DNA of 64,000 nt, from NCBI GenBank assembly GCA_965205865.1, contig CBDBHR010000029.1, forward strand, positions 544,001 through 608,000, in the 5' to 3' direction. How positions within the stretch are numbered: the stretch's first letter is position 1; each line of letters opens with the position of its first letter. The notes beneath the pieces were generated by a model. The model was not told the origin of the DNA. It ran no database searches and worked only from the letters and a program-made list of their open reading frames with translations. The position numbers and the translations under genes are program-made. This DNA comes from a bacterium (lineage in GTDB: Bacteria; SAR324; NAC60-12). Below are positions 1-64,000 of the stretch, piece after piece.

Positions 1-1044
1 ATCAAGGAATTGTTTTCAGGAAGTATTTCGGAAATCATTACTGCTTTGACTGCCTGGTCGTTGTTTATGATAGTATTGAAATATTTCCGCTACCGTGAAC
101 AAAGTCAGGCTTTTCAGCAGTTTCGCAATCAAGGGATGAATACGATTCTGGCCCAGGGGATTTATGTACGTACCGCGGATAAATGCCTACGCGAGATCAG
201 CGAATTTCTGCAAGAACGAAAAATTAAAAAATACCAGAACAGCCTGATTTTTCGCCGCATTCGTCGAATTTTCCACCACATCAAAGCCATTCCCAAAAAG
301 GAAGAAATCAATAAGATCTTTGACTACCAAGCCCAAATAGATTTCAGTCGCACCGAAAACAGTTATTCGATGCTCAATGTCTTCATTTGGGCCATTCCGA
401 TACTTGGATTCATAGGCACGGTATTTGGTATTGGAGAAGCGATCGGCGAATTTTCCGGCTTCATTCGCTCCGTGAATTCAGTGGAACTAGGCACTCAGAT
501 GCGCTCTGCTCTGGGTGGGGTGACCGGCGGACTGTCCATTGCGTTCAACACGACCTTTCTGGCATTGATGTGCGTGATTCCCATCATGTTCTTCAGTTCA
601 TTTCTGCGAAAAGCCGAGGAAGATTTATTGCTCATGATGGAAGAATACTGCCTGGAGGAAGTTTTACCGCATCTGCACATCATCCCCGGTTCTGAAGTGG
701 AACGGGAAGCGTTTGACGAGCATATGCAAAAAATCATGCAACTCTCCGGTAACTGGATAGCACGGCTCGAACCTTTGATTGATTCGGTAACCGAGTACGC
801 CGGCAGTCTGAAACATCAGATTGAAGGCTTACAGCCCATGGTCAGGGAATTCAGTGAAACTTTTTTTTCGATAAAAGATGGCATGGTCGAATCCTCGGAG
901 TCTTCTCTGAACTCAAACGAAAAGAACACCGCTGAGTTGGCGCTGCCTGGTGTCACTGAATCTTCAGAAACTCCCAAGGCTTCAGTCGAACAAGAGGCGC
1001 GTGATCCCTCCTCTGAAACGAATTTGGATCGTGAAGGAACTTGA
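1..1044 (+). CDS. MotA/TolQ/ExbB proton-channel family protein (5' end probably outside the window)
   Basis: AIPILGFIGTVFGI and ALGGVTGGLSIAFNTTFLAL TM motifs; frame is open back to base 1. Confidence 0.85.
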   Translation: MKELFSGSISEIITALTAWSLFMIVLKYFRYREQSQAFQQFRNQGMNTILAQGIYVRTADKCLREISEFLQERKIKKYQNSLIFRRIRRIFHHIKAIPKKEEINKIFDYQAQIDFSRTENSYSMLNVFIWAIPILGFIGTVFGIGEAIGEFSGFIRSVNSVELGTQMRSALGGVTGGLSIAFNTTFLALMCVIPIMFFSSFLRKAEEDLLLMMEEYCLEEVLPHLHIIPGSEVEREAFDEHMQKIMQLSGNWIARLEPLIDSVTEYAGSLKHQIEGLQPMVREFSETFFSIKDGMVESSESSLNSNEKNTAELALPGVTESSETPKASVEQEARDPSSETNLDREGT

Positions 1045-1556
1045 TGAGACGAAGAAGGGCCCTCCCGCTCACATCTTTATTTCCATTCATGAGCGTCTTA
1101 TTGTGCATCATGGGAGTGTTGGCTTTCATTGCAGTCAGTTTGTTATTGTTGAATCAATCCAATCTTCCCGAGATCGAGACGCAATTCGTAGAATTCCAAT
1201 GGGTGGGCGCGCCTGCTTATGTGAAGCCCGTGTTTATTCGTTGTTTTCAGGAAGAGATCGTTTATTTTGACTTGTTCCAGGGAAAAGATCTTCGCCTTTC
1301 TTTTGAGGCGTTAGTAGCGGAAATTCAGCTAAGAAATGGCCCCTTGACCCGTTATTTGAGGCGCGTGGTGAAAGAAAATCAAGACATCAAACGGGCATTC
1401 GGTTCCACCGAGCATTATCCCTTGCTGCTGATTTATCCCGATGGCGTGATCTCCGCGGAAATCCTCATGTTGCTCATTGAACAAATTGAAGGACTCAATG
1501 CAGGTTTAGAACCCATGATGCCTCAGTGGAGGATGCCCTATCAGTCTGAAGGGTAG
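1041..1556 (+). CDS. Single-pass membrane protein, divergent ExbD/TolR-like
   Basis: Basic N-terminus then TM SLFPFMSVLLCIMGVL; overlaps the TolQ-like gene. Confidence 0.55.
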   Translation: MMRRRRALPLTSLFPFMSVLLCIMGVLAFIAVSLLLLNQSNLPEIETQFVEFQWVGAPAYVKPVFIRCFQEEIVYFDLFQGKDLRLSFEALVAEIQLRNGPLTRYLRRVVKENQDIKRAFGSTEHYPLLLIYPDGVISAEILMLLIEQIEGLNAGLEPMMPQWRMPYQSEG

Positions 1557-1559
1557 ACC

Positions 1560-2195
1560 ATGCGCAAACGAAGATTTGGCATTTCACCCTTGGGATTGGA
1601 TTCGTTGGTGGACATTGTTTCCAATAGCGTGGGCATTCTGGTTATCCTGACAGTTTTTATGGCCCTGATGTCCTTGTCGGATCCCGATGATCCCATACCA
1701 CAAAAGAAAGAAGAGGATTTGCTGCTCAACAAAAAAATCATTGTTCCCTGGACCCATTTTTCTCAAAAATCGAGTCTCTTGTTTTTAATTCGGGACAACC
1801 ATTTGCTATACTTCGACCGTTCCCTGGTTTATCAAAAATTGAAAACCAGTCTTCAATACACGGACGATCCTGGCAAAGAATTCTCCTTTCCGGAGTTTGA
1901 TGTAGAATTACTCATCTACACCCATTTCTGGCACTGTCTGGATTTTCAACCGCAACCTCGAGCAGGGGAGTGGTGGCACCAGGCGGAAACGCTGGATGCA
2001 TTGATCAGTCAGTATTCTCCCAGCGAGTTTTACTTTTTCTTCTGGGTGGATGCGAATGATTTTGAGATGTTCCGGGAAGTGCGGGATTATTTGAGAGAAC
2101 ATGATTTTGAAACAGGCTGGAAACCTGTTCTGAAGCAATCCGATTTGCGCTACTGTAGTGGGGCTTCTCGTTTTCTCAGTTTTCAGCCGCAATAA
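1560..2195 (+). CDS. Single-pass membrane protein, divergent ExbD/TolR-like
   Basis: MRKRRF followed by TM LDSLVDIVSNSVGILVIL containing Asp; same operon. Confidence 0.55.
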   Translation: MRKRRFGISPLGLDSLVDIVSNSVGILVILTVFMALMSLSDPDDPIPQKKEEDLLLNKKIIVPWTHFSQKSSLLFLIRDNHLLYFDRSLVYQKLKTSLQYTDDPGKEFSFPEFDVELLIYTHFWHCLDFQPQPRAGEWWHQAETLDALISQYSPSEFYFFFWVDANDFEMFREVRDYLREHDFETGWKPVLKQSDLRYCSGASRFLSFQPQ

Positions 2196-2216
2196 CTTCA
2201 GCAAAGATTTGTTCAA

Positions 2217-2966
2217 ATGCCACTTGATCTTTCAGCGCTTTCCTCCCGGTGGAATGAGCGTCTGGTCCATAATGCCTATCCTGGCAGAGGTATCGTTCTT
2301 GGCAAAAATTCACGGGACCAATGGGTGCAGGCGTATTGGATCATGGGGCGCAGCGCAAACAGCCGTAACCGGGTTTTTACGGAAAAAAATCAAATATTGC
2401 AAACCCAGGCGGCAGATCCTTCTCAGGTCGAGCACCCTTCCTTGATCCTCTACAATGCGATGAAAGAGATCGACCGGTGCTTCATCGTGACCAACGGCAT
2501 GCAGACGGACCTGCTTTGCGAGTGGATGTCGCGGGGAAAATCATTTGAAACCATATTGCTCACACAGGCCCATGAACCCGATGCTCCCAATTTCACCCCT
2601 CGCATTTCCGCATGCATCGATTTGAGACAGCCCCGGGAAAAGTTGGTGATATCCATCATCAAAGCCAATCCCTTCGACAGCAACCATTCCGAACATTATT
2701 TTTTTTATTACCAAACTGTCAGGGCGGGATACGGTTACGCCATTACAACCTACCAGCAAGACGGCAATCCACTTCCCGCCTTCGAAGGAAGCCCGTTTTT
2801 GGTAACGCTGAAGGGAGACGCGGAACAGATTGCCGATACCTTCTGGCAAGCCCTCAATCCGGACAATCGAGTTTCCTTGGCCGTCAAAACGATAGATCCC
2901 GGTGAGAAAAAATCTGCGATATGGATTATCAATAAGTACCATTTTAAGATCTTAGGAGCTTTATGA
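2217..2966 (+). CDS. IMP cyclohydrolase-like protein (PurO-like family)
   Basis: YPGRGI, YWIMGRSANSRNR, IVTNGMQTD and EPDAPNFTPRIS motifs. Confidence 0.85.
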   Translation: MPLDLSALSSRWNERLVHNAYPGRGIVLGKNSRDQWVQAYWIMGRSANSRNRVFTEKNQILQTQAADPSQVEHPSLILYNAMKEIDRCFIVTNGMQTDLLCEWMSRGKSFETILLTQAHEPDAPNFTPRISACIDLRQPREKLVISIIKANPFDSNHSEHYFFYYQTVRAGYGYAITTYQQDGNPLPAFEGSPFLVTLKGDAEQIADTFWQALNPDNRVSLAVKTIDPGEKKSAIWIINKYHFKILGAL

Positions 2967-3919
2967 GCTTGCGCACCGGATTTTATTTTGACCCGATTTC
3001 ATTGCAGCATGATACCGGACGCCATCCGGAGAATGCAGGACGTCTGCAATTCCTGATGGAAGCTTTGGAAGCCAAAGGGACGTTGAAAGCGCTGCAAAAA
3101 ATGCCGTCCCATAAGGCGGAACTTCGAGAAATCGAAAGGATACATGAATTAGATTACATACGGTCCGTAGAAGCGGCATGCGCAGCAGGATCAAGACATT
3201 TGGGAACAAAAGACTGCGTGCTTTCCAAGCAAACCTTTGAAGCGGCCTGTTTTGCCACGGGGATGGTTTTGGAAGCGGTCGATCAAGTGGCGGATGAAAA
3301 ATTGGAGAACGCCTTCTGCGCAATCCGTCCCCCTGGGCATCATGCGGAAAACTCTCAAGCTATGGGTTTTTGCTTTTTCAACAATGTGGCCATTGCCGCT
3401 GAGTTTTTAATCCGGGAACGAGGATACCAACGCGTGCTCATTTTTGACTTCGACGTGCATCACGGCAATGGCACGCAGCATTCTTTTGAAGCGCGTCATG
3501 ACGTATTTTTTTGTAGCATTCATCAAGACCCGCGTACCTGCTATCCGGGTACCGGTTATGCGTCCGAGAAAGGTTTGAGTGAAGGAATCGGTTATACGCT
3601 CAATTGCCCTATGCCTCCATTTTCCGACAATAAAGCGTACCGTCGTATATTTGTCCAAAAAATTCTGCCTGTTTTTCAAGAATATCGCCCGGACTTCATC
3701 ATTCTTTCCGCAGGATTCGATGCCCATCGTGATGACCCACTGGCTCAACAAATGCTTACGGTCGAGGGATTCAATGATATGCTGAAAGGGATGAAGGAAT
3801 TGGCCCATCAATATGCAGGAGGGAGGATGGTGAGCGTATTGGAAGGAGGCTACCATTATCAAGCGCTTGCCGATTGTATTCAATCTCATCTTGAAATTTT
3901 ACTCGAGAATCCTTTTTGA
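2963..3919 (+). CDS. Histone deacetylase family protein
   Basis: HPE, RPPGHHA, GFCFFNN, DFDVHHGNGT, SAGFD and LEGGY motifs. Confidence 0.95.
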   Translation: MSLRTGFYFDPISLQHDTGRHPENAGRLQFLMEALEAKGTLKALQKMPSHKAELREIERIHELDYIRSVEAACAAGSRHLGTKDCVLSKQTFEAACFATGMVLEAVDQVADEKLENAFCAIRPPGHHAENSQAMGFCFFNNVAIAAEFLIRERGYQRVLIFDFDVHHGNGTQHSFEARHDVFFCSIHQDPRTCYPGTGYASEKGLSEGIGYTLNCPMPPFSDNKAYRRIFVQKILPVFQEYRPDFIILSAGFDAHRDDPLAQQMLTVEGFNDMLKGMKELAHQYAGGRMVSVLEGGYHYQALADCIQSHLEILLENPF

Positions 3920-3928
3920 GAGGGGAGT

Positions 3929-4936
3929 ATGGCTTCCATGAGTTCTGAAAACATTGAAGAAATCAGCGAACAGGTTAAAGCAAGCAGTGCCTTTTTAAAG
4001 ATTTTATACGAGGAAATCGGCAAAGTGATTGTGGGGCAAAAGGAGATGCTCGACAGTTTACTGATTGCCCTCATCGCCAATGGGCATGTGCTCATGGAAG
4101 GCTTACCGGGGCTGGCGAAAACCACTGCCATCAAAGCGCTGGCAGATGCCATTGACGTGAGCTTCAGCCGTATCCAATTCACACCGGACCTCTTGCCTGC
4201 CGATGTAATCGGGACTCAAATTTATGAGCCCAGAAAAAAAGATTTTCGTATCAAACAAGGGCCCATTTTTGCCAATTTCGTTTTGGCTGATGAAATCAAT
4301 CGGGCACCCGCAAAAGTACAGTCGGCCATGCTGGAAAGCATGCAGGAGCAACAAGTGACCATCGGGGGTGAGACCTTCTCTCTGGACAAGCCTTTTATGG
4401 TGTTGGCCACCCAGAATCCAATTGAACAGGAAGGCACGTACCCACTGCCGGAAGCGCAAGTGGACCGGTTTATGTTGAAAGTCAAAGTAGATTACCCCAG
4501 TCCGGCGAACGAATTGGAAATTATCAAAAGACTGAAGGGGATGGATACGGTCCCTGAAACCGTGCAGCCGATTGTGGCAGCCAAAGACATTCTTTCAGCG
4601 CGTCAAGCGGCAGCCGCCATTCACATTGAAGAAACACTCATGCAATACATTGTCAACATCGTCTATGCCACTCGCAAACCAACAGTGTTTGAACTGGACG
4701 AGTTGGCACCGTTGATTGCCTATGGGGCCTCTCCCCGAGCCTCCATTGCTTTGCTCCACTGCGCAAAAGCCAATGCTTATTTAAATGAGCGTGGATTTGT
4801 AATTCCCCAGGATATCAAGGACGTGTGCTTCAGTGTGCTGCGACACCGGATCATCCTCAGTTATGAGGCGGAAGCCGAAGACATCACTTCGGAAAAAGTC
4901 ATTCAAACGATTCTGGACAATATCCCCACTCCCTGA
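3929..4936 (+). CDS. moxR: MoxR family AAA+ ATPase
   Basis: GLPGLAKT, RIQFTPDLLP, ADEINR, ATQNPIEQEGTYPLPEAQ. Confidence 0.95.
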   Translation: MASMSSENIEEISEQVKASSAFLKILYEEIGKVIVGQKEMLDSLLIALIANGHVLMEGLPGLAKTTAIKALADAIDVSFSRIQFTPDLLPADVIGTQIYEPRKKDFRIKQGPIFANFVLADEINRAPAKVQSAMLESMQEQQVTIGGETFSLDKPFMVLATQNPIEQEGTYPLPEAQVDRFMLKVKVDYPSPANELEIIKRLKGMDTVPETVQPIVAAKDILSARQAAAAIHIEETLMQYIVNIVYATRKPTVFELDELAPLIAYGASPRASIALLHCAKANAYLNERGFVIPQDIKDVCFSVLRHRIILSYEAEAEDITSEKVIQTILDNIPTP

Positions 4937-4941
4937 CTCAA

Positions 4942-4980
4942 GAATCCCCCTCCCCTGGAGGGAGGGGCCAGGGGAGGGGG
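4942..4980. repeat. GC-rich palindromic repeat (CCCCTCCCC...GGGGAGGGG), copy 1
   Basis: Inverted repeat; related copies at 14970-15006 and 20529-20567. Confidence 0.7.
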
Positions 4981-5008
4981 CGTCGGTGTTGCATTTTAAA
5001 AGGAATCA

Positions 5009-5899
5009 ATGGCAGAGCCGTCCACCCTTTCACCAGAAGTCATCAAGCAAATCCGTCATATCCACCTGCGCACCAACCGTATGGCCGATGAACTTCTGCA
5101 GGGGAGCTACCATAGCGCATTCAAAGGACATGGGATGGAATTCGATCAAGTGCGCGAATATGAAGCCGGGGACGACATCCGCCTGATTGACTGGAACGTG
5201 ACTGCGCGCATGGATGCTCCGTATATCAAGGAATACGTGGAAGAGAGGGAAATAACCGTCATCCTCGTTGTCGATATCAGCGCCAGTGGCGGATTTGGCT
5301 CTTTTCAGAAATTAAAAAAAGAAATTGCAGCTGAATTTGCCGCAGTGATTGCCTATTCGGCTATCAAAAACAAAGACAAGATCGGATTGATTATGTTTTC
5401 CGATCAAGTGGAACTTTATATTCCACCCCGGAAAGGAAGGGAACACGTTTGGAAAGTGATCCGCGAGATTTTGACGTTCCAACCCCGGCATCGTGGCACG
5501 GATATCAATGCGGGTTTGAATTATTTGAACAAAATGATAAAACGCAAAGCCATCACGTTTTTAATCTCTGATTTTCTAGTAGAGGATTTTGAAGAAAGTT
5601 TGCGGTTGAGCAATCAGCGCCATGATCTGATTGCAGTGCCCATCGTTGATCCACGTGAACGGGAATTACCGCCAGTGGGAGTGATTGAAATGATTGATCC
5701 GGAGACAGGACAATACTTGACGGTGGATACATTCAGACCAACAGTTCGCGCCAGTTTCCATGAAAAAAGGGAAGCATATGAGGGTCATTTGCGCGCTGCA
5801 TTTCGCAGAGCAAGGGTGGATGAGCTATGGGTGCAAACGGATCAATCTTATCTCATTCCCCTTATCCGTTTGTTTCAAAAAAGGGGAAAACGGCGCTAA
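5009..5899 (+). CDS. DUF58 domain protein (MoxR partner)
   Basis: GMEFDQVREYEAGDDIRLIDWNVTAR; DISAS. Confidence 0.95.
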   Translation: MAEPSTLSPEVIKQIRHIHLRTNRMADELLQGSYHSAFKGHGMEFDQVREYEAGDDIRLIDWNVTARMDAPYIKEYVEEREITVILVVDISASGGFGSFQKLKKEIAAEFAAVIAYSAIKNKDKIGLIMFSDQVELYIPPRKGREHVWKVIREILTFQPRHRGTDINAGLNYLNKMIKRKAITFLISDFLVEDFEESLRLSNQRHDLIAVPIVDPRERELPPVGVIEMIDPETGQYLTVDTFRPTVRASFHEKREAYEGHLRAAFRRARVDELWVQTDQSYLIPLIRLFQKRGKRR

Positions 5900-5927
5900 T
5901 GGGAACCTTTTTAAACATTAGGAATTT

Positions 5928-6953
5928 ATGGAAACGCTACTGAAAAAATTATTGAGTGGAGATGATATCGAGTTTGAAGGGGCCCGGGCCATTATCGATT
6001 GGATCATGAGCGATCAAAGCACGGCGGTCAAAGCAGGCGCATTGCTGGTATTGCTGCAAGCCAAGGGTGCCACGACGCAAGAAATTGCGGGAGCTGCAAC
6101 CGCCATGCGAGCCAAATCCATCAAAATCCGCGCGCCTGAAGGCGTAGTTGATACCGCCAGTACAGGAGGGAATGGCATCAGCACGTTCAACATTTCGACC
6201 TGCGCTGCCATTATAGCGGCCGCCGCGGGCGCAGTTGTCGCAAAGCACGGCAATCGCAGCAATACGCGCAAGAGTGGGAGCGCGGAAGCGCTACAGGCTT
6301 TGGGGGTTGATATCGGACTGGAAATTGAGCAAGTGGAAGCGTGCTTGCAGGAAATTGGGATTTGTTTTTGTTATGCGGTCAATCACCATCCGGCCATGAA
6401 ATTCGCGATTCCCGTTCGTATGGAATTGGGCATCCCTACCATTTTCAATACGCTCGGTCCCCTCACCAACCCTGCCGGTTCCAACAATCAAGTGGTCGGA
6501 GTTCCTCGCTTGGAATTGACCGAGCAACTGGCCCAGGTTTTCAAGAGGCTTGGCAGCGATCGCATTATGGTTGTCACCGCAGCCGATGGCCTTTGTGAAC
6601 TGACATCCACTGCCGATACCCATATTGCAGAGCTTCGGAATGGCCAGATTCGCAATTATACGATCACTCCGGAAGAACTGGGATTGAAACGGGGAAATCT
6701 GGATGAAATTCGGATTACTTCTCCTGAAGAAAGCGCCCGGCTCATCAAACATATATTGGCGGGGAAAAATCAGGGAACTGCCAGAGACGTTGCCCTGCTG
6801 AATAGTGCGGCCGCACTGGTCGTGGGAGGTGTGGCGGAGGATCTTCAATCGGGATTGGAGAAGGCGGCAGAAGCCGTTGATCGTGGCAAGGCACTCGAGA
6901 AATTAAAAGCCCTGGTTCATTTTACCAGGCAACCCGATCATTCTTCGGAATAG
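5928..6953 (+). CDS. trpD: Anthranilate phosphoribosyltransferase
   Basis: TGGNGISTFNIST, KHGNRS, SGSAEAL, HHPAMK, TIFNTLGPLTNP. Confidence 0.93.
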   Translation: METLLKKLLSGDDIEFEGARAIIDWIMSDQSTAVKAGALLVLLQAKGATTQEIAGAATAMRAKSIKIRAPEGVVDTASTGGNGISTFNISTCAAIIAAAAGAVVAKHGNRSNTRKSGSAEALQALGVDIGLEIEQVEACLQEIGICFCYAVNHHPAMKFAIPVRMELGIPTIFNTLGPLTNPAGSNNQVVGVPRLELTEQLAQVFKRLGSDRIMVVTAADGLCELTSTADTHIAELRNGQIRNYTITPEELGLKRGNLDEIRITSPEESARLIKHILAGKNQGTARDVALLNSAAALVVGGVAEDLQSGLEKAAEAVDRGKALEKLKALVHFTRQPDHSSE

Positions 6954-6988
6954 AGTGGACTTCCTTTATTTCGGGAGCCTCGATGAGA

Positions 6989-7792
6989 CTAATTTGATTC
7001 CACCATGATAGGACGAAGAACAAACTCGACACGGCGGTTGAGTTGTAGATTTTGTGCCGTATCGTTGTCTGCCAGAGGGCGAAATTGCCCAAATCCTGCT
7101 GCAGAGATCCGGCTGGCCTCCACCCCGAGCTTTTCAACCAGATAGCGAACCACCTGCGTCGAACGAGCCGCGGAAAGTTCCCAGTTGGTGGCGTATTTTC
7201 TTTTCAACATTCCTTGAATAGGGCGGCTGTCGGCATGTCCTTCCACTTGCATTTCATGATTATCAACGCTACCCATCAATTCCGCTATTTTTTTTAGCAT
7301 TTCGATTCCGGAAGGTTTCAAATTTGTTTTTCCCGTGTCGAATAAAATTTGTTCTTCCAGACGAATGACGGTGTTGTTGAGTCTTTGGGTGACTTGTATC
7401 TCTCCTTTATCGATTTCCTCCTGAGCTTGTTGGCTCAACGCTTCTTGAATTTGCTTTCTGCGTTCGAGTTCTTCCTTCAGGGATTTGATTTGTGCTTGCA
7501 GAGTGGTGTTGGTGTTTGTAGCGCCTTCATGTTGCTCCAATTGTTGGTTCAGTGCAGCAATCGCATCGTCTTTGAGGTTGACGGAATTTTTCAAATTCTG
7601 CATAGCCGCTTCTACTTGCTCAAACTGGGTAACAACCTGTTTCAGATCGCTGATTTCCTGGGTTTGCTCAGTGAGCAATTGTTGATTTTGCGTGTTCTCT
7701 CGAGAGATGTTGCGATGCCAGTAAAAGCCGCCAATTGCTACAATAATTAACAGCGCACCCAAAACCCCGATAATGATATTACGTGATTGCAT
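6989..7792 (-). CDS. OmpA/MotB-family peptidoglycan-binding membrane protein with coiled coil
   Basis: N-terminal TM, coiled coil, VEGHAD, NWELSAARS, LNRRVE. Confidence 0.9.
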   Translation of the reverse strand: MQSRNIIIGVLGALLIIVAIGGFYWHRNISRENTQNQQLLTEQTQEISDLKQVVTQFEQVEAAMQNLKNSVNLKDDAIAALNQQLEQHEGATNTNTTLQAQIKSLKEELERRKQIQEALSQQAQEEIDKGEIQVTQRLNNTVIRLEEQILFDTGKTNLKPSGIEMLKKIAELMGSVDNHEMQVEGHADSRPIQGMLKRKYATNWELSAARSTQVVRYLVEKLGVEASRISAAGFGQFRPLADNDTAQNLQLNRRVEFVLRPIMVESN

Positions 7793-7974
7793 AGGACCTC
7801 GCTGGTTATAAGAGGTGAATGGATTATACCTTCAATACTCAAGGTTAGTTTCTCTTGAAAGATATGTGTAGCGAAAATCATTCCATTCGTCAATCAAAAG
7901 AATTCGATGAACCTGTTGCATTAATATTTGCCCCTTTTCTTTTTGGGAGTCCTGATGATTGCAAGGCATATACT

Positions 7975-8424
7975 TCAAACGGGTGAATTATTCACATATT
8001 TAAAGGATTGAAAATTCCAAGTCAAGAGAGATTCCAGTTTCTGTTGGCGTCTTGAATTTGCCTCTTCGAGACATTGCTCAATCGCTTGTTTAAACTCTGG
8101 GAAAATTTCGTAATATTTTGAATAGAGACACTGTTTTTTGACAAACTTCCAAAAGCGTTCAATCAAATTGAGATGTGGAGAATAAGCAGGAAGATAAAGC
8201 AGTTCGATTCCCAGCATCTCAGCACAATTTTGCACCAACACGCCTGGCATAGATCTCAAAAGCCTGACGTTGAGTTGGTGCGACTCACTCTTGGCCAGTT
8301 CTCGAATTTGCCGGGTCAAACGAAGATTCTGAGTTTTAAGAAAGTGCAGTTGTTCAAGGTAGCTTTGTAAAGATAAGTCGAAACGCGCATCGTTTTCACT
8401 ATGTGGAAAGGTGAGCTCTATCAC
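7975..8424 (-). pseudogene. Chimeric transposase remnant (IS110-like piece fused to an IS630 C-terminus)
   Basis: ...VRLLRSMPGV (IS110-like) joined to LLYLPAYSPHLNLIERFW (IS630 motif). Confidence 0.75.
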
Positions 8425-8430
8425 TGCCGT

Positions 8431-9483
8431 TTAAAACTCGAAGATCGCCCGACCTAGAATCTCACCTGCTTTCAGGGCGTCACACGCCTCGTTGGCCTGC
8501 TCCAGTTGGTAGCGGGCAGTTACCAGTTTATCGAGCGAGAACTTGCCCTCCTTGTTCCAGCGGAGATACATCGGGAAGTCTTGATCAGGAACACAGGCTC
8601 CATGGCTGCCCCGGTACTGTTTTTGTTCAAACATAAAACTGAGCGGGTTCAGCGTCATCTCCGATCCCGGGATCCCAATAAGGATGGCCATGCCCCCATG
8701 GTTATGGGCTCCATGCCACCCAGGCCGAGTCGCACGCTGGATCTGCTCATTGGTGACCCGTAACCCAATCGCGTCGAAGGCGTAGTCAACGCCACCACCG
8801 GTCAATTCCACAATCGCTTCCACCGCATCCCTCTCACCGGCGTTCACCCCATGGGTGGCGCCGAACTCTTTGGCAAAAGCCAGCTTGTCGTCCTTCAGAT
8901 CGACCGCGATGATGGGATAAGCCTCCAAAAGGGCGGCCATGCGGATCGCGGACAACCCGACCCCGCCCACCCCGAATACTGCCACCGATTCGTTGGGTCT
9001 CACGTTGGCCGTATGCAGCACCGCGCCGGCTCCGGTGAGCACGGCACAGCCCACAATACAGCTGAGATCCGTGGGATCATCCTTCGAGATGGGGACTATG
9101 AACCCTCCCTCTGCCAACGTATATTCACTCCAAGTGTACACTCCGGCAAGGGCCGCCACGGGCTGCCCCCGGAAGGTTGTTCCGGAGGGAGGAATTTTGG
9201 GCCGGGCCCCAAAGGGGGGTTGGTGCACCCAGGTCACGATGACATGATCGCCTTCCTTGACATGCTTGACCTCTTGACCTGCTTGGATGACCACCCCGGT
9301 ACCCTCGTGGCCCACCACCAATGGATGGGCAGGGGAGCCCTGCAATTCTTTCAGCTGAGAATGACAGATGCCACTGGAGAACAGCTTGACGACCACCTGG
9401 TCAGGACGAGGATCCGGAATCTCGAGTTCATCAATGATGAGACGCTCCTGAGGAGCGGGTTGGATGGCTGCTTTGCTTTTCAT
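8431..9483 (-). CDS. Zinc-binding alcohol dehydrogenase (MDR family)
   Basis: GICHS, GHEGTG, GCAVLTG, FGVGGVG; AAGGAG RBS before the ATG at 9483. Confidence 0.9.
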   Translation of the reverse strand: MKSKAAIQPAPQERLIIDELEIPDPRPDQVVVKLFSSGICHSQLKELQGSPAHPLVVGHEGTGVVIQAGQEVKHVKEGDHVIVTWVHQPPFGARPKIPPSGTTFRGQPVAALAGVYTWSEYTLAEGGFIVPISKDDPTDLSCIVGCAVLTGAGAVLHTANVRPNESVAVFGVGGVGLSAIRMAALLEAYPIIAVDLKDDKLAFAKEFGATHGVNAGERDAVEAIVELTGGGVDYAFDAIGLRVTNEQIQRATRPGWHGAHNHGGMAILIGIPGSEMTLNPLSFMFEQKQYRGSHGACVPDQDFPMYLRWNKEGKFSLDKLVTARYQLEQANEACDALKAGEILGRAIFEF

Positions 9484-9825
9484 GTTTACTCCTTTCATGA
9501 AGATGATTACCGTAAGGAAAAAGGAAAGTAGACCATAAGAATCTCCTTATTGAAAGTATTAAATCACATCTTCTTTTATTCTCGCTCGCCAGTCAGGGTC
9601 GGCACGATGTCCCCCAGAGTGGTACCGAAGTTGTTTTCCCGATTGTGTCGAAAAGCCGTGAAATTCAACATATGCCGGTCCGATTGCCGGCTTCCGGTCA
9701 CGAGATCATGAATTTTTACCGGTGTGTGACTGGCGGCCACCCGATACCAGTCGATCGGCGTCTCCGGATCGCAAGTGCGTAACGCCACAGCGATGCGCCG
9801 ATCCTCGCTCGGCGCCAATAAATTT

Positions 9826-10020
9826 TATTCGGTCTGAAGTGAGAAAGGCGTATCCGGATCAATGGCTTGTTATTGAAGCTCTGAAAACCCATACGGAACC
9901 GAACAGGCGACGATACCTTGATCGAAATGCTGTCATTGAGAGTTGTCCTGATGGAAAGACGGCTTTACAAAATTATCGCAAAATCCACCAACAATATCCG
10001 CATCGTGAGCGAATATTTTA
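9826..10020 (+). pseudogene. Fragment of a small hypothetical protein (YPDQWLVIE type)
   Basis: Protein-like segment VRKAYPDQWLVIEAL...QQYPHRE with no clear start or end. Confidence 0.4.
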
Positions 10021-10263
10021 TCCCATGAGGCCTATCCCTATTGGGCTTCGTCTCAGTCATTACCACCGACAGAGCCGGTGGTTTGAAGGGCCCCCAGGAT
10101 AAGGGCAAGTCGTGTTCGTAATCATAAGACGTGCTCGTGAACGAAAAAGGCTTGCGTATTTGTATTTAATTTTTGTTAAAAGTGGCTCTAAATGACCCCG
10201 ATAAATACCACTTTGCAAGCCTTACTCCGATATTTTCTACCTTTCAGAAACGATGAAAAGTCG

Positions 10264-10310
10264 TTGCCAGTTGTAGTCTTTTTGATACCATTGTAGTCAC
10301 TTGTCATCAC
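10264..10310 (+). promoter_or_regulatory. vapBC promoter with TTGTMRTC direct repeats (putative antitoxin operator)
   Basis: TTGCCA-N16-TACCAT overlapped by TTGTAGTC (10271, 10291) and TTGTCATC (10301). Confidence 0.55.
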
Positions 10311-10323
10311 TTAAAAATAGAAA

Positions 10324-10602
10324 ATGGAGAATTTTATGAAGCTCACAATAAGAATGCCAGACGAATTTTTACCAAAACTTGAAGAGATCGCCCAAAAAAC
10401 GGGATTAAAAAAATCAGATATCACGAGAATGGCTATCAAAAAATTTATTGCTGAATACTATGGCGAAGACAATCAACCTTTGTTTGAGCGGGCAGCTCCA
10501 TTTTTGGGTGTGGCTGAAAGTGGGATCAATGATCTGGGACAAAATCATCGGCAATATTTAATAAATAGACTTCGAAACGCGGAGCACCGCTCGAAGGATT
10601 GA
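10324..10602 (+). CDS. vapB: Ribbon-helix-helix (CopG-like) antitoxin
   Basis: KLTIRMP...LEEIAQKTGLKKSDITRMAI; directly upstream of a PIN gene. Confidence 0.8.
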   Translation: MENFMKLTIRMPDEFLPKLEEIAQKTGLKKSDITRMAIKKFIAEYYGEDNQPLFERAAPFLGVAESGINDLGQNHRQYLINRLRNAEHRSKD

Positions 10603-10606
10603 AACC

Positions 10607-11014
10607 ATGAATGCAATTCTTGATACTGGACCTTGGGTGGCTTTAATTGATCGTAGTGAATCCAAACATAAATTATCGACAGATTGGCTCCAAGCATATA
10701 AAGGAAAATTGTTCACAACTGAAGCCAACCTAACAGAAGTTCTTTATTTATTAAATTTTTCAATCATGGCTCAAACTGCAGCATTAGATTTTGTACTTCA
10801 TTCCGTTGTTGAAATCGTTCCGTCTACGAAATCAAGTCTGAAAAAGTCTCAAGAACTTATAATAAAGTATAACGACTTACCTATGGATTTTGCGGATGCC
10901 ACGCTTGTGACTCTCGCCGTTGATACCGGCGTATATAAAATTGTCACATTTGATTACAAAGATTTTTCAATTTACAAACCTGCCAAACAAGAACATTTTC
11001 AATTGATGCCTTGA
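10607..11014 (+). CDS. vapC: PIN-domain toxin
   Basis: ILDTG, LTE, MDFADA and TFD acidic motifs. Confidence 0.9.
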   Translation: MNAILDTGPWVALIDRSESKHKLSTDWLQAYKGKLFTTEANLTEVLYLLNFSIMAQTAALDFVLHSVVEIVPSTKSSLKKSQELIIKYNDLPMDFADATLVTLAVDTGVYKIVTFDYKDFSIYKPAKQEHFQLMP

Positions 11015-11286
11015 TATTTGTCACACCGAGATGAAATGCCTTGCGATAACCTTCCCCCACTCCGGAAAGCCCGGCCCGGTCTCATACCCACCGCCGACCA
11101 TCCCAAATCGATAAAAGCGAATGGCTTCCTGAGGATCCTTTTGGACGATCTCGCGCCAGTAGTCCGGAAAGGGGGGAAATCGCTCTTCAATGAGCGCATT
11201 TAATTCCTCGACCTGCAACTTATAGCGCATCCACCATGAAATGATCATATGATATGAGGGATCGCAGGCCCACACCAAGGATTCGC

Positions 11287-11475
11287 ATGGCTATACCGCT
11301 TCCAGTCCGAGAACTGATCGTCTCCCGCCTTGTAGCGGGGGTTCCACGCAAAGTCATCACCGAGGCGACCGGGGTTTCCCCATGCACCCTCAGCCGCCTG
11401 CTCAGGCGTCACCGGGAAACCGGGAATATCGCGGCCCGCCACGGGCGCGGCCAGCGGATCAAGGTCGACGCCAGG
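11287..11475 (+). pseudogene. Transposase N-terminal HTH remnant (IS630-like)
   Basis: MAIPLPVRELIV...TGVSPCTLSRLLRRHRETG. Confidence 0.55.
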
Positions 11476-11904
11476 GCCTGCGAAATGACGGCCACAGTAA
11501 TCCGCAACGATCGTTAAGCGTAAGCCCGGATTGATCCGAGGAAAAGCGCTATGCCAGAGATTGCCGTGAATTACGCAAACGGAACCGGCAGGCGCCTCCA
11601 CCGGGACAGCGTCTTCGACCCCTTCACCTTGCTTAGGATGCCGGCAGAGTTTGTGGGAACCCGGTACAATGCGCAGGGCCCCATTGTCTTTGGTGTAGTC
11701 TGTGAGAAGCCAATTGGTATTGCGCTTGCGCAGTCCAACAGCAGGCAACACCGGGCCTCGATACAATCCTGTATTTTCGTGCAACTGCAGTGTGGGACCG
11801 TAGCCCACGGGGTCCTGCCATTTGATGTAACTGGTAAACGTGGACAACTGACAATCCACGCCAAGATAGTATTCGATCAACGGTAAGGTCATGGGGTGTT
11901 GCAC
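11476..11904 (-). pseudogene. Phytanoyl-CoA dioxygenase (PhyH) family fragment
   Basis: WLLTDYTKDNGALRIVPGSH, PVEAPAGSV, LWHSA...R; truncated at both ends. Confidence 0.7.
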
Positions 11905-11959
11905 TATCTCCTCAAAGACTCGATCTTTTTCAAGAAATGTATAGAGGACATACTGGCTG

Positions 11960-12060
11960 CCAGAATACTCGCCTCATCCTTCCCTCGAATAGACGGCTTT
12001 GTCAGAAGACGTCTCAGGGCACTATTACGAAAACAGAAGAAAAGACCCGGATTCAGGCGG
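11960..12060 (+). pseudogene. Group II intron maturase (domain X) fragment
   Basis: FPRIDGFVRRRLRALLRKQKKRPGF. Confidence 0.65.
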
Positions 12061-12494
12061 TTTGTCAATTGTATCGCATCACTGAAAAGCAACTCATTGC
12101 CAAGGGGAAAGAAAGAAAACCCTCTGAAGCAAGGTCGGTTATTGCCTGGATAGTACGAGAATCAGAAAATCTAACATTGGAAGTCTGGGGAGAGCGTTGT
12201 GGTCGGGATGGCGTCACCTTAAGCAATGCCATTCGAATTTTGCCAGAACGCGTCAAAACAGACAAAGATTTGGTAAACAGGATGAAAGAAATTGAGGAAA
12301 AACTATCAATCTCCTTCGGGTCTGACTCGCCGCAGCCACTCCGCGTACCGTAGCTGCGTTGAAAAAAAGATATTCCGACTAAATACTCCGCTCGAGCGAA
12401 GCGAAAGTCGAGCCTCAACGAGAGAGCTTGATCCGGGATAGCTTATTTGAAGAATTAAACGTCAAATGAAATAATCAAAGGCCTGACCTCTTTT
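12058..12494 (+). pseudogene. C-terminal remnant of a Y1/RAYT-like transposase (DnaA-C-like HTH) with end motif
   Basis: SEARSVIAWIVRE...GRDGVTLSNAI; end motif AATCAAAGGCCTGACC recurs inverted at ~43240 and ~43578. Confidence 0.55.
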
Positions 12495-12535
12495 CATTCC
12501 ATCAGCAAGCGAGGATTTTTACAATTTTTATGCGC

Positions 12536-13504
12536 TTACCATTTGAAAGGGTTGATCAGCCGGACCAGGAATCCGCGTTTGCGTTTTCCTGCGGCGCCGT
12601 AACTGCCCTCACCGCCCCGCAGGCGGGGATCGAGCAGATCCCTCATGGCATCGCCGAACATGTTGAGACTGTAGACGACAATCGTCAGGCAAAGCCCCGG
12701 CCAGAGCGCCAGCCGTGGCGCCATCTCCATGTATCTACGTCCTTCCCGGCTGAGCATTGCGCCCCAGTCGGGAAACGCGGGAGGCAGACCGTATCCGAGG
12801 AAGCTCAGAGCGGCTGCGGAGAGGATGTTGCCTCCGATGTTGACCGAGAAGATGATGATCAGGGGAGCCACGATATTGGGCAGGACGTGTCGCATCAGTG
12901 TTTTGGAGGTGGGGCTGCCAAGGGCCTGGGCGGCCAGAAAGTAGTCATTCTCTTTAATACCGATCACGGCGCCCCGGGGCACGCGGGAGCCACTAATCCC
13001 TCCGGTGATCCCCAGCACCACGATGATCTGGAATAAACCCGTCCCCACGATGGACATGATGGTTAACAAGAGCAGCAGTCCCGGAAAACACATCCAGGCA
13101 TCGACAAGGCGCTGCACCACCAGGTCGAATTTCCCGCCAATGAATCCGGAAGTGCCACCAATGAGGACCGCGACGAGCACATTGAGCGTGGTGGCGGCCA
13201 GCCCGACAATCAAGGAAAGACGCGCCCCATAGATCAGGCGGCTCAACAAGTCGCGCCCGATATGGTCGGTGCCCAGGAGATACTGGGCGGAGGGACCCTG
13301 AAACCGGTCTCTCAGGTGCATTTCATAAAAGGGATAAGGCGCCAGCGCATCGGCAAAGATGGCCACAAAAATCAAGAGCAAGACGATCACCCCGCAGGCC
13401 ATCCCCAGGGGCTTCTCCTTGAGCAGCCGGATCAGGAAATCCGCAAAACGGCCTCGTCGCTTGGGCTCACTGACTGCTGATTGTGTTTCTTGGGTGTTAT
13501 TCAT
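12536..13504 (-). CDS. ABC peptide/nickel transporter permease (DppC/OppC-like)
   Basis: LLGTDHIGRDLLSRLIYGAR, HVLPN, LSFLGYG, FGDAMRDLLDPR. Confidence 0.93.
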   Translation of the reverse strand: MNNTQETQSAVSEPKRRGRFADFLIRLLKEKPLGMACGVIVLLLIFVAIFADALAPYPFYEMHLRDRFQGPSAQYLLGTDHIGRDLLSRLIYGARLSLIVGLAATTLNVLVAVLIGGTSGFIGGKFDLVVQRLVDAWMCFPGLLLLLTIMSIVGTGLFQIIVVLGITGGISGSRVPRGAVIGIKENDYFLAAQALGSPTSKTLMRHVLPNIVAPLIIIFSVNIGGNILSAAALSFLGYGLPPAFPDWGAMLSREGRRYMEMAPRLALWPGLCLTIVVYSLNMFGDAMRDLLDPRLRGGEGSYGAAGKRKRGFLVRLINPFKW

Positions 13505-13526
13505 TTTGCGGATTGTTCTATAATAC

Positions 13527-13916
13527 AGTCCCGGAGGGACGAAAGGGAATAGCCCAGCGATTCATCGCTGGAAAAGGCCCCCCCCTCCTCCTCAGCTAGT
13601 CCCGGAGGGACGAAAGGGAATAGCCCAGCGATTCATCGCTGGGAAAGGCCCCCCTCCTCAGCTAGTCCCGGAGGGACGACACTTCTTCGATCTTTCGAGT
13701 TACTCCCATAAGGAAAAAGGTGCTTTTTGATTTCAGGAGTCATCCTCTCAATTCGGATTTTTGTGCTAAAGACACAATGAAGATGATTGCTAATTTATGG
13801 AATGGGACATGAAACCTCATTGTTGTGTCGTCCCTCCGGGACTTTAAAGGAGACTGTCTTTAGGAAGTAGCCCAGCGATAAATCGCTGGGCTACTTCCTG
13901 TCGTCCCTCCGGGACT
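13527..13916. repeat. REP-like cluster (AGTCCCGGAGGGACG / CCCAGCGATWMATCGCTGG) around an IS200 tnpA remnant
   Basis: Direct copies at 13527, 13598 and 13664; inverted copies at 13827-13843 and 13900-13916. Confidence 0.85.
13705..13810 (-). pseudogene. tnpA: IS200/IS605-family Y1 transposase N-terminal remnant
   Basis: MSHS, frameshift, then ISNHLHCVFSTKIRIERMTPEIKKHLFPY; GAGG RBS. Confidence 0.75.
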
Positions 13917-13964
13917 TCTTCTTACATACGAATCTCAAACCCATATTTACCAGAAGCATAACGA

Positions 13965-14963
13965 CTATTCATACCGCACCCTCGGATCCAAATAAGGATA
14001 AATCAGGTCGATCAGGAGATTGATCCCCATCACCCCGGCGGCGAAAAACAGGTTGACTCCGGAGACCACCGGGTAGTCTCGGTCCTGGAGTGCCAGCAGC
14101 AAGAGACGACCGATCCCCGGCAGGTTGAAGATGTTCTCCATGATCACGGCGCCCCCGACCAGGAGTGGCAACTGCAGGCCGATCAGGGTGATAACCGGGA
14201 TGAAGGCATTCTTGAGGGCGTGTCTCACCACGACGACCCGCTCCTTGAGCCCCTTGGCCCAGGCGGAGCGGATATAGTCCTGCCTTAAGACCTCCAGCAT
14301 CATGGTGCGCGTCATGCGCATGGTGGCTGCCGACAGGGCCGTCCCCAGAATCAGGCTGGGAATGATGAACATCCCGAGATTCCCCAGCGAGTCTTCGGAG
14401 AAGGGAATCAGCTCCATCGAGGGCGACCAACCCCACCAGATGACGGGGTAGAGCATGACCATAATTCCCAGCCAGAAGTTCGGCGTGGCCAAGCCGATGA
14501 TGGCGAAGGTGCGCCCCAGGTAGTCGGCGGTCGTATCCTGGCGAATCGCCGAGTAGATGCCCACGGGCAGCGCGATCAACAGCCCGATGACGATGGCCAG
14601 GACACCAAGCTCCAGGGTGACTGGCAATCGAATGAATATCTCCACCTCTACCGGCCAACCGCCCAGCAGTGATTTGCCCAGGCTGCCCTGGAGGATACCG
14701 TTGAAGCGGGACTCACCGGTAACCCAGTCAGGGGTCGGCAACACTCCGATCCAGCGTCCATACTGCACGTAGACGGGCACGTCCAGTCCCAGTATACGCT
14801 CAAGCACGTCACGGTCTAACTTACCAACCGCCCACTCTGTCTCATCCGCCATCGTGTCTATGATATCGCCGGGGATGAAGCGCACGGACAGAAAGACCAG
14901 GACGCTCAATAGAAACAGGGTGGGAATTACGAGCAATAAGCGCCTGATGAGATAGGCTTTCAT
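13965..14963 (-). CDS. ABC peptide/nickel transporter permease (DppB/OppB-like)
   Basis: YLIRRLL, PGD, QDYIRSAWAKGL, HALKNA, YLDPR. Confidence 0.93.
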   Translation of the reverse strand: MKAYLIRRLLLVIPTLFLLSVLVFLSVRFIPGDIIDTMADETEWAVGKLDRDVLERILGLDVPVYVQYGRWIGVLPTPDWVTGESRFNGILQGSLGKSLLGGWPVEVEIFIRLPVTLELGVLAIVIGLLIALPVGIYSAIRQDTTADYLGRTFAIIGLATPNFWLGIMVMLYPVIWWGWSPSMELIPFSEDSLGNLGMFIIPSLILGTALSAATMRMTRTMMLEVLRQDYIRSAWAKGLKERVVVVRHALKNAFIPVITLIGLQLPLLVGGAVIMENIFNLPGIGRLLLLALQDRDYPVVSGVNLFFAAGVMGINLLIDLIYPYLDPRVRYE

Positions 14964-14969
14964 ATGATG

Positions 14970-15006
14970 CCCCCTCCCCTACCCCTCCCACCAGGGGAGG
15001 GGGAAT
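14970..15006. repeat. GC-rich palindromic repeat, copy 2
   Basis: CCCCTCCCCTACCCTCCCACCAGGGGAGGGGGAAT, similar to the reverse complement of 4942-4980. Confidence 0.7.
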
Positions 15007-15024
15007 AAGGTTTTAACACAGCTT

Positions 15025-16884
15025 CTAATACCCCATTTCTTTCTTCAGCTCCTGGTCAATCCAGAGGCGGGTCCAGAGGGTAGGATAGTTACTCCCATCG
15101 AATATGTATTCACCGTTGTAGCCTTTAACCCACGGCTGGAGCGCGACAAAAAATGGCATTTTAAGCCCCCATATTTGCCAGTGCTTCTCTATTACGTACA
15201 TATCTGCCTTTTTAACCAGCGGCTTCTGCTCCTCAATGGTGGTAGCGGCTTCGGCGGCTTCAACCATGGCGTCATAAACCGGGTCCTGGACTCCGGGGCG
15301 GTTCCAGAGAGACCTGTCCGTATGGAACCCGCCTAACAGCCATATAGGGTCAGCATCCCAGCCTGCAAGCGCATTCACCATACCGTCATAAGTATGTTCC
15401 CTGATACTAGAGACATGACGAGCTCGGTCCTGGATAAAAATCTCTACCTCAACCCCAATGGCACGAAAGTACTCTACGAGTATTTCTGCATAGGTTATAG
15501 GGGATTGGAAGTAGTATTCCCAGGTGGTCTTGAATCGAATGCCGTCCGCGCCGCGCGGATACCCAGCCTCATCAAGGAGCTTCTCGGCCCCTTCCGGGTC
15601 ATAGGTATAGCGTTCCTGGATCTCTTCGGGCCACTCTTCAAATGGGTTGTTATACCCTTTTATGCCAGACCCGATCATCCCCTCGGGTTTCGTTTCTGCC
15701 CAACCCTTAGCCCAGGTCTCGCTAATGGTCTCAAGGTCCAGTGCCTTCTGCATGGCGATGCGCACCCTGATATCATTAAAGGGCGGCTTGCGTACATCGG
15801 GAGCAATACCATATACCATCCGACCACTAACCGGCATAAACACGATTTCAGGGTTGCTCTGCATGACGCTCTCGACCACGTCGATATCCCCTTGCTCAGC
15901 ACAGCCGCCAATCCCTATCAAATCAATCTTACCCGAGCGCAGTGCCGCTATAACTGATTCGTTTTCTTTAATAACCAGACCTCTGTACTCGTCAACATAG
16001 GGCAGGCGGTTCTCTGGGTATTTTTCGTCGTAGTCCCAGTAGTCAGGATTCCTGGTCCAGGTCATAGAGCTGCCAAAGACCCACTCGGTCAGCATAAAGG
16101 GCCCGGTGCCGACCAGGTTCCTCCAGTCCTTAAGGTCGCCGTGTTGTTCGATGACCTCGCGTGGTAATATCCAACCATTGGTGTCGCCGAGGATAATCAA
16201 CAGCGCACCGAGGTCTGGCCGCTTGAGTTTAATCTCAACCGTCCATTTGTCGGTGGCCGTTATCGATTCCAATGGCAGACCGGCGAGCTTGCGTGCATAG
16301 GGACTAGGTCCGGCGTCGGCGAACTTGCCCAGACCCGCATAACGGTGGTAGTTCCATTCGACATCATAGGCATCAAATTCTCGACTGTTCATTGGTGCCT
16401 TATTATGCCAGTGAACGCCCTGGCGGATGTTGAGGACATAAGTTGTTGGGTCGGGTTGCTCCCAGCTTTCAGCCAGGTGCCCTGTTCTGGCAAATTCAGG
16501 TATCCAGAACCCAGGGTTGAAGTTATATTCGTCCCTGGGTATTGCCCAGTTCCCGATGCTCAGCTTCTCTATAACCCCACTGATGGTGTGAGCGGCCGAG
16601 CTAAACCAGATGTCGGCATTACGCGGAGCCTCGCACTTCTGGACTTGGGTGAATGTCCCCCCATATCGAGGGGCTTCCACCATTTCACCGGTGCTGGGAT
16701 CCATCACCATCTTTTTCTCAGCCGCCACGGCCGAACCGACCCCGAGGGCGGCCACCATCAGGGTGAGGGTGAGCAACAAGGATTGCATCCCCGCTTTCGC
16801 GAGGACAAGCTTTTGTACAGCAGACCAAGCGCCTGCCGGGTTCAGCCCCGCGAAGGGGGGCGACAAGTTTTTCATACTATTCAT
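15025..16884 (-). CDS. ABC transporter substrate-binding protein, family 5
   Basis: PRYGGT, LAESWE, IRQGVHWH, GTGPF, PFNDIRVR; GAGG RBS before the ATG at 16884. Confidence 0.92.
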   Translation of the reverse strand: MNSMKNLSPPFAGLNPAGAWSAVQKLVLAKAGMQSLLLTLTLMVAALGVGSAVAAEKKMVMDPSTGEMVEAPRYGGTFTQVQKCEAPRNADIWFSSAAHTISGVIEKLSIGNWAIPRDEYNFNPGFWIPEFARTGHLAESWEQPDPTTYVLNIRQGVHWHNKAPMNSREFDAYDVEWNYHRYAGLGKFADAGPSPYARKLAGLPLESITATDKWTVEIKLKRPDLGALLIILGDTNGWILPREVIEQHGDLKDWRNLVGTGPFMLTEWVFGSSMTWTRNPDYWDYDEKYPENRLPYVDEYRGLVIKENESVIAALRSGKIDLIGIGGCAEQGDIDVVESVMQSNPEIVFMPVSGRMVYGIAPDVRKPPFNDIRVRIAMQKALDLETISETWAKGWAETKPEGMIGSGIKGYNNPFEEWPEEIQERYTYDPEGAEKLLDEAGYPRGADGIRFKTTWEYYFQSPITYAEILVEYFRAIGVEVEIFIQDRARHVSSIREHTYDGMVNALAGWDADPIWLLGGFHTDRSLWNRPGVQDPVYDAMVEAAEAATTIEEQKPLVKKADMYVIEKHWQIWGLKMPFFVALQPWVKGYNGEYIFDGSNYPTLWTRLWIDQELKKEMGY

Positions 16885-17016
16885 TGTAACCTCGTTTAAT
16901 TGAGGGTGTTGAGAACGATTCACCCGACATAGGGCGAATCGGTTTTCGCAGCAGACACAACGTCTGCCACGATCAGCCCCACGAATCGGGCCAGAAATTT
17001 CTTAAGATACATAGGG

Positions 17017-17300
17017 TCCTTTCTTTGCTTGAGGGGTAACTATTTAGGTCTCTGAAAAACCCGTTTAGTTCAATATCGGTGAAAAAAGATTCCCGAAGAG
17101 GATCCATCACTTCACTTCCTCCCGCACCTATTTTGAATCGAACGGGCGGGAACCCTCCCAAGATTTTGTTCAATCGATCGGGTCAACCCTCTCTTTTATC
17201 TGAAAAACACAACTTAACGAAGGCACGATTATAGTACAATAAAATGCAATGTCAATCCCCTGATGTAAAATAAATTCGGGATTCGCAAAAAAAAAAAAAT
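17017..17300 (-). repeat. Promoter/leader module, copy 1
   Basis: Homologous to 17335-17516 and 47351-47790. Confidence 0.85.
17228..17255 (-). promoter_or_regulatory. Consensus sigma70 promoter
   Basis: TTGACA-N16-TATAAT on the minus strand. Confidence 0.8.
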
Positions 17301-17334
17301 CAATAAATCTACTCAAATCCGGGGACAGTCAGAA

Positions 17335-17516
17335 GCCGTTCAGTTCAATAACGTTGAAAAAAGATTCCCGGGAAGGATCCATCGTTTTCACATCCTCCCG
17401 GGGTATTGTTCAATCGATCGAGCGGGAATCCTCCCACAGCTAATTTTGAATCAAACGAGCGGAAATCCTCTCCTTCCCTAAAACAACAAGGCATGATTTC
17501 AGCACTACTACGCGGC
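17335..17516 (-). repeat. Promoter/leader module, copy 2
   Basis: Shares GAAAAAAGATTCCCG..GGATCCATC and TTGTTCAATCGATCG with copies 1 and 3, and AAAACAACAAGGCATGATTT with copy 3. Confidence 0.85.
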
Positions 17517-17599
17517 GCAAAGCCTATAGCAAGTTTGGATCAGGAGAATTGCGCAACAAAGGAGGTCAGCTATAAAAAGATATATTGCGGTCCATCTTC

Positions 17600-18090
17600 G
17601 GCATGAGCCAAAAAGCGAATGTTCGCTCCACAGTCCAGCGTTTTTTCCAACGGCGATCATGATCGCAAACGCTTTGCCAGGGAGGTAAATCATGGCCAAG
17701 CATGCTCCACTGACAAGCCGTTTTCAGGACATACAAAATCGCATTGACGATGCTACGTTTGCTATGAATACTTTTGGCCACGCAGGGAGCGGATATCTCT
17801 CTCGGCTTGGTTGTTGTCAAAAGGAACTTGAAAGTCATGCATGAATAACAAGCTTTCCTTTTCATATAGTTACGAAAAATTTTGACAACCGAAATCAAGC
17901 CTGCTTGCGCGGTCAGGTCTTTGCCTCCCTGGCTGATATGGATGTTTTTTGCTGACGGTCTTGCCGATCTTGTGCTACGATTGTTCTTCATGGAAATGGT
18001 GATCTCTCAAAATGTTGATTTGGGTGTTAACTATTTGAATATATTACTATTTCCATGTTTGATTGTCATCCAATCGCAGAATTTGGGTTT
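17600..18090 (-). pseudogene. Fused IS remnants: IS1380-like N-terminus, IS66 fragment and internally deleted IS5-family piece
   Basis: [31 protein letters not shown] in another frame (17789-17863); IVNAILYVLKTACQW..LPPWQSV and KRWTVERTFA. Confidence 0.75.
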
Positions 18091-18196
18091 GACTTGATTC
18101 TTTGTTGAAATTACAAACAAGTTATTACCTTGATCAAATTTTGATGTTGCTCAATCACAAGATCATACCAGGTCGTTTTATCAAAAAGTCTCTCTT

Positions 18197-19663
18197 ATGG
18201 CATTGATGTCTATCAGTCGGATCATCTCCCATCATGCGGCAAAACATCCCGAATGGCCCGCTATTACCCATGAAGGACATACTGTGACCGGCAGGGAATT
18301 GGATCTTCATACGAACCGCTTGGCACGGGCATATCAACAAATGGGAGTCAGGCAAAACGATTTTGTGACCGTGGCTCTTCCCAACTGTATCGAATTCTAC
18401 GAAGCCTGTATTGCCATCTGGAAACTCGGCGCTATTCCGCAACCTGTTTCTTACCGTCTCCCTGAAATGGAGTTAGCGTCCATTGTGGAATTGGCAAACC
18501 CGCCTTTGATCGTCGGAGTCGAATTCGGGCAACTCAAAAACCGTCAAATCTTGCCTGCCGGGTTTCAACCGGACCCTCGACTTTCAGACGATTTATTACC
18601 CGATGTGGTTGCCAAACACTGGAAGGCACCGACTTCAGGAGGCAGTACCGGACGTCCAAAGCTGATTGTTTCAGGAGATCCGGGTGAGATGGACCCGGAG
18701 CAGGAGCCTGTTTATTACAATTTATTGTTACCGGGAGGCACTCATTTGGTTCCCGGACCTTTATATCACAATGGACCATTTACCTATTCAATGATTGCAA
18801 TGTTCCGGGGCTGTCACATAGTACTGATGAGTCGATTTGATGCCAAGGAAACCTTGGGTCTCATCGAAAAATATCAAGTCACATGGGTAATGATGGTACC
18901 CACCATGATGCACCGGGTCTGGCGGCTTGGAGAGGAAATTCGCAATCGATATGATCTCTCGTCTCTGCGCGTCATGCTTCACTTGGCAGCGCCTTGTCCG
19001 ATTTGGCTCAAGGAAAAGTGGATCGAATGGTTGGGAGGTCGGGTTTATGAATTGTATGCCGGTACGGAAGGAATTGGAATCACCTGGATCACCAGCGAAG
19101 AATGGTTAGTGCGCAAAGGATCTGTGGGAAAACTGATCACTGAAGGCCAAATCAAAATTGTTGGTAAGAACGACGAGGAGTTAGCGCGGGGTGAAATCGG
19201 TGAAATTTATTTTCTGCCTGCAAAAGGGCAGGGGAGCACCTACCACTATATTGGCGCAGAAGCCAAATCGATCGAAGGGGGTTGGGAATCTCTTGGCGAC
19301 ATGGGGTATATGGATGAAGAAGGCTATATTTACCTTTGCGACAGAAGGAAAGACATGATTCTCAGCGGAGGCGCCAATATCTATCCTGCCGAAGTGGAAG
19401 CGGCGATCGATTCTTTTTCCGGAGTTCGTTCCAGCGCTGTGCTCGGCTTACCGGATGAAGATTTAGGGCAAAGTGTTCACGCCATTGTGGATGCCCCTGA
19501 TGGAATCAATAGTGACGCGTTGTTGGCCCATCTCGCCGAACGACTGGTTCGTTATAAAATTCCACGTAGCTTCGAATATGTCGACGCGCTGCTGCGGGAT
19601 GATGCCGGAAAAACCAGGCGCTCCGCATTGCATCGAGAAAGAATTCAATCTCAATCAAAATAA
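18197..19663 (+). CDS. AMP-binding acyl-CoA synthetase
   Basis: TSGGSTGRPK, YAGTE, GDMG, DRRKDMILSGGANIYP. Confidence 0.93.
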   Translation: MALMSISRIISHHAAKHPEWPAITHEGHTVTGRELDLHTNRLARAYQQMGVRQNDFVTVALPNCIEFYEACIAIWKLGAIPQPVSYRLPEMELASIVELANPPLIVGVEFGQLKNRQILPAGFQPDPRLSDDLLPDVVAKHWKAPTSGGSTGRPKLIVSGDPGEMDPEQEPVYYNLLLPGGTHLVPGPLYHNGPFTYSMIAMFRGCHIVLMSRFDAKETLGLIEKYQVTWVMMVPTMMHRVWRLGEEIRNRYDLSSLRVMLHLAAPCPIWLKEKWIEWLGGRVYELYAGTEGIGITWITSEEWLVRKGSVGKLITEGQIKIVGKNDEELARGEIGEIYFLPAKGQGSTYHYIGAEAKSIEGGWESLGDMGYMDEEGYIYLCDRRKDMILSGGANIYPAEVEAAIDSFSGVRSSAVLGLPDEDLGQSVHAIVDAPDGINSDALLAHLAERLVRYKIPRSFEYVDALLRDDAGKTRRSALHRERIQSQSK

Positions 19664-19672
19664 GGAGAAAAA

Positions 19673-20455
19673 ATGCCATACCAACCTTTCGACTTGGGGG
19701 GAAAAGTAGTTCTGATCACCGGAGGAAACGGTGGCATTGGGCTGGGATTTGCGGAAGCAGTGGCCCAGGCGGGTGCGAATGTTTGTATTTGGGGCACTAA
19801 TGAATCCAAAAACACGGCTGCCCTTGCAAAGCTCAAATCCTATGGAACCAATGTTGCTGCTATGAAGTGCAATGTGGACAGCGAATCCGAAGTGGAATCC
19901 TGCTTTGCCGATTTTCTGCAAGAATTCGGTCGTGTCGATGGCTGTTTTGCCAATGCGGGAATAGGAGGCGGGGGGCCCGTTTTTCCGGAGATGACCAGTG
20001 AGCAATGGGAACGGATTTTCAGAGTCAATTTATTTGGCGCTTTCTACTGCTTGCGCGCAGCATCCCGTCACATGGTGGAACGTGCTGGAAACGGAGACCC
20101 GGGTGGTCGTCTGATTGGAACTGCCAGTCTGGCGGCAATCAGTGGGGCGCCTCGCAGCGAACACTATGCCGCAACCAAAGGAGGGATGATTTCTATGATG
20201 CGGGGACTTGCAGTTGAATTGGCGCGATATGGCGTGACCGCCCATTCTGTCTTGCCAGGTTGGATTGAAACCGCCATGACCGATGGAATTATTCATGGCG
20301 AAGCGTTTACCAGCAAAGTTCTGCCGCGTATTCCCCAACGCCGCTGGGGAAAACCCGAGGATTTTGGCGCTATTGCCGTCTATATCATGAGCGATGCCAG
20401 TGCTTATCACACCGGAGATGAATTTGTAATCGACGGAGGCTACTTTCTCTTTTGA
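19673..20455 (+). CDS. SDR family oxidoreductase
   Basis: TGGNGGIG, ANAG, YAATK, PG. Confidence 0.95.
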   Translation: MPYQPFDLGGKVVLITGGNGGIGLGFAEAVAQAGANVCIWGTNESKNTAALAKLKSYGTNVAAMKCNVDSESEVESCFADFLQEFGRVDGCFANAGIGGGGPVFPEMTSEQWERIFRVNLFGAFYCLRAASRHMVERAGNGDPGGRLIGTASLAAISGAPRSEHYAATKGGMISMMRGLAVELARYGVTAHSVLPGWIETAMTDGIIHGEAFTSKVLPRIPQRRWGKPEDFGAIAVYIMSDASAYHTGDEFVIDGGYFLF

Positions 20456-20468
20456 TCGAGATCTTTTC

Positions 20469-22187
20469 ATGGGTTTCGCGCTTCCCTATTATCTTAAAAA
20501 ATTATCGTTGGCAGCCCTGATAGGACGGAATCCCTCCCCTGACCGCTCCCTCGAGGAGAGGTGGATTTTAAAGAGCTGGCTTCCTTTCATTGCAATTACA
20601 GTTGCAATACTGCATCCTTGCCTGGCAGATGCGCCTGCGGGGTCCCGAAGAACTGTTGTGCTTGCCGTCACCTCGGATTTACACGGATGGTTGTCCACGG
20701 GTAGCTTGTTTCCGCTTGAAAAGCTTCGTGGAATTTTGCATGTGGGTCCCATTATTGAAGCATTGCGACGTGATTACCCCCAGTTGATTTTGCTGGATGC
20801 CGGAGATACCTTGCAAGGAAGTCCTACCAACTATTATTTCAATTACCATGCGCTTTCCGATCAACCCTTGCCCATCGTCAAATTGATGAATCGACTGCAA
20901 TACGATGCCGTAGTATTGGGAAACCATGATCTGGAGCCACCCCTCGCTGTCCTGCGCAAGAACCTTCGCGGTTCTCGTTTTCCCTGGCTGGCTGCCAATT
21001 TGCTTAGAGAAGACGGAATCCCCTTCCTCCGTCCCTATCATATCCTGGAACGTCAAGGCGTGCTTATTGGCGTCTTGGGGCTGATCACTCCCGGAACCCA
21101 AATGTGGATCAATGAGTCCCATTTGGAAAACCTGGAGTTTCAAGACATGTTCGCCGCAACGAAAAAATGGGTTCCGCTTCTCAAAGAAGAGCATCATGTG
21201 GATTTATTGATCGGATTGTTTCATAGTGGACACAATGTTTCCTACGACCAATGGGCCTCGTTGAATGAAGGGGTTCCGATTGCCAATGCAGCCGGTTTAG
21301 TGGCCGACTATCAGGAGGGAATGGATCTGATCATTTCAGGACACGCCCATCAAACTTACCCCAAGCGCCGCACCGCTAACTTGCGGAAATTTCGCGTTCC
21401 CGTGGTCAGCCCCGGATTCTGGGGAATGGGAGTGAGTGTGATCAAATTCTTTCTCGAGGAACGCCAGGGAAAATGGATCACGGAGAAAATGGAATTTGAA
21501 TTTCTTCACGCTTCCCCTGCCGTTTCTGCGGATCTACAAAACTCAATTTCCCCTGATATCGAGCAAGTTCGCCAATATCTGGAAACCCCGACCGAAGTTC
21601 AACTTTTCGCAATACCTAGCCGGGAGGAGTTTTACCAATGTGGCGCAGCTTTGTCCCATCAAGCGATTGCCGGAAGCCCCGGTGCTCCCATACTCTCCCT
21701 GTTGCCAAGGTGGAAATGGCATGAAATACCGGCCCAGGAACTCCAGCTTCCGCTGAAGAGACTGCATTTGTTCCGTTGGCTCCCATATGACAATTTCCTC
21801 ATACAAACCCGCTTGTATGGACGACAAATTCACATTCTTTTGAGATCTTATCAAAGACTGTTAGAAGAAAAAAATTATCGCTCCGGTTCCTTGCTCATTC
21901 CGGGGGGTTTTCAAGCGCATTTGCGGAATAATGGGGGGACTCCTTCCTTGAAACTCATCCGGAACGAACAGACCATGTCACCCTTCGAATCGTATCCGGT
22001 ATGGTTGACCAATTATCATTGGAACGGGGGAGGTGGGATGAGAGGAGAAGCATTGGCGCATGCATCTCAAAAAATCGCAGAATCCCGGCAGACTCTGAGG
22101 GAGCTCGTCTTTTCCCACTTGCAATTTTTTAGTGGCGAACTGCCCCCTGCTTGCGCAACTTTTCTGAAAAAAATTAACGATTCCTGA
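20469..22187 (+). CDS. Bifunctional metallophosphatase/5'-nucleotidase (true start probably ~20560)
   Basis: TSDLHG, DAGD, GNHD, GHAH; the annotated 5' end includes a palindromic repeat. Confidence 0.85.
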   Translation: MGFALPYYLKKLSLAALIGRNPSPDRSLEERWILKSWLPFIAITVAILHPCLADAPAGSRRTVVLAVTSDLHGWLSTGSLFPLEKLRGILHVGPIIEALRRDYPQLILLDAGDTLQGSPTNYYFNYHALSDQPLPIVKLMNRLQYDAVVLGNHDLEPPLAVLRKNLRGSRFPWLAANLLREDGIPFLRPYHILERQGVLIGVLGLITPGTQMWINESHLENLEFQDMFAATKKWVPLLKEEHHVDLLIGLFHSGHNVSYDQWASLNEGVPIANAAGLVADYQEGMDLIISGHAHQTYPKRRTANLRKFRVPVVSPGFWGMGVSVIKFFLEERQGKWITEKMEFEFLHASPAVSADLQNSISPDIEQVRQYLETPTEVQLFAIPSREEFYQCGAALSHQAIAGSPGAPILSLLPRWKWHEIPAQELQLPLKRLHLFRWLPYDNFLIQTRLYGRQIHILLRSYQRLLEEKNYRSGSLLIPGGFQAHLRNNGGTPSLKLIRNEQTMSPFESYPVWLTNYHWNGGGGMRGEALAHASQKIAESRQTLRELVFSHLQFFSGELPPACATFLKKINDS

Positions 22188-22200
22188 TTCCTGACAATCT

Positions 22201-24330
22201 CTAATTTTGGGACAATTTTTGCCCGCCTGTTTCTAAATAGCGGATGTAGTCTTCCAGGACAAAGACACTCTCTTCCAAATAGACATTTTTCCCAGCATAC
22301 TCAAAGCGCTCCGCCGTCAGAGGATCAGAAGCTTCATTAGCGTTTTCTTCTGATTCACCAACACTTTTTTCCTGAACATTCATGATGCGTTCTTCCATTG
22401 CTTCCCTGGCTTCAAGGCGTTGTGCTTCGTTTTTTCCGAATTCTTCCCGAATGCCCAGAATGGTTGTGTATTCTCGTGGTTTGACATGGGTTAAATATTC
22501 ATCAATAACTTTCTGCGTCTCTTGAAAGAGTGGATGCTCGCTGATCCTTTTTTGAGAAAGTTCGAGAAGCGTGGATAAATAGTTTTGAATGCTTTGATCC
22601 TGTTTGTAAGCAAGTGGTTTGATTTTTTTCCAGGGAAGGGCGTTGTCCAAATGCGATTCTCCAATCTCCCTGTGATTGTTGAGCGAGGGCAGTACAATAT
22701 CCGGCACGACCCCCTTATTTTGAGTGGAGCCTCCGGAAACACGGTAAAACTGAGCAACGGTCACTTTCAAGGCGCCATATTTTTCAGGAAGCCTGGCAAT
22801 GTTTTGTACGGTCCCTTTACCAAAGGTGGATTTATCTCCAATCAAAATGGCGCGTCCATAATCTTGCAACGCTCCTGCCAAAATCTCTGATGCCGACGCA
22901 CTGTAGTGATTGAGCAAAATCAGCAGAGGGCCATGATATACCTGGCTTTGCCGGCTTCTACGGATATCTTTGTCACCAAACGAAGTCCGCACCATCACAG
23001 CCGGTTTTTTACCGACAAAGAGCCCGACCATGTCGATGGCTTCATCAAGCCCACCCCCTCCATTGTTGCGCAGATCGAGGACGACGCCATCCACATTGTC
23101 TTCGACGAACTGTTCCAGGATTTTTTTCACGTCCCGGGTTGCGCTCTTGTAGTCTCGCTGGTTTTTGCGCCGTCCTTCAAAATCAGTATAAAAGGAGGGT
23201 AGATGGATCAAGCCGATAGTATATTCATTGGGACCTTGGAAATCGTCGCTTGCCGGGGTACTGGGCGTGAAAACATAGGATTTTGCTTCACCATCCTTCA
23301 ACACGATTTTTTCCCGGATAATGGCAATGGTAAGGATGGAATCCCCGGCTTCGGTCTTGCGCATGACTTGCAGACGAACTTTTGTGCCACGCTTGCCTCG
23401 GATTAGTTGAACCACGTCAGTCAAGCGGATATCCACGACGCTTTCAAACGAATCATCTCCCTGAGCAACAGCCAAAATACGGTCGTTGACCAGAAGGCTC
23501 CCTTCACGAAAAGCTGCTCCTCCGGGAACAACGGAATTCACCACAGTGTATCCGTTGTCCCAACGGAGAACGGCTCCGATCCCTTCCAGGGAAAGTCTGA
23601 TGTTGATTTCAAAATTCTTCTGATCATGAGGTTCCATATAGGTCGAATGGGGATCATAACCGCTGGTGAACGCGTTGAGATATATTGCCACCACATTGTT
23701 ATCCGTGAATTGGGAAAAATTTTTCCAGTTTGACTGTGCTCTTTGCAATAAGCGTTTTTTGGCTTCTTCTTCGGAGTCACCACCCAATACCAGAGTCAGC
23801 AGTTCAAACTTGAATTTGAGCCTCCAGAGCTTTTGTGCCGTTTCAAGACTCTCAGGATAAGGCTCCTGATCCCGGTCAATTTTCATGGAAGCATCAATAT
23901 TGAAATCAAAATCTTCTTTTTCCAATATCTCCACGTATTCCAAGTGCTCTGCGATGCGGGTTTTGAAGCGCGTGAAGATGCGCAGCGCGAGCTCAATGTC
24001 TTCCTGTTCCAACAGATCATCAATGCGGTCCTCATATTCAAGAAATTCATCGATATCCGCCTGTCGAAAATAATAATGTCCCGGGTCGAGGCGGCTGAGG
24101 TAGGTATTGAGCATCTTGCGTGAAAGATCATCGTCAATCGGCTTTTGAGCATAATGCATCGAGGCAAAGTGATGGGCAATCCTGGTAACAGTGGGTCCTG
24201 TTAAAGGCGCATCGTCCTCTTTGGCTTCAATCAAAAATGACTGGCTGAAAACTAAAAAACAAAAAACGAATGTGGCAAGAGATTTGAGATGCATGGTCAT
24301 TTTTTGAGATGGAGTGAAAAATTGTTCCAC
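22201..24330 (-). CDS. prc: Carboxy-terminal processing protease (S41, Prc/Tsp)
   Basis: DPHSTY, PDZ GIGAVL, DLRNNGGG, SASASEI, GKGTVQ. Confidence 0.95.
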   Translation of the reverse strand: MEQFFTPSQKMTMHLKSLATFVFCFLVFSQSFLIEAKEDDAPLTGPTVTRIAHHFASMHYAQKPIDDDLSRKMLNTYLSRLDPGHYYFRQADIDEFLEYEDRIDDLLEQEDIELALRIFTRFKTRIAEHLEYVEILEKEDFDFNIDASMKIDRDQEPYPESLETAQKLWRLKFKFELLTLVLGGDSEEEAKKRLLQRAQSNWKNFSQFTDNNVVAIYLNAFTSGYDPHSTYMEPHDQKNFEINIRLSLEGIGAVLRWDNGYTVVNSVVPGGAAFREGSLLVNDRILAVAQGDDSFESVVDIRLTDVVQLIRGKRGTKVRLQVMRKTEAGDSILTIAIIREKIVLKDGEAKSYVFTPSTPASDDFQGPNEYTIGLIHLPSFYTDFEGRRKNQRDYKSATRDVKKILEQFVEDNVDGVVLDLRNNGGGGLDEAIDMVGLFVGKKPAVMVRTSFGDKDIRRSRQSQVYHGPLLILLNHYSASASEILAGALQDYGRAILIGDKSTFGKGTVQNIARLPEKYGALKVTVAQFYRVSGGSTQNKGVVPDIVLPSLNNHREIGESHLDNALPWKKIKPLAYKQDQSIQNYLSTLLELSQKRISEHPLFQETQKVIDEYLTHVKPREYTTILGIREEFGKNEAQRLEAREAMEERIMNVQEKSVGESEENANEASDPLTAERFEYAGKNVYLEESVFVLEDYIRYLETGGQKLSQN

Positions 24331-24479
24331 GTTATCAGTTCAAAAATACATGTTCCATACCTGATATACAATCACTATTCGCATCTTTGAGGATTGCAGA
24401 CTTTGCGCATTTCAGGCAGTCGTCTTCCATCAATAAAAAATTCTCTGATCATTTTAGCGCTTTTTGGAATTTCCAACAA

Positions 24480-25112
24480 TCAATAAGCGCAAATTCGCAC
24501 AGGAGCCGAAAGCATGGCGCCATAAACATAAGCCGGAGTGACCAGGTAGTTAGAAATGAGGAACAGCATAAAAATGCCAACCAGCGGAGAAAGGTCAATC
24601 CGCATGCGGGGGAGGTATCGTTGAATGGGGGTGATCAGAGGTTCGGCCAGCAGGTGTACAACACGGACAATCGGGTTGTTGAATGCCGGTGAGACCAAGG
24701 TCAATATAAACCAAATTCCTAAAATAATAATCGCAAACCAGATGACACTGTAAGTGACAATCCCTATTCCTTGTATCGCATGGCCCCCAATTTGAAAGAG
24801 GACGGTTTCCAGGCCAATCATTTGCTGCATAAAAAGATTGAGAGTTTGCGCCGATGCGGGAATCAGGGTATGCAGGAAAATGACAACCAGTAAGGCAACG
24901 TAAGCATTGAAGAGTTGCAGAGAGGCGGGCAGGCGCTGATAGCACCATGCCCATAAAGGATAGGTCACCCGGTTCACCCAGCGTACAATGGGATTGTAGG
25001 GGTCCGGGGTCACCCAAGTGAGGAAAATTGCGATAATTGTGATCCACTTGTAAACCCAAAAGACAAAACAAAGGGCCTGTGCCAGAAAATCAACAGCCTG
25101 GAAGAGCATCAT
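24480..25112 (-). CDS. YggT family membrane protein (two YggT repeats)
   Basis: WVTPDPYNPIVR and NNPIVR..EP..IDLSPL; ATGA overlap with upstream gene. Confidence 0.85.
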   Translation of the reverse strand: MMLFQAVDFLAQALCFVFWVYKWITIIAIFLTWVTPDPYNPIVRWVNRVTYPLWAWCYQRLPASLQLFNAYVALLVVIFLHTLIPASAQTLNLFMQQMIGLETVLFQIGGHAIQGIGIVTYSVIWFAIIILGIWFILTLVSPAFNNPIVRVVHLLAEPLITPIQRYLPRMRIDLSPLVGIFMLFLISNYLVTPAYVYGAMLSAPVRICAY

Positions 25113-25510
25113 CGTAAATCTTTCACGGCGGTAAAGGATTCTCCACAGCCACATTGATATCCATTGATGAGCTGTTGGAAAACGAAACCTTGCTCTACCA
25201 TGTTGGCATCCGTGTAATCGATTTCTACAGAACCCAATATCTCAGTCAAACAGGTTTTGTCCACCACAATATTGACGCCATGCGAAATAAATTTCTCATC
25301 CTCTGCTTTTATATCACCCTCGGTATTGAAATCCAATTCATAACGATATCCGGAACACCCACCGGGGTTGGCATCGATTCGCAGAAATGAATCCTCGAGC
25401 TCCTTCCCTTCTTCCCGGCATGATTGTTTGAAGATCTCTGCGGCTTTTTCCGTTAGTACCACTTTGGCTCCTGAATCGGAAAACCAGAGAGATTGACCAG
25501 TATCTGACAT
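25109..25510 (-). CDS. A-type Fe-S carrier (IscA/HesB family)
   Basis: GGCSGYRY and CGCGESF. Confidence 0.92.
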   Translation of the reverse strand: MSDTGQSLWFSDSGAKVVLTEKAAEIFKQSCREEGKELEDSFLRIDANPGGCSGYRYELDFNTEGDIKAEDEKFISHGVNIVVDKTCLTEILGSVEIDYTDANMVEQGFVFQQLINGYQCGCGESFTAVKDLR

Positions 25511-25549
25511 AGTAGTTCCTCAAGGTGAATAATGTTCAATGGATTCAAA

Positions 25550-26269
25550 TTAATACAGTGGAATCGCAGGATCAAAGCTCTGAGACCAGTTATTGATTCC
25601 CCCTTCCACGTGTGAAACATCCTGAAATCCCTGGGACGTGAGAAAGCGTGCTGCATCCAAACTTCTCATTCCATGGTGGCAAATGAGGATAATTGGCGTG
25701 TTTCGATCCCAGGATGACAACATTTCGTCCACCAACTCCTCATCAATCAGCTCAGCGCCTTCAACACGGGCCAATTCCCATTCTTCCGGGGAACGAACAT
25801 CGATGAACCGGCAGTTTGCATCGTTTTTGAGTTGTTCCGCAATCTGTTGGGGCGAGGCAACCTTCACTTCTGCCGGAGCAGGTGGAGGCGTGAATTCGCG
25901 ATCCGGATAGGCTTCCTTCAAGAGTGGCAGCCATTCCCTGGTTTCGGAAAGCTCCGTTACGATATCACAGCCTCCCACAAAGCTTTTGTTGATGTAGAGC
26001 TGGGGGATGGTCGGCCAGTTCGAGTAAGTCTTGATCCCTTCCCGAATATCATGATCCGACAGCACATCGAAAGATTGGAAAGGAATTTCCCATGAGCGCA
26101 GAATCTGCGTCATTTTCGCCGAAAATCCGCATTGCGGAATTTCTGGCGTACCCTTCATGAATAGAAAGACAGGACTGTTTGACACCATCGCCTCGATCCG
26201 CCCTTGGGGATTCCGGGTATTTTGTTCGCTTGACACTTGTGATTGAGAAGAGACTACCTTAAATTTCAT
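25550..26269 (-). CDS. grxD: Monothiol glutaredoxin (Grx4) fused to a rhodanese domain
   Basis: FMKGTP..PQCGFS, WPTIPQLY, GGCD; IDVRS and CHHGMRS. Confidence 0.92.
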   Translation of the reverse strand: MKFKVVSSQSQVSSEQNTRNPQGRIEAMVSNSPVFLFMKGTPEIPQCGFSAKMTQILRSWEIPFQSFDVLSDHDIREGIKTYSNWPTIPQLYINKSFVGGCDIVTELSETREWLPLLKEAYPDREFTPPPAPAEVKVASPQQIAEQLKNDANCRFIDVRSPEEWELARVEGAELIDEELVDEMLSSWDRNTPIILICHHGMRSLDAARFLTSQGFQDVSHVEGGINNWSQSFDPAIPLY

Positions 26270-26297
26270 ACTATTTCCTTTCTTTTTTCAATTGTTT

Positions 26298-26540
26298 TCA
26301 TACAGAGGACTTCCCGTCATTTCCAATCGCTTCGACCGGACACGATTCCAGTGCTTCCACACACAAATCCTCTTCTTCGTCAGTCAAAGGTTGTTTGTAG
26401 ACAAAATCGTGTCCCTCTTCTTCATTGACCTTGAAATTATCGGGGGCGATCTCAGAACACAAATTGCAGTCGATGCATTCCTCATCGACATAATATTTTC
26501 CCGCTACGTTTTCCGGCCATTTCAAATTTAGTTCAGCCAT
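26298..26540 (-). CDS. Ferredoxin (single cluster)
   Basis: CIDCNLC...CP; likely start at MAELNLK. Confidence 0.88.
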   Translation of the reverse strand: MAELNLKWPENVAGKYYVDEECIDCNLCSEIAPDNFKVNEEEGHDFVYKQPLTDEEEDLCVEALESCPVEAIGNDGKSSV

Positions 26541-26961
26541 GATTTCAGGGATTCCTTCCTTTGCTGGGAAAAAGCCAATGCTCCTCAATAAATTCGACGG
26601 AATCGCAAGTCTTTCCAATTTTACGGATAGACTTCCATATGGGAATTGCGCTTCATTAAAAGCGCTCCTGATCGAAAATATTTCCGACTTTCTAAAATAG
26701 CACTATCGCGATTCTCATTCAACCTGAAAAACTCGCGGGTTACTGCCATCCTATCGGTCGATTGAAGCCGAAACTCTTCAGTTTTGCAATTTATTAATGA
26801 GTGCTGAGGAATAGATGGCAAAAAAATTGCTTTTCCTTGTGGAGGATTCAAAGAGGACATCTGAGAAACAATCTCAAATCAGCATTTCCTCCGGATTACG
26901 AGCACTTTCAAGAAATCGCCATACAAGTGTTTGTTAAACACAAATCCAGTTTGTAGTTCTT

Positions 26962-27828
26962 ATGAATACTCAAGAAGGCAATTATTATCAAATTTTGAAT
27001 ATTCCGGAGAATGCCTCTCCCGAAGAAATAGACGAAGCTTATGACTTGGTCTGGCAAAGCTATGAGATGGATGAGTTGGAAAACTATTCCTCGTCTTCCC
27101 ACATGAATGGCGATGCCATCATGCAGCGAATCTCATGCGCTTACATGACATTGATTGATCCCACCACTCGTATTCGTTATGATCAATCACTGCATTCACA
27201 ACCTTCAAGACCTCTTGTTGAAAATGATGCAGGCAAGGCTGGACAGCCCTCTCCTTCTCAAAATTCTTCCTTCTCCATTTTCCACAGGGCATTCAACGGA
27301 ACTCCCCGGCAAAATACTCTTGTTTTGCCCCAAGAGCCCCCTCATCTCTTTTTTGAGAAGTCTCCAGCGAATCTTACGGAAGATGCTCAGGTCTCAGAAA
27401 AAACCTTGTCTTATTCTATGCAGGAAGAACTTACAAAACCTCCCATCTCTCAAAGCAAAGCGTTTGCAGAGTTAATGGAAGACCATTTGGCAACACGTTG
27501 CAAAATCAGAAAAATCATTGAGAAAAAAAACAAAGAAAGTCGCCAGAAAATTGAAAATTTTATCTCGACCATCAAAACTTTCAATGGACAGTTATTGCAA
27601 CAAATCCGACAATTAAAATCCATCAAATTGGTAGAAGTGGCTCAGGAGACCTGTGTGAAAATCACTTACTTGCAAGCTATTGAAAGCGAAGAATTCTCGA
27701 AGTTGCCCAATGGCTTGATTTACGTGAAAAATTATATCCGCGCTTATGCACGGTGTTTGGAGCTACCAGTTCAAAAAATAACGGAAGATTGTCTCGAGCT
27801 TTATGATGTCTGGCAGCAACATACCTGA
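26962..27828 (+). CDS. J-domain-like protein with C-terminal RodZ-like HTH
   Basis: NYYQILNI..AYMTLIDP..RYD; YLQAIESEEF..YIRAYARCL. Confidence 0.8.
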   Translation: MNTQEGNYYQILNIPENASPEEIDEAYDLVWQSYEMDELENYSSSSHMNGDAIMQRISCAYMTLIDPTTRIRYDQSLHSQPSRPLVENDAGKAGQPSPSQNSSFSIFHRAFNGTPRQNTLVLPQEPPHLFFEKSPANLTEDAQVSEKTLSYSMQEELTKPPISQSKAFAELMEDHLATRCKIRKIIEKKNKESRQKIENFISTIKTFNGQLLQQIRQLKSIKLVEVAQETCVKITYLQAIESEEFSKLPNGLIYVKNYIRAYARCLELPVQKITEDCLELYDVWQQHT

Positions 27829-27854
27829 CTCCTGAAAAAGATTGATACGAAATT

Positions 27855-28991
27855 ATGGGCGATTTTTTCCCGGAATATTACACATTTTACTATGTTGGGG
27901 TGACCTTGTTTGCACTGGCAGGGTTGTTCCTCATCGTCAAATTCTTGTTTTTCAGCAAACCCTTCAAATCCAAGGAACCGCAGATTGCATTCAAAAAACT
28001 GAACAATCGTTTTGAAAAAGATCTGCGCAAATTGGAAAAACTGGCCTATGAGCAGCCCCCTCTTCCCAAAGCCGCTCTGAAATTGCTCAGAAAAAACAAA
28101 AAGCGAGAAAAAAAGGCAGAATCGCTTCGCAAAAAAAACCAAGCCAGTACCACTCTCCAAAAAGTCAGGGAGCAACTCGCTGCCCAAATGAAAGTTTCTG
28201 AAATCTTCAATACCCACGCTGCCAAAGTGTATGTGCTTGACTTTGTCGGTGATATCATGGCCCACGCCACCGATCATTTCCGGGAAGAGGTTTCTTTATT
28301 GCTTCAGGTAGCCAGTCCCGCCGATGAAGTGGTGGTCCGTTTGAGTAGTCCTGGTGGTGCGGTCGCCCATTACGGATTGGCCAGTGCCCAATTGACTCGT
28401 CTCAAAAATGCGGGTATGAAAGTGACGATATGCGTCGATGTCATTGCTGCCAGCGGCGGTTATATGATGGCGGCGGTTGCTGATAAAATCGTGGCATCTC
28501 CCTTTGCGTTCATCGGCTCCATCGGCGTCGTCGCCGGAATTCCTAATTTTCACAAAGTCCTGCAAAAACACGATGTCGATTACTATCTCTTCACCTCAGG
28601 GAAATACAAACGCACCGTCACCCCGTTTTATCAAGTCACCGAAGACGACAAACGAAAATTTCAGGAAAATATCGAAGAGATTCACCAGGCCTTCAAAGAA
28701 CACGTCGCCCACAATCGCCAAAGTCTGGACATCGAGGACGTGGCCACCGGAGACTACTGGTTGGCCACACAAGCCAAAGAACGAGGATTGGTCGATGAAA
28801 TCATGACCAGTGACGAATATTTGTCATCCAAAATGAAAGATTTCGACGTGATCGAAATCAAAACACTCGACCACCGCCATCGGCTCGAACAGTTTTTCCA
28901 GCGAAACATGGACGCGCTGAAGGGATGGCTGCAGGTTTATTTCACTGACGAAAGAAGCCCGGTTAACGATGCGCACACCTTGTATCATTAA
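27855..28991 (+). CDS. sohB: Protease SohB (S49)
   Basis: LSSPGG..YGLASAQL, AASGGYMMA, GSIGVV, GKYKRT. Confidence 0.92.
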   Translation: MGDFFPEYYTFYYVGVTLFALAGLFLIVKFLFFSKPFKSKEPQIAFKKLNNRFEKDLRKLEKLAYEQPPLPKAALKLLRKNKKREKKAESLRKKNQASTTLQKVREQLAAQMKVSEIFNTHAAKVYVLDFVGDIMAHATDHFREEVSLLLQVASPADEVVVRLSSPGGAVAHYGLASAQLTRLKNAGMKVTICVDVIAASGGYMMAAVADKIVASPFAFIGSIGVVAGIPNFHKVLQKHDVDYYLFTSGKYKRTVTPFYQVTEDDKRKFQENIEEIHQAFKEHVAHNRQSLDIEDVATGDYWLATQAKERGLVDEIMTSDEYLSSKMKDFDVIEIKTLDHRHRLEQFFQRNMDALKGWLQVYFTDERSPVNDAHTLYH

Positions 28992-29115
28992 AATATCAGA
29001 AAACCCCCGTAGTTGTTCCGCAATCCATCCACTCTCCCGGGAGTCTATGGGTGTCTCATGCAAAATATGAAGAGTCCGGCAGGCACCATTCGGTAAGGCG
29101 GTCCGGCATCTTGTT

Positions 29116-29862
29116 TCATGAACCCTCCAGTAAGCGGGTGATTTCCCGGGAGGTCAGTAAGCGTGACATTCCTGGTTGCAATCCTTCCAATGTGATACTG
29201 CCAATGCTGTAGCGTTTGATCCTCAAGACCCGGTAGCCCACGCTCTGAAACATTTTTTTTATTTGTCGATTTTTGCCTTCCTGCAAAGAAACCTCCAGCC
29301 ATGATTTATCATTGACCCAGTGAATCATTTTCACCCGGATTGGCAAATGCTGTCTACCTTGCAAGCGTGGACCCTTTCTGAGCCCTGTCAATTCCGAGTC
29401 GGCAATCTTTCCTTTCAATTTGACGAAGTAGGTTTTCCAAAGTTTATATTTCGGATGGATTGCCTGTTCTGCAAAGTCACCATCGTTGGTAATCAGCAAT
29501 AGCCCTTCGGCATCATAGTCTAAGCGTCCTACGGGAAAGAGCGCGTGTCCGGATTGAGGAAAATATTCTTTGACTGTGGAACGCCCTTCCGGATCGTTTA
29601 AAGTGGTGACGCAATTCCTGGGTTTGTAAATGGCATAGACGACTCTTTCCCGGTTCAGCCACCGCACCGGTTTACCCTCGACGGTTAGCCGATCGTTATT
29701 CACCTTCATACGCTGTCCCAGGGTCGCTGGCAAACCATTGAGCTTGACTTTTCCGGCAGAAATCAGCTCTTCGGCGGCTCTTCTGGAAGCAATACCCGCT
29801 TTTGCTATGACTTTTTGGATACGGATTCCCTGCACTTTCTCAGGATTTGACATCTGGCTCAC
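29116..29862 (-). CDS. rluB: rRNA pseudouridine synthase (RluB/RsuA family)
   Basis: S4 domain, VGRLDYD, EGKNRQIKKM. Confidence 0.88.
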   Translation of the reverse strand: MSQMSNPEKVQGIRIQKVIAKAGIASRRAAEELISAGKVKLNGLPATLGQRMKVNNDRLTVEGKPVRWLNRERVVYAIYKPRNCVTTLNDPEGRSTVKEYFPQSGHALFPVGRLDYDAEGLLLITNDGDFAEQAIHPKYKLWKTYFVKLKGKIADSELTGLRKGPRLQGRQHLPIRVKMIHWVNDKSWLEVSLQEGKNRQIKKMFQSVGYRVLRIKRYSIGSITLEGLQPGMSRLLTSREITRLLEGS

Positions 29863-30594
29863 TTACCCCTCGGTTTCATCTGCTATCCGGTACTCTTCAG
29901 CAGCCAGCAATGCTGAGAGCGCTTCCCTGGCAGCGAGTTGCTCGGCCCGTTTTTTGCTGCTTCCCCTGCCACGTCCAAATTCCTTTTCGTCGATCATGGC
30001 AACCACTTCAAACTCCTTCTGATGTTCCGGACCGAAAGTATTGTGGAGTTGGTAAATGACAATTGCTTGAAATTTTTTCTGCGCATATTCTTGCAATTCC
30101 GATTTGGAATCATGGGAGGGGCAGGAATCTACCGCAACAGGGATTTCCTGTTCGAAAAGGTGATAAACCACCTTTTTTACCGGTAACAAACCCTCTTGGC
30201 GCGCATCCGTATAAATGGCGGCGATAAGGGCTTCCAATGAACTGGAAAGTATGGAATTTTTCTGACGTCCTGCCGTCAGCTCTTCCCCCCTTCCCAACAA
30301 TAAGTAGGCGCCTAGATCAATAGATTGGGCAATTTTGCTCAAACCTGTTTCGCTGACGAGATTGGCGCGCAGTTTCGTCAATCCTCCTTCTGAAAGGCCC
30401 GGGAACCGTGCCATCAGCAAATCACTGATCACCAAATCCAGAACCGCGTCCCCTAAAAATTCGAGCCGTTCATTGTCCTTCTCCCCTTCTATGGATTGCT
30501 CGTTGACATAGGATTTATGCGTACATGCCTGACGCAGCAAGTGGGGGTTCTTGAAAGAATAACCAATTTTTTTGCATAGCGGTTCAAAATTCAT
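29863..30594 (-). CDS. rnc: Ribonuclease III
   Basis: NERLEFLGDAVL and a dsRBD. Confidence 0.97.
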   Translation of the reverse strand: MNFEPLCKKIGYSFKNPHLLRQACTHKSYVNEQSIEGEKDNERLEFLGDAVLDLVISDLLMARFPGLSEGGLTKLRANLVSETGLSKIAQSIDLGAYLLLGRGEELTAGRQKNSILSSSLEALIAAIYTDARQEGLLPVKKVVYHLFEQEIPVAVDSCPSHDSKSELQEYAQKKFQAIVIYQLHNTFGPEHQKEFEVVAMIDEKEFGRGRGSSKKRAEQLAAREALSALLAAEEYRIADETEG

Positions 30595-30844
30595 GGCAGG
30601 TGATAGCCTTGTAAAATAGTATTTTTTTCGAGTTCCTCGTTTGCGCCAATGCTTCCTGGTTTGGATAGTGGGACGAGACCGTTTATTGAATGCTGCGAGG
30701 AGTCCTTGTTTTTTGGAATTTAAAATTGTTATAAAATATTGAGATTGTGGAATAAATGCATTAATTTCCTGAGATGGGTCCCTGGAAGAGGAGCCGCCGC
30801 CGACCCCTCAACTGATTCAATTTAATATCTTATCTGAAGAAGAG

Positions 30845-31615
30845 ATGACAAGTTTTATTGATACGCATTGCCATTTGGAAATGCTGGGTCTGCCGGTGCA
30901 AGATATCGTGGCACTCGCCGGGCAGGTGGGAGTCCATCGCATTGTCACGATTGCAACCGATGAAGCGTCCATACGCTTTGTCCTGCAAACCGTTGAACGG
31001 TATCCACAAATATACGGCAGTCTCGGCTTCCACCCCCATGAAGCTTCGACGTATACGGAAGCCATTGCCCGGCAAATTCTTGATCGGGCAGGCAATTCCG
31101 CCAAAATTATTGCCGTGGGAGAAACGGGGTTGGATTATCACTACATGCACTCGGGGAAAAAAATACAGCAGACCGTCTTTGCCCAACAACTGGTGCTGGC
31201 GGAGCAACTGCAATTGCCTGTTATTCTGCATAGTCGGGAAGCCCGGGAAGATACCCTGGACATCCTGAAAGCAAACCCGCTAACCCGCAAAGGTGTGGCC
31301 CATAGTTTTACCAGTGGTTTGCGGATGGCCAAGGATTTACTGGAAATGGATTGGTATATCGGCATCAACGGGATCACGACCTTTCGCAATGCGGAAGAGG
31401 TGCGAGAGGTGATGCGCTACGTCCCGCTGGATCGACTATTATTGGAAACCGATGCCCCTTTTTTGACGCCGATTCCATTTCGGGGCAAACCAAATGATCC
31501 TTCCAAAATCCCACTAATTGCGGAATTCATTGCCATTGCTCGGAACATTTCTTTGCAGTCCGTGGCTGCTCAGACAACGGAAAATGCGACCCGACTCTTT
31601 CAACTTCCTTCGTGA
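30845..31615 (+). CDS. tatD: TatD family nuclease
   Basis: DTHCH, HPH, GETGLD, HSR, ETDAP. Confidence 0.95.
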   Translation: MTSFIDTHCHLEMLGLPVQDIVALAGQVGVHRIVTIATDEASIRFVLQTVERYPQIYGSLGFHPHEASTYTEAIARQILDRAGNSAKIIAVGETGLDYHYMHSGKKIQQTVFAQQLVLAEQLQLPVILHSREAREDTLDILKANPLTRKGVAHSFTSGLRMAKDLLEMDWYIGINGITTFRNAEEVREVMRYVPLDRLLLETDAPFLTPIPFRGKPNDPSKIPLIAEFIAIARNISLQSVAAQTTENATRLFQLPS

Positions 31616-31616
31616 C

Positions 31617-33974
31617 TTACAGAATCAGGCGCTGTTCCGCCTCTTTCAATTTGTCCTCCACCCCGAATATTTCCACTTGATCCCCTGTTTGCAGCAAGGT
31701 ATCGCCTTGAGGCATGATCACTTTTCCATCTCGTTGGATGCTCGTCAGGATACACTCGAGCGGTAATTTCAAGTTCCGAACTGCTTCTCCGGCGCAGGCG
31801 GCGCCGGAGGGAATGATCACTTCCCGGTATCGTACGTGTCTTTGAGCTTCTTTGAGCTTGGAATCTCCCTTTTTTTGGGGTTGGCCCGTCAGATATTCAC
31901 GCACCATGGGCACGCGGATTTCCTTACAGAATACAATCACCTGATCTCCTTCTTGCAGTAAGGTGTATCCGTTGACCACCCGGATCTTACGACCCCGGCG
32001 TACTGAAACAATCAGCGACTGACTGGGCAGATCAATTTCCCTGACGCGTTTGCCGACAACTGGGGAATGAGAGGCAATCCGCACCTCGACAAGACTGGTA
32101 CCATCCAGTTTCTCCAGACGAATCATGTCGCTATGATGTTGTTTTTCCGCTTTCTTGAGAATGGCTTGATTGTATGCTCGAATGATTTCAATGCGGCTCA
32201 CCAGTCCCACCAGTTTTTTCTTTTCCTCGTCCAAAACAGGCAGCCGACCAATGTCGTGATCACCGAGGCGGCGCAGAGCCATCCACATGGGTTCGTAAGG
32301 GTAAGCAATCTGCAACTCATTTGTCGTTGCAACGTCCAATGCCGTTTTTTCTTCCAATTCCCCTGTACTGAGCGTATTTTCCAGATCCTCGAGGGTTACG
32401 ATCCCCTGCAAATCTCCCTGCTCATCCACAACTGGGAAACCATGATGGTGAGTGTGAGCAAATTTCTTCATCAAGTCTTTGAATGGCATCTTGGCCGAAA
32501 TCAATTCCATATTGCGACTCATCACCTCGCCAACAGTGATCCCCTGCATGACGTCGACGTCTTCAACTCCCAAATCCAATTGGACGCCACGCCGACTGAG
32601 CTTGAGGGTGTAAATGGATTCTTCACTGATCATACGGGAAACCAATGTACTGACTACAGTAGCTAACATGAGAGGTAAAATTATATTGTAATCACCCGTC
32701 ATCTCGAACAATATCAGGATGGCAGTGATTGGCGCATGAGCAGCCCCACTGAAGAAAGCAGCCATCCCCACCAGCGCATAAGCTCCCGAAGAGGCCGTGA
32801 GTTCCGGAAAAACCTGGTTTGCCAGCTGACCAAATGCGCTTCCCAGCATGGCTCCCATGAAAAGTGAAGGGGCGAAAATACCTCCCGATCCCCCGGACCC
32901 CAAGGTGATGACCGTGGCCAGCATCTTCAAAAATAACAAGGCTGCCACCACGAAGAAGGTCAATTTCCCAAAAATAACTTCGCTGATCGTGTCGTAGCCA
33001 ACCGAGAAAACCCGGGGAAATCCATCCAACTGGAATGAAAAAATGCCAACCACCCCCAAAAGCAGGCCTCCCAGCATAGGCTTGATGTACTCCGGTAGGG
33101 GAATCTTATTCCACATGTCCTCGGAAAAATAGAGCAGGCGGGTGAACCCCACGGAGGCTACGGCAGCGACTGCTCCCAGAATGGCGTACAAAAACAATTC
33201 CCACGGATTGACCAGAGAATTGACAGGAACCGAGAATGTGCGCAAATCGCCTTCAAAGAGATGGGCGATGACGTCGGCGATGACGGCCGAAATGACCACC
33301 GCGCCAAAGTAAAGACTGTTTATGCGACTCAAAACCACTTCCAATGCGAAGATCGATCCGGCAATCGGAGCGTTGAAAGTGGCAGCAATACCTCCCGCCG
33401 CTCCACAGGCGACCAGAGTGCGGAGATGGTCATCGGAAAGTTTGAGCCATTGTCCGACGGTAGAGCCCAAGGCCGCCCCGATTTGAGCAATCGGGCCTTC
33501 CCGTCCGACGGAGCCACCGGTGCCGATACAGATCGAAGATGCCAGAGATTTGACAAGCACCACCGGAGGACGAATCCTTCCGCCACGCAGGGCTACTGCT
33601 TCCATGATCTCAGGCACTCCATGCCCTTTGGCCTCGCGAGCAAAGCGGTAAATGAGGGGTCCGATGATTGCGCCGCCAAGAGCAGGAAGGATCATCAGAT
33701 GAAAAGGGGCGATGGATTTGAGAAACCCACCTATTTGACTGTAAGACAAATGATGGACGCCCTCGATGAGGTAACGAAAGGCAACAGCTCCCAAACCGGC
33801 CCCGATGCCTACGATCACTGCCGTCAGTAAATATGCGCCCGATTCCGGAGTCTTGTAACGTCCTAACGATTGTTGCAGGTTTCGGCGCAGCGTATAGAGG
33901 GATATACCAATTTTGCGGCGAAAAGAGGGTTGAATCATCGGCAAAAGGATTTTGTATTTGAGAGGGTTTACCAT
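31617..33974 (-). CDS. ClC chloride/H+ antiporter with CBS pair and two TrkA-C (RCK-C) domains
   Basis: GHGVPE, GREGP, GGIFAP; CBS repeats; two ..GDQV RCK-C units. Confidence 0.92.
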   Translation of the reverse strand: MVNPLKYKILLPMIQPSFRRKIGISLYTLRRNLQQSLGRYKTPESGAYLLTAVIVGIGAGLGAVAFRYLIEGVHHLSYSQIGGFLKSIAPFHLMILPALGGAIIGPLIYRFAREAKGHGVPEIMEAVALRGGRIRPPVVLVKSLASSICIGTGGSVGREGPIAQIGAALGSTVGQWLKLSDDHLRTLVACGAAGGIAATFNAPIAGSIFALEVVLSRINSLYFGAVVISAVIADVIAHLFEGDLRTFSVPVNSLVNPWELFLYAILGAVAAVASVGFTRLLYFSEDMWNKIPLPEYIKPMLGGLLLGVVGIFSFQLDGFPRVFSVGYDTISEVIFGKLTFFVVAALLFLKMLATVITLGSGGSGGIFAPSLFMGAMLGSAFGQLANQVFPELTASSGAYALVGMAAFFSGAAHAPITAILILFEMTGDYNIILPLMLATVVSTLVSRMISEESIYTLKLSRRGVQLDLGVEDVDVMQGITVGEVMSRNMELISAKMPFKDLMKKFAHTHHHGFPVVDEQGDLQGIVTLEDLENTLSTGELEEKTALDVATTNELQIAYPYEPMWMALRRLGDHDIGRLPVLDEEKKKLVGLVSRIEIIRAYNQAILKKAEKQHHSDMIRLEKLDGTSLVEVRIASHSPVVGKRVREIDLPSQSLIVSVRRGRKIRVVNGYTLLQEGDQVIVFCKEIRVPMVREYLTGQPQKKGDSKLKEAQRHVRYREVIIPSGAACAGEAVRNLKLPLECILTSIQRDGKVIMPQGDTLLQTGDQVEIFGVEDKLKEAEQRLIL

Positions 33975-34193
33975 GCAAAATGGCGCGGTATGTTCAATAG
34001 ATACAATTCCCTCTTGAAAATCAAGGCAAAATAGTCGGTTTCTTTGCTATATTTCAAATTCAGACGCTTTGCTTCCCCTGAGACCAAAGCGGTGGAGTCG
34101 GCGTTTCCGTTTATATAGCCATTATATGATGAATCAGTTATAGTGAGCTTTACTTGATAACCACCTTACTTCAGACGAAAATCGATATCTCCT

Positions 34194-36248
34194 GTGCAAG
34201 CTTCACGAATAAAAATAGGGGGCGCGACGCTCAATCAAATTCCTTTGGACTGGCGGGGAAACCGGGATCGTATTCTGCAAGCCGTTGTCCGGGCGCGGCA
34301 AGAAGGGGTGGCGATATTATGCTTACCGGAGTTATGCCTTTCGGGATATGGCTGCGAAGACGCGTTTCATGCGGCCGGTGTCAGTGAAACGGCATGGCGG
34401 ATACTATTGGAAATTCTTCCTCATACTTGCGGGATTGCGGTTGCGCTGGGATTGCCAATTCACTCGAATCATGTGCTCTACAATGGTTTGGCGCTCGTTT
34501 GTGACGGCCGCATTTGCGGGGTTGCCGCCAAGCAGTTTTTGCCAGGAGACGATCTGTATTATGAACCACGCTGGTTCAAACCCTGGCCTGCCGGCAAAGT
34601 GCGGATCCTGCGACATCAGGATATTTCGGTGCCATTGGGAGATTTGATTTTTGATCTGGGCATACTGCGTATCGGAGTCGAGATTTGTGAAGATGCCTGG
34701 GTAGCCAATCGTCCGGCAGGACGACTGGCTGCTCAGGGGGTTGACCTGATCCTCAATGCCAGTGCCAGTCACTTCGCTTTGGATCGCTATGATGCCCGAC
34801 GTCAAATCGTGGAAGAAGGCGCTCGCGCGACCAGCACAACCTACCTTTACAGCAATTTGCTGGGTTGCGAAGCAGGGAGAATTCTTTATGATGGCACCGT
34901 CTTGATTGCCTCCGGCAACCAGGGCATTCTGGCGGAAGGTCCTCGTTTTTCCTATCAAGACATGGTCTTGACAAATGCGGTGATCGACTTGGAATTGAAT
35001 CGCCTGCAGCGTCGTAAAAATGTCAATTATCATCCCCTGGACACTCCCCCTGAAAATTTAGTGGTTTGCCCGTTTCCATGGAATCGCTTTTCAGAAGAAT
35101 CCACGCTTTCTATTCCCCTGGGGGATATATCTTCACGACCCGGCCGTTCACCTGCTTCTTTATCGCGCTTTGAGGAATTCACCCATGCCGTCGCTCTTGG
35201 ATTGTGGGATTATTTGAGAAAAAGCCGGAGTCAGGGATTCGTTATTTCCATCAGTGGCGGCGCAGATTCAGCAACAGTGGCGGTGTTGATCCATGTGATG
35301 GCAAATCTTGCGCTGAAAGAATTGGGATGGCAAAACTTTTCCGGGAAGCTGGCGCATCTTTCCTGGCTGCCAACTGGCAAAGAGTGGAGTGTCGCCGAAG
35401 TGATGTCCCATTTGCTACTCACCGTTTATCAGGCCAGTGAACATTCTTCTCTAACCACTTATACCGCCGCTCGGGAATTGACTCGCGCGCTCCATGCCCG
35501 TTTCATTGAATTCAACATCTCCTCCGTGGTCGAAAATTATACGAATTGGCTGTCAAATGTGCTGCAACGTCCCCTCAGCTGGGAGGTGGACGATCTGGCC
35601 CTGCAAAACATTCAAGCCAGGGTGCGCGGCCCCAGTGTGTGGCTGTTGGCCAATACCTGCGGCGCCCTTTTACTTTCGACCAGCAACCGCAGCGAAGCCG
35701 CGGTGGGTTACACTACTATGGATGGCGACACCTGTGGAGGCTTGAGTCCCATTGCCGGGATCGACAAGGCATTCATTTTACGCTGGTTGCAATGGATGGA
35801 AACACAGAATGAGATTGGCGTGGGTCCGTTGCCGGTTTTGAAATTGATCACGGCTCAAAAACCAACTGCGGAGCTGCGTCCGTCAAGCAGCAAACAATCG
35901 GATGAAGACGACTTGATGCCCTATCCGATCTTGGATGCCATTGAACGGCTGGCCATTCGAGACCACAAAATGCCCCTGCAAGTCTGGCAAGATCTGCAGG
36001 GGAAATTGTCTCTTGCAAAACAATACTCCCCCCAGCGCTTGGCGTCATTTGTCGAGCGATTTTTCCAATTATGGAGCCGCAATCAATGGAAACGGGAACG
36101 CTATGCTCCTTCCTTTCACTTGGATGATGAAAATCTCGATCCCAAAACCTGGTGCCGTTTTCCGATTCTCTCAGGAGGATTCGCAGAAGAACTCAAATTG
36201 CTTCGCAATGAGGTTTCACAGAAGAATCATAGCGATACCTGCAATTGA
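34194..36248 (+). CDS. nadE: Glutamine-dependent NAD+ synthetase
   Basis: LPELCLSGY, EICED, SGGADS, QNIQARVR, PTAEL. Confidence 0.95.
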   Translation: MQASRIKIGGATLNQIPLDWRGNRDRILQAVVRARQEGVAILCLPELCLSGYGCEDAFHAAGVSETAWRILLEILPHTCGIAVALGLPIHSNHVLYNGLALVCDGRICGVAAKQFLPGDDLYYEPRWFKPWPAGKVRILRHQDISVPLGDLIFDLGILRIGVEICEDAWVANRPAGRLAAQGVDLILNASASHFALDRYDARRQIVEEGARATSTTYLYSNLLGCEAGRILYDGTVLIASGNQGILAEGPRFSYQDMVLTNAVIDLELNRLQRRKNVNYHPLDTPPENLVVCPFPWNRFSEESTLSIPLGDISSRPGRSPASLSRFEEFTHAVALGLWDYLRKSRSQGFVISISGGADSATVAVLIHVMANLALKELGWQNFSGKLAHLSWLPTGKEWSVAEVMSHLLLTVYQASEHSSLTTYTAARELTRALHARFIEFNISSVVENYTNWLSNVLQRPLSWEVDDLALQNIQARVRGPSVWLLANTCGALLLSTSNRSEAAVGYTTMDGDTCGGLSPIAGIDKAFILRWLQWMETQNEIGVGPLPVLKLITAQKPTAELRPSSSKQSDEDDLMPYPILDAIERLAIRDHKMPLQVWQDLQGKLSLAKQYSPQRLASFVERFFQLWSRNQWKRERYAPSFHLDDENLDPKTWCRFPILSGGFAEELKLLRNEVSQKNHSDTCN

Positions 36249-36276
36249 TATCTTTGTTTTCCGAAAAGCACTCAAT

Positions 36277-38013
36277 TCAATATTTTTTTTCTGGCTCGAG
36301 GCTGACGGGGACAATAGGAAGGTTGTCGATGAGCCTGGGAATCCAGCGCGCTAGTCCGTGTTTGGGAGCCGGATGAAGCCAGGCAACCGGGATTCCGAAA
36401 CGCGCTAACTGCCGCAAGGCATGACGAAAAGTTTGCAGAGCTTTTTGAGCGCTTTCTCCAGGCTGGGGGCTGGTCAATCCATCGGAGCAGATCAGAATGC
36501 GATCCCCCGCTCCAACACCTTGGCGTTGGATGCCACGGATGAGTTGCTGAAGACACTGGGCCAAATGACTCTTCCCTCCCGCTTCGTTCAAGGCAAGCAG
36601 GGCGGATTCTGTCTGTCGGATGGTTCCTCGACGCAATAGCCACGAAGGGCGACTGTCTCTTAAAAGCAATATATGGAAGCGGCAGGCGCGTGCCAGGGGA
36701 CTGGAAGACAATAACACATTGCGCGCCTCAGCCAAAAAACGAAGGGCTGCCGTAGAACGGCTGGCATCGAGGAAAATCCAGACATTGGCTTTACGAGTGG
36801 GATAATGGAATCGCATTTGCCAATTGCGGCTTCCCGGCTTCCATCCTTGCTTGACGGATGCCAAAAAAGAATTGAACCAGCAGATCCTGGAGTCCGCATA
36901 CTCTATTCCCCCGATTGCGCCGGTGGAATTATTGGATTGTTTGTGAGACCCGGTGGATGGCAAATCCGTTTGCCACCAAGCCTCCAGTATCTCATACCCC
37001 CGTGGCTCGGCTGCCCTCAGTTTTAGATTGTCCCACCGGGATTCAAGGGGAGCCATAGAAGTTTTCAAGGCAACAGGTGGCGACACACCCGATCGTGGGG
37101 CGGAATTTGATAGTTTTTCTTTGATTCGGGGAGCAGCGTGAGGTGGTATTCGATTTTCCCGTTGACGATGACCCAGACAGAGAATCCAAGCGGCATCGAC
37201 GTCTTCCGCTTCCACGTTTTGTCGTCCCTCCCAGGCGGCCAGGCAACGTGAGGTTCTCAAAGCCGCCAATTCAGCCCGCACTCCTTCCATTTTCAGATCT
37301 CTGGCAGTCTGGGCAATGTCCCTGCGCAAAGTGTCCGGAATATGGAGGGAGGGCAGTCGTCTACGAGCTTGCAAAATTTGCTTTTTCAAGATGTCTAAGG
37401 CAGACTGGTAACTCCCGATGAAGGCGGTTTGATTATCGTCAAATGCCATGCGACGTTCCACAATGGTCATCCGCTCCTCCACCGAGTAATCATCCGATAT
37501 TAAAATCCCATGAGAAAAGCGATCCAAAAGCTGAGGTCGCAAATCTCCTTCTTCCGGATTCATCGAACCAACCAGAATATAGTGGGCCGCCACCTCTGAG
37601 GAAATCCCATCCCGCTCTATCCGGTGAGTGCCGCTTGCCGCAGAATCGAGGATGGAATCGGACAGATGATCCGGCATCAAATTGATTTCATCAATGTACA
37701 ACACCCCCCGATGAGCTTGTTGGATCAAACCAATGCGAGATGACCATTTTCCCTTCTCCAGCAGGGAAGCAGCATCCATGGAGCCCAACAGCCGGTCTTC
37801 AGTGGCGCCCAGTGGAACCTCCACGAATGGCGCGTCGTCGCCTTCGAAGGGAGGCAGGGCTTGCGCAAATGCGCGGGCCAGAGTGCTTTTTGCGCACCCT
37901 CGGTGTCCCAATAGAATCAGTCCTCCCAGGTGCGGGTCGATAGCATGGCAAAGCATGGAGCTTTTAGCGCGCTCCATCCCTACGATGGCAGTGAAAGGAA
38001 AAGGGACACTCAT
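36277..38013 (-). CDS. ChlI/ChlD-like AAA+ chelatase subunit with vWA domain
   Basis: PFTAIVG, GHRGCAKST, DEIN, MNPEEGDLRPQLLDRF; DASRS. Confidence 0.88.
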   Translation of the reverse strand: MSVPFPFTAIVGMERAKSSMLCHAIDPHLGGLILLGHRGCAKSTLARAFAQALPPFEGDDAPFVEVPLGATEDRLLGSMDAASLLEKGKWSSRIGLIQQAHRGVLYIDEINLMPDHLSDSILDSAASGTHRIERDGISSEVAAHYILVGSMNPEEGDLRPQLLDRFSHGILISDDYSVEERMTIVERRMAFDDNQTAFIGSYQSALDILKKQILQARRRLPSLHIPDTLRRDIAQTARDLKMEGVRAELAALRTSRCLAAWEGRQNVEAEDVDAAWILCLGHRQRENRIPPHAAPRIKEKLSNSAPRSGVSPPVALKTSMAPLESRWDNLKLRAAEPRGYEILEAWWQTDLPSTGSHKQSNNSTGAIGGIEYADSRICWFNSFLASVKQGWKPGSRNWQMRFHYPTRKANVWIFLDASRSTAALRFLAEARNVLLSSSPLARACRFHILLLRDSRPSWLLRRGTIRQTESALLALNEAGGKSHLAQCLQQLIRGIQRQGVGAGDRILICSDGLTSPQPGESAQKALQTFRHALRQLARFGIPVAWLHPAPKHGLARWIPRLIDNLPIVPVSLEPEKKY

Positions 38014-41000
38014 TCCAGTTGCCCTTCTAATTCGATAAGGTTCAATTCCAATGCTTCGATGGTTTGCGGACTAGCTTCTTGCCAGAGCCCGCGTTCGTGG
38101 GCTTCGAGCAATCGTTTGACGGAATCCTGCAGAGCCGCGGGATTGTGGCGTTTGAAAAAATCCTGCTGTTTCTCATCCAAAAAAAGTTTGTGGGCCAGTT
38201 CTTCATATTGATAGTCTGCCACAATATCACAGGTGGCGTCATATCCAAAAATATAATCCGCAGTCGCAGCCATTTCAAATGCTCCTTTGTAGCCATGCTT
38301 TTTCATGGCTTCAATCCAGCGAGGATTGAGCACTCGGCTGCGAAAAACACGATTGAATTCCTCGGAAAGAGTTCTCACTTTGACCTGATCCGGTTGGCTG
38401 GAATCGCCATGGTAGGTGATGGGTGCTTGCCCTCGAATGGAATGAACTGCAGCATGCAACCCTCCCTGGAATTGGAAATAATCGTCGGAGTCCAAAATAT
38501 CATGTTCCCGATTGTCTTGATTTTGATGGACGACCTCGACGGCTCCGAGGCGGTTCTCAAACAGAGCCATTTGTTCACTGCTGCTGCCATCGGTGTCATA
38601 AGCATGCCCCCCCCATTTCAGAAAAACCTTTGTCAAATCCTCCCGGCTCTCCCAATTCCCCCCGTCAATGAGAGGCAACAGTCCGGCGCCATAGGATCCG
38701 GGACCGGAGCTGAAGACCCTCAGATAGGCCATCCGTTCGCATTGCTCTCCAGCAATCCCTTGTTCGCTCAATTGTTTTTTTTCCTTTAACCAGGCTGCTC
38801 GAATGGGATTGAGTTCTTCAGGTTCTTCCAAAACCGCCAGCCGTTTGGGGATGGTGGCCAACAGCCGCATTGTGTCGCCAAATGCGTCTCGAAACAAGCC
38901 GGACACGCGCAAAAGAACGTCGACTCGAGGTCGCCCCAACAAATGGGCGGGATGAATCTGAAAATCGATGATCCGCCCGGAAACACGTTCCCAGACTGGC
39001 TCACACCCCCACAACCACAAGGCTTGGGCAATATCATCTCCGCCAGTGCGCATATTGGAAGTACCCCAAATCACCATGGCAATGCTGCGTGGATAGCTTC
39101 CATGATCCTCTTGATGACGTTCCAACAAACGCTCCGCTATTTGTTTTCCGCAAAGCCATGAGGTGGGAGTGGGGATCATACGGGGATCAATGGAAAAAAA
39201 GTTGCGTCCGGTGGGTAATACGTCAATGCGTCCCCTTGTGGGGGCCCCGGAAGGACCGGGAGCGATGAATCGACCGCTCAAGCCTTGGAGCAAATTTTTC
39301 ATTTCATCCTGACACTGCATCAAGCGCGGATGGAGATGATCGTAAAGAAGCTGGCGGAGAATTTTCAAATGTTCGCTCTCCTCTTCAGGAAAAACGCGTT
39401 TTTCGAGGGCATTCTCTATCCAAAGGCGGGCTTTTTGATCAAGGGCATCACGTTCACTGATTGAAAGCTGCTCCATATCGAAATCGTTTTCGCGTCCCAG
39501 CAGACTATGCAAGAGTCCGGGATAGTGCGCAGAGGGCATGCGCAGCAGACTGAGCAGAAAATCGATTTTCTGGCCTCCTTGAGGGTTTTGACCAAATATA
39601 TGCAATCCGCTGCGAATCTGACTTTCTTTGATTTCGCACAAGTAATTTCCGAGCGCACTGAGCCAATCCCCCTCCTTTGGCAACTCCTCCCGCCAGGCGG
39701 CATGTTCCAGGAGATGTTCAATTTCATGTTCCAACGCCAGGGCTCGTTCGGGATAAAGCGTTTCACAGTGCGCGTGTTCTTCCAAAAGGCGCTCGATCCG
39801 TTGTAAATCGTCATAAAGACCCGCACGAGCCAGTGGTGGGGTGAGATGATCGACAATGGCTGCCGAAGTCCGGCGTTTGGCTTGCGTGCCCTCCCCGGGA
39901 TTGTTGACGATAAAAGGATAAAGATGCGGCACTGTCCCTATACAGATGCGCGGGAAATCCTCGGCACCCAGCACAACACTTCTTCCCGGAAGCCACTCCA
40001 GGTTGCCATGCTTGCCGAAATGGATGATGGCTTGAACCTGAAACACTTCGCGCAGCCATAAATAAAAACTGATATATTCCGGAGTGGGAGGCAAATCGGG
40101 ACTGTGATAAATCGCCTGCGTTTGCATGCCAAAACCACGAGGAGGCTGGATGCCGACAAACACATTGCCAAATTGCTTTCCGGGTACGGGAATTGATTCG
40201 GGCAAGTCATGGGACCAGTGTTTTGAAAGTTCTTGATGACAACGGGAGGGCAAAGCGTCGATGAATGCTTCCAACCGCTGTTTGGCAAAGCCTTGCTCGC
40301 AGGGTTTACCATAGCTCGACTCCTCATCATTGGTCTGCAGGGATTGTAGCAAGCGCATCAACCCTTCGCCGTCCTCAGGAACGTCTTGCAGTCGATAGCC
40401 CATTGTTACCAGCTTCTTCATGAAGAGGACGACACTGGCCGGCGTGTCCAATCCCACCCCGTTGCCAATTCGACTGTTTTTGTTGGGGTAGTTGGCCAGG
40501 ACAATGGCAATTTTTTTATCAGCATTGGCTATTTTCCGCAGTAAGGCCCAATTTTTTGCAAGGGCTGCAATGTCCCTTATCTGCTGAGCATGCGGTTGCA
40601 GGCTTTTAATGGCGTACTCCAGTTCGGCCATACCTTGACATTCTTCTTTGAAACCCACCACCGACGTGAGGATGCGGCCATCGATTTCAGGGAGGGCTAC
40701 GTTCATGGCAACGTCGGAAGGAGATAAACCTCTGGGATTTTGCAACCACGCCTTGCGATTTTGGGATGAAACCGGCACTTGCAACACAGGACACCCCAGG
40801 GTCTCCAAAAAAGAAACCCGGTTCCCGTCATTGATACGGATGGAAAAGCTTTGCAGTGTGAGGATCACTTGGGGGGCCTTTGTTTGCGCCGCACGGAGCA
40901 AGGTTTGCTGGGCATGGTGATCACGCAAACTATACGCATAAAAAGCACGGACGTGGAACCCTGCTACCGCCAGAGCATCCCACAAACAGTCAATCACTGC

Positions 41001-41669
41001 CATATCGCCGGTTTGATACCACGCGCGATAAAAGCAGATCCAGACAAGCGGGTGGTCTGTTGCAAATCTTTGGTCTTTCTGCTGTTTTCCTACAGAAGGT
41101 GTATGGGGCGGATCAACTTTTTGATACCAGCCAAACTTTGTCATCTTGATCAAGGGAGGAAAATTTTCTGAATTTTTCTGCAGCAGCATTCCTATGCATT
41201 CACCGGCATGGCGGAAATTTTCCAGACCGCCTTCCCTGAAATAATCAAAGAGTTGTCGGACAACTAATTCTTCAAAATCGCCATATTGGAAAAGCTCCGC
41301 ATCCCAATGATCGGTTCCTGAGAGGACTACAATGCGTGGAGGAGATCGATGAGTTTTCAGATGAAGCAATGCCTCCATCAAGTACGGAAAATATGCTTTC
41401 CCTCCCAATAAGCGCAAGACGATCAGCTTCGCCTGACTCAAAAGACGTTCGCAATAATCTTCCACCACCATCGGCTTTTGCAAGGGAGCAGCATGAGTGA
41501 TTCGCAAACGCTTGCCAAAGAGTGGCCCCCAGGTTTGCGCCACACACGCCAAATCAGTATCGGCAGCACTGATAAAGACTATTTCTCCAGGAGTCTGTTT
41601 GATTCTTTCATGAGCAAATTCCGCGCTCAACAGTCCGTTTTGGGTGGCAACTCGATGCATGGAGATCAC
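38010..41669 (-). CDS. cobN: Cobaltochelatase subunit CobN
   Basis: HFGKHGNLEWLPG, NNPGEGTQAKRR, LPTGRNF, HGYKGAFEM. Confidence 0.95.
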   Translation of the reverse strand: MISMHRVATQNGLLSAEFAHERIKQTPGEIVFISAADTDLACVAQTWGPLFGKRLRITHAAPLQKPMVVEDYCERLLSQAKLIVLRLLGGKAYFPYLMEALLHLKTHRSPPRIVVLSGTDHWDAELFQYGDFEELVVRQLFDYFREGGLENFRHAGECIGMLLQKNSENFPPLIKMTKFGWYQKVDPPHTPSVGKQQKDQRFATDHPLVWICFYRAWYQTGDMAVIDCLWDALAVAGFHVRAFYAYSLRDHHAQQTLLRAAQTKAPQVILTLQSFSIRINDGNRVSFLETLGCPVLQVPVSSQNRKAWLQNPRGLSPSDVAMNVALPEIDGRILTSVVGFKEECQGMAELEYAIKSLQPHAQQIRDIAALAKNWALLRKIANADKKIAIVLANYPNKNSRIGNGVGLDTPASVVLFMKKLVTMGYRLQDVPEDGEGLMRLLQSLQTNDEESSYGKPCEQGFAKQRLEAFIDALPSRCHQELSKHWSHDLPESIPVPGKQFGNVFVGIQPPRGFGMQTQAIYHSPDLPPTPEYISFYLWLREVFQVQAIIHFGKHGNLEWLPGRSVVLGAEDFPRICIGTVPHLYPFIVNNPGEGTQAKRRTSAAIVDHLTPPLARAGLYDDLQRIERLLEEHAHCETLYPERALALEHEIEHLLEHAAWREELPKEGDWLSALGNYLCEIKESQIRSGLHIFGQNPQGGQKIDFLLSLLRMPSAHYPGLLHSLLGRENDFDMEQLSISERDALDQKARLWIENALEKRVFPEEESEHLKILRQLLYDHLHPRLMQCQDEMKNLLQGLSGRFIAPGPSGAPTRGRIDVLPTGRNFFSIDPRMIPTPTSWLCGKQIAERLLERHQEDHGSYPRSIAMVIWGTSNMRTGGDDIAQALWLWGCEPVWERVSGRIIDFQIHPAHLLGRPRVDVLLRVSGLFRDAFGDTMRLLATIPKRLAVLEEPEELNPIRAAWLKEKKQLSEQGIAGEQCERMAYLRVFSSGPGSYGAGLLPLIDGGNWESREDLTKVFLKWGGHAYDTDGSSSEQMALFENRLGAVEVVHQNQDNREHDILDSDDYFQFQGGLHAAVHSIRGQAPITYHGDSSQPDQVKVRTLSEEFNRVFRSRVLNPRWIEAMKKHGYKGAFEMAATADYIFGYDATCDIVADYQYEELAHKLFLDEKQQDFFKRHNPAALQDSVKRLLEAHERGLWQEASPQTIEALELNLIELEGQLE

Positions 41670-41819
41670 TCAGACAAAGGAAAGTAAAAAATTCATTCAA
41701 GTGAGGGTTCCCACTCGAGCGAATAAAAGATACTGTGGGAGAAACGTTAAGGAAAAAAGCTTGCATGCGCAAGCGAAATCCTTGACTCCCGCCTTGCCGG
41801 CATCCGGAGCTTGACTTGA

Positions 41820-42821
41820 ATGATTCACCAACCCCTTTTTTCGACCTTCGACTGGCACTTCCCTTTCTTCCTGATGCTCCTCGCCCTGGCACTCGACCAG
41901 ATGCTGGGAGATCCAGTCTATCGTTTCCATCCCGTTCGCATAATCGGCGCCCTCCTGCTTTTTTTTGAAAGGCGCTTGAGACGCTTCGGACTGGATGGAT
42001 ACGGGGGCGGGGTGATCTTGGTTTTTCTGCTCGCTTTCATTGTTATGGGAAGTTACCAGGGAATTTTTCTCTTGTTGAAACAAGAGTATTGGTTTTTGGG
42101 ATGGGCTTGGGAATTATTCATTGTTTATAGCATGGTTGCTCTCAAGGATTTGAAAGCGCATGGACAACGGGTAGTGGTCGCAGCAAAAAAAGGAAGGCTC
42201 GAGCAAGCGCGCCGCCAGACAGGGAAAATGGTTGGCAGGGATACGGATCGTATGGATTTCGCCGCCTGCAAGCGGGCCGTTATCGAGAGTTTCAGTGAAA
42301 ATTTGAGCGATGCCGTGATCGCTCCTCTTCTTTTTTTACTTCTTTTCGGCGTGCCTGGTATGGTCTTTTATAAAACCATCAACACCCTGGATTCGATGGT
42401 GGGTTATCGCCATGGAAAATATCAGCATTTCGGCTGGTTTGCCGCAAGGCTCGATGACCTGCTCAATTGGATTCCGGCTCGTCTGACCTGGCTTTTGATC
42501 AGCGGGACGGCTCTCATTTGTCCGGGCTGTTCTGCCAGGAAGGCTTTCCATATCGGATGGTCTCAGCGCCACTTCCTCCCCAGCCCCAATGCCGGCTGGC
42601 CTCAGGCGGCTGCCGCGGGGGCGCTGCAATTGAAGTTGGTCGGCCCCCTTTGGAGAAAAGGCCAACTGGCCCACAACCATTGGATCGGAGACCCTCGAGA
42701 CCGGGAAGGCGCTACTAGTGAAGACATTGAGCAAATGTCGAAAATTGTCAATGGAAGTACAATTCTCTTCGGGATCGGATATTTTCTCCTGCTAACCTTG
42801 CTTCAACTCTGGGTTGCTTGA
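41820..42821 (+). CDS. cbiB: Adenosylcobinamide-phosphate synthase
   Basis: GDP..HPV, ENLSDA, NTLDSMVGY, SPNAGW. Confidence 0.93.
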   Translation: MIHQPLFSTFDWHFPFFLMLLALALDQMLGDPVYRFHPVRIIGALLLFFERRLRRFGLDGYGGGVILVFLLAFIVMGSYQGIFLLLKQEYWFLGWAWELFIVYSMVALKDLKAHGQRVVVAAKKGRLEQARRQTGKMVGRDTDRMDFAACKRAVIESFSENLSDAVIAPLLFLLLFGVPGMVFYKTINTLDSMVGYRHGKYQHFGWFAARLDDLLNWIPARLTWLLISGTALICPGCSARKAFHIGWSQRHFLPSPNAGWPQAAAAGALQLKLVGPLWRKGQLAHNHWIGDPRDREGATSEDIEQMSKIVNGSTILFGIGYFLLLTLLQLWVA

Positions 42822-43015
42822 TTACGAAACCCCCTCAACATACCTGTCGGCTGATTCAAACAATGGAATGTCACTGGAAACATCATAATATAGCCACTAC
42901 CGATTGGAAAAGGAATGAGCATTTCCGACATCTGAATGCAATTGAACCAATCCATCTGAAGAGCGTCCAAGGAATTCCTCTTTTAGTTCGTATGGATCTT
43001 CAGTATACTGAGCAG

Positions 43016-43228
43016 ATGAAGATATCCTTTACGATCGAATTTAAAAAATCGGCATTCGCCACCTTGAACAGTTTAAACGAGCCGATCGAAACAGAATTCC
43101 GGATGGAATTAAGGCGCAGTTGATACATACGTCCACGGAAGAAACGAGGAATAGGAAATTACTTCGACAGAATCCTCTGGCGGATTGGTAGTTACGAATT
43201 GATCCTTATCGGGTATTTTACGATATCA
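43016..43228 (+). pseudogene. RelE/ParE-family toxin pseudogene
   Basis: FTIEFKKSA, frameshift, then HLEQFKRADRNRI...ETRNRKLLRQNPLADW*LRIDPYRVFYDI. Confidence 0.75.
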
Positions 43229-43231
43229 AAA

Positions 43232-43907
43232 AGAAAGGGGGTCAGGCCTTTGATTAGGTGATTAACCTGAGTTCGAGATAAGAATTTAATAAATTCAATA
43301 TGTTATGGAATCTTCATATCTTAGAGAAACCTTGATAGGGGTCAGGAAGGCATTAGCCTCCCTGCCCTCCGAACCGTGCGTGCGGTTCTCCCGCACACGG
43401 CTCTCCAGTCGTTGGTTTCCTCATCGGGATTGGCTCGCTACCCATCGGGCTTCTTTCATGGTGAAAAGTCCGAGTTGCGCAAAGAAGAGATCGCCTTTGA
43501 CTCCGTTACCCAGAGCCGCCAACATACGTTCGATCCATATCGTTGTTTCCACCCAACTCCAATGAGGAGAGAAAGGGGGTCAGGCCTTTGATTAGGTGAT
43601 TAACCTGAGTTCGAGATAAGAATTTAATAAATTCAATATGTTATGGAATCTTCATATCTTAGAGAAACCTTGATAGGGGTCAGGAAGGCATTAGCCTCCC
43701 TGCCCTCCGAACCGTGCGTGCGGTTCTCCCGCACACGGCTCTCCAGTCGTTGGTTTCCTCATCGGGATTGGCTCGCTACCCATCGGGCTTCTTTCATGGT
43801 GAAAAGTCCGAGTTGCGCAAAGAAGAGATCGCCTTTGACTCCGTTACCCAGAGCCGCCAACATACGTTCGATCCATATCGTTGTTTCCACCCAACTCCAA
43901 TGAGGAG
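43232..43907. repeat. 338-bp tandem duplication (43232-43569 / 43570-43907)
   Basis: Identical 86-aa ORFs at 43305 and 43643; 2-nt AG junction overlap. Confidence 0.92.
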
Positions 43908-44623
43908 AGGCTTCTGTTTCCAGGTTAGTCATCTCCGACACTTTGGAAACTCCTTTTTCTTGAGGATCAACTTGATGAACTGCTCGTATCCAACTTCCTA
44001 CCCCGCTTCCCTCTTCGGGATTTTGCTTCTCCCGCTTTTCATGAAGCCTGCCTGTCAATTCAGGTTCGTGTTTGTTTTCCCTGTTGGCCATCTGCTTTCC
44101 CGATGGTGTCACAATATCCTCACCTTGTTGACAGACACAACTCCATTACGGTACTATCAGGGTTCTGACTCCTCTACCTCTCACCAAAGGCAGAGGTCTC
44201 CCTGCTTCTCTCGCTTAACCTTCCTGATGTTCCGTCCCCAACCACGTTATGCGCCTGACCCTCGTTTTATCCACCACCGCAACGGGATCAGTGAGTTTCA
44301 GACTTCGCCACGAATGAGCAAGCTCGTCGCTAACATGCCGCCGAATCGGGTTCGTTCTCCTACGGACCACCATTTCGCCTCCGGTTGCTCCCCACCCCGC
44401 CTCATGGCGACGCAGTTACCTTCGGCTACATGGCTGTGGTTTACCATGGCACGGAATTCCACCGTGCTGATTAAGCGCCTTCCCAGGCGCACTCATTCCT
44501 GCGAAAGCAGGAATCCGGAGGTATGCAGCCAGACTGAAATCCGGATCCCCGCTCCCCGCTTTCGCGAGGATGACATATACACTAGGATACTCATATTATT
44601 GAAGATTTATGTCGAACTCAGGT
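43603..44623. mobile_element. MITE-like element hosting the intron
   Basis: TIRs ACCTGAGTTCGA(G/C)ATAA; flanked by a TGATTA direct repeat. Confidence 0.75.
43673..44492 (-). mobile_element. Group II intron with internally deleted RT ORF
   Basis: 5' GTGCG at 44492; DV GAGCCGTGTGCGGGAGAACCGCACGCACGGTTC (43709-43741); DVI ending CCCCTAT at 43673; ORF N-terminus fused to C-terminus. Confidence 0.9.
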
Positions 44624-44655
44624 TGATTAAATAGTGTTACGTTAAATTCTATCAA

Positions 44656-45313
44656 TCAATTTTTCAAGGAGAATAAGATCCGTTTTGATTGCCCCTTCAC
44701 TTGACCGAGCGCATTGATGCCTGAATCGACAAAACTCGAGGCATCATCGCTATCCCTGGAAAAATGATCGCTTTCATGGTATATGGTAGCCACCCGTTGA
44801 TAGTCCAGCTTGGCGTGAGTCGCCTCGATACCGCTAGGAATGAGCACGTCCGTGGTGAGGGCGACGCGAAAGATAAAATCACCAATCACGCTGAGGCCAC
44901 GGGCGGCGGAGGTCGGGCTGACAGCCACGATCTGATTTTCTTGCCCAACCGGGAAAGCCTCTGTGGTCTCGGCTGAAGTCGCGGGTCCGATGATGACGGA
45001 GACCCCACTTGATGAATCAGTTTATTGAAGGCTTCCACGGCACCCTCCACGCTGCTGCGGTCATCTACGATGACGAACTCGATGCTGGCATCGTCGAAGC
45101 GTGTGTTGTTGATCTCATCGAGTGCCAGTTCCAAACCTTGTCCCATTGGTCTGCCAAACGAGGAGGCGAGTCGCCCAGTCACAGGTAAGACGACGCCGAG
45201 GGGAATCTCTCCACCAAGGCTTTCCTTGCTGGCATTGGCGGGTTGGAGAATTTGCGAAATCCGCTCACAGGCGGGAAGAAGCGCAATCAGCGCGCCAAGT
45301 TTACGTGTTTCAT
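44656..45313 (-). pseudogene. Branched-chain amino acid ABC substrate-binding protein, frameshifted and truncated
   Basis: EIPLGVVLPVTG..GLELALDEIN..DDRS; AVSPTSAARGLS..FIFR in another frame. Confidence 0.8.
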
Positions 45314-45404
45314 CTGAAACACCTCCACTGTCTCATCACTCTGCCTCCACCTAACGCGCGGGTATTAGGCAACAACAACGATAGGAGTTGTTCGCTTGCA
45401 TACC

Positions 45405-46589
45405 CTAGTGTGTCGCTCTTTTATTAATGTGTAAAAAAATCCTTGGTTTGCTATACTACGAGCTGTCCTTTTTTTTGCATATATGGAGACAGCATGAGAA
45501 AAGCACCAAGTATAAAACTGACCCGGGAAGAACGGGATGAATTGGGCAAAACCGCACGCCGTCATACCGGAGCGATGCGAGACACTCGTCGTGCGCGCAT
45601 CATCCTGTTGGCTGCTGATGGCCTTAAGAATCAAGAAATTGCCAAAACGCTTGGAACCAGCGGTAATGCCGTTGGAAAGTGGCGACGGCGCTTTGTTGAA
45701 AAAGGAATAACAGGTCTCAATGATGATCCGCGGCCTGGCAGGACACGCATTTATGGAGCGGATAAAATCGAGGAGATTGTGAAGAAAACCATTGAAGAGA
45801 AGCCTGAGGACCGTACCCATTGGAGCACGCGATCGATGGCCAAGGCAGTTGGCGTAGGCAAGACAACCGTCGGTAAAGTATGGAAGGCCCATCGCCTCAA
45901 GCCTCATCTGGAAAAAACATTTAAGTTGTCGCATGATAAGCATTTCACTGCGAAACTGAAAGATGTCATCGGTTTGTACATGAATCCTCCTGAGAAAGCG
46001 CTGGTCTTGAGCGTCGATGAGAAATCACAAATCCAGGCACTCGATCGCACCCAGCCAGGTCTGCCACTGAAACCAGGGCGCAATGGCACCAGAACTCATG
46101 ATTATATCCGTCATGGCACCTGCTGTCTGTTTACTGCTTTGAATACGCAGACAGGGGAAGTGCTCGCTCGCTGTGAAAAACGGCACCGACACCAAGAGTA
46201 TCTGCGCTTCCTGCGTCTTATTGACAAGACTACCTCGAAGCAACTGCAGGTACACTTGATCCTGGACAATTACGCCACCCACAAACATCTTAAGGTGAAA
46301 GAATGGCTCAAAAAACACCCGCGATTTCACCCGCATTTCATTCCTACTTCCTCCTCATGGCTGAACATGGTGGAACGCTTTTTTGGCAAGATCACTGCAG
46401 AACGGATTCGACGAGGCGCCTTCAAAAGCGTGCTCGAGTTGACCGAAGCCATCCATAGTTACATCGAGACACACAATCGCAACCCAAAACCCTATGTCTG
46501 GACTAAAACTGCCGAAGAAATTATCAACAAACTCAAACCTGTCTACCAAATGACCAATAATACAATGTATTAAACAGGCAATACACTAG
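45405..46589 (+). mobile_element. IS630-family insertion sequence, apparently intact
   Basis: CTAGTGT...ACACTAG ends with TA duplication at a CTAG target. Confidence 0.9.
45494..46573 (+). CDS. IS630 family transposase
   Basis: HTH, SVDEK, DYIRHGT, ILDNY, SSWLNMVERFF; GGAG RBS. Confidence 0.95.
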   Translation: MRKAPSIKLTREERDELGKTARRHTGAMRDTRRARIILLAADGLKNQEIAKTLGTSGNAVGKWRRRFVEKGITGLNDDPRPGRTRIYGADKIEEIVKKTIEEKPEDRTHWSTRSMAKAVGVGKTTVGKVWKAHRLKPHLEKTFKLSHDKHFTAKLKDVIGLYMNPPEKALVLSVDEKSQIQALDRTQPGLPLKPGRNGTRTHDYIRHGTCCLFTALNTQTGEVLARCEKRHRHQEYLRFLRLIDKTTSKQLQVHLILDNYATHKHLKVKEWLKKHPRFHPHFIPTSSSWLNMVERFFGKITAERIRRGAFKSVLELTEAIHSYIETHNRNPKPYVWTKTAEEIINKLKPVYQMTNNTMY

Positions 46590-46790
46590 TTAGACCTCTA
46601 GCTCATACCATATAGAAATAATAATTTTGCTTGGTTCTACACTTCCTCCGCATGATGATTGCTTTAAATCTATGATTTTGATTCCAGAATTAGCCTTAAT
46701 CCAAGCATTAATCTCCTCTTCAAGAGACAATGCTGTTTTTGATATATTACGAAAGTAACCACCTGATATTGCAAATATTTTAGTTTTCAT
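46590..46790 (-). CDS. Small hypothetical protein, gene-cassette-like
   Basis: AAGGAG RBS, AT-rich, stop codon inside GTCTAAC. Confidence 0.65.
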   Translation of the reverse strand: MKTKIFAISGGYFRNISKTALSLEEEINAWIKANSGIKIIDLKQSSCGGSVEPSKIIISIWYELEV

Positions 46791-47350
46791 GACGACTCCT
46801 TTTTTTGTTCATTATCACAGACCTGACGAAAAAGTTCAGTTGTGGTAGAGATTCGCCCAGATACCTCCAACAAACTAAACTCCACCGCAACCCAAAAACA
46901 TTACCACATAGGAAAATCGAAAATTTAGATGACCTTACCATTTGAAAATAGGTGTGTTAAGGGGAATTTAGGGGAGATTTTTTTGATTTTTTGGCAGATT
47001 TTTTGCCGGGATGTGCGGCCTTTGAATGTTTCGCCGCTTTTCTTCTACGCGGGTCGGAAAATACTGGATTTTAGACAAGGGGATCTCTGAGGTTTAAAGG
47101 CCCCATTCTGCATCACAAAAATAAGCTTCATCTGGCGGAAAGTCTCCCCAGTCATAGGAGTCTTCTAACTTATAGCGCATGATAGTAGGGAGGGCGTAAC
47201 CCGGCCATACCAGATTCTATCTCTAATCAACGTAATGATTAAACCTTTGTAATCATTACGATTATTTCTTATCTTAGTGCCATTCGGGACATGGACTTGT
47301 TCCGCGTCCCCATATTTTGCAGATTGTTTCATTACATGTCTCATAATTTT

Positions 47351-47790
47351 TCCTTTCTCAAAAGGTAACTATTCAGGTCTCTTAAGAACTGGACTTTGGA
47401 CATTCGATTTATTCTTTTAATTTTCATTATTCAATAATATCAATTGGTTGAAATTCTTTAAAAAATTAATACAGGTTACTGTTTTCTATTTTTGATGATA
47501 CGACCTGTATTAATTCCAATACAGATTCGTAAGACATTGATTTTATTAAACCCAAAAGTTAGATAAAATGTTCAAAGTCGAGTTAAGAACCCGATTGGTT
47601 AAATAACGTTGAAAAAAGATTCCCGGGGAGGATCCATCGCTTTCACGTCCTTCCACGATATTGTTCAATCGATCGGGTGGGAACTCTCTCCTTCCTTAAA
47701 ACAACAAGGCATGATTTTAGCACTACTACGCGGCCTCAAGCCCCAAATGAAAAAAATGCGGGATTCGCAAAAAATTTAAAAAATCATAAA
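47351..47790 (-). repeat. Promoter/leader module, copy 3 (interrupted by a MITE)
   Basis: Homology to copies 1 and 2 on both sides of 47389-47582. Confidence 0.85.
47389..47582. mobile_element. 194-bp AT-rich MITE
   Basis: TIRs CTGGACTTTGGACATT / AATGTTCAAAGTCGAG; 7-bp TSD TTAAGAA. Confidence 0.8.
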
Positions 47791-48310
47791 ATCAAGGAGG
47801 AAGGCGATTGATTTTTTTGAAAATGTTGGATAACAGAGGACCGGGAGACGCCTTCGCACAGCAAAAGGGAAGGAAAAGGGAGCATACAGTCGTAGGGAAT
47901 AAGGCATTGGGATAAAGATTTTTCTTTTCAAAGACCATTCGAACTTGTGAGATTATCTATTGGTGGGCATAATTGGGAGAACAGATGATCGCCTGAAAGG
48001 GTTTTCGACCGATGAGTTCCTCAAGTGGGGGCGCGTTTTTTCCAACAGTTTCCAAAGTGGAACGTGAGGCATTTAACATAAAAATCGACATGCTCGGACA
48101 CAGACTGGTTCATATCAAACGACTCGATTTAAAATAAGGAAGCCAACGATTTTTTAGAATCAAGGATTCGAAATTAGCGATATTCATATGTGGAAAATTT
48201 CAACATAGAGTCAAATAACCCACTCCAGTCGACGGCATAAAACAGTTAAAGAATTTTTAGAAGTACTGGATCCAACCTATGACAAGTCACTCATTCAAGA
48301 GATCAAATCG

Positions 48311-48685
48311 ATGCTGACTTTACTTTCAATCGGAGCAGGGGGTTTTCTTGGCAGCATTTCCCGATATTTTCTGTCCACCCAGGTTCATTTGCGGCTGGGG
48401 AGTGATTTTCCTTATGGAACCCTGGTCGTCAATGCCTTCGGTTCTTTTGTTTTGGGAACGCTTGCAGGTTATGCGTATGAGCACATGGCCATCAGCGAAG
48501 AGTTGAGGCAGAGTGTGACTGTTGGATTCTTGGGAGCTTTCACCACTTTTTCGACCTTCAGTTATGAAACGGTCATATTGATGCAAAGTGGAGATTACTG
48601 GAAAATGGGGATCAATATGTTGAGTAATGTATTGATCTGCCTTATTTTGTGTATCCTCGGATTAGAGCTTGTAAAAACGATTTGA
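48311..48685 (+). CDS. crcB: Fluoride channel FluC/CrcB
   Basis: GGFLGSISRY, FPYGTLVVN, GFLGAFTTFSTF. Confidence 0.96.
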   Translation: MLTLLSIGAGGFLGSISRYFLSTQVHLRLGSDFPYGTLVVNAFGSFVLGTLAGYAYEHMAISEELRQSVTVGFLGAFTTFSTFSYETVILMQSGDYWKMGINMLSNVLICLILCILGLELVKTI

Positions 48686-48694
48686 TGAGGTTTT

Positions 48695-49960
48695 ATGAAG
48701 CATACTATTCAATCAATCCAGGCACTGGAAATCCTGGATTCCCGGGGCAATCCGACTGTTCGAGTAAGAGTGACATTGGAAAATGGTTGCAGTGCGTCCG
48801 CATCGGTGCCGTCGGGAGCTTCCAAGGGGGAAAAAGAAGCCTTGGAACTGCGTGATGGAGACCCTGGTCGCTACGGAGGGAAAGGCGTGCTCAAGGCCAT
48901 TCGCAATATCAACCAGGAAATTTCACCAAAGCTGATCGGTATGGATTCAACCCGACAGGCGGAAATCGACGGACTGATGCTTTATCTGGATGGAACTCCT
49001 TTCAAACAAAACCTGGGAGCAAATGCTATTCTGGGCATTTCAATGGCAATTGCCGCAGTGGCAGCACAATCCGTTGATCTTCCTCTCTATGCATACATGG
49101 GGGGGGTGGACAGCTTCCTTTTACCCGTTCCGATGATGAACATCATCAATGGAGGAGAACATGCCGACAATAGTGTGGATCTGCAAGAATTTATGATTGT
49201 GCCTCTGGGGGCGCCGAATTTTACGGAAGCACTCAGGTATGGCGCCGAGACATTTCATGCCTTGAAAAAAATTCTCCGGACCAAAGGCTATGTTACGAAC
49301 GTGGGGGATGAAGGCGGCTTTGCCCCCAACTTGCAAAGCAACGAAGAAGCGTGTGAACTGATTGTGGAAGCAATTGAAACAGCCGGATACCGTCCGGGTG
49401 TGGAGATCAGCATTGCTCTGGATGCGGCGGCGAGTTCTTTTTCTGAAAAAGACTCCTACAACTTGGCCAAATCCGGTCAAGGGCAAAAGAGCCGGGAAGA
49501 GATGATTGCCCTGTATAAAAAATGGTGCAACCAGTATCCCATCGTTTCCCTGGAAGATCCTATGGACGAGCACGACTGGGATGGATTCTGCCAAATCACA
49601 AAGGAGATCGGAGACGAAATCCAGATTGTGGGAGACGATCTTTACGTAACCAACAAGGAATTTGTCAAAAAAGGCATCGAAAAGCAAGCTTCCACCGCAG
49701 TTTTGATCAAACTAAACCAAATCGGCAACGTCACGGAAACGATTGAGACCATCAATCTATGCCGAAAAGCCGGTTGGAACTATGTAGTTTCCCATCGCAG
49801 CGGTGATACCGAAGACACTTTTATCGCAGATTTCAGCGTTGCCATGGGCGGCGGACAAATCAAAACAGGGTCTCTCAGCCGCAGTGAACGGCTTGCCAAG
49901 TATAATCGTTTGATAGAAATTGAAGCAGCACTGGGAAAATCTGCTGTTTTCAGTTGGTGA
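48695..49960 (+). CDS. eno: Enolase
   Basis: EILDSRGNPTV, GDEGGFAP, VGDDL, SHRSG, RSERLAKYN. Confidence 0.97.
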   Translation: MKHTIQSIQALEILDSRGNPTVRVRVTLENGCSASASVPSGASKGEKEALELRDGDPGRYGGKGVLKAIRNINQEISPKLIGMDSTRQAEIDGLMLYLDGTPFKQNLGANAILGISMAIAAVAAQSVDLPLYAYMGGVDSFLLPVPMMNIINGGEHADNSVDLQEFMIVPLGAPNFTEALRYGAETFHALKKILRTKGYVTNVGDEGGFAPNLQSNEEACELIVEAIETAGYRPGVEISIALDAAASSFSEKDSYNLAKSGQGQKSREEMIALYKKWCNQYPIVSLEDPMDEHDWDGFCQITKEIGDEIQIVGDDLYVTNKEFVKKGIEKQASTAVLIKLNQIGNVTETIETINLCRKAGWNYVVSHRSGDTEDTFIADFSVAMGGGQIKTGSLSRSERLAKYNRLIEIEAALGKSAVFSW

Positions 49961-50021
49961 TTCCAGCTATTATTTTTAAATTCACGATCATCGTACTCGA
50001 GAATAACCGGGAACAGTTCCA

Positions 50022-50150
50022 ATCCCCGCTTTCGCGGGGACAAGATTCATGTTATGAAAACAGGGAACGCGGATCAATCCCCGGATCAAGTCCGAGGACA
50101 CCCTCGAGAAATCGGGGGTCCATGTCCCCTCCCCCGATGTCTCGAGGGCA
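50022..50150. repeat. REP-like hairpin cluster between the convergent eno and amtB genes
   Basis: TCCCCGCTTTCGCGGGGA; inverted pair CCCTCGAGAAATCGGGGG / CCCCCGATGTCTCGAGGG. Confidence 0.75.
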
Positions 50151-50170
50151 TGGTTTCTGAAACGGAAGCA

Positions 50171-51469
50171 TTAATTCAAATGATATGCATGTTCTCCATG
50201 GGTGTTGGTATCAAGTCCTTCACGCTCATCATCCTCTTCGACCCTCAATCCCATGGTCGCATCAAGAATTTTCACTAAAATGAAAGTCACGACCGATGCA
50301 TAGATCATGGTCGCCAAAACCCCTATAATCTGCGGTCCCATAACGGCAAGATTGCCTTCAAACAAACCGGCTGTTCCCCCAATGGCTTCTGCTGCAAAGA
50401 CCCCGGTCAACAAGGCGCCCAGCAACCCTCCGATCCCGTGTATTCCGAAGGCATCGAGAGAATCATCATAACTGAATTTTCCCTTCATCAATATGGCGCC
50501 ATAGCAAACCAGACCACCGATCAGCCCCATAAGCAAGGCGCCCATGGGAGAAACAAAGCCGGCAGCCGGCGTGATGGTCACCAATCCGGCAATCACGCCG
50601 GAAGCAGCGCCCAAAATACTTGGTTGTCGCCTGAACCACCACTCTGCAAAAACCCAGGAAACCATTGCGCCGGCGGCGGCAATGTGAGTGGTGACGAATG
50701 CGTTTGCAGCCGAAGCACCGGAACTCAACGCGCTTCCCGCGTTGAAACCATACCACCCAAACCACAACAAGGCGGCACCAAGAGCTGTGAATACCAAGTT
50801 GTTCGGATATATTGGCGTCTTGCCATAATCCATGCGCTTTCCGATAATAATTGCCAACACCAGTGCCGAAAAACCGGAAGACATGTGCACCACGGTTCCT
50901 CCTGCAAAATCAAGTGTTCCCATTTCTAACAACCAGCCTCCTGATCCCCATACCCAATGCGCAATGGGATCGTAGACCAACGTTCCCCACAGTAGAATGA
51001 ACACGCAATACGTGGAAAACTTCATGCGCTCTGCAATGGCACCGGAAATCAGAGCAGGCGTGATGATCGCAAACATGCCCTGGAACATCATGAAAACCAA
51101 GTGTGGAATCGATCCACTGGGTTCCGTTCCCACGCCACGGAGAAACAAGTGGTTGAGCCCGCCAACAAAACCTCCAACATCCTCGCCAAAAGCGAGGGTA
51201 TAACCCAAGACCACCCATTGGATGGACATCAATCCCATGGCGAAGAAACTGTGCATGAGAGACGAGAGCACGTTCTTGGAGCGGACCATTCCGCCGTAGA
51301 ACAATGCCAATCCCGGGGTCATGAGCATCACCAAGGCGCATGCCACCATCATCCAGGCTGTATCCCCGGTATCGAGCGTTCCTTCCTCAGCCCATGCAAG
51401 CATTGGAAAGAGCAACAAAAACTGAACGATTTGAATAGTACGAAACAGTGTTTTTTTCATGCGATCCAC
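50171..51469 (-). CDS. amtB: Ammonium transporter
   Basis: MTPGLALFYGG, DFAGGTVVH, WFGWYGFN, DDSLDAFGIHG. Confidence 0.97.
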   Translation of the reverse strand: MDRMKKTLFRTIQIVQFLLLFPMLAWAEEGTLDTGDTAWMMVACALVMLMTPGLALFYGGMVRSKNVLSSLMHSFFAMGLMSIQWVVLGYTLAFGEDVGGFVGGLNHLFLRGVGTEPSGSIPHLVFMMFQGMFAIITPALISGAIAERMKFSTYCVFILLWGTLVYDPIAHWVWGSGGWLLEMGTLDFAGGTVVHMSSGFSALVLAIIIGKRMDYGKTPIYPNNLVFTALGAALLWFGWYGFNAGSALSSGASAANAFVTTHIAAAGAMVSWVFAEWWFRRQPSILGAASGVIAGLVTITPAAGFVSPMGALLMGLIGGLVCYGAILMKGKFSYDDSLDAFGIHGIGGLLGALLTGVFAAEAIGGTAGLFEGNLAVMGPQIIGVLATMIYASVVTFILVKILDATMGLRVEEDDEREGLDTNTHGEHAYHLN

Positions 51470-51537
51470 CTCTCTTCTGATCTAATTTGATACTGACCCC
51501 CGATGTCTCGAGGGCATTTTTCAAACTCTTGTCCGCA

Positions 51538-51553
51538 AGCAGAAGTCATGCCA
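51538..51553 (-). promoter_or_regulatory. Sigma54 (-24/-12) promoter of amtB
   Basis: TGGCATGACTTCTGCT (GG-N10-GC) about 70 nt upstream of amtB. Confidence 0.7.
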
Positions 51554-51666
51554 CCCCCCGATGTCTCGAGAGTATACCTATGATGATCATTTCCCCTCCT
51601 CCGACAGATGTTGAATTTAAACTAACCGTTCCCTTTTTACCAAGTAGCGCCAATAAATACAAATTT

Positions 51667-53382
51667 TCAAAATTTTTCCTTCGAGTGAGACAAAATAAAC
51701 AGGGAGTAAGTGCCATAGTCCGTAACAAAGCGGACAAGCGGATGCTCTTTTTTGAGTTGGTTTTTATACTTACGCTCCGTAATCACGAACAAATCGCTGT
51801 CCTGCGGGTTATTCAAAATTTCAGGATTTCCAGGGAATTTGTAAGTATGCAGCATTTCGATAGGTTGTTTTCCATAATACAAAGCCGCAAATGAAACAAT
51901 GCGATAAAACAGAACTTTCCCCTGGAGAGCATTTGCGCTCCGTACAATGGTAATCAGCGGCTGCTGCACGTATCGTAGATAAACCGGCAGATGAAATCGC
52001 CAAATCCCTTGTGTGGTGAGAAACACAGTTGCTACAGTGATCCAGATTGCAACCCTGATTCTTTTTTTCCAAAAAAACACGCTACCTGAAATCATCCCTA
52101 AAAAAAACGCAATTCCCGTCCCATAGATTTGCCAGGGACTCTGAATCTCAAACCCAAGCCCTTGCTTATTGAAATGATTCTCCAGTAGTGCCGGAAAAAG
52201 CAACAGCATTGCTGAAAAAACCATTCCCATCAAGAAGTATAGAATTGTGACTCCTTTTGGAATCCCGGTGCGGGTTTGGAGGCATCGTTCCAAACAAAGG
52301 GCAATGACAAAGGTCAAAGGAATATAAATCGAAGCAGAATAGTGAGGCAATTTGGTGGTCACGATGGCAAACAAAATCAGGACAAAACCAATCCAGCCCC
52401 CACCCATGACGAGCAAAGGACGCACATGGGGCTGGTGAGGAGAGTAATGCTTCCATTTGAACAGGAATAAAAAGGGAGTCCAGGGAAATAAGCCGAGGAT
52501 CACAATCACAAAGTGGTAATAAAAGGGACCTTGATGCCCTTCCAAAGGCTTGGAAAAAAGGGCTTGTTGGAACTCTATGAATTCTGCAATAAAGTGGAAT
52601 CCATAGACCCACCAATTGATCAGGTACCAGGAAAGGGCCACAGTAAGGGAAAGCACTCCGCAATAGAAAAAATGAAGTAGAGAAATCCACGGATAACGAT
52701 GAAAACCTTTATAAACCGCATATCCCACCAGGGGAATGACGGCTCCTATCGGGCCTTTGGTCAAGACCGCCATTCCCATGCTGATACTGGCAATAGTGAG
52801 GTATCCCCAGTATTGGTGGCGTCCTTCTCGATGTTGCGAAGTAAGATTTTCCTTATATTTTACATCATAGGCATACAACGCATAGGCAGCCAACATGATA
52901 AAGAAATTGAAGGTGTGTTCTATGACCCCACTACGGGCAAACAAGGCAGGCAAAAAGCTTGTCAAATAGAGAATTCCCCACAACATGCCAAATTGATACG
53001 AACGAATTTTTCTGCCAAAAAAGAAACAAAACCAAATGCTCAATACTCCGGCAACTGCAGAAGGAAATCTGGCAGCAAATTCATTGATTCCGAAGAGATG
53101 ATAGCTGAACGATTGCAGCCAGAAAAAGAAGGGGGGTTTTTCCGCAAAAGGATAATTGTTGATGTAAATATTGAGATAATCTCCACGTAGCACCATCTGT
53201 CGACTGGCTTCCGCATAAATATTTTCATCCCAATCGATCAAGGGAGCCGTCCCCAATCCCCACATCAAAAAAAGGCCTGCAAAGGCCGACAAAAACCCGA
53301 ATCCCAACCATTCTGTTTTCTTGGAAAATCCCATAAGATTACGCATCCCTTTCGTTTCTGCTCCCTGCTTTCGCAGGGACAA
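51667..53382 (-). CDS. ArnT/PMT-like glycosyltransferase (GT-C)
   Basis: DWDENIY, EKPP, ARFPSA, LTKGP, KLPHY; many TMs. Confidence 0.88.
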   Translation of the reverse strand: MSLRKQGAETKGMRNLMGFSKKTEWLGFGFLSAFAGLFLMWGLGTAPLIDWDENIYAEASRQMVLRGDYLNIYINNYPFAEKPPFFFWLQSFSYHLFGINEFAARFPSAVAGVLSIWFCFFFGRKIRSYQFGMLWGILYLTSFLPALFARSGVIEHTFNFFIMLAAYALYAYDVKYKENLTSQHREGRHQYWGYLTIASISMGMAVLTKGPIGAVIPLVGYAVYKGFHRYPWISLLHFFYCGVLSLTVALSWYLINWWVYGFHFIAEFIEFQQALFSKPLEGHQGPFYYHFVIVILGLFPWTPFLFLFKWKHYSPHQPHVRPLLVMGGGWIGFVLILFAIVTTKLPHYSASIYIPLTFVIALCLERCLQTRTGIPKGVTILYFLMGMVFSAMLLLFPALLENHFNKQGLGFEIQSPWQIYGTGIAFFLGMISGSVFFWKKRIRVAIWITVATVFLTTQGIWRFHLPVYLRYVQQPLITIVRSANALQGKVLFYRIVSFAALYYGKQPIEMLHTYKFPGNPEILNNPQDSDLFVITERKYKNQLKKEHPLVRFVTDYGTYSLFILSHSKEKF

Positions 53383-53466
53383 AATTATCTATCTCATTCC
53401 CATGTTAAAGACAATGCACGGACATATTGGCTTTTCAAGATTCTTTGTCTTTCTTCGGGATTCCAC

Positions 53467-53495
53467 TTGACAAAGGTCAGTAAGCTTTGTAAGTT
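53467..53495 (+). promoter_or_regulatory. Putative sigma70 promoter of the TAXI operon
   Basis: TTGACA-N17-TAAGTT. Confidence 0.55.
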
Positions 53496-53604
53496 TGTAT
53501 CAGACAAGAGTATGCTCTTGTGGGGAGTAATTTATGCATTCAGGTGGAAACACCTCTGTAGCTTTTAAATTTAATATAAAATATTTTTTATTTCAGGAGG
53601 AATT

Positions 53605-54582
53605 ATGAAAAAAATACTATCACTGATTTTTACATCGATAATGACCATCACATTCAGTCTGTCTGTTCTTGTTGGACAGAGTACTGCAGCTCAATTTGTC
53701 ACGATCGGTACGGGAGGCGTGACAGGCGTGTATTATCCCACGGGAGGCTCTATTTGCCGTTTGGTCAACAAAGGACGCAAGCAACACGGCATTCGCTGTT
53801 CAGTGGAAAGCACGGGTGGGTCGGTTTACAATTTAAATACAATCCGTGCGGGTGAATTGGATATGGGTGTCGCTCAATCCGACTGGCAATTTCATGCCTA
53901 TCACGGGTCCAGCAAGTTCGCAGACCAAGGAGCCAACAAGGAATTGCGCGCCATCTTTTCAGTGCATCCCGAACCATTCACGGTGGTAGCCCGTGTGGAC
54001 TCGGGAATCAAATCATTTGCTGATTTGAAAGGTAAACGGGTCAATATTGGCAACCCCGGATCTGGTCAACGGGGTACTATGGAAGTAGTCATGGCAGCGT
54101 TTGGTTGGGAAAAATCCGATTTTGCGCTCGCTTCCGAATTAAAATCCGCCGAACAATCCCAAGCACTTTGTGATAACAAAATTGATGCCATCGTATTCAC
54201 AGTAGGCCATCCCTCCGGTTCCATAAAAGAAGCAACGACTTCTTGTGACAGTGTGCTGGTTTCGGTCACCGGAGCTGCAATTGATATGCTGGTTGCTGAC
54301 AACGACTATTATCGCACAGCCACAATTCCTGGTGGCATGTACCGTGGGAATCCCGATGATGTTGTCACTTTTGGTGTCGGTGCAACTTTTGTCAGTTCTA
54401 CCAACACTTCGGCTGAAGTAGTTTATGAAGTCGTGAAAGCGGTATTTGAAAACTTTGATGATTTCAAGAAGCTGCATCCTGCTTTCAGTGTGCTCAAGAA
54501 AGAAGAAATGATCAAAGACGGATTATCCGCTCCCATACATGAAGGGGCGATGAAGTACTACAAAGAAGCCGGACTGATGTAG
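53605..54582 (+). CDS. TAXI family TRAP transporter solute-binding subunit
   Basis: [34 protein letters not shown]. Confidence 0.95.
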
Positions 54583-54589
54583 TCCCCAC

Positions 54590-54626
54590 GCAGTAAAAAG
54601 GAAGTGCTTTACTTTCTTTTTACTGC
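54590..54626 (+). terminator. Intergenic hairpin (terminator or mRNA stabiliser)
   Basis: GCAGTAAAAAGGAAGT-gcttt-ACTTTCTTTTTACTGC. Confidence 0.6.
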
Positions 54627-54720
54627 CGACCCACCTTGTCGACAGTGCTAAATCGGCGCAATTTCTTTCCTTCTGACATCAATCCTCTTCATTCTTGCCT
54701 CAACTACAGGAAAAACAACA

Positions 54721-57315
54721 ATGGCTGAAATCGGAAAAAAAGAGGGAAGCGCTTCTGAAGAAGAACTCGAGGTAATGGTTGCCGAATCAGATAGTGGCGC
54801 CCGAAGTGTTGCGGGGCTCCCGGGAATAGTTTTATTTTTTGTTCCTTTGCTATGGGCATTGTTCCAGCTGTGGTACGCGTCTCCCTTGCCATTTATGTTA
54901 CGAATTGGCGTGCTCAACGACACGGAAGCTCGTTCAATTCATCTCGCATTTGCAATATTCCTCACTTTTACGGCATTTCCCGCGTTTAAAAAATCTGCCA
55001 GAGATGTCATCCCCCTTCATGATTGGGCGATGGCTTTGGCAGGGGCTTTTTGCGCCGGATATATCTATCTTTTCTATGCTCAACTCTCAGATCGTTCCGG
55101 GGCTCCCGTCACCTTGGATCTGGTGATTGCGGGAGTGGGTATGGTTTTGCTATTGGAAGCTACCCGTCGGGCTCTCGGCCCCCCTTTGATGGTCGTGGCT
55201 CTGGTTTTTTTATGTTACACGTTTTTTGGTTCTTATATGCCGGAGGTGATTTCTCACAAAGGGGCTAGTTTCAGCAAGACCATGTCTCATCAGTGGTTGG
55301 GGACCGAAGGCGTATTTGGTGTCGCATTGGGGGTTTCCACGAGCTTCGTTTTTCTCTTCGTATTGTTTGGCGCGTTGCTGGACAAGGCGGGGGCAGGAAA
55401 TTATTTCATCAAAGTGGCATTTTCACTGTTAGGACACTACCGTGGAGGTCCCGCAAAAGCCGCCGTTGTTTCATCAGGACTGAGTGGATTGGTTTCCGGC
55501 TCTTCCATCGCCAACGTTGTGACCACCGGGACCTTTACAATTCCATTGATGAAGCGCGTGGGGTTCCCCGATTACAAGGCAGCGGCTGTCGAGGTGGCGG
55601 CGTCCACCAATGGTCAATTGACACCTCCCATTATGGGTGCCGCCGCATTTTTGATGGTGGAGTATGTTGGCGTCTCTTACATTGAAGTCATAACTCATGC
55701 GATTTTACCTGCCCTGATTTCCTACATTGCACTTGTTTATATTGTCCATTTGGAAGCGTGCAAGGCCAATATGCAAGGTCTACCCCGGCGTCATAAACCA
55801 ACACTGGCGCAAAGTCTACTCTCCTTTGTCGGTACCATTCTGGGATTGATGATCCTCAGCGGCATTGTGTATTTCGGGATTGGTTGGATGAAAGATGTTT
55901 TCGGCGATGGCGCCATTGCAATCGTTGGAATCCTCACTCTCATTATTTACATCTTGTTGATCTGGTATGGAACTGAATATCCTGAGTTGGAAATGGACGA
56001 TCCCAACTCCGACGTCGTCGAGTTGCCGGAGACGGGTCCTACTGTCAAAGCAGGTTTGCATTTCTTGTTGCCGATCGTGGTACTGGTTTGGTGTCTGGTG
56101 GTGGAGCGATTTTCTCCAGGACTGGCCGCCTTCTGGGCTGCTTTATTCATGATTTTCATCGTCATCACCCAGCGTCCTTTGAAATCTTTTTTTCGGAAGC
56201 AAGGTCATCTTTCTTCAGAATTCAAAGCCAGTGCTCGTGAGTTAATGGAAGGATTGGTCGCAGGTTCCCGGAACATGATTGGTATCGGTGTGGCGACTGC
56301 CACTGCCGGGATTGTAGTGGGAACTGTCACTTTGACTGGTATTGGTCTGGTGATGACAGAATTTGTGGAGTTCATCTCAGGCGGCAATGTTATGCTGATG
56401 TTGATTTTTACTGCAGTGATCAGCCTGATATTAGGTATGGGACTGCCCACCACTGCCAATTATATTGTTGTCTCAACCTTGATGGCTCCTGTGATTGTGA
56501 CCTTGGGAGCCGAAAGCGGTTTGATTGTTCCTTTGATTGCCGTACATTTGTTTGTCTTTTACTTTGGAATCCTTGCTGATGATACTCCACCCGTAGGGTT
56601 GGCGGCTTTTGCCGCCGCAGCCATTGCGCGAAGCAATCCAATAAAAACCGGTATCCAGGGATTTACATACGACATCCGCACTGCAATCTTACCCTTCATG
56701 TTCATTTTCAACACGCAGTTGCTTTTGATTGGCATCGAGAATATCTGGTCTCTGCTTTCTGTTATTTTCGGTGCGGTCGTCGCCATGTTGACCTTTTCTG
56801 CAGCCACCCAGGGATATTGGCTGGTGAAAAATAAAATTTGGGAATCCCTTGCCTTGTGCCTGATTGCATTTGTTCTCTTTCGCCCCGGGTTTTTCTGGGA
56901 CATGATCTTTCCCGAATATCAAAACATAGCTGCTTCCCAAATCGAATCTGTTGCAGAACAAACTCCTGAAAACGGGAAACTGCGTTTGGTCGTCGAAGGA
57001 GAAACCATTGATGGGAAACAGGTGAAAAAAACGGTTCAATTGCCCTTGGGGGCCAGTGGAACTGGTCCGGAGAGGCTGATGGAAGCCGGTCTTGAAATTA
57101 TGCTCACGGACAACAAAGTCCTGCTGGACAATGTGGTTTTTGATAGTGCAGCTCAAAAAGCAGGATTGGACTTTGACTGGGAAATTTTGAGTGTCCAAGT
57201 GCTTTCCGACCGTCTGCCCAAGCAACTGATGTTTTTCCCGGCCCTGGTTTTACTGGGACTGTTGGCATTGTTACAAAAACGCCGTGTCGATACTGGTTCA
57301 GCACAAATCGAATGA
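54721..57315 (+). CDS. TRAP transporter fused permease (4TM/12TM)
   Basis: GGPAKAAV, SGSSIANV, PPIMGAAAF, GMGLPTTANY, TPPVGLA. Confidence 0.95.
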   Translation: MAEIGKKEGSASEEELEVMVAESDSGARSVAGLPGIVLFFVPLLWALFQLWYASPLPFMLRIGVLNDTEARSIHLAFAIFLTFTAFPAFKKSARDVIPLHDWAMALAGAFCAGYIYLFYAQLSDRSGAPVTLDLVIAGVGMVLLLEATRRALGPPLMVVALVFLCYTFFGSYMPEVISHKGASFSKTMSHQWLGTEGVFGVALGVSTSFVFLFVLFGALLDKAGAGNYFIKVAFSLLGHYRGGPAKAAVVSSGLSGLVSGSSIANVVTTGTFTIPLMKRVGFPDYKAAAVEVAASTNGQLTPPIMGAAAFLMVEYVGVSYIEVITHAILPALISYIALVYIVHLEACKANMQGLPRRHKPTLAQSLLSFVGTILGLMILSGIVYFGIGWMKDVFGDGAIAIVGILTLIIYILLIWYGTEYPELEMDDPNSDVVELPETGPTVKAGLHFLLPIVVLVWCLVVERFSPGLAAFWAALFMIFIVITQRPLKSFFRKQGHLSSEFKASARELMEGLVAGSRNMIGIGVATATAGIVVGTVTLTGIGLVMTEFVEFISGGNVMLMLIFTAVISLILGMGLPTTANYIVVSTLMAPVIVTLGAESGLIVPLIAVHLFVFYFGILADDTPPVGLAAFAAAAIARSNPIKTGIQGFTYDIRTAILPFMFIFNTQLLLIGIENIWSLLSVIFGAVVAMLTFSAATQGYWLVKNKIWESLALCLIAFVLFRPGFFWDMIFPEYQNIAASQIESVAEQTPENGKLRLVVEGETIDGKQVKKTVQLPLGASGTGPERLMEAGLEIMLTDNKVLLDNVVFDSAAQKAGLDFDWEILSVQVLSDRLPKQLMFFPALVLLGLLALLQKRRVDTGSAQIE

Positions 57316-57353
57316 CCTGCATGAAATGGAGGTAGAGTGATTCAGAGAATCAG

Positions 57354-57700
57354 ATGAAACTTTCAATCAACCCTCAACTGCTCCAAGTTAGAGAATCGGC
57401 AACTTTAGCGATCAATCAAAAAGTGAAAGTATTGAGAAGCCAAAACAGGGAATCATCACCGGCTCTCAGTTGAGCAATAGGATATTGCAAGAGGCAAAAG
57501 TCGCCGTACTTCCTGCTTCTGATTTTTACCTGCCTGAGACTCATTTAGGCGTACGGGTCACTTCAGTGGACTATGATGGAACGCAAGTGTTGGAGGAATT
57601 TCCTGCCCGAGAGCAGATGGATTTAAAAAAAACAGCCTACCTTTTTCCTAATTTAGTGAAAGGGTGTGAGCGCTTGGAGGAATTTCTACAAAAACTATAA
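57354..57700 (+). pseudogene. Class I/II aminotransferase remnant (N- and C-termini joined out of frame)
   Basis: MKLSINPQLLQVRESATLAINQKVKVLR joined to ILQEAKVAVLPASDF..VR. Confidence 0.7.
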
Positions 57701-57734
57701 CATTCCGGAGGAGTCAAAAACTCACATCGGGACT

Positions 57735-59879
57735 ATGACTGCCGAAAAACTAAGACCCTCTTTGTCAGAGTGGCAAAAACTTGCGGCGAAGGAATTGAAA
57801 AACCAATCCTTTACCGACATTCACTGGAAAACAACAGAAGAGCTTGATATCAAGCCTTTGTATACAGTTGAAGATCTGGAAGAGTTGGAATATACCAATA
57901 CCCTCCCAGGAATCTTTCCTTTCATTCGAGGTCCCCAGGCCACCATGTACGCCGGACGTCCGTGGACGATTCGGCAGTACGCGGGCTTTTCCACAGCAGA
58001 GGAATCCAATTCGTTCTACCGCCGTTGTTTGGCTGCAGGTCAAAAAGGGTTGAGCGTAGCTTTTGATTTGAAAACCCACCGGGGCTATGATTCGGATCAC
58101 CCCAGAGTGCAGGGGGACGTGGGCAAAGCGGGAGTCGCTGTTGATAGCGTGGAGGATATGAAAATTCTGTTTGACCGGATCCCTCTGGATCAGATGTCCG
58201 TTTCCATGACCATGAATGGTGCAGTCCTCCCTGTTTTGGCCTGCTATATTGTTGCTGCCGAAGAACAAGGAGTATCCCAAGAACAACTCACCGGTACCAT
58301 CCAAAATGACATTTTAAAAGAATTCTTGGTTCGCAACACCTATATTTATCCTCCTCAGCCTTCCATGAGAATTATTGCGGATATTATTGCCTACACTTGC
58401 GAACACATGCCCAAGTACAACTCTATCAGCATCAGCGGATATCATATCCAGGAGGCGGGAGGCAATGCGGTGCAGGAACTGGCGTTTACTCTGGGAGACG
58501 GACTCGAATACGTGCGGCTTGCCTTGGAACAAGGGATGGCCATTGACCAATTCGCGCCACGACTTTCCTTTTTCTTCGGAATTGGCATGAATTTCTTCAT
58601 GGAGATCGCCAAATTGAGGGCAGCTCGCTTTCTATGGGCCAAACAGATTCTGGCTTTCAATCCGAAAGATCCGAAATCGATGAAATTACGAGCGCATTGT
58701 CAAACGTCCGGATGGAGTTTAACGGAACACGATCCTTTCAATAACATCGTCCGTACCACGATTGAAGCCATGGCAGCAACTCTGGGAGGCACTCAATCAT
58801 TGCACACCAATGCCTTTGACGAGGCTTTGGCTCTACCTTCTGAAACGTCTGCCCGCGTTGCCAGAAATACCCAGTTGATCCTGCAAGAGGAAGCTGGAAT
58901 TCCGCGGGTCATTGACCCTTTTGGAGGATCTTATTTTATCGAATCCCTGACCCATTCCTTAATCAAGGCATCAGAAAAGCTGATGGCGGAAATTGAGCTA
59001 TTTGGGGGAATGACCCGCGCTATCGAAGCGGGTCTGCCCAAATCGCGCATTGAAGAATCGGCGGCAAAACGACAAGCTTCAATCGACCAAGGACAAGAAA
59101 CGATCGTCGGTGTCAATAAATACCAACTGGAGGAACAGGATCCCGTCGACACGCTTGAAATCGACAACACAGCTGTTCGGGAATCTCAAATTTCCCGTTT
59201 AAAAACAATCAAAGCGACGCGAGACCCATCCCGGGTTGCGTCTTGTTTGCAGGCTATAAGCCAGGCAGCTGAATCAAACAAAGGCAACTTGCTGGCCTTA
59301 ACGATCGAGGCGGTACGATGCCGCGCCACGGTTGGTGAAATTTCACATGCGTTAGAAAAAATTTTTGGACGTTACAAGGCCTCGCTTCAAACCATTTCAG
59401 GTGTCTACGGTAACTCTTATAGTGGGCAAGAAATAGAAAAAATCCGAACCAGGGTTGAAGAGTTTTCCAAGATTGCAGGACGGCAGCCTCGCATTCTGGT
59501 GGCAAAAGTAGGACAGGATGGTCATGACCGAGGGGCAAAAGTAATCGCCACTGCGTTTTCCGATTTTGGTTTCGACGTGGATGTCGGCCCTTTGTTTCAA
59601 ACTCCTCGAGAAGTTGCGCGACAGGCCATTGAAAACGACGTCCATGTGGTGGGTATTTCCAGCCAGGCAGGTGGACATAAAACACTGGTCACTCAGTTGG
59701 TCCACGCTCTCAAAGCAGAGGAGGCCGATCAAGACATCGTGATTGTCGTCGGTGGTGTCATCCCCCCCAAAGATTATGATTTTCTGCATCAACTGGGTGT
59801 CTCCTGTGTTTTTGGTCCCGGCACTCCCATTCCTCATGCGGCGATTCAGCTCCTCGAAGCGATTCAGCAACGTCAGTAA
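57735..59879 (+). CDS. scpA: Methylmalonyl-CoA mutase
   Basis: [20 protein letters not shown]12-binding motif. Confidence 0.97.
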
Positions 59880-60868
59880 TGAAATATTCTACAAACCGGT
59901 ACGTCGAAGAAATTCAGAAAGGCAAACGCCGATTCATTGCAAAAGCCATCACACTCCTGGAAAGCACCCTACCCCAACAGTTTGAGCAGGGTTGGCAAAT
60001 TTTAGAAAAACTGATGCCAAATACAGGCAATTCTATCCGGATTGGCATCACCGGCGTACCTGGAGTAGGCAAAAGTACTTTTATCGAAACACTGGGCTTG
60101 CGCCTGACAGAACAGGGACACCGCCTTGCCGTACTACCGATTGATCCAAGCAGTTCAATCAGTGGTGGTAGCATTATGGCAGACAAAACCCGCATGTCCC
60201 ATCTTTCTTCTCATCCCCAAGTCTATATCCGCCCCTCTCCTTCTCAAGGAATCCTGGGAGGAGTGGCACCTAAAACCAAAGAAAGTATCTTGATTTGCGA
60301 AGCTGCAGGTTATGACATCATTTTTGTAGAAACGGTCGGAGTGGGACAATCTGAAACTGCCGTAGCATCCATGGTGGATTTTTTTCTGGTACTGATGCTT
60401 TCCAATACGGGTGATGAATTGCAAGGAATCAAAAAAGGAATTTTGGAGATGGCAGATTTGATTGTTATCAATAAAGCGGATGGAGAAAACATCCATTCGG
60501 CACTACGTGCCGCAGCAGAATATCGGAAGGCACTGCAATTCTTGTCACCATCCCGGAGTTCCTGGACTCCGCAGGTGCTGACCTGCAGTGCTTTACAAGC
60601 AACAGGTTTGGATGAACTTTGGGCTGAAATTCTAAAGTTCCGGGAAAAAACAATCGCGTCCGGAGCATGGCAACAGAGGCGACAAACCCAGCTAAGCAGT
60701 TGGATGTGGCAATTCATTGAAGAAGAACTGCACTTCCGATTTCGTACGCATCCTCAAATTGCGGCAATGCTTCCTGCTATCGAACAATCCGTACATGAGG
60801 GCAAACAGCCCTCGATCAATGCGGCTCGAAAGCTGCTGGATACTTGGTGGAGTACTTTGCGCCGGTGA
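59879..60868 (+). CDS. meaB: MeaB/ArgK GTPase chaperone
   Basis: GVPGVGKST, DPSS, ETVGVGQSE, NKAD. Confidence 0.96.
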   Translation: MKYSTNRYVEEIQKGKRRFIAKAITLLESTLPQQFEQGWQILEKLMPNTGNSIRIGITGVPGVGKSTFIETLGLRLTEQGHRLAVLPIDPSSSISGGSIMADKTRMSHLSSHPQVYIRPSPSQGILGGVAPKTKESILICEAAGYDIIFVETVGVGQSETAVASMVDFFLVLMLSNTGDELQGIKKGILEMADLIVINKADGENIHSALRAAAEYRKALQFLSPSRSSWTPQVLTCSALQATGLDELWAEILKFREKTIASGAWQQRRQTQLSSWMWQFIEEELHFRFRTHPQIAAMLPAIEQSVHEGKQPSINAARKLLDTWWSTLRR

Positions 60869-60999
60869 ACTTCTAAGACAAGACAAAGTCGCCAAATTGA
60901 AATGAGAATAAGGCAATAGGTGTAAAAACATTAAAACTCTGCTATCTTGGATTTCATTCTATTCAAGATCTGTTTGTACCTTGTGCTCAAACGACCAAC

Positions 61000-62514
61000 A
61001 TGACCCTTGAAACGCTCCGTGAAGAGTGCGGGATTGCCGTCATATACCAGTTGGACCAATCCAAAGCAGCGCCACTCAATGTCACTCAATACATCCCGGG
61101 GTTTTTACTGGATTTACAAAACCGTGGTCAATTGAGTGCCGGACTCACCAGTTTCAATCCCAACCGCGACCGTCTATTACAAACTCATAAAGATATAGGC
61201 GCTGTGGAGCAGGTTTTTCGCATGTACAGTCCTCAGAAATTGCATTCCCTGATTGAAGATTATAGCGGCACCATTGCCATTGGACATGTACGATATGCAA
61301 CCAGTGGTCAGGAAAACTGGAATTTTGCCCAACCCTTTGAGCGGGTTCACGGACGCAAATGGAAATGGTTTTCACTGGCTTTCAATGGCAATCTGGCCAA
61401 TTTTGAGAGCTTGAAAACCGAACTTATCAAGAAAGGGTACCACATCACTTATAATACCGATACGGAAGTGATGATGCATTACCTCAACAAAGAACTCATA
61501 GGAGAAGACAGACGCGATTTCAAGGATATCTTTTCGTCCCTCGCCCGAGTGTTTGATGGCGCTTTCAATATCGTTTTTCTGAATGCCTGTGGGGATTTGG
61601 TTGCCATGAGAGATCCACTGGGAATCAAGCCGCTTTGTTATGGCGTCAAGGACAACCTCCTGGTGGTCGCATCTGAAAGTGTTGTACTGACTCGCATGGG
61701 GATTGAGGACTTTCAAAACCTCGAGCCAGGTACTCTCTTGATTGCTACTTTGGACGGTAGTTATCGTATTGAACGATATTGGGATGTACAACAAACGGCG
61801 CATTGCCAGTTTGAATGGGTGTATTTTGCAAATCTGGCCTCCAACCTCGATGGACATTCCATTTTCAATGCACGGAGTAATATGGGGCGTCTGCTTGCAG
61901 AAACGGAGGATGAGGATCACAGCGATGCATTAGTGGTTCCCGTGCCTGAAACCGCAAAAGTCGCAGGAGACGCATTCGGGTACAAACTGGGTATTCCGGT
62001 GATTGAAGGGATCTTGCGAAATCGCTATGTGGGACGGACCTTTATTGAAGGGGAAAATCGACAGGCTTTGATTTTACGTAAATTCACGCCGCTTCGTGAA
62101 CTTCTGGAAAACAGGAAAATCTTTTTGGTTGACGATTCCCTGGTACGTGCCGTCACTTTAAAAAACATCATAGAAGACCTGAATCTACGGGGAAAAGCAG
62201 CAGAGGTACATGTTCGCATTGCTTGTCCTGCGATCATTGCTCCCTGTTTTTATGGCATCAATATTCCCACGGTGGGGGAACTATTCGCCACTCGTTATTG
62301 GCAACCCGGACAGCCTTTGAAACTTTCCAGCGAAACATTGGAAGCCATGGCACGGGATTTGGGGGCAGCGAGTTTGAAATTCTTAACGATTGAGCAGCTT
62401 ACCCAAGCGATTGGTTTTCCTAAAGATCGACTTTGCACTGCGTGTATCAGTACCATCTATCCCACTCCTGCTGGAATAGAACGATATTCCAAACAAATCA
62501 TGCAAATGAATTGA
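61000..62514 (+). CDS. purF: Amidophosphoribosyltransferase
   Basis: EECG, QNRGQ, GHVRYAT, NRYVGRTFI, VDDSLVR. Confidence 0.95.
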   Translation: MTLETLREECGIAVIYQLDQSKAAPLNVTQYIPGFLLDLQNRGQLSAGLTSFNPNRDRLLQTHKDIGAVEQVFRMYSPQKLHSLIEDYSGTIAIGHVRYATSGQENWNFAQPFERVHGRKWKWFSLAFNGNLANFESLKTELIKKGYHITYNTDTEVMMHYLNKELIGEDRRDFKDIFSSLARVFDGAFNIVFLNACGDLVAMRDPLGIKPLCYGVKDNLLVVASESVVLTRMGIEDFQNLEPGTLLIATLDGSYRIERYWDVQQTAHCQFEWVYFANLASNLDGHSIFNARSNMGRLLAETEDEDHSDALVVPVPETAKVAGDAFGYKLGIPVIEGILRNRYVGRTFIEGENRQALILRKFTPLRELLENRKIFLVDDSLVRAVTLKNIIEDLNLRGKAAEVHVRIACPAIIAPCFYGINIPTVGELFATRYWQPGQPLKLSSETLEAMARDLGAASLKFLTIEQLTQAIGFPKDRLCTACISTIYPTPAGIERYSKQIMQMN

Positions 62515-62526
62515 AACAAAAGAATC

Positions 62527-62784
62527 ATGATTGATCAAGAATTGCTCGACATACTAGTTTGTCCTGAAACCAAAGAGCCGGTTTCAATAGGCAGCGAAGA
62601 ATTGATCGAGAAAATCAATAAAAAAATCAATGAAAACACTCTATTGAACCGGGGAAACCGAGTGGTAACTCAAACGATTGATGGTGGACTTATCCGCAAT
62701 GATCAAAAATTTCTTTATCCCATCCGAGAAAATATTCCAATCATGCTGATTGAGGAAGCCATTCCACTGGAAGGGCTGACCTGA
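62527..62784 (+). CDS. Trm112-like protein
   Basis: LLDILVCP...YPIRENIPIMLIEEA. Confidence 0.85.
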   Translation: MIDQELLDILVCPETKEPVSIGSEELIEKINKKINENTLLNRGNRVVTQTIDGGLIRNDQKFLYPIRENIPIMLIEEAIPLEGLT

Positions 62785-62914
62785 TAGCATGTATGCATTC
62801 GAGAAGTCGGAGAGTTTAGACACCTGAGATTTCCTGTTTGAATTTCAAATTTGAACGTTTCTGTCACCATATTTTGAGTTGACGCTTTGCACTGCGAGTC
62901 CCCTGGCAGCAAAG

Positions 62915-63115
62915 AGCCAACAGGTCGGGCTTCCGGAAGGCGGATGGCCGGGCTTCGATCTTGGTTTCGGACCGGTTTTTTGGGCACTCCTTCCGGCATT
63001 CGTGTTTGTGACACTGGTGGGAGCCATCGAAACCATTGGCGATGCCATCGCCATCCAGCGCGTATCCTGGCGCCAGCCTCGGGCGGTGGATTTCCGAGCG
63101 GTGCAGGGGGGGGCA
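62915..63115 (+). pseudogene. Xanthine/uracil (NCS2) permease fragment
   Basis: GLPEGGWPGFDL..LVGAIETIGDAIAIQRVS..DFRAVQG; GC-rich, no start codon. Confidence 0.6.
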
Positions 63116-63223
63116 GCGGACGGAATGAGGAAGCCCCACGATAGGTTTCGACGATTCTCACTCTGGTGTTGGAGAACTTGATCAGGATCTCTTTCCAATT
63201 GCTCGCTGCTCGATTGAAATTTC

Positions 63224-63796
63224 ATGCTTGATACTTACCGGACACTCAATCTCCTTAAAGAACATAAAATCGAAATTGTGCTGTTATTGCTTCTGGGAGG
63301 ATTGCTCTTTTACATCTATTCGAGATTCCCAGAAGATCCTATCGTCCCATCTCTTGGGGAATCCAGATATCTTTTGAAGCTTGATGAGGTCGAAATTGAA
63401 GATTATTGGCAGAATCTGAAACGTTGGAAATTACTGGGCAAACAAGCTTCTGTTGCCAAAGACAATCAGATTGTTTTCTTAACGGATATCCAAATTTTTG
63501 TATACAATCTCAAAAACCCGGAAAGCACAATTATCGATATTATAGTCACTGCAAACGAAGGAAGCATTGACTGGGAAAAAGAAGTGGTAACACTCACTTC
63601 TGACGTCGAAATAACCCGTCAATCAAATATGCGGATCAATACGGAAGAGGCAATTTATCAATATAACGAAGGCTTGCTACACCTTCCACGAAAAGTGGAT
63701 GTTCGTTATTTAGAAGAAACGGTGAGAGGAGAACAGCTCACATATAATATTCATCAAAATAGAATCGAACTGCACAACTCGATCTTGCTGGAATGA
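63224..63796 (+). CDS. lptC: LPS export periplasmic protein LptC-like
   Basis: N-terminal TM followed by a beta-rich jellyroll-like sequence. Confidence 0.65.
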   Translation: MLDTYRTLNLLKEHKIEIVLLLLLGGLLFYIYSRFPEDPIVPSLGESRYLLKLDEVEIEDYWQNLKRWKLLGKQASVAKDNQIVFLTDIQIFVYNLKNPESTIIDIIVTANEGSIDWEKEVVTLTSDVEITRQSNMRINTEEAIYQYNEGLLHLPRKVDVRYLEETVRGEQLTYNIHQNRIELHNSILLE

Positions 63797-64000
63797 GAAT
63801 TGCGGGGTTGAACTATTATCAAGAACGACCCGCTTACTTTCGTCAATTTATAGAGGCGGCGCATTGACGACTAGCTTTGTTTTGAAACGTCTTGATAACG
63901 TTGCTTAACCGACTGGGGTAATTGGAGAGATTCGTCTGTTTCAAAGGAATGAATGAGTTGGTGGACCATATGATGAAGCACTCGAATTTGTTTGGTAAAT

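Follow-up and report, generated by a model that had tools for sequence, protein, structure and literature searches.

A genus-specific dispersed repeat, probably promoter-bearing, upstream of family-5 solute-binding protein genes in a sponge-associated bacterium

Three related sequence copies in a 64,000-nucleotide stretch of a SAR324 genome (the window) are a small sample of a modular dispersed repeat specific to one genus, rather than a regulatory RNA present in three copies as the original prediction had it. The repeat is found mostly directly before genes of nutrient-binding transporter proteins and probably drives those genes. Its best explanation, with a slightly better than even chance of being right in our judgement, is a promoter cassette of ~230 bp which is dispersed upstream of paralogous family-5 solute-binding protein (SBP) genes of this genus and homogenised by recombination. 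Searches with nhmmer detected 170 matches at 111 loci in the window's genome (79 matches of at least 200 nt), and an anchor scan of the same genome identified 85 units which possess both the -10 box and the hairpin with its T-tract. The genome-wide BLASTN search proposed in the original prediction also recovered further copies: the window copies match other loci with E-values down to 1e-65, so the repeat extends far beyond chance.

Architecture of the repeat and its loci in the window

A unit of ~230 bases consists, in this order, of a T-tract, TTGACA, TGn-TAnnAT, CATGCC, a short 5' hairpin, subrepeats, a central hairpin (arms GGGAGGA/TCCTCCC), CGGGAATC followed by T6, and a tail. Units are single or arranged in tandem arrays of 2-4. 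Between the conserved 5' and 3' modules the number of 35-nt subrepeats is 1-4, and the length from the -10 box to the T-tract is 111-118 (47 units), 140-155 (32 units), or 183-250 (5 units). In 54 terminal units the 3' boundary is sharp at the tail end AATAGTTAC and differing sequences are found beyond it, in agreement with the earlier proposal that the module is portable. The two ends of the unit (GATTTATTGATTTT.. and ..AATAGTTAC) do not form an inverted repeat, and no target duplication was detected in the flanks; the unit is therefore not bounded in the manner of a MITE or an IS end. It does have the properties of a modular dispersed intergenic repeat of the BOX-like kind, a likeness of kind only.

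Table 1. Features of the repeat loci in the window and of the neighbouring genes
Feature	Positions	Strand	Evidence or remark
Two permease genes after the SBP gene	13965-14963 and 12536-13504	-	ORF list
Family-5 ABC solute-binding protein gene served by the doublet	15025..16884	-	Pfam SBP_bac_5, E 2e-59
Module X, second repeat: SD, ATG, peptide-like stretch M.LKKFLA..GL.VA.VVSAAK.., two hairpins	16885..17035	-	
Unit B (copy 1), terminal unit of the doublet	17036..17309	-	nhmmer C29:561036-561309, model 1-272, 278 bits
Unit B, conserved tail after the T-tract (CACCGATATTGAACTAAACGGGTTTTTCAGAGACCTAAATAGTTAC)	17036..17081	-	88% identity to G001 counterpart
Unit B, hairpin GGGAGGA..TCCTCTT, then CGGGAATC and T6	17082..17123	-	RNAalifold consensus
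Unit B, two ~35-nt subrepeats (GAGGGTTGACCCGATCGATTGAACAAAATCTT and GGGAGGGTTCCCGCCCGTTCGATTCAAAATAGGTGC)	17124..17193	-	sequence reading
Unit B, predicted sigma-70-type promoter: TTGACA, 16-nt spacer, TATAAT	17228..17255	-	12/12 in scan
Unit A (copy 2), upstream unit of the doublet	17331..17560	-	nhmmer C29:561331-561560, model positions 18-252
Decayed IS4/IS5-family remnant, directly upstream of copy 2	17560..18085	-	141-aa ORF at 17566-17991
Remainder of copy 3 tail (..TTCTTAAGAGACCTGAATAGTTAC)	47365..47386	-	then SD and ATG of 59-aa ORF (47344-47165)
MITE-like 198-bp insertion within copy 3 tail	47387..47584	.	inverted arms
Copy 3, single unit with one subrepeat	47585..47792	-	nhmmer C29:591583-591792, model positions 2-255

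Copies 1 and 2, originally read as independent copies, form the usual tandem doublet of an upstream unit A and a terminal unit B (Table 1). In unit A the -10-like TGAAAT is preceded by TG and has no A at position 2. No usable -35 is present, the -35 region being replaced by the end of an IS remnant. Two subrepeats follow, then a 12-bp hairpin (CCCGGGAGGAT..ATCCTTCCCGGG, then AATCTTTTTT, present on the minus strand as described earlier), T6 at 17362-17357, and the tail end ..CCGGATTTGAG. The 141-aa ORF of the IS remnant stops shortly past an ..ERTFAFW motif and matches Pfam DUF4096 (putative transposase of the IS4/5 family, E 6.6e-14). This stretch has ~24-41 BLAST copies in the genome, and its left end is similar to the left end of a 1696-bp IS with 5-bp target duplications. 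The original prediction had named a match to a known IS end or decayed gene as grounds against a regulatory RNA, and in part such a match exists, since copy 2 adjoins a decayed IS4/5-family transposase gene. A composite mobile MITE made of the IS remnant and unit A was considered and rejected: both end-like sequences occur in the window's copy only, and without target duplication.

Unit B extends from a T13 tract to the element's 3' end, and genome coverage drops just after 17036 from ~60 to ~17 copies. The ~35-nt subrepeats are present in the sequence as predicted. CGGGAATC with the T-tract can pair back to an upstream GGTTCCCG and purine tract. The tail, whose end (..AATAGTTACC) was correctly said to be common to copies 1 and 3, is the best-kept part of the unit in comparison with its counterpart in genome G001 and ends 23 nt before the first downstream ATG. 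Next to it lies module X, which has 66 nhmmer matches in the genome and contains the 30-aa ORF (17012-16920) that had been called unrelated. In many copies of module X the reading frame continues into the SBP signal peptide; the window's copy has a one-base shift relative to G001.

Copy 3 had been delimited as 47351-47790. A 198-bp insertion splits the unit from the rest of its tail, with GTTCTTAA on either side of the insertion and a similar end (CTGGACTTTGGACATT) at another locus. The arms of the insertion (47387-47411 and 47560-47584) are 25 nt long and 80% complementary. In the unit itself the -10 box TAAAAT (47719-47714) follows TG, TTGAGG stands in the place of the -35 at a short spacer, and the hairpin is followed by T6 ending at 47612. 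No Pfam family was found in the 59-aa ORF downstream.

Downstream genes and the candidate promoter

The association with genes was counted in 72 arrays of at least 150 nt. A same-strand SBP_bac_5 gene, as the largest forward ORF, starts within 700 nt of 42 arrays; another co-oriented ORF follows 14, a reverse ORF is dominant at 8, and 8 have none. A co-oriented ORF is thus the dominant downstream neighbour in 56/72 arrays, and 50/72 have a same-strand SBP match within 2.5 kb. Several exceptions reflect transposase insertion downstream of the array: of the ORFs scanned, 5 of 13 forward and 2 of 6 reverse ones are transposase genes. In G001 a same-strand SBP match lies within 1.4 kb at 14 of 20 element ends. 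An SD and a start codon were found within 200 nt of 33 of the 54 terminal units, and in 22 of these they are 22-40 nt from the element end. Seen from the genes, a unit lies at most 1.2 kb upstream of only 40 of the 117 located SBP paralogs, so the cassette is not needed for most of the SBP family.

The three -10-like boxes reported earlier (TATAAT at 17233-17228, TGAAAT at ~17501-17496, and TAAAAT in copy 3), each followed by CRTGCCTT, were confirmed on the minus strand. The perfect TTGACA-16-TATAAT of copy 1 was confirmed as well: it scored 12/12 in the promoter scan, with hexamers within the 16-18 nt separation of sigma-70 promoters and the A2 and T6 of the -10 box in place, while shuffles of the region contained a mean of 2.5 weaker sites. 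Copy 1 was the sole pass of the three, copies 2 and 3 not being called. The claim that the module bears a promoter is supported by copy 1 and by the family-wide pattern of the -10 box, but not by the scan of the other two copies.

Across 97 units, T1 of the -10 box is present in 91, A5 in 95, and T6 in 93. Position 2 is A in 76 units and all 21 G's belong to the A-type (TGAAAT) class, while position 3 accepts any base (A 49, G 25, T 18, C 5). In 83/97 units the box is preceded by TG. A perfect TTGACA was detected in 43 of the 76 non-TGAAAT units; the 21 units of the TGAAAT class all score 3/6 at their best -35. Among the 56 non-TGAAAT units with a -35 of at least 5/6, the spacer is 16-18 nt in 27, 13-14 nt in 14, and 20-22 nt in 15. 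With only 27 of these 56 at 16-18 nt, many units may be weak or silent. The variation pattern of the -10 box across units supports a promoter-bearing unit. A young repeat family is conserved everywhere and conservation is therefore weak evidence for function; it is only the contrast between the -10 positions that argues for selection.

RNA folding, termination and binding by CsrA

The original prediction of a cis-regulatory RNA or attenuator was not borne out. None of the 24 RNAalifold consensus pairs is compensatory and no pair changed on both sides. The hairpin pairs persist in 94-98% of cells, 93.2% of cells are paired vs 93.0% in shuffles, and the covariation score is 0.117 vs 0.117, so the covariation expected of a conserved RNA was looked for and not found. 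The folding z-scores of the three copies are weak (+0.50, -0.87, -0.29); neither a fold beyond shuffles nor covarying pairs, the marks of a structured RNA, were seen. A terminator scan of 16800-18200 yielded 0 terminator-like sites. The loop of the inner hairpin measures 13-15 nt and T6 begins 8 nt past the inner stem, which differs from the geometry of intrinsic terminators (3-8-nt loop, U-run 0-2 nt after the stem), and the U-run is reached only by a composite stem with a 20-22-nt bulge. A whole-window Rfam search gave no gathering-score match at the element coordinates, and with E relaxed to 10 the stretch 16850-18150 gave only three miRNA or snoRNA matches, all at chance level, in keeping with the earlier statement that the module matches no recognised family. 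A helix between the bulge (CAATATCGT) and the stretch after the T-run (ACGATATTG) was rejected, as its 9 bp in B-type units are broken in A-type units without compensation. The MDP.RESFF mini-ORFs are indeed present in the three copies. However, the start triplet in 97 units is ATG 40, ATC 35, and ATT 19, which is not a conserved short ORF with a start codon, and a leader peptide was rejected on account of this variation.

These results bear on a regulated attenuator or riboregulator, in which the hairpin and U-run would terminate transcripts except where a factor on the subrepeats (protein, small RNA, or ligand) permits read-through. We consider it unlikely; if true, a single post-initiation control would govern dozens of SBP operons. 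The hairpin and T6 are always located between promoter and gene, and alternative, antiterminator-like pairings can be drawn: the GGGAGG at the start of each subrepeat doubles as the 5' arm of the hairpin, and GGTTCCCG of each subrepeat can pair with CGGGAATC beside the U-run. The subrepeat core CGATCGATTGAACAATA is among the best-kept stretches of the unit, the outer stem is strand-specific because of G-U pairs, and one pair of the 5' hairpin varies as CG 28, UG 10, UA 5, and CA 1. Yet besides the absence of compensatory pairs, of covariation beyond shuffles, of a canonical terminator, and of an Rfam match, the likeness between copies is explained by homogenisation within the genome, and the subrepeat number differs between the two species even at the window's locus, whose G001 counterpart has one unit with one subrepeat. 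A search of the genome for an ANTAR regulator gave no match, but the control genomes yielded none either, and the result carries no weight.

The RNA had also been proposed to be GGA-rich and bound by CsrA. GGA is enriched 2.3-fold (4.69 per unit vs 2.05 in shuffles), and the genome encodes CsrA (92 bits). Known CsrA sponges expose GGA in loops; here only 23 of 455 GGA motifs are unpaired in MFE folds, which speaks, as far as these predicted folds go, against the architecture of a CsrA sponge. The same count weighs on the idea that the arrays are independent small-RNA genes, each unit giving a 100-135-nt GGA-rich RNA that binds CsrA or another regulator in trans, which is very improbable. Each tandem unit does read as a self-contained stretch from promoter to U-run, and a 99-nt RNA-library contig lies on 17067-17164, though its ends and strand are unreadable and it could derive from any paralogous copy. 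The strict co-orientation with downstream genes and the closeness to their start codons point to a role in cis, and we know of no precedent for ~100 copies of such a small-RNA gene. In four RNA-library runs (Logan contigs) the SBP and permease genes have a high summed depth and the units a lower one; at 17079-17560 it is 67-75 in X18 and 73, then 5.4, in X19, with 1-29 upstream of 17560, but contigs of a multicopy repeat have unreadable starts, ends, strand, and locus, and these depths decide nothing.

The lack of RNA covariation is compatible with a role at the level of DNA, such as an operator array in which a transcription factor would bind the subrepeats, and the related ATTGAAC after the T-run, and so block or activate the adjacent promoter. 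Downstream of the promoter, 1-4 copies of the core ..CGATCGATTGAAC.. follow one another with a constant 35-nt period, and ATTGAAC appears again in the tail. An operator array is nonetheless highly doubtful: no candidate factor was identified, the core is without clear dyad symmetry, and the sites lie downstream of the start point in numbers that vary among neighbouring and orthologous units without evident pattern. Rather doubtful, too, is a self-propagating regulatory module, in which the subrepeats and the hairpin with its U-run would act as a protein-dependent attenuator or as a GGA-rich decoy (for example for CsrA), while subrepeat number and spacer (13-14, 16-18, 20-22 nt) would be tunable or switchable settings of each operon. 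If true, at least 40 nutrient-uptake operons would have been wired into one post-initiation regulon by leader copying.

Taxonomic range, concerted evolution and comparison with known repeats

Covariance model matches were obtained only in G000 and G001, two genomes among the 45 examined in the family and the 64 in the order. BLAST searches of 41 genomes gave no convincing match outside the genus, the motif was found in a genome collection only in the G001 record, and there was no motif match among metagenome contigs. Genomes of the genus contain 184 and 131 SBP_bac_5 candidates vs 2-38 in sister genera. The parts of the literature consulted contain no description of such an element, which is not proof of its being unpublished.

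In a tree of 62 units, 4 changes of the genome label suffice vs 15.2 in shuffles (0/500 as low), and 14 of 17 G001 units form one clade, a clustering which may be exaggerated because the G001 units were picked from the best matches. The clustering of units by genome indicates that they evolve in concert. In 15 doublets the median pairwise identity is 0.949 for unit A, 0.858 for unit B, and 0.44-0.53 for flanks and genes, and the same dead IS junction is found upstream of many arrays. The SBP coding regions share 45-57% amino-acid identity vs ~86% for the units; therefore the units do not simply share the age of the gene duplications. Between the window's locus and its G001 counterpart the identity of the unit is 0.73-0.88, which is no greater than at third codon positions in the permease next to it (0.87), a comparison that rests on the permease and leaves out the SBP pair with its indel frame errors and split G001 gene.

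Such a picture could also be left by a selfish or neutral repeat, its promoter- and terminator-like features being relics of the founder and its position before SBP genes a result of duplication of the gene with its upstream region. We regard this as quite unlikely. It would fit the concerted evolution in lineage-specific clades, the many copies that are truncated or partial (39 of 111 loci measure <150 nt), the arrays interrupted by IS elements and a MITE, the half of good -35 boxes that stand at non-functional spacings, and the between-species identity no higher than at near-neutral sites. It does not account for the orientation bias with its tight 22-40-nt distance to start codons, for critical -10 positions that are invariant beside a free position 3, or for units far more alike than the SBP genes they precede.

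In the preferred reading, that of a promoter cassette homogenised by recombination, the most likely role of an intact B-type unit is that of a sigma-70 promoter, a DNA-level function carried by the A/T-rich upstream stretch, TTGACA, and TGn-TAnnAT. The unit would also supply the first 100-190 nt of the 5' untranslated region, with the short 5' hairpin, 1-4 subrepeats, the GC hairpin and U-run, and a tail ending 22-40 nt before the start codon. The hairpin and U-run may, at about even odds, cause a partial stop of transcripts or shield the gene from upstream transcription. Copies would be alike mainly through recombination or gene conversion between loci within the genome and not through selection on an RNA fold. 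The A-type upstream units, such as copy 2, are probably a younger homogeneous variant fused to a dead IS remnant, and their promoter looks defective.

Among known systems the closest in build are the BOX elements of Streptococcus pneumoniae (boxA-boxB(n)-boxC), of which about a hundred intergenic copies are dispersed in the genome and which have effects on the expression of neighbouring genes. Both repeats have about a hundred copies near gene starts and a variable number of internal subunits between two conserved end modules that can pair. Unlike BOX, the present unit carries a full sigma-70 promoter, is strictly oriented to one gene family, forms tandem whole units, and is confined to one genus of a sponge-associated lineage; the two, compared via Rfam only, have no sequence relation. 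The Correia repeat-enclosed elements of Neisseria, which have terminal inverted repeats and a TA target duplication, and promoter-bearing MITEs are likewise short multicopy intergenic repeats and can furnish adjacent genes with promoters and terminator-like hairpins, but the present unit has neither inverted ends nor target duplications and its orientation is non-random.

Shared 5' cassettes kept alike by recombination are known from the upstream homology box of Borrelia erp/mlp genes and from the promoter and signal-peptide region of Mycoplasma vlp genes. As in these, similarity between the paralogs is much greater in the upstream region and the N-terminal coding part than in the remainder of the gene, evolution is concerted, and promoter spacer length varies through short repeats. 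In contrast, the genes here encode periplasmic ABC binding proteins and not surface lipoproteins, and the cassette has repeated whole promoter units and a hairpin with a U-run. Terminator attenuators and riboswitch leaders (e.g. T-box) share the order of promoter, 100-190-nt leader, hairpin and U-run, SD, and gene. They differ from the present leader, which has no Rfam match, covariation, or canonical terminator geometry, and which is one leader for dozens of diverged paralogs, homogenised within the genome. The RNA of the unit resembles CsrB/RsmZ in being GGA-rich with a U-run at its end in a genome that encodes CsrA, but its GGA motifs lie mostly in predicted stems, its copies number ~100, and it is tied in cis to downstream genes. 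The element is best classed as a variety of promoter-bearing dispersed repeat.

For genome scans the case is a caution that a few look-alike "leaders" in one window may be the tip of a dispersed repeat family, in which conservation between copies says little on RNA structure. Reporter tests could draw on the ~100 natural variants of promoter and leader, which differ in spacer length and in the number of subrepeats. Uptake genes that have expanded strongly within one lineage can be accompanied by a promoter cassette that is copied and evolves in concert, instead of by independently evolved promoters. The repeat offers a compact natural case of regulation rewired through the spread of a repeat, in an uncultured bacterium that lives with sponges and whose genus has ~130-180 family-5 binding proteins vs 2-38 in its sister genera.

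Architecture and copy number of the cassette

Three minus-strand stretches of the window (copies 1–3) carry -10-like boxes (TATAAT, TGAAAT and TAAAAT), each followed by CRTGCCTT. Behind it stand a ~35-nt subrepeat in one or two copies, a GC hairpin, AATCTTTTTT and a tail shared by all three. Inspection of the sequence agrees with the original prediction on these elements. It also agrees on the perfect promoter motif assigned to copy 1: a promoter scan scored TTGACA-16-TATAAT at 12/12, while shuffles of the region gave a mean of 2.5 sites, weaker than this one. The same scan called no promoter in copies 2 and 3.

The module was thought to exist in three copies, which is not the case. In the genome containing the window (G000; 4.74 Mb, 30 contigs) copy 1 returned 100 BLAST matches, and two rounds of nhmmer found 136 and then 170 matches, the latter falling into 111 loci (79 matches reach 200 nt or more). 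Two anchors, the -10 box with CATGCC and CGGGAATCTTTTTT, identified 85 units.

The consensus unit begins with a T-tract, GCGAATCCCG and an A/T-rich stretch, and continues with the predicted promoter (TTGACA, spacer, TGn-TAnnAT, CATGCCTT). Its middle consists of a short hairpin, GAAGGAGAGGGTTCCCG and the subrepeat core CGATCGATTGAACAATAYCGT, and its 3' part of GGGAGGA-loop-TCCTCCC, CGGGAATC-T6 and CAACGATATTGAACTAAACGGGTTTTT; terminal units have the extra 3' sequence CAGAGACCTGAATAGTTAC. Units carry 1 to 4 of the 35-nt subrepeats, and the stretch between -10 box and T-run accordingly measures 111–118 nt in 47 units, 140–155 nt in 32, 183–250 nt in 5 and 74 nt in one. Units are most commonly arranged as doublets, with 21 nt between an upstream unit (model positions ~30–252) and a terminal one (1–272). 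Copies 2 and 1 form exactly one such doublet in the nhmmer units, and copy 3 is a single unit, its tail interrupted by a MITE-like insertion of 198 bp that has inverted ends of 25 nt and GTTCTTAA on either side.

Positions of features in the window (bare coordinates), elsewhere in G000 (C, contig) and in the sister genome G001
Feature	Position	Strand	Remark
Copy 1 (unit B, terminal)	17017-17300	-	
Copy 2 (unit A, upstream)	17335-17516	-	
Copy 3	47351-47790	-	
MITE-like insertion	47387-47584		in copy 3 tail
Similar insertion end	near C30:937863		
Decayed IS	~18085-17560		upstream of doublet
Module X	17035-16885	-	downstream of doublet
SBP gene	15025-16884		
SBP gene region, G001 counterpart	G001:C1:1156648-1162901		two ORFs, 283 and 384 aa
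Acido-Lenti-1 RNA	13527-13572; 13598-13643	-	
Acido-Lenti-1 RNA	13871-13916	+	
Group II intron catalytic domain, RF00029	43335-43405; 43673-43743	-	both 54.3 bits, 338 nt apart
376-aa ORF	45443-46573	+	~1 kb from copy 3
1696-bp IS, example copies	C3:56817; C29:639095		
Units of differing spacer class, examples	C24:100855; C30:484565; C26:290690		
CsrA gene	C29:321790-321948	+	PF02599, 92 bits
SBP_bac_5 gene	C29:323404-324450		~1.5 kb downstream of CsrA gene

Association with binding-protein genes and taxonomic range

Downstream neighbors were tabulated for 72 arrays (single units or tandems) of at least 150 nt. In 42 of them the largest of the forward ORFs that start no more than 700 nt downstream encoded a solute-binding protein (SBP) paralog; another co-oriented ORF dominated in 14, a larger reverse ORF in 8, and in 8 no neighbor was dominant. 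With tblastn, 50 of the 72 arrays had a same-strand SBP match within 2.5 kb. Among the 13 of 14 non-SBP forward ORFs scanned against Pfam there were five transposases, four members of other families (GATase_5, TauD, outer-membrane beta-barrel and PhoU) and four without a family; the six of eight reverse ORFs scanned comprised two transposases, GDPD, HhH-GPD, Uma2 and FG-GAP.

The element has a sharp 3' boundary, AATAGTTAC, beyond which the sequence varies between loci. A Shine-Dalgarno (SD) sequence and start codon follow within 200 nt in 33 of 54 terminal units, in 22 of these 22–40 nt past the element end. A unit lies at most 1.2 kb upstream of 40 of the 117 located SBP paralogs of G000, and in G001, a genome of the same genus, 14 of 20 element ends precede a same-strand SBP match within 1.4 kb.

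The window doublet serves a family-5 ABC solute-binding protein gene (SBP_bac_5, E 2e-59), followed by two permease genes of the same transporter operon. The 460-nt gap separating these permease genes contains three matches to the Rfam Acido-Lenti-1 RNA (50–56 bits; gathering score 37). In the G001 counterpart of the locus the SBP gene is split. The two SBP sequences share 82% nucleotide identity, equal across codon positions (0.82, 0.82, 0.83), and the adjoining permease shares 93.5% (0.95, 0.97, 0.87). The binding protein is either relaxed, diversifying or pseudogenised.

By BLAST, the unit is present in G001; 39 other genomes from the family and order gave no convincing match, the one hit being 29 nt long (E 7.6e-4). 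A covariance model built from 20 units had 70 or more hits in G000 and likewise in G001, and none in the family's 43 other genomes or in 62 other genomes (26 genera) of the order. The G001 record, a MAG, was the only match of a motif scan through a species-representative genome collection, and two scans of metagenome contigs gave no motif match. Public runs holding the locus include sponge metagenomes. First-look SBP_bac_5 candidates number 184 in G000 and 131 in G001, versus 2–38 in the 43 other family genomes, and tblastn found 129 HSPs longer than 300 aa in G000. The family-5 SBP expansion is large and lineage-specific.

Likeness of the copies and flanking repeats

Across 15 clean doublets, unit A had a median pairwise identity of 0.949 and unit B of 0.858, against 0.44 in the 150 nt after the element and 0.53 at 600–1200 nt downstream. 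A maximum-likelihood tree was built from 62 one-subrepeat units, of which 45 came from G000 and 17 from G001 (the latter a biased sample taken from best-hit loci). On it the genome label changed 4 times versus 15.2 in shuffles (0/500 as low), and 14 of the 17 units from G001 fell into one clade with an SH-aLRT support of 99. The G001 locus that corresponds to the window's has one unit with one subrepeat and is without the IS remnant. Its identity to the window is 0.73 in the promoter part, 0.88 in the tail and 0.81 in module X, a second repeat between cassette and SBP gene. With third codon positions of the permease at 0.87, the units (0.73–0.88) are conserved between species no better than near-neutral sites. 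Many loci share one dead IS junction. Taken together, the clustering by genome, the between-species identity and the common junction point to copying between loci within the genome, by gene conversion or recombination. The likeness of the copies is explicable without purifying selection on an RNA fold.

Copy coverage of the wider region revealed that two stretches neighboring the doublet are also repeated. The upstream one is a decayed IS with a 141-aa ORF (Pfam DUF4096, IS4/5 transposases) that stops shortly past an ERTFAFW motif. The remnant is a diverged, truncated relative of a 1696-bp IS, which it resembles at the left end. The 1696-bp IS (ends CCTAAATCCTGC.. and ..GCAGGATTTAGG) is apparently active, with ~27 full copies in G000 and 5-bp target duplications. 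Elsewhere in the window are two matches to the group II intron catalytic domain and a 376-aa ORF that by eye (HTH, then a DDE-like region) has the look of an IS630/Tc1-type transposase.

The downstream stretch is module X (66 nhmmer matches in G000), arranged as 1–3 tandem copies between cassette and SBP genes. It contains an SD sequence, an ATG, a peptide-like M.LKKFLA..GL.VA.VVSAAK stretch and two hairpins. The 30-aa ORF reported earlier is the window's module X copy, its frame shifted by one base relative to G001.

Promoter and RNA readings of the unit

The -10 hexamer was surveyed in 97 units (85 from G000, 12 from G001 loci). Position 1 is T in 91, position 4 A in 77, position 5 A in 95 and position 6 T in 93; position 2 is A in 76, all 21 G's belonging to the TGAAAT class, and position 3 is free (A 49, G 25, T 18, C 5). 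TG precedes the box in 83 units. Fixed and free positions are distributed as sigma-70 recognition demands, and no other feature of the unit is a better sign of selection. Among the 76 non-TGAAAT units the -35 is a perfect TTGACA in 43 and a 5/6 match in 13 more. The spacer of these 56 is 16–18 nt in 27, 13–14 nt in 14 and 20–22 nt in 15, differences due to short GTA/GTT runs; upstream T-tract length varies too. Spacer and T-tract variation could reflect slipped-strand switching of promoter strength, or simple decay. In the 21 TGAAAT (A-type) units the IS remnant ends where the -35 would lie, leaving none that is usable.

The original prediction favored an attenuator or other cis-regulatory RNA matching no known family. 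The latter part is borne out by Rfam: no family matches the units in the whole window at gathering scores, and at E up to 10 the region 16850–18150 gave only three chance-level miRNA or snoRNA matches. RNAalifold predicts an outer stem (purine tract and GGUUCCCG against CGGGAAUC and the U-run, with G-U pairs in the majority), an inner GGGAGGA/UCCUCCC hairpin and a 20–22-nt bulge containing the subrepeat core. None of its 24 pairs has two-sided changes. Over 34 pairs, 5' hairpin included, 93.2% of cells are paired versus 93.0% in shuffles, and the covariation score is 0.117 in both. The sole pair with CG, UG and UA lies in the 5' hairpin (11 CG and 5 UA in the 20-row alignment; CG 28, UG 10, UA 5 and CA 1 in 52 rows, counts that ignore relatedness). 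The three window copies fold with no excess stability over dinucleotide shuffles (z +0.50, -0.87, -0.29), and a scan called no terminator-like site. The attenuator or cis-regulatory-RNA reading gained no comparative or thermodynamic support here and is the less likely one. The mini-ORF start triplet in the 97 units is ATG in 40, ATC in 35 and ATT in 19.

A GGA-rich, CsrA-bound RNA was also proposed. GGA is 2.3-fold enriched (4.69 per unit versus 2.05) and G000 has a CsrA gene, but MFE folds leave only 23 of the 455 GGA motifs unpaired.

The cassette likely supplies a promoter and 5' leader to downstream genes, and some transcripts may end at its hairpin with the U-run. In kind it is similar to BOX elements, to Correia elements and to the 5' cassettes shared within multigene families; its build and its link to one gene family set it apart from each of them. 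The window copies are a small sample of a modular, genus-specific repeat cassette that bears a promoter and is tied to an expanded family of ABC binding-protein genes. Many module X copies continue in frame into the SBP signal peptide, which would give binding proteins N-terminal extensions of 40–100 residues, or a series of alternative starts.
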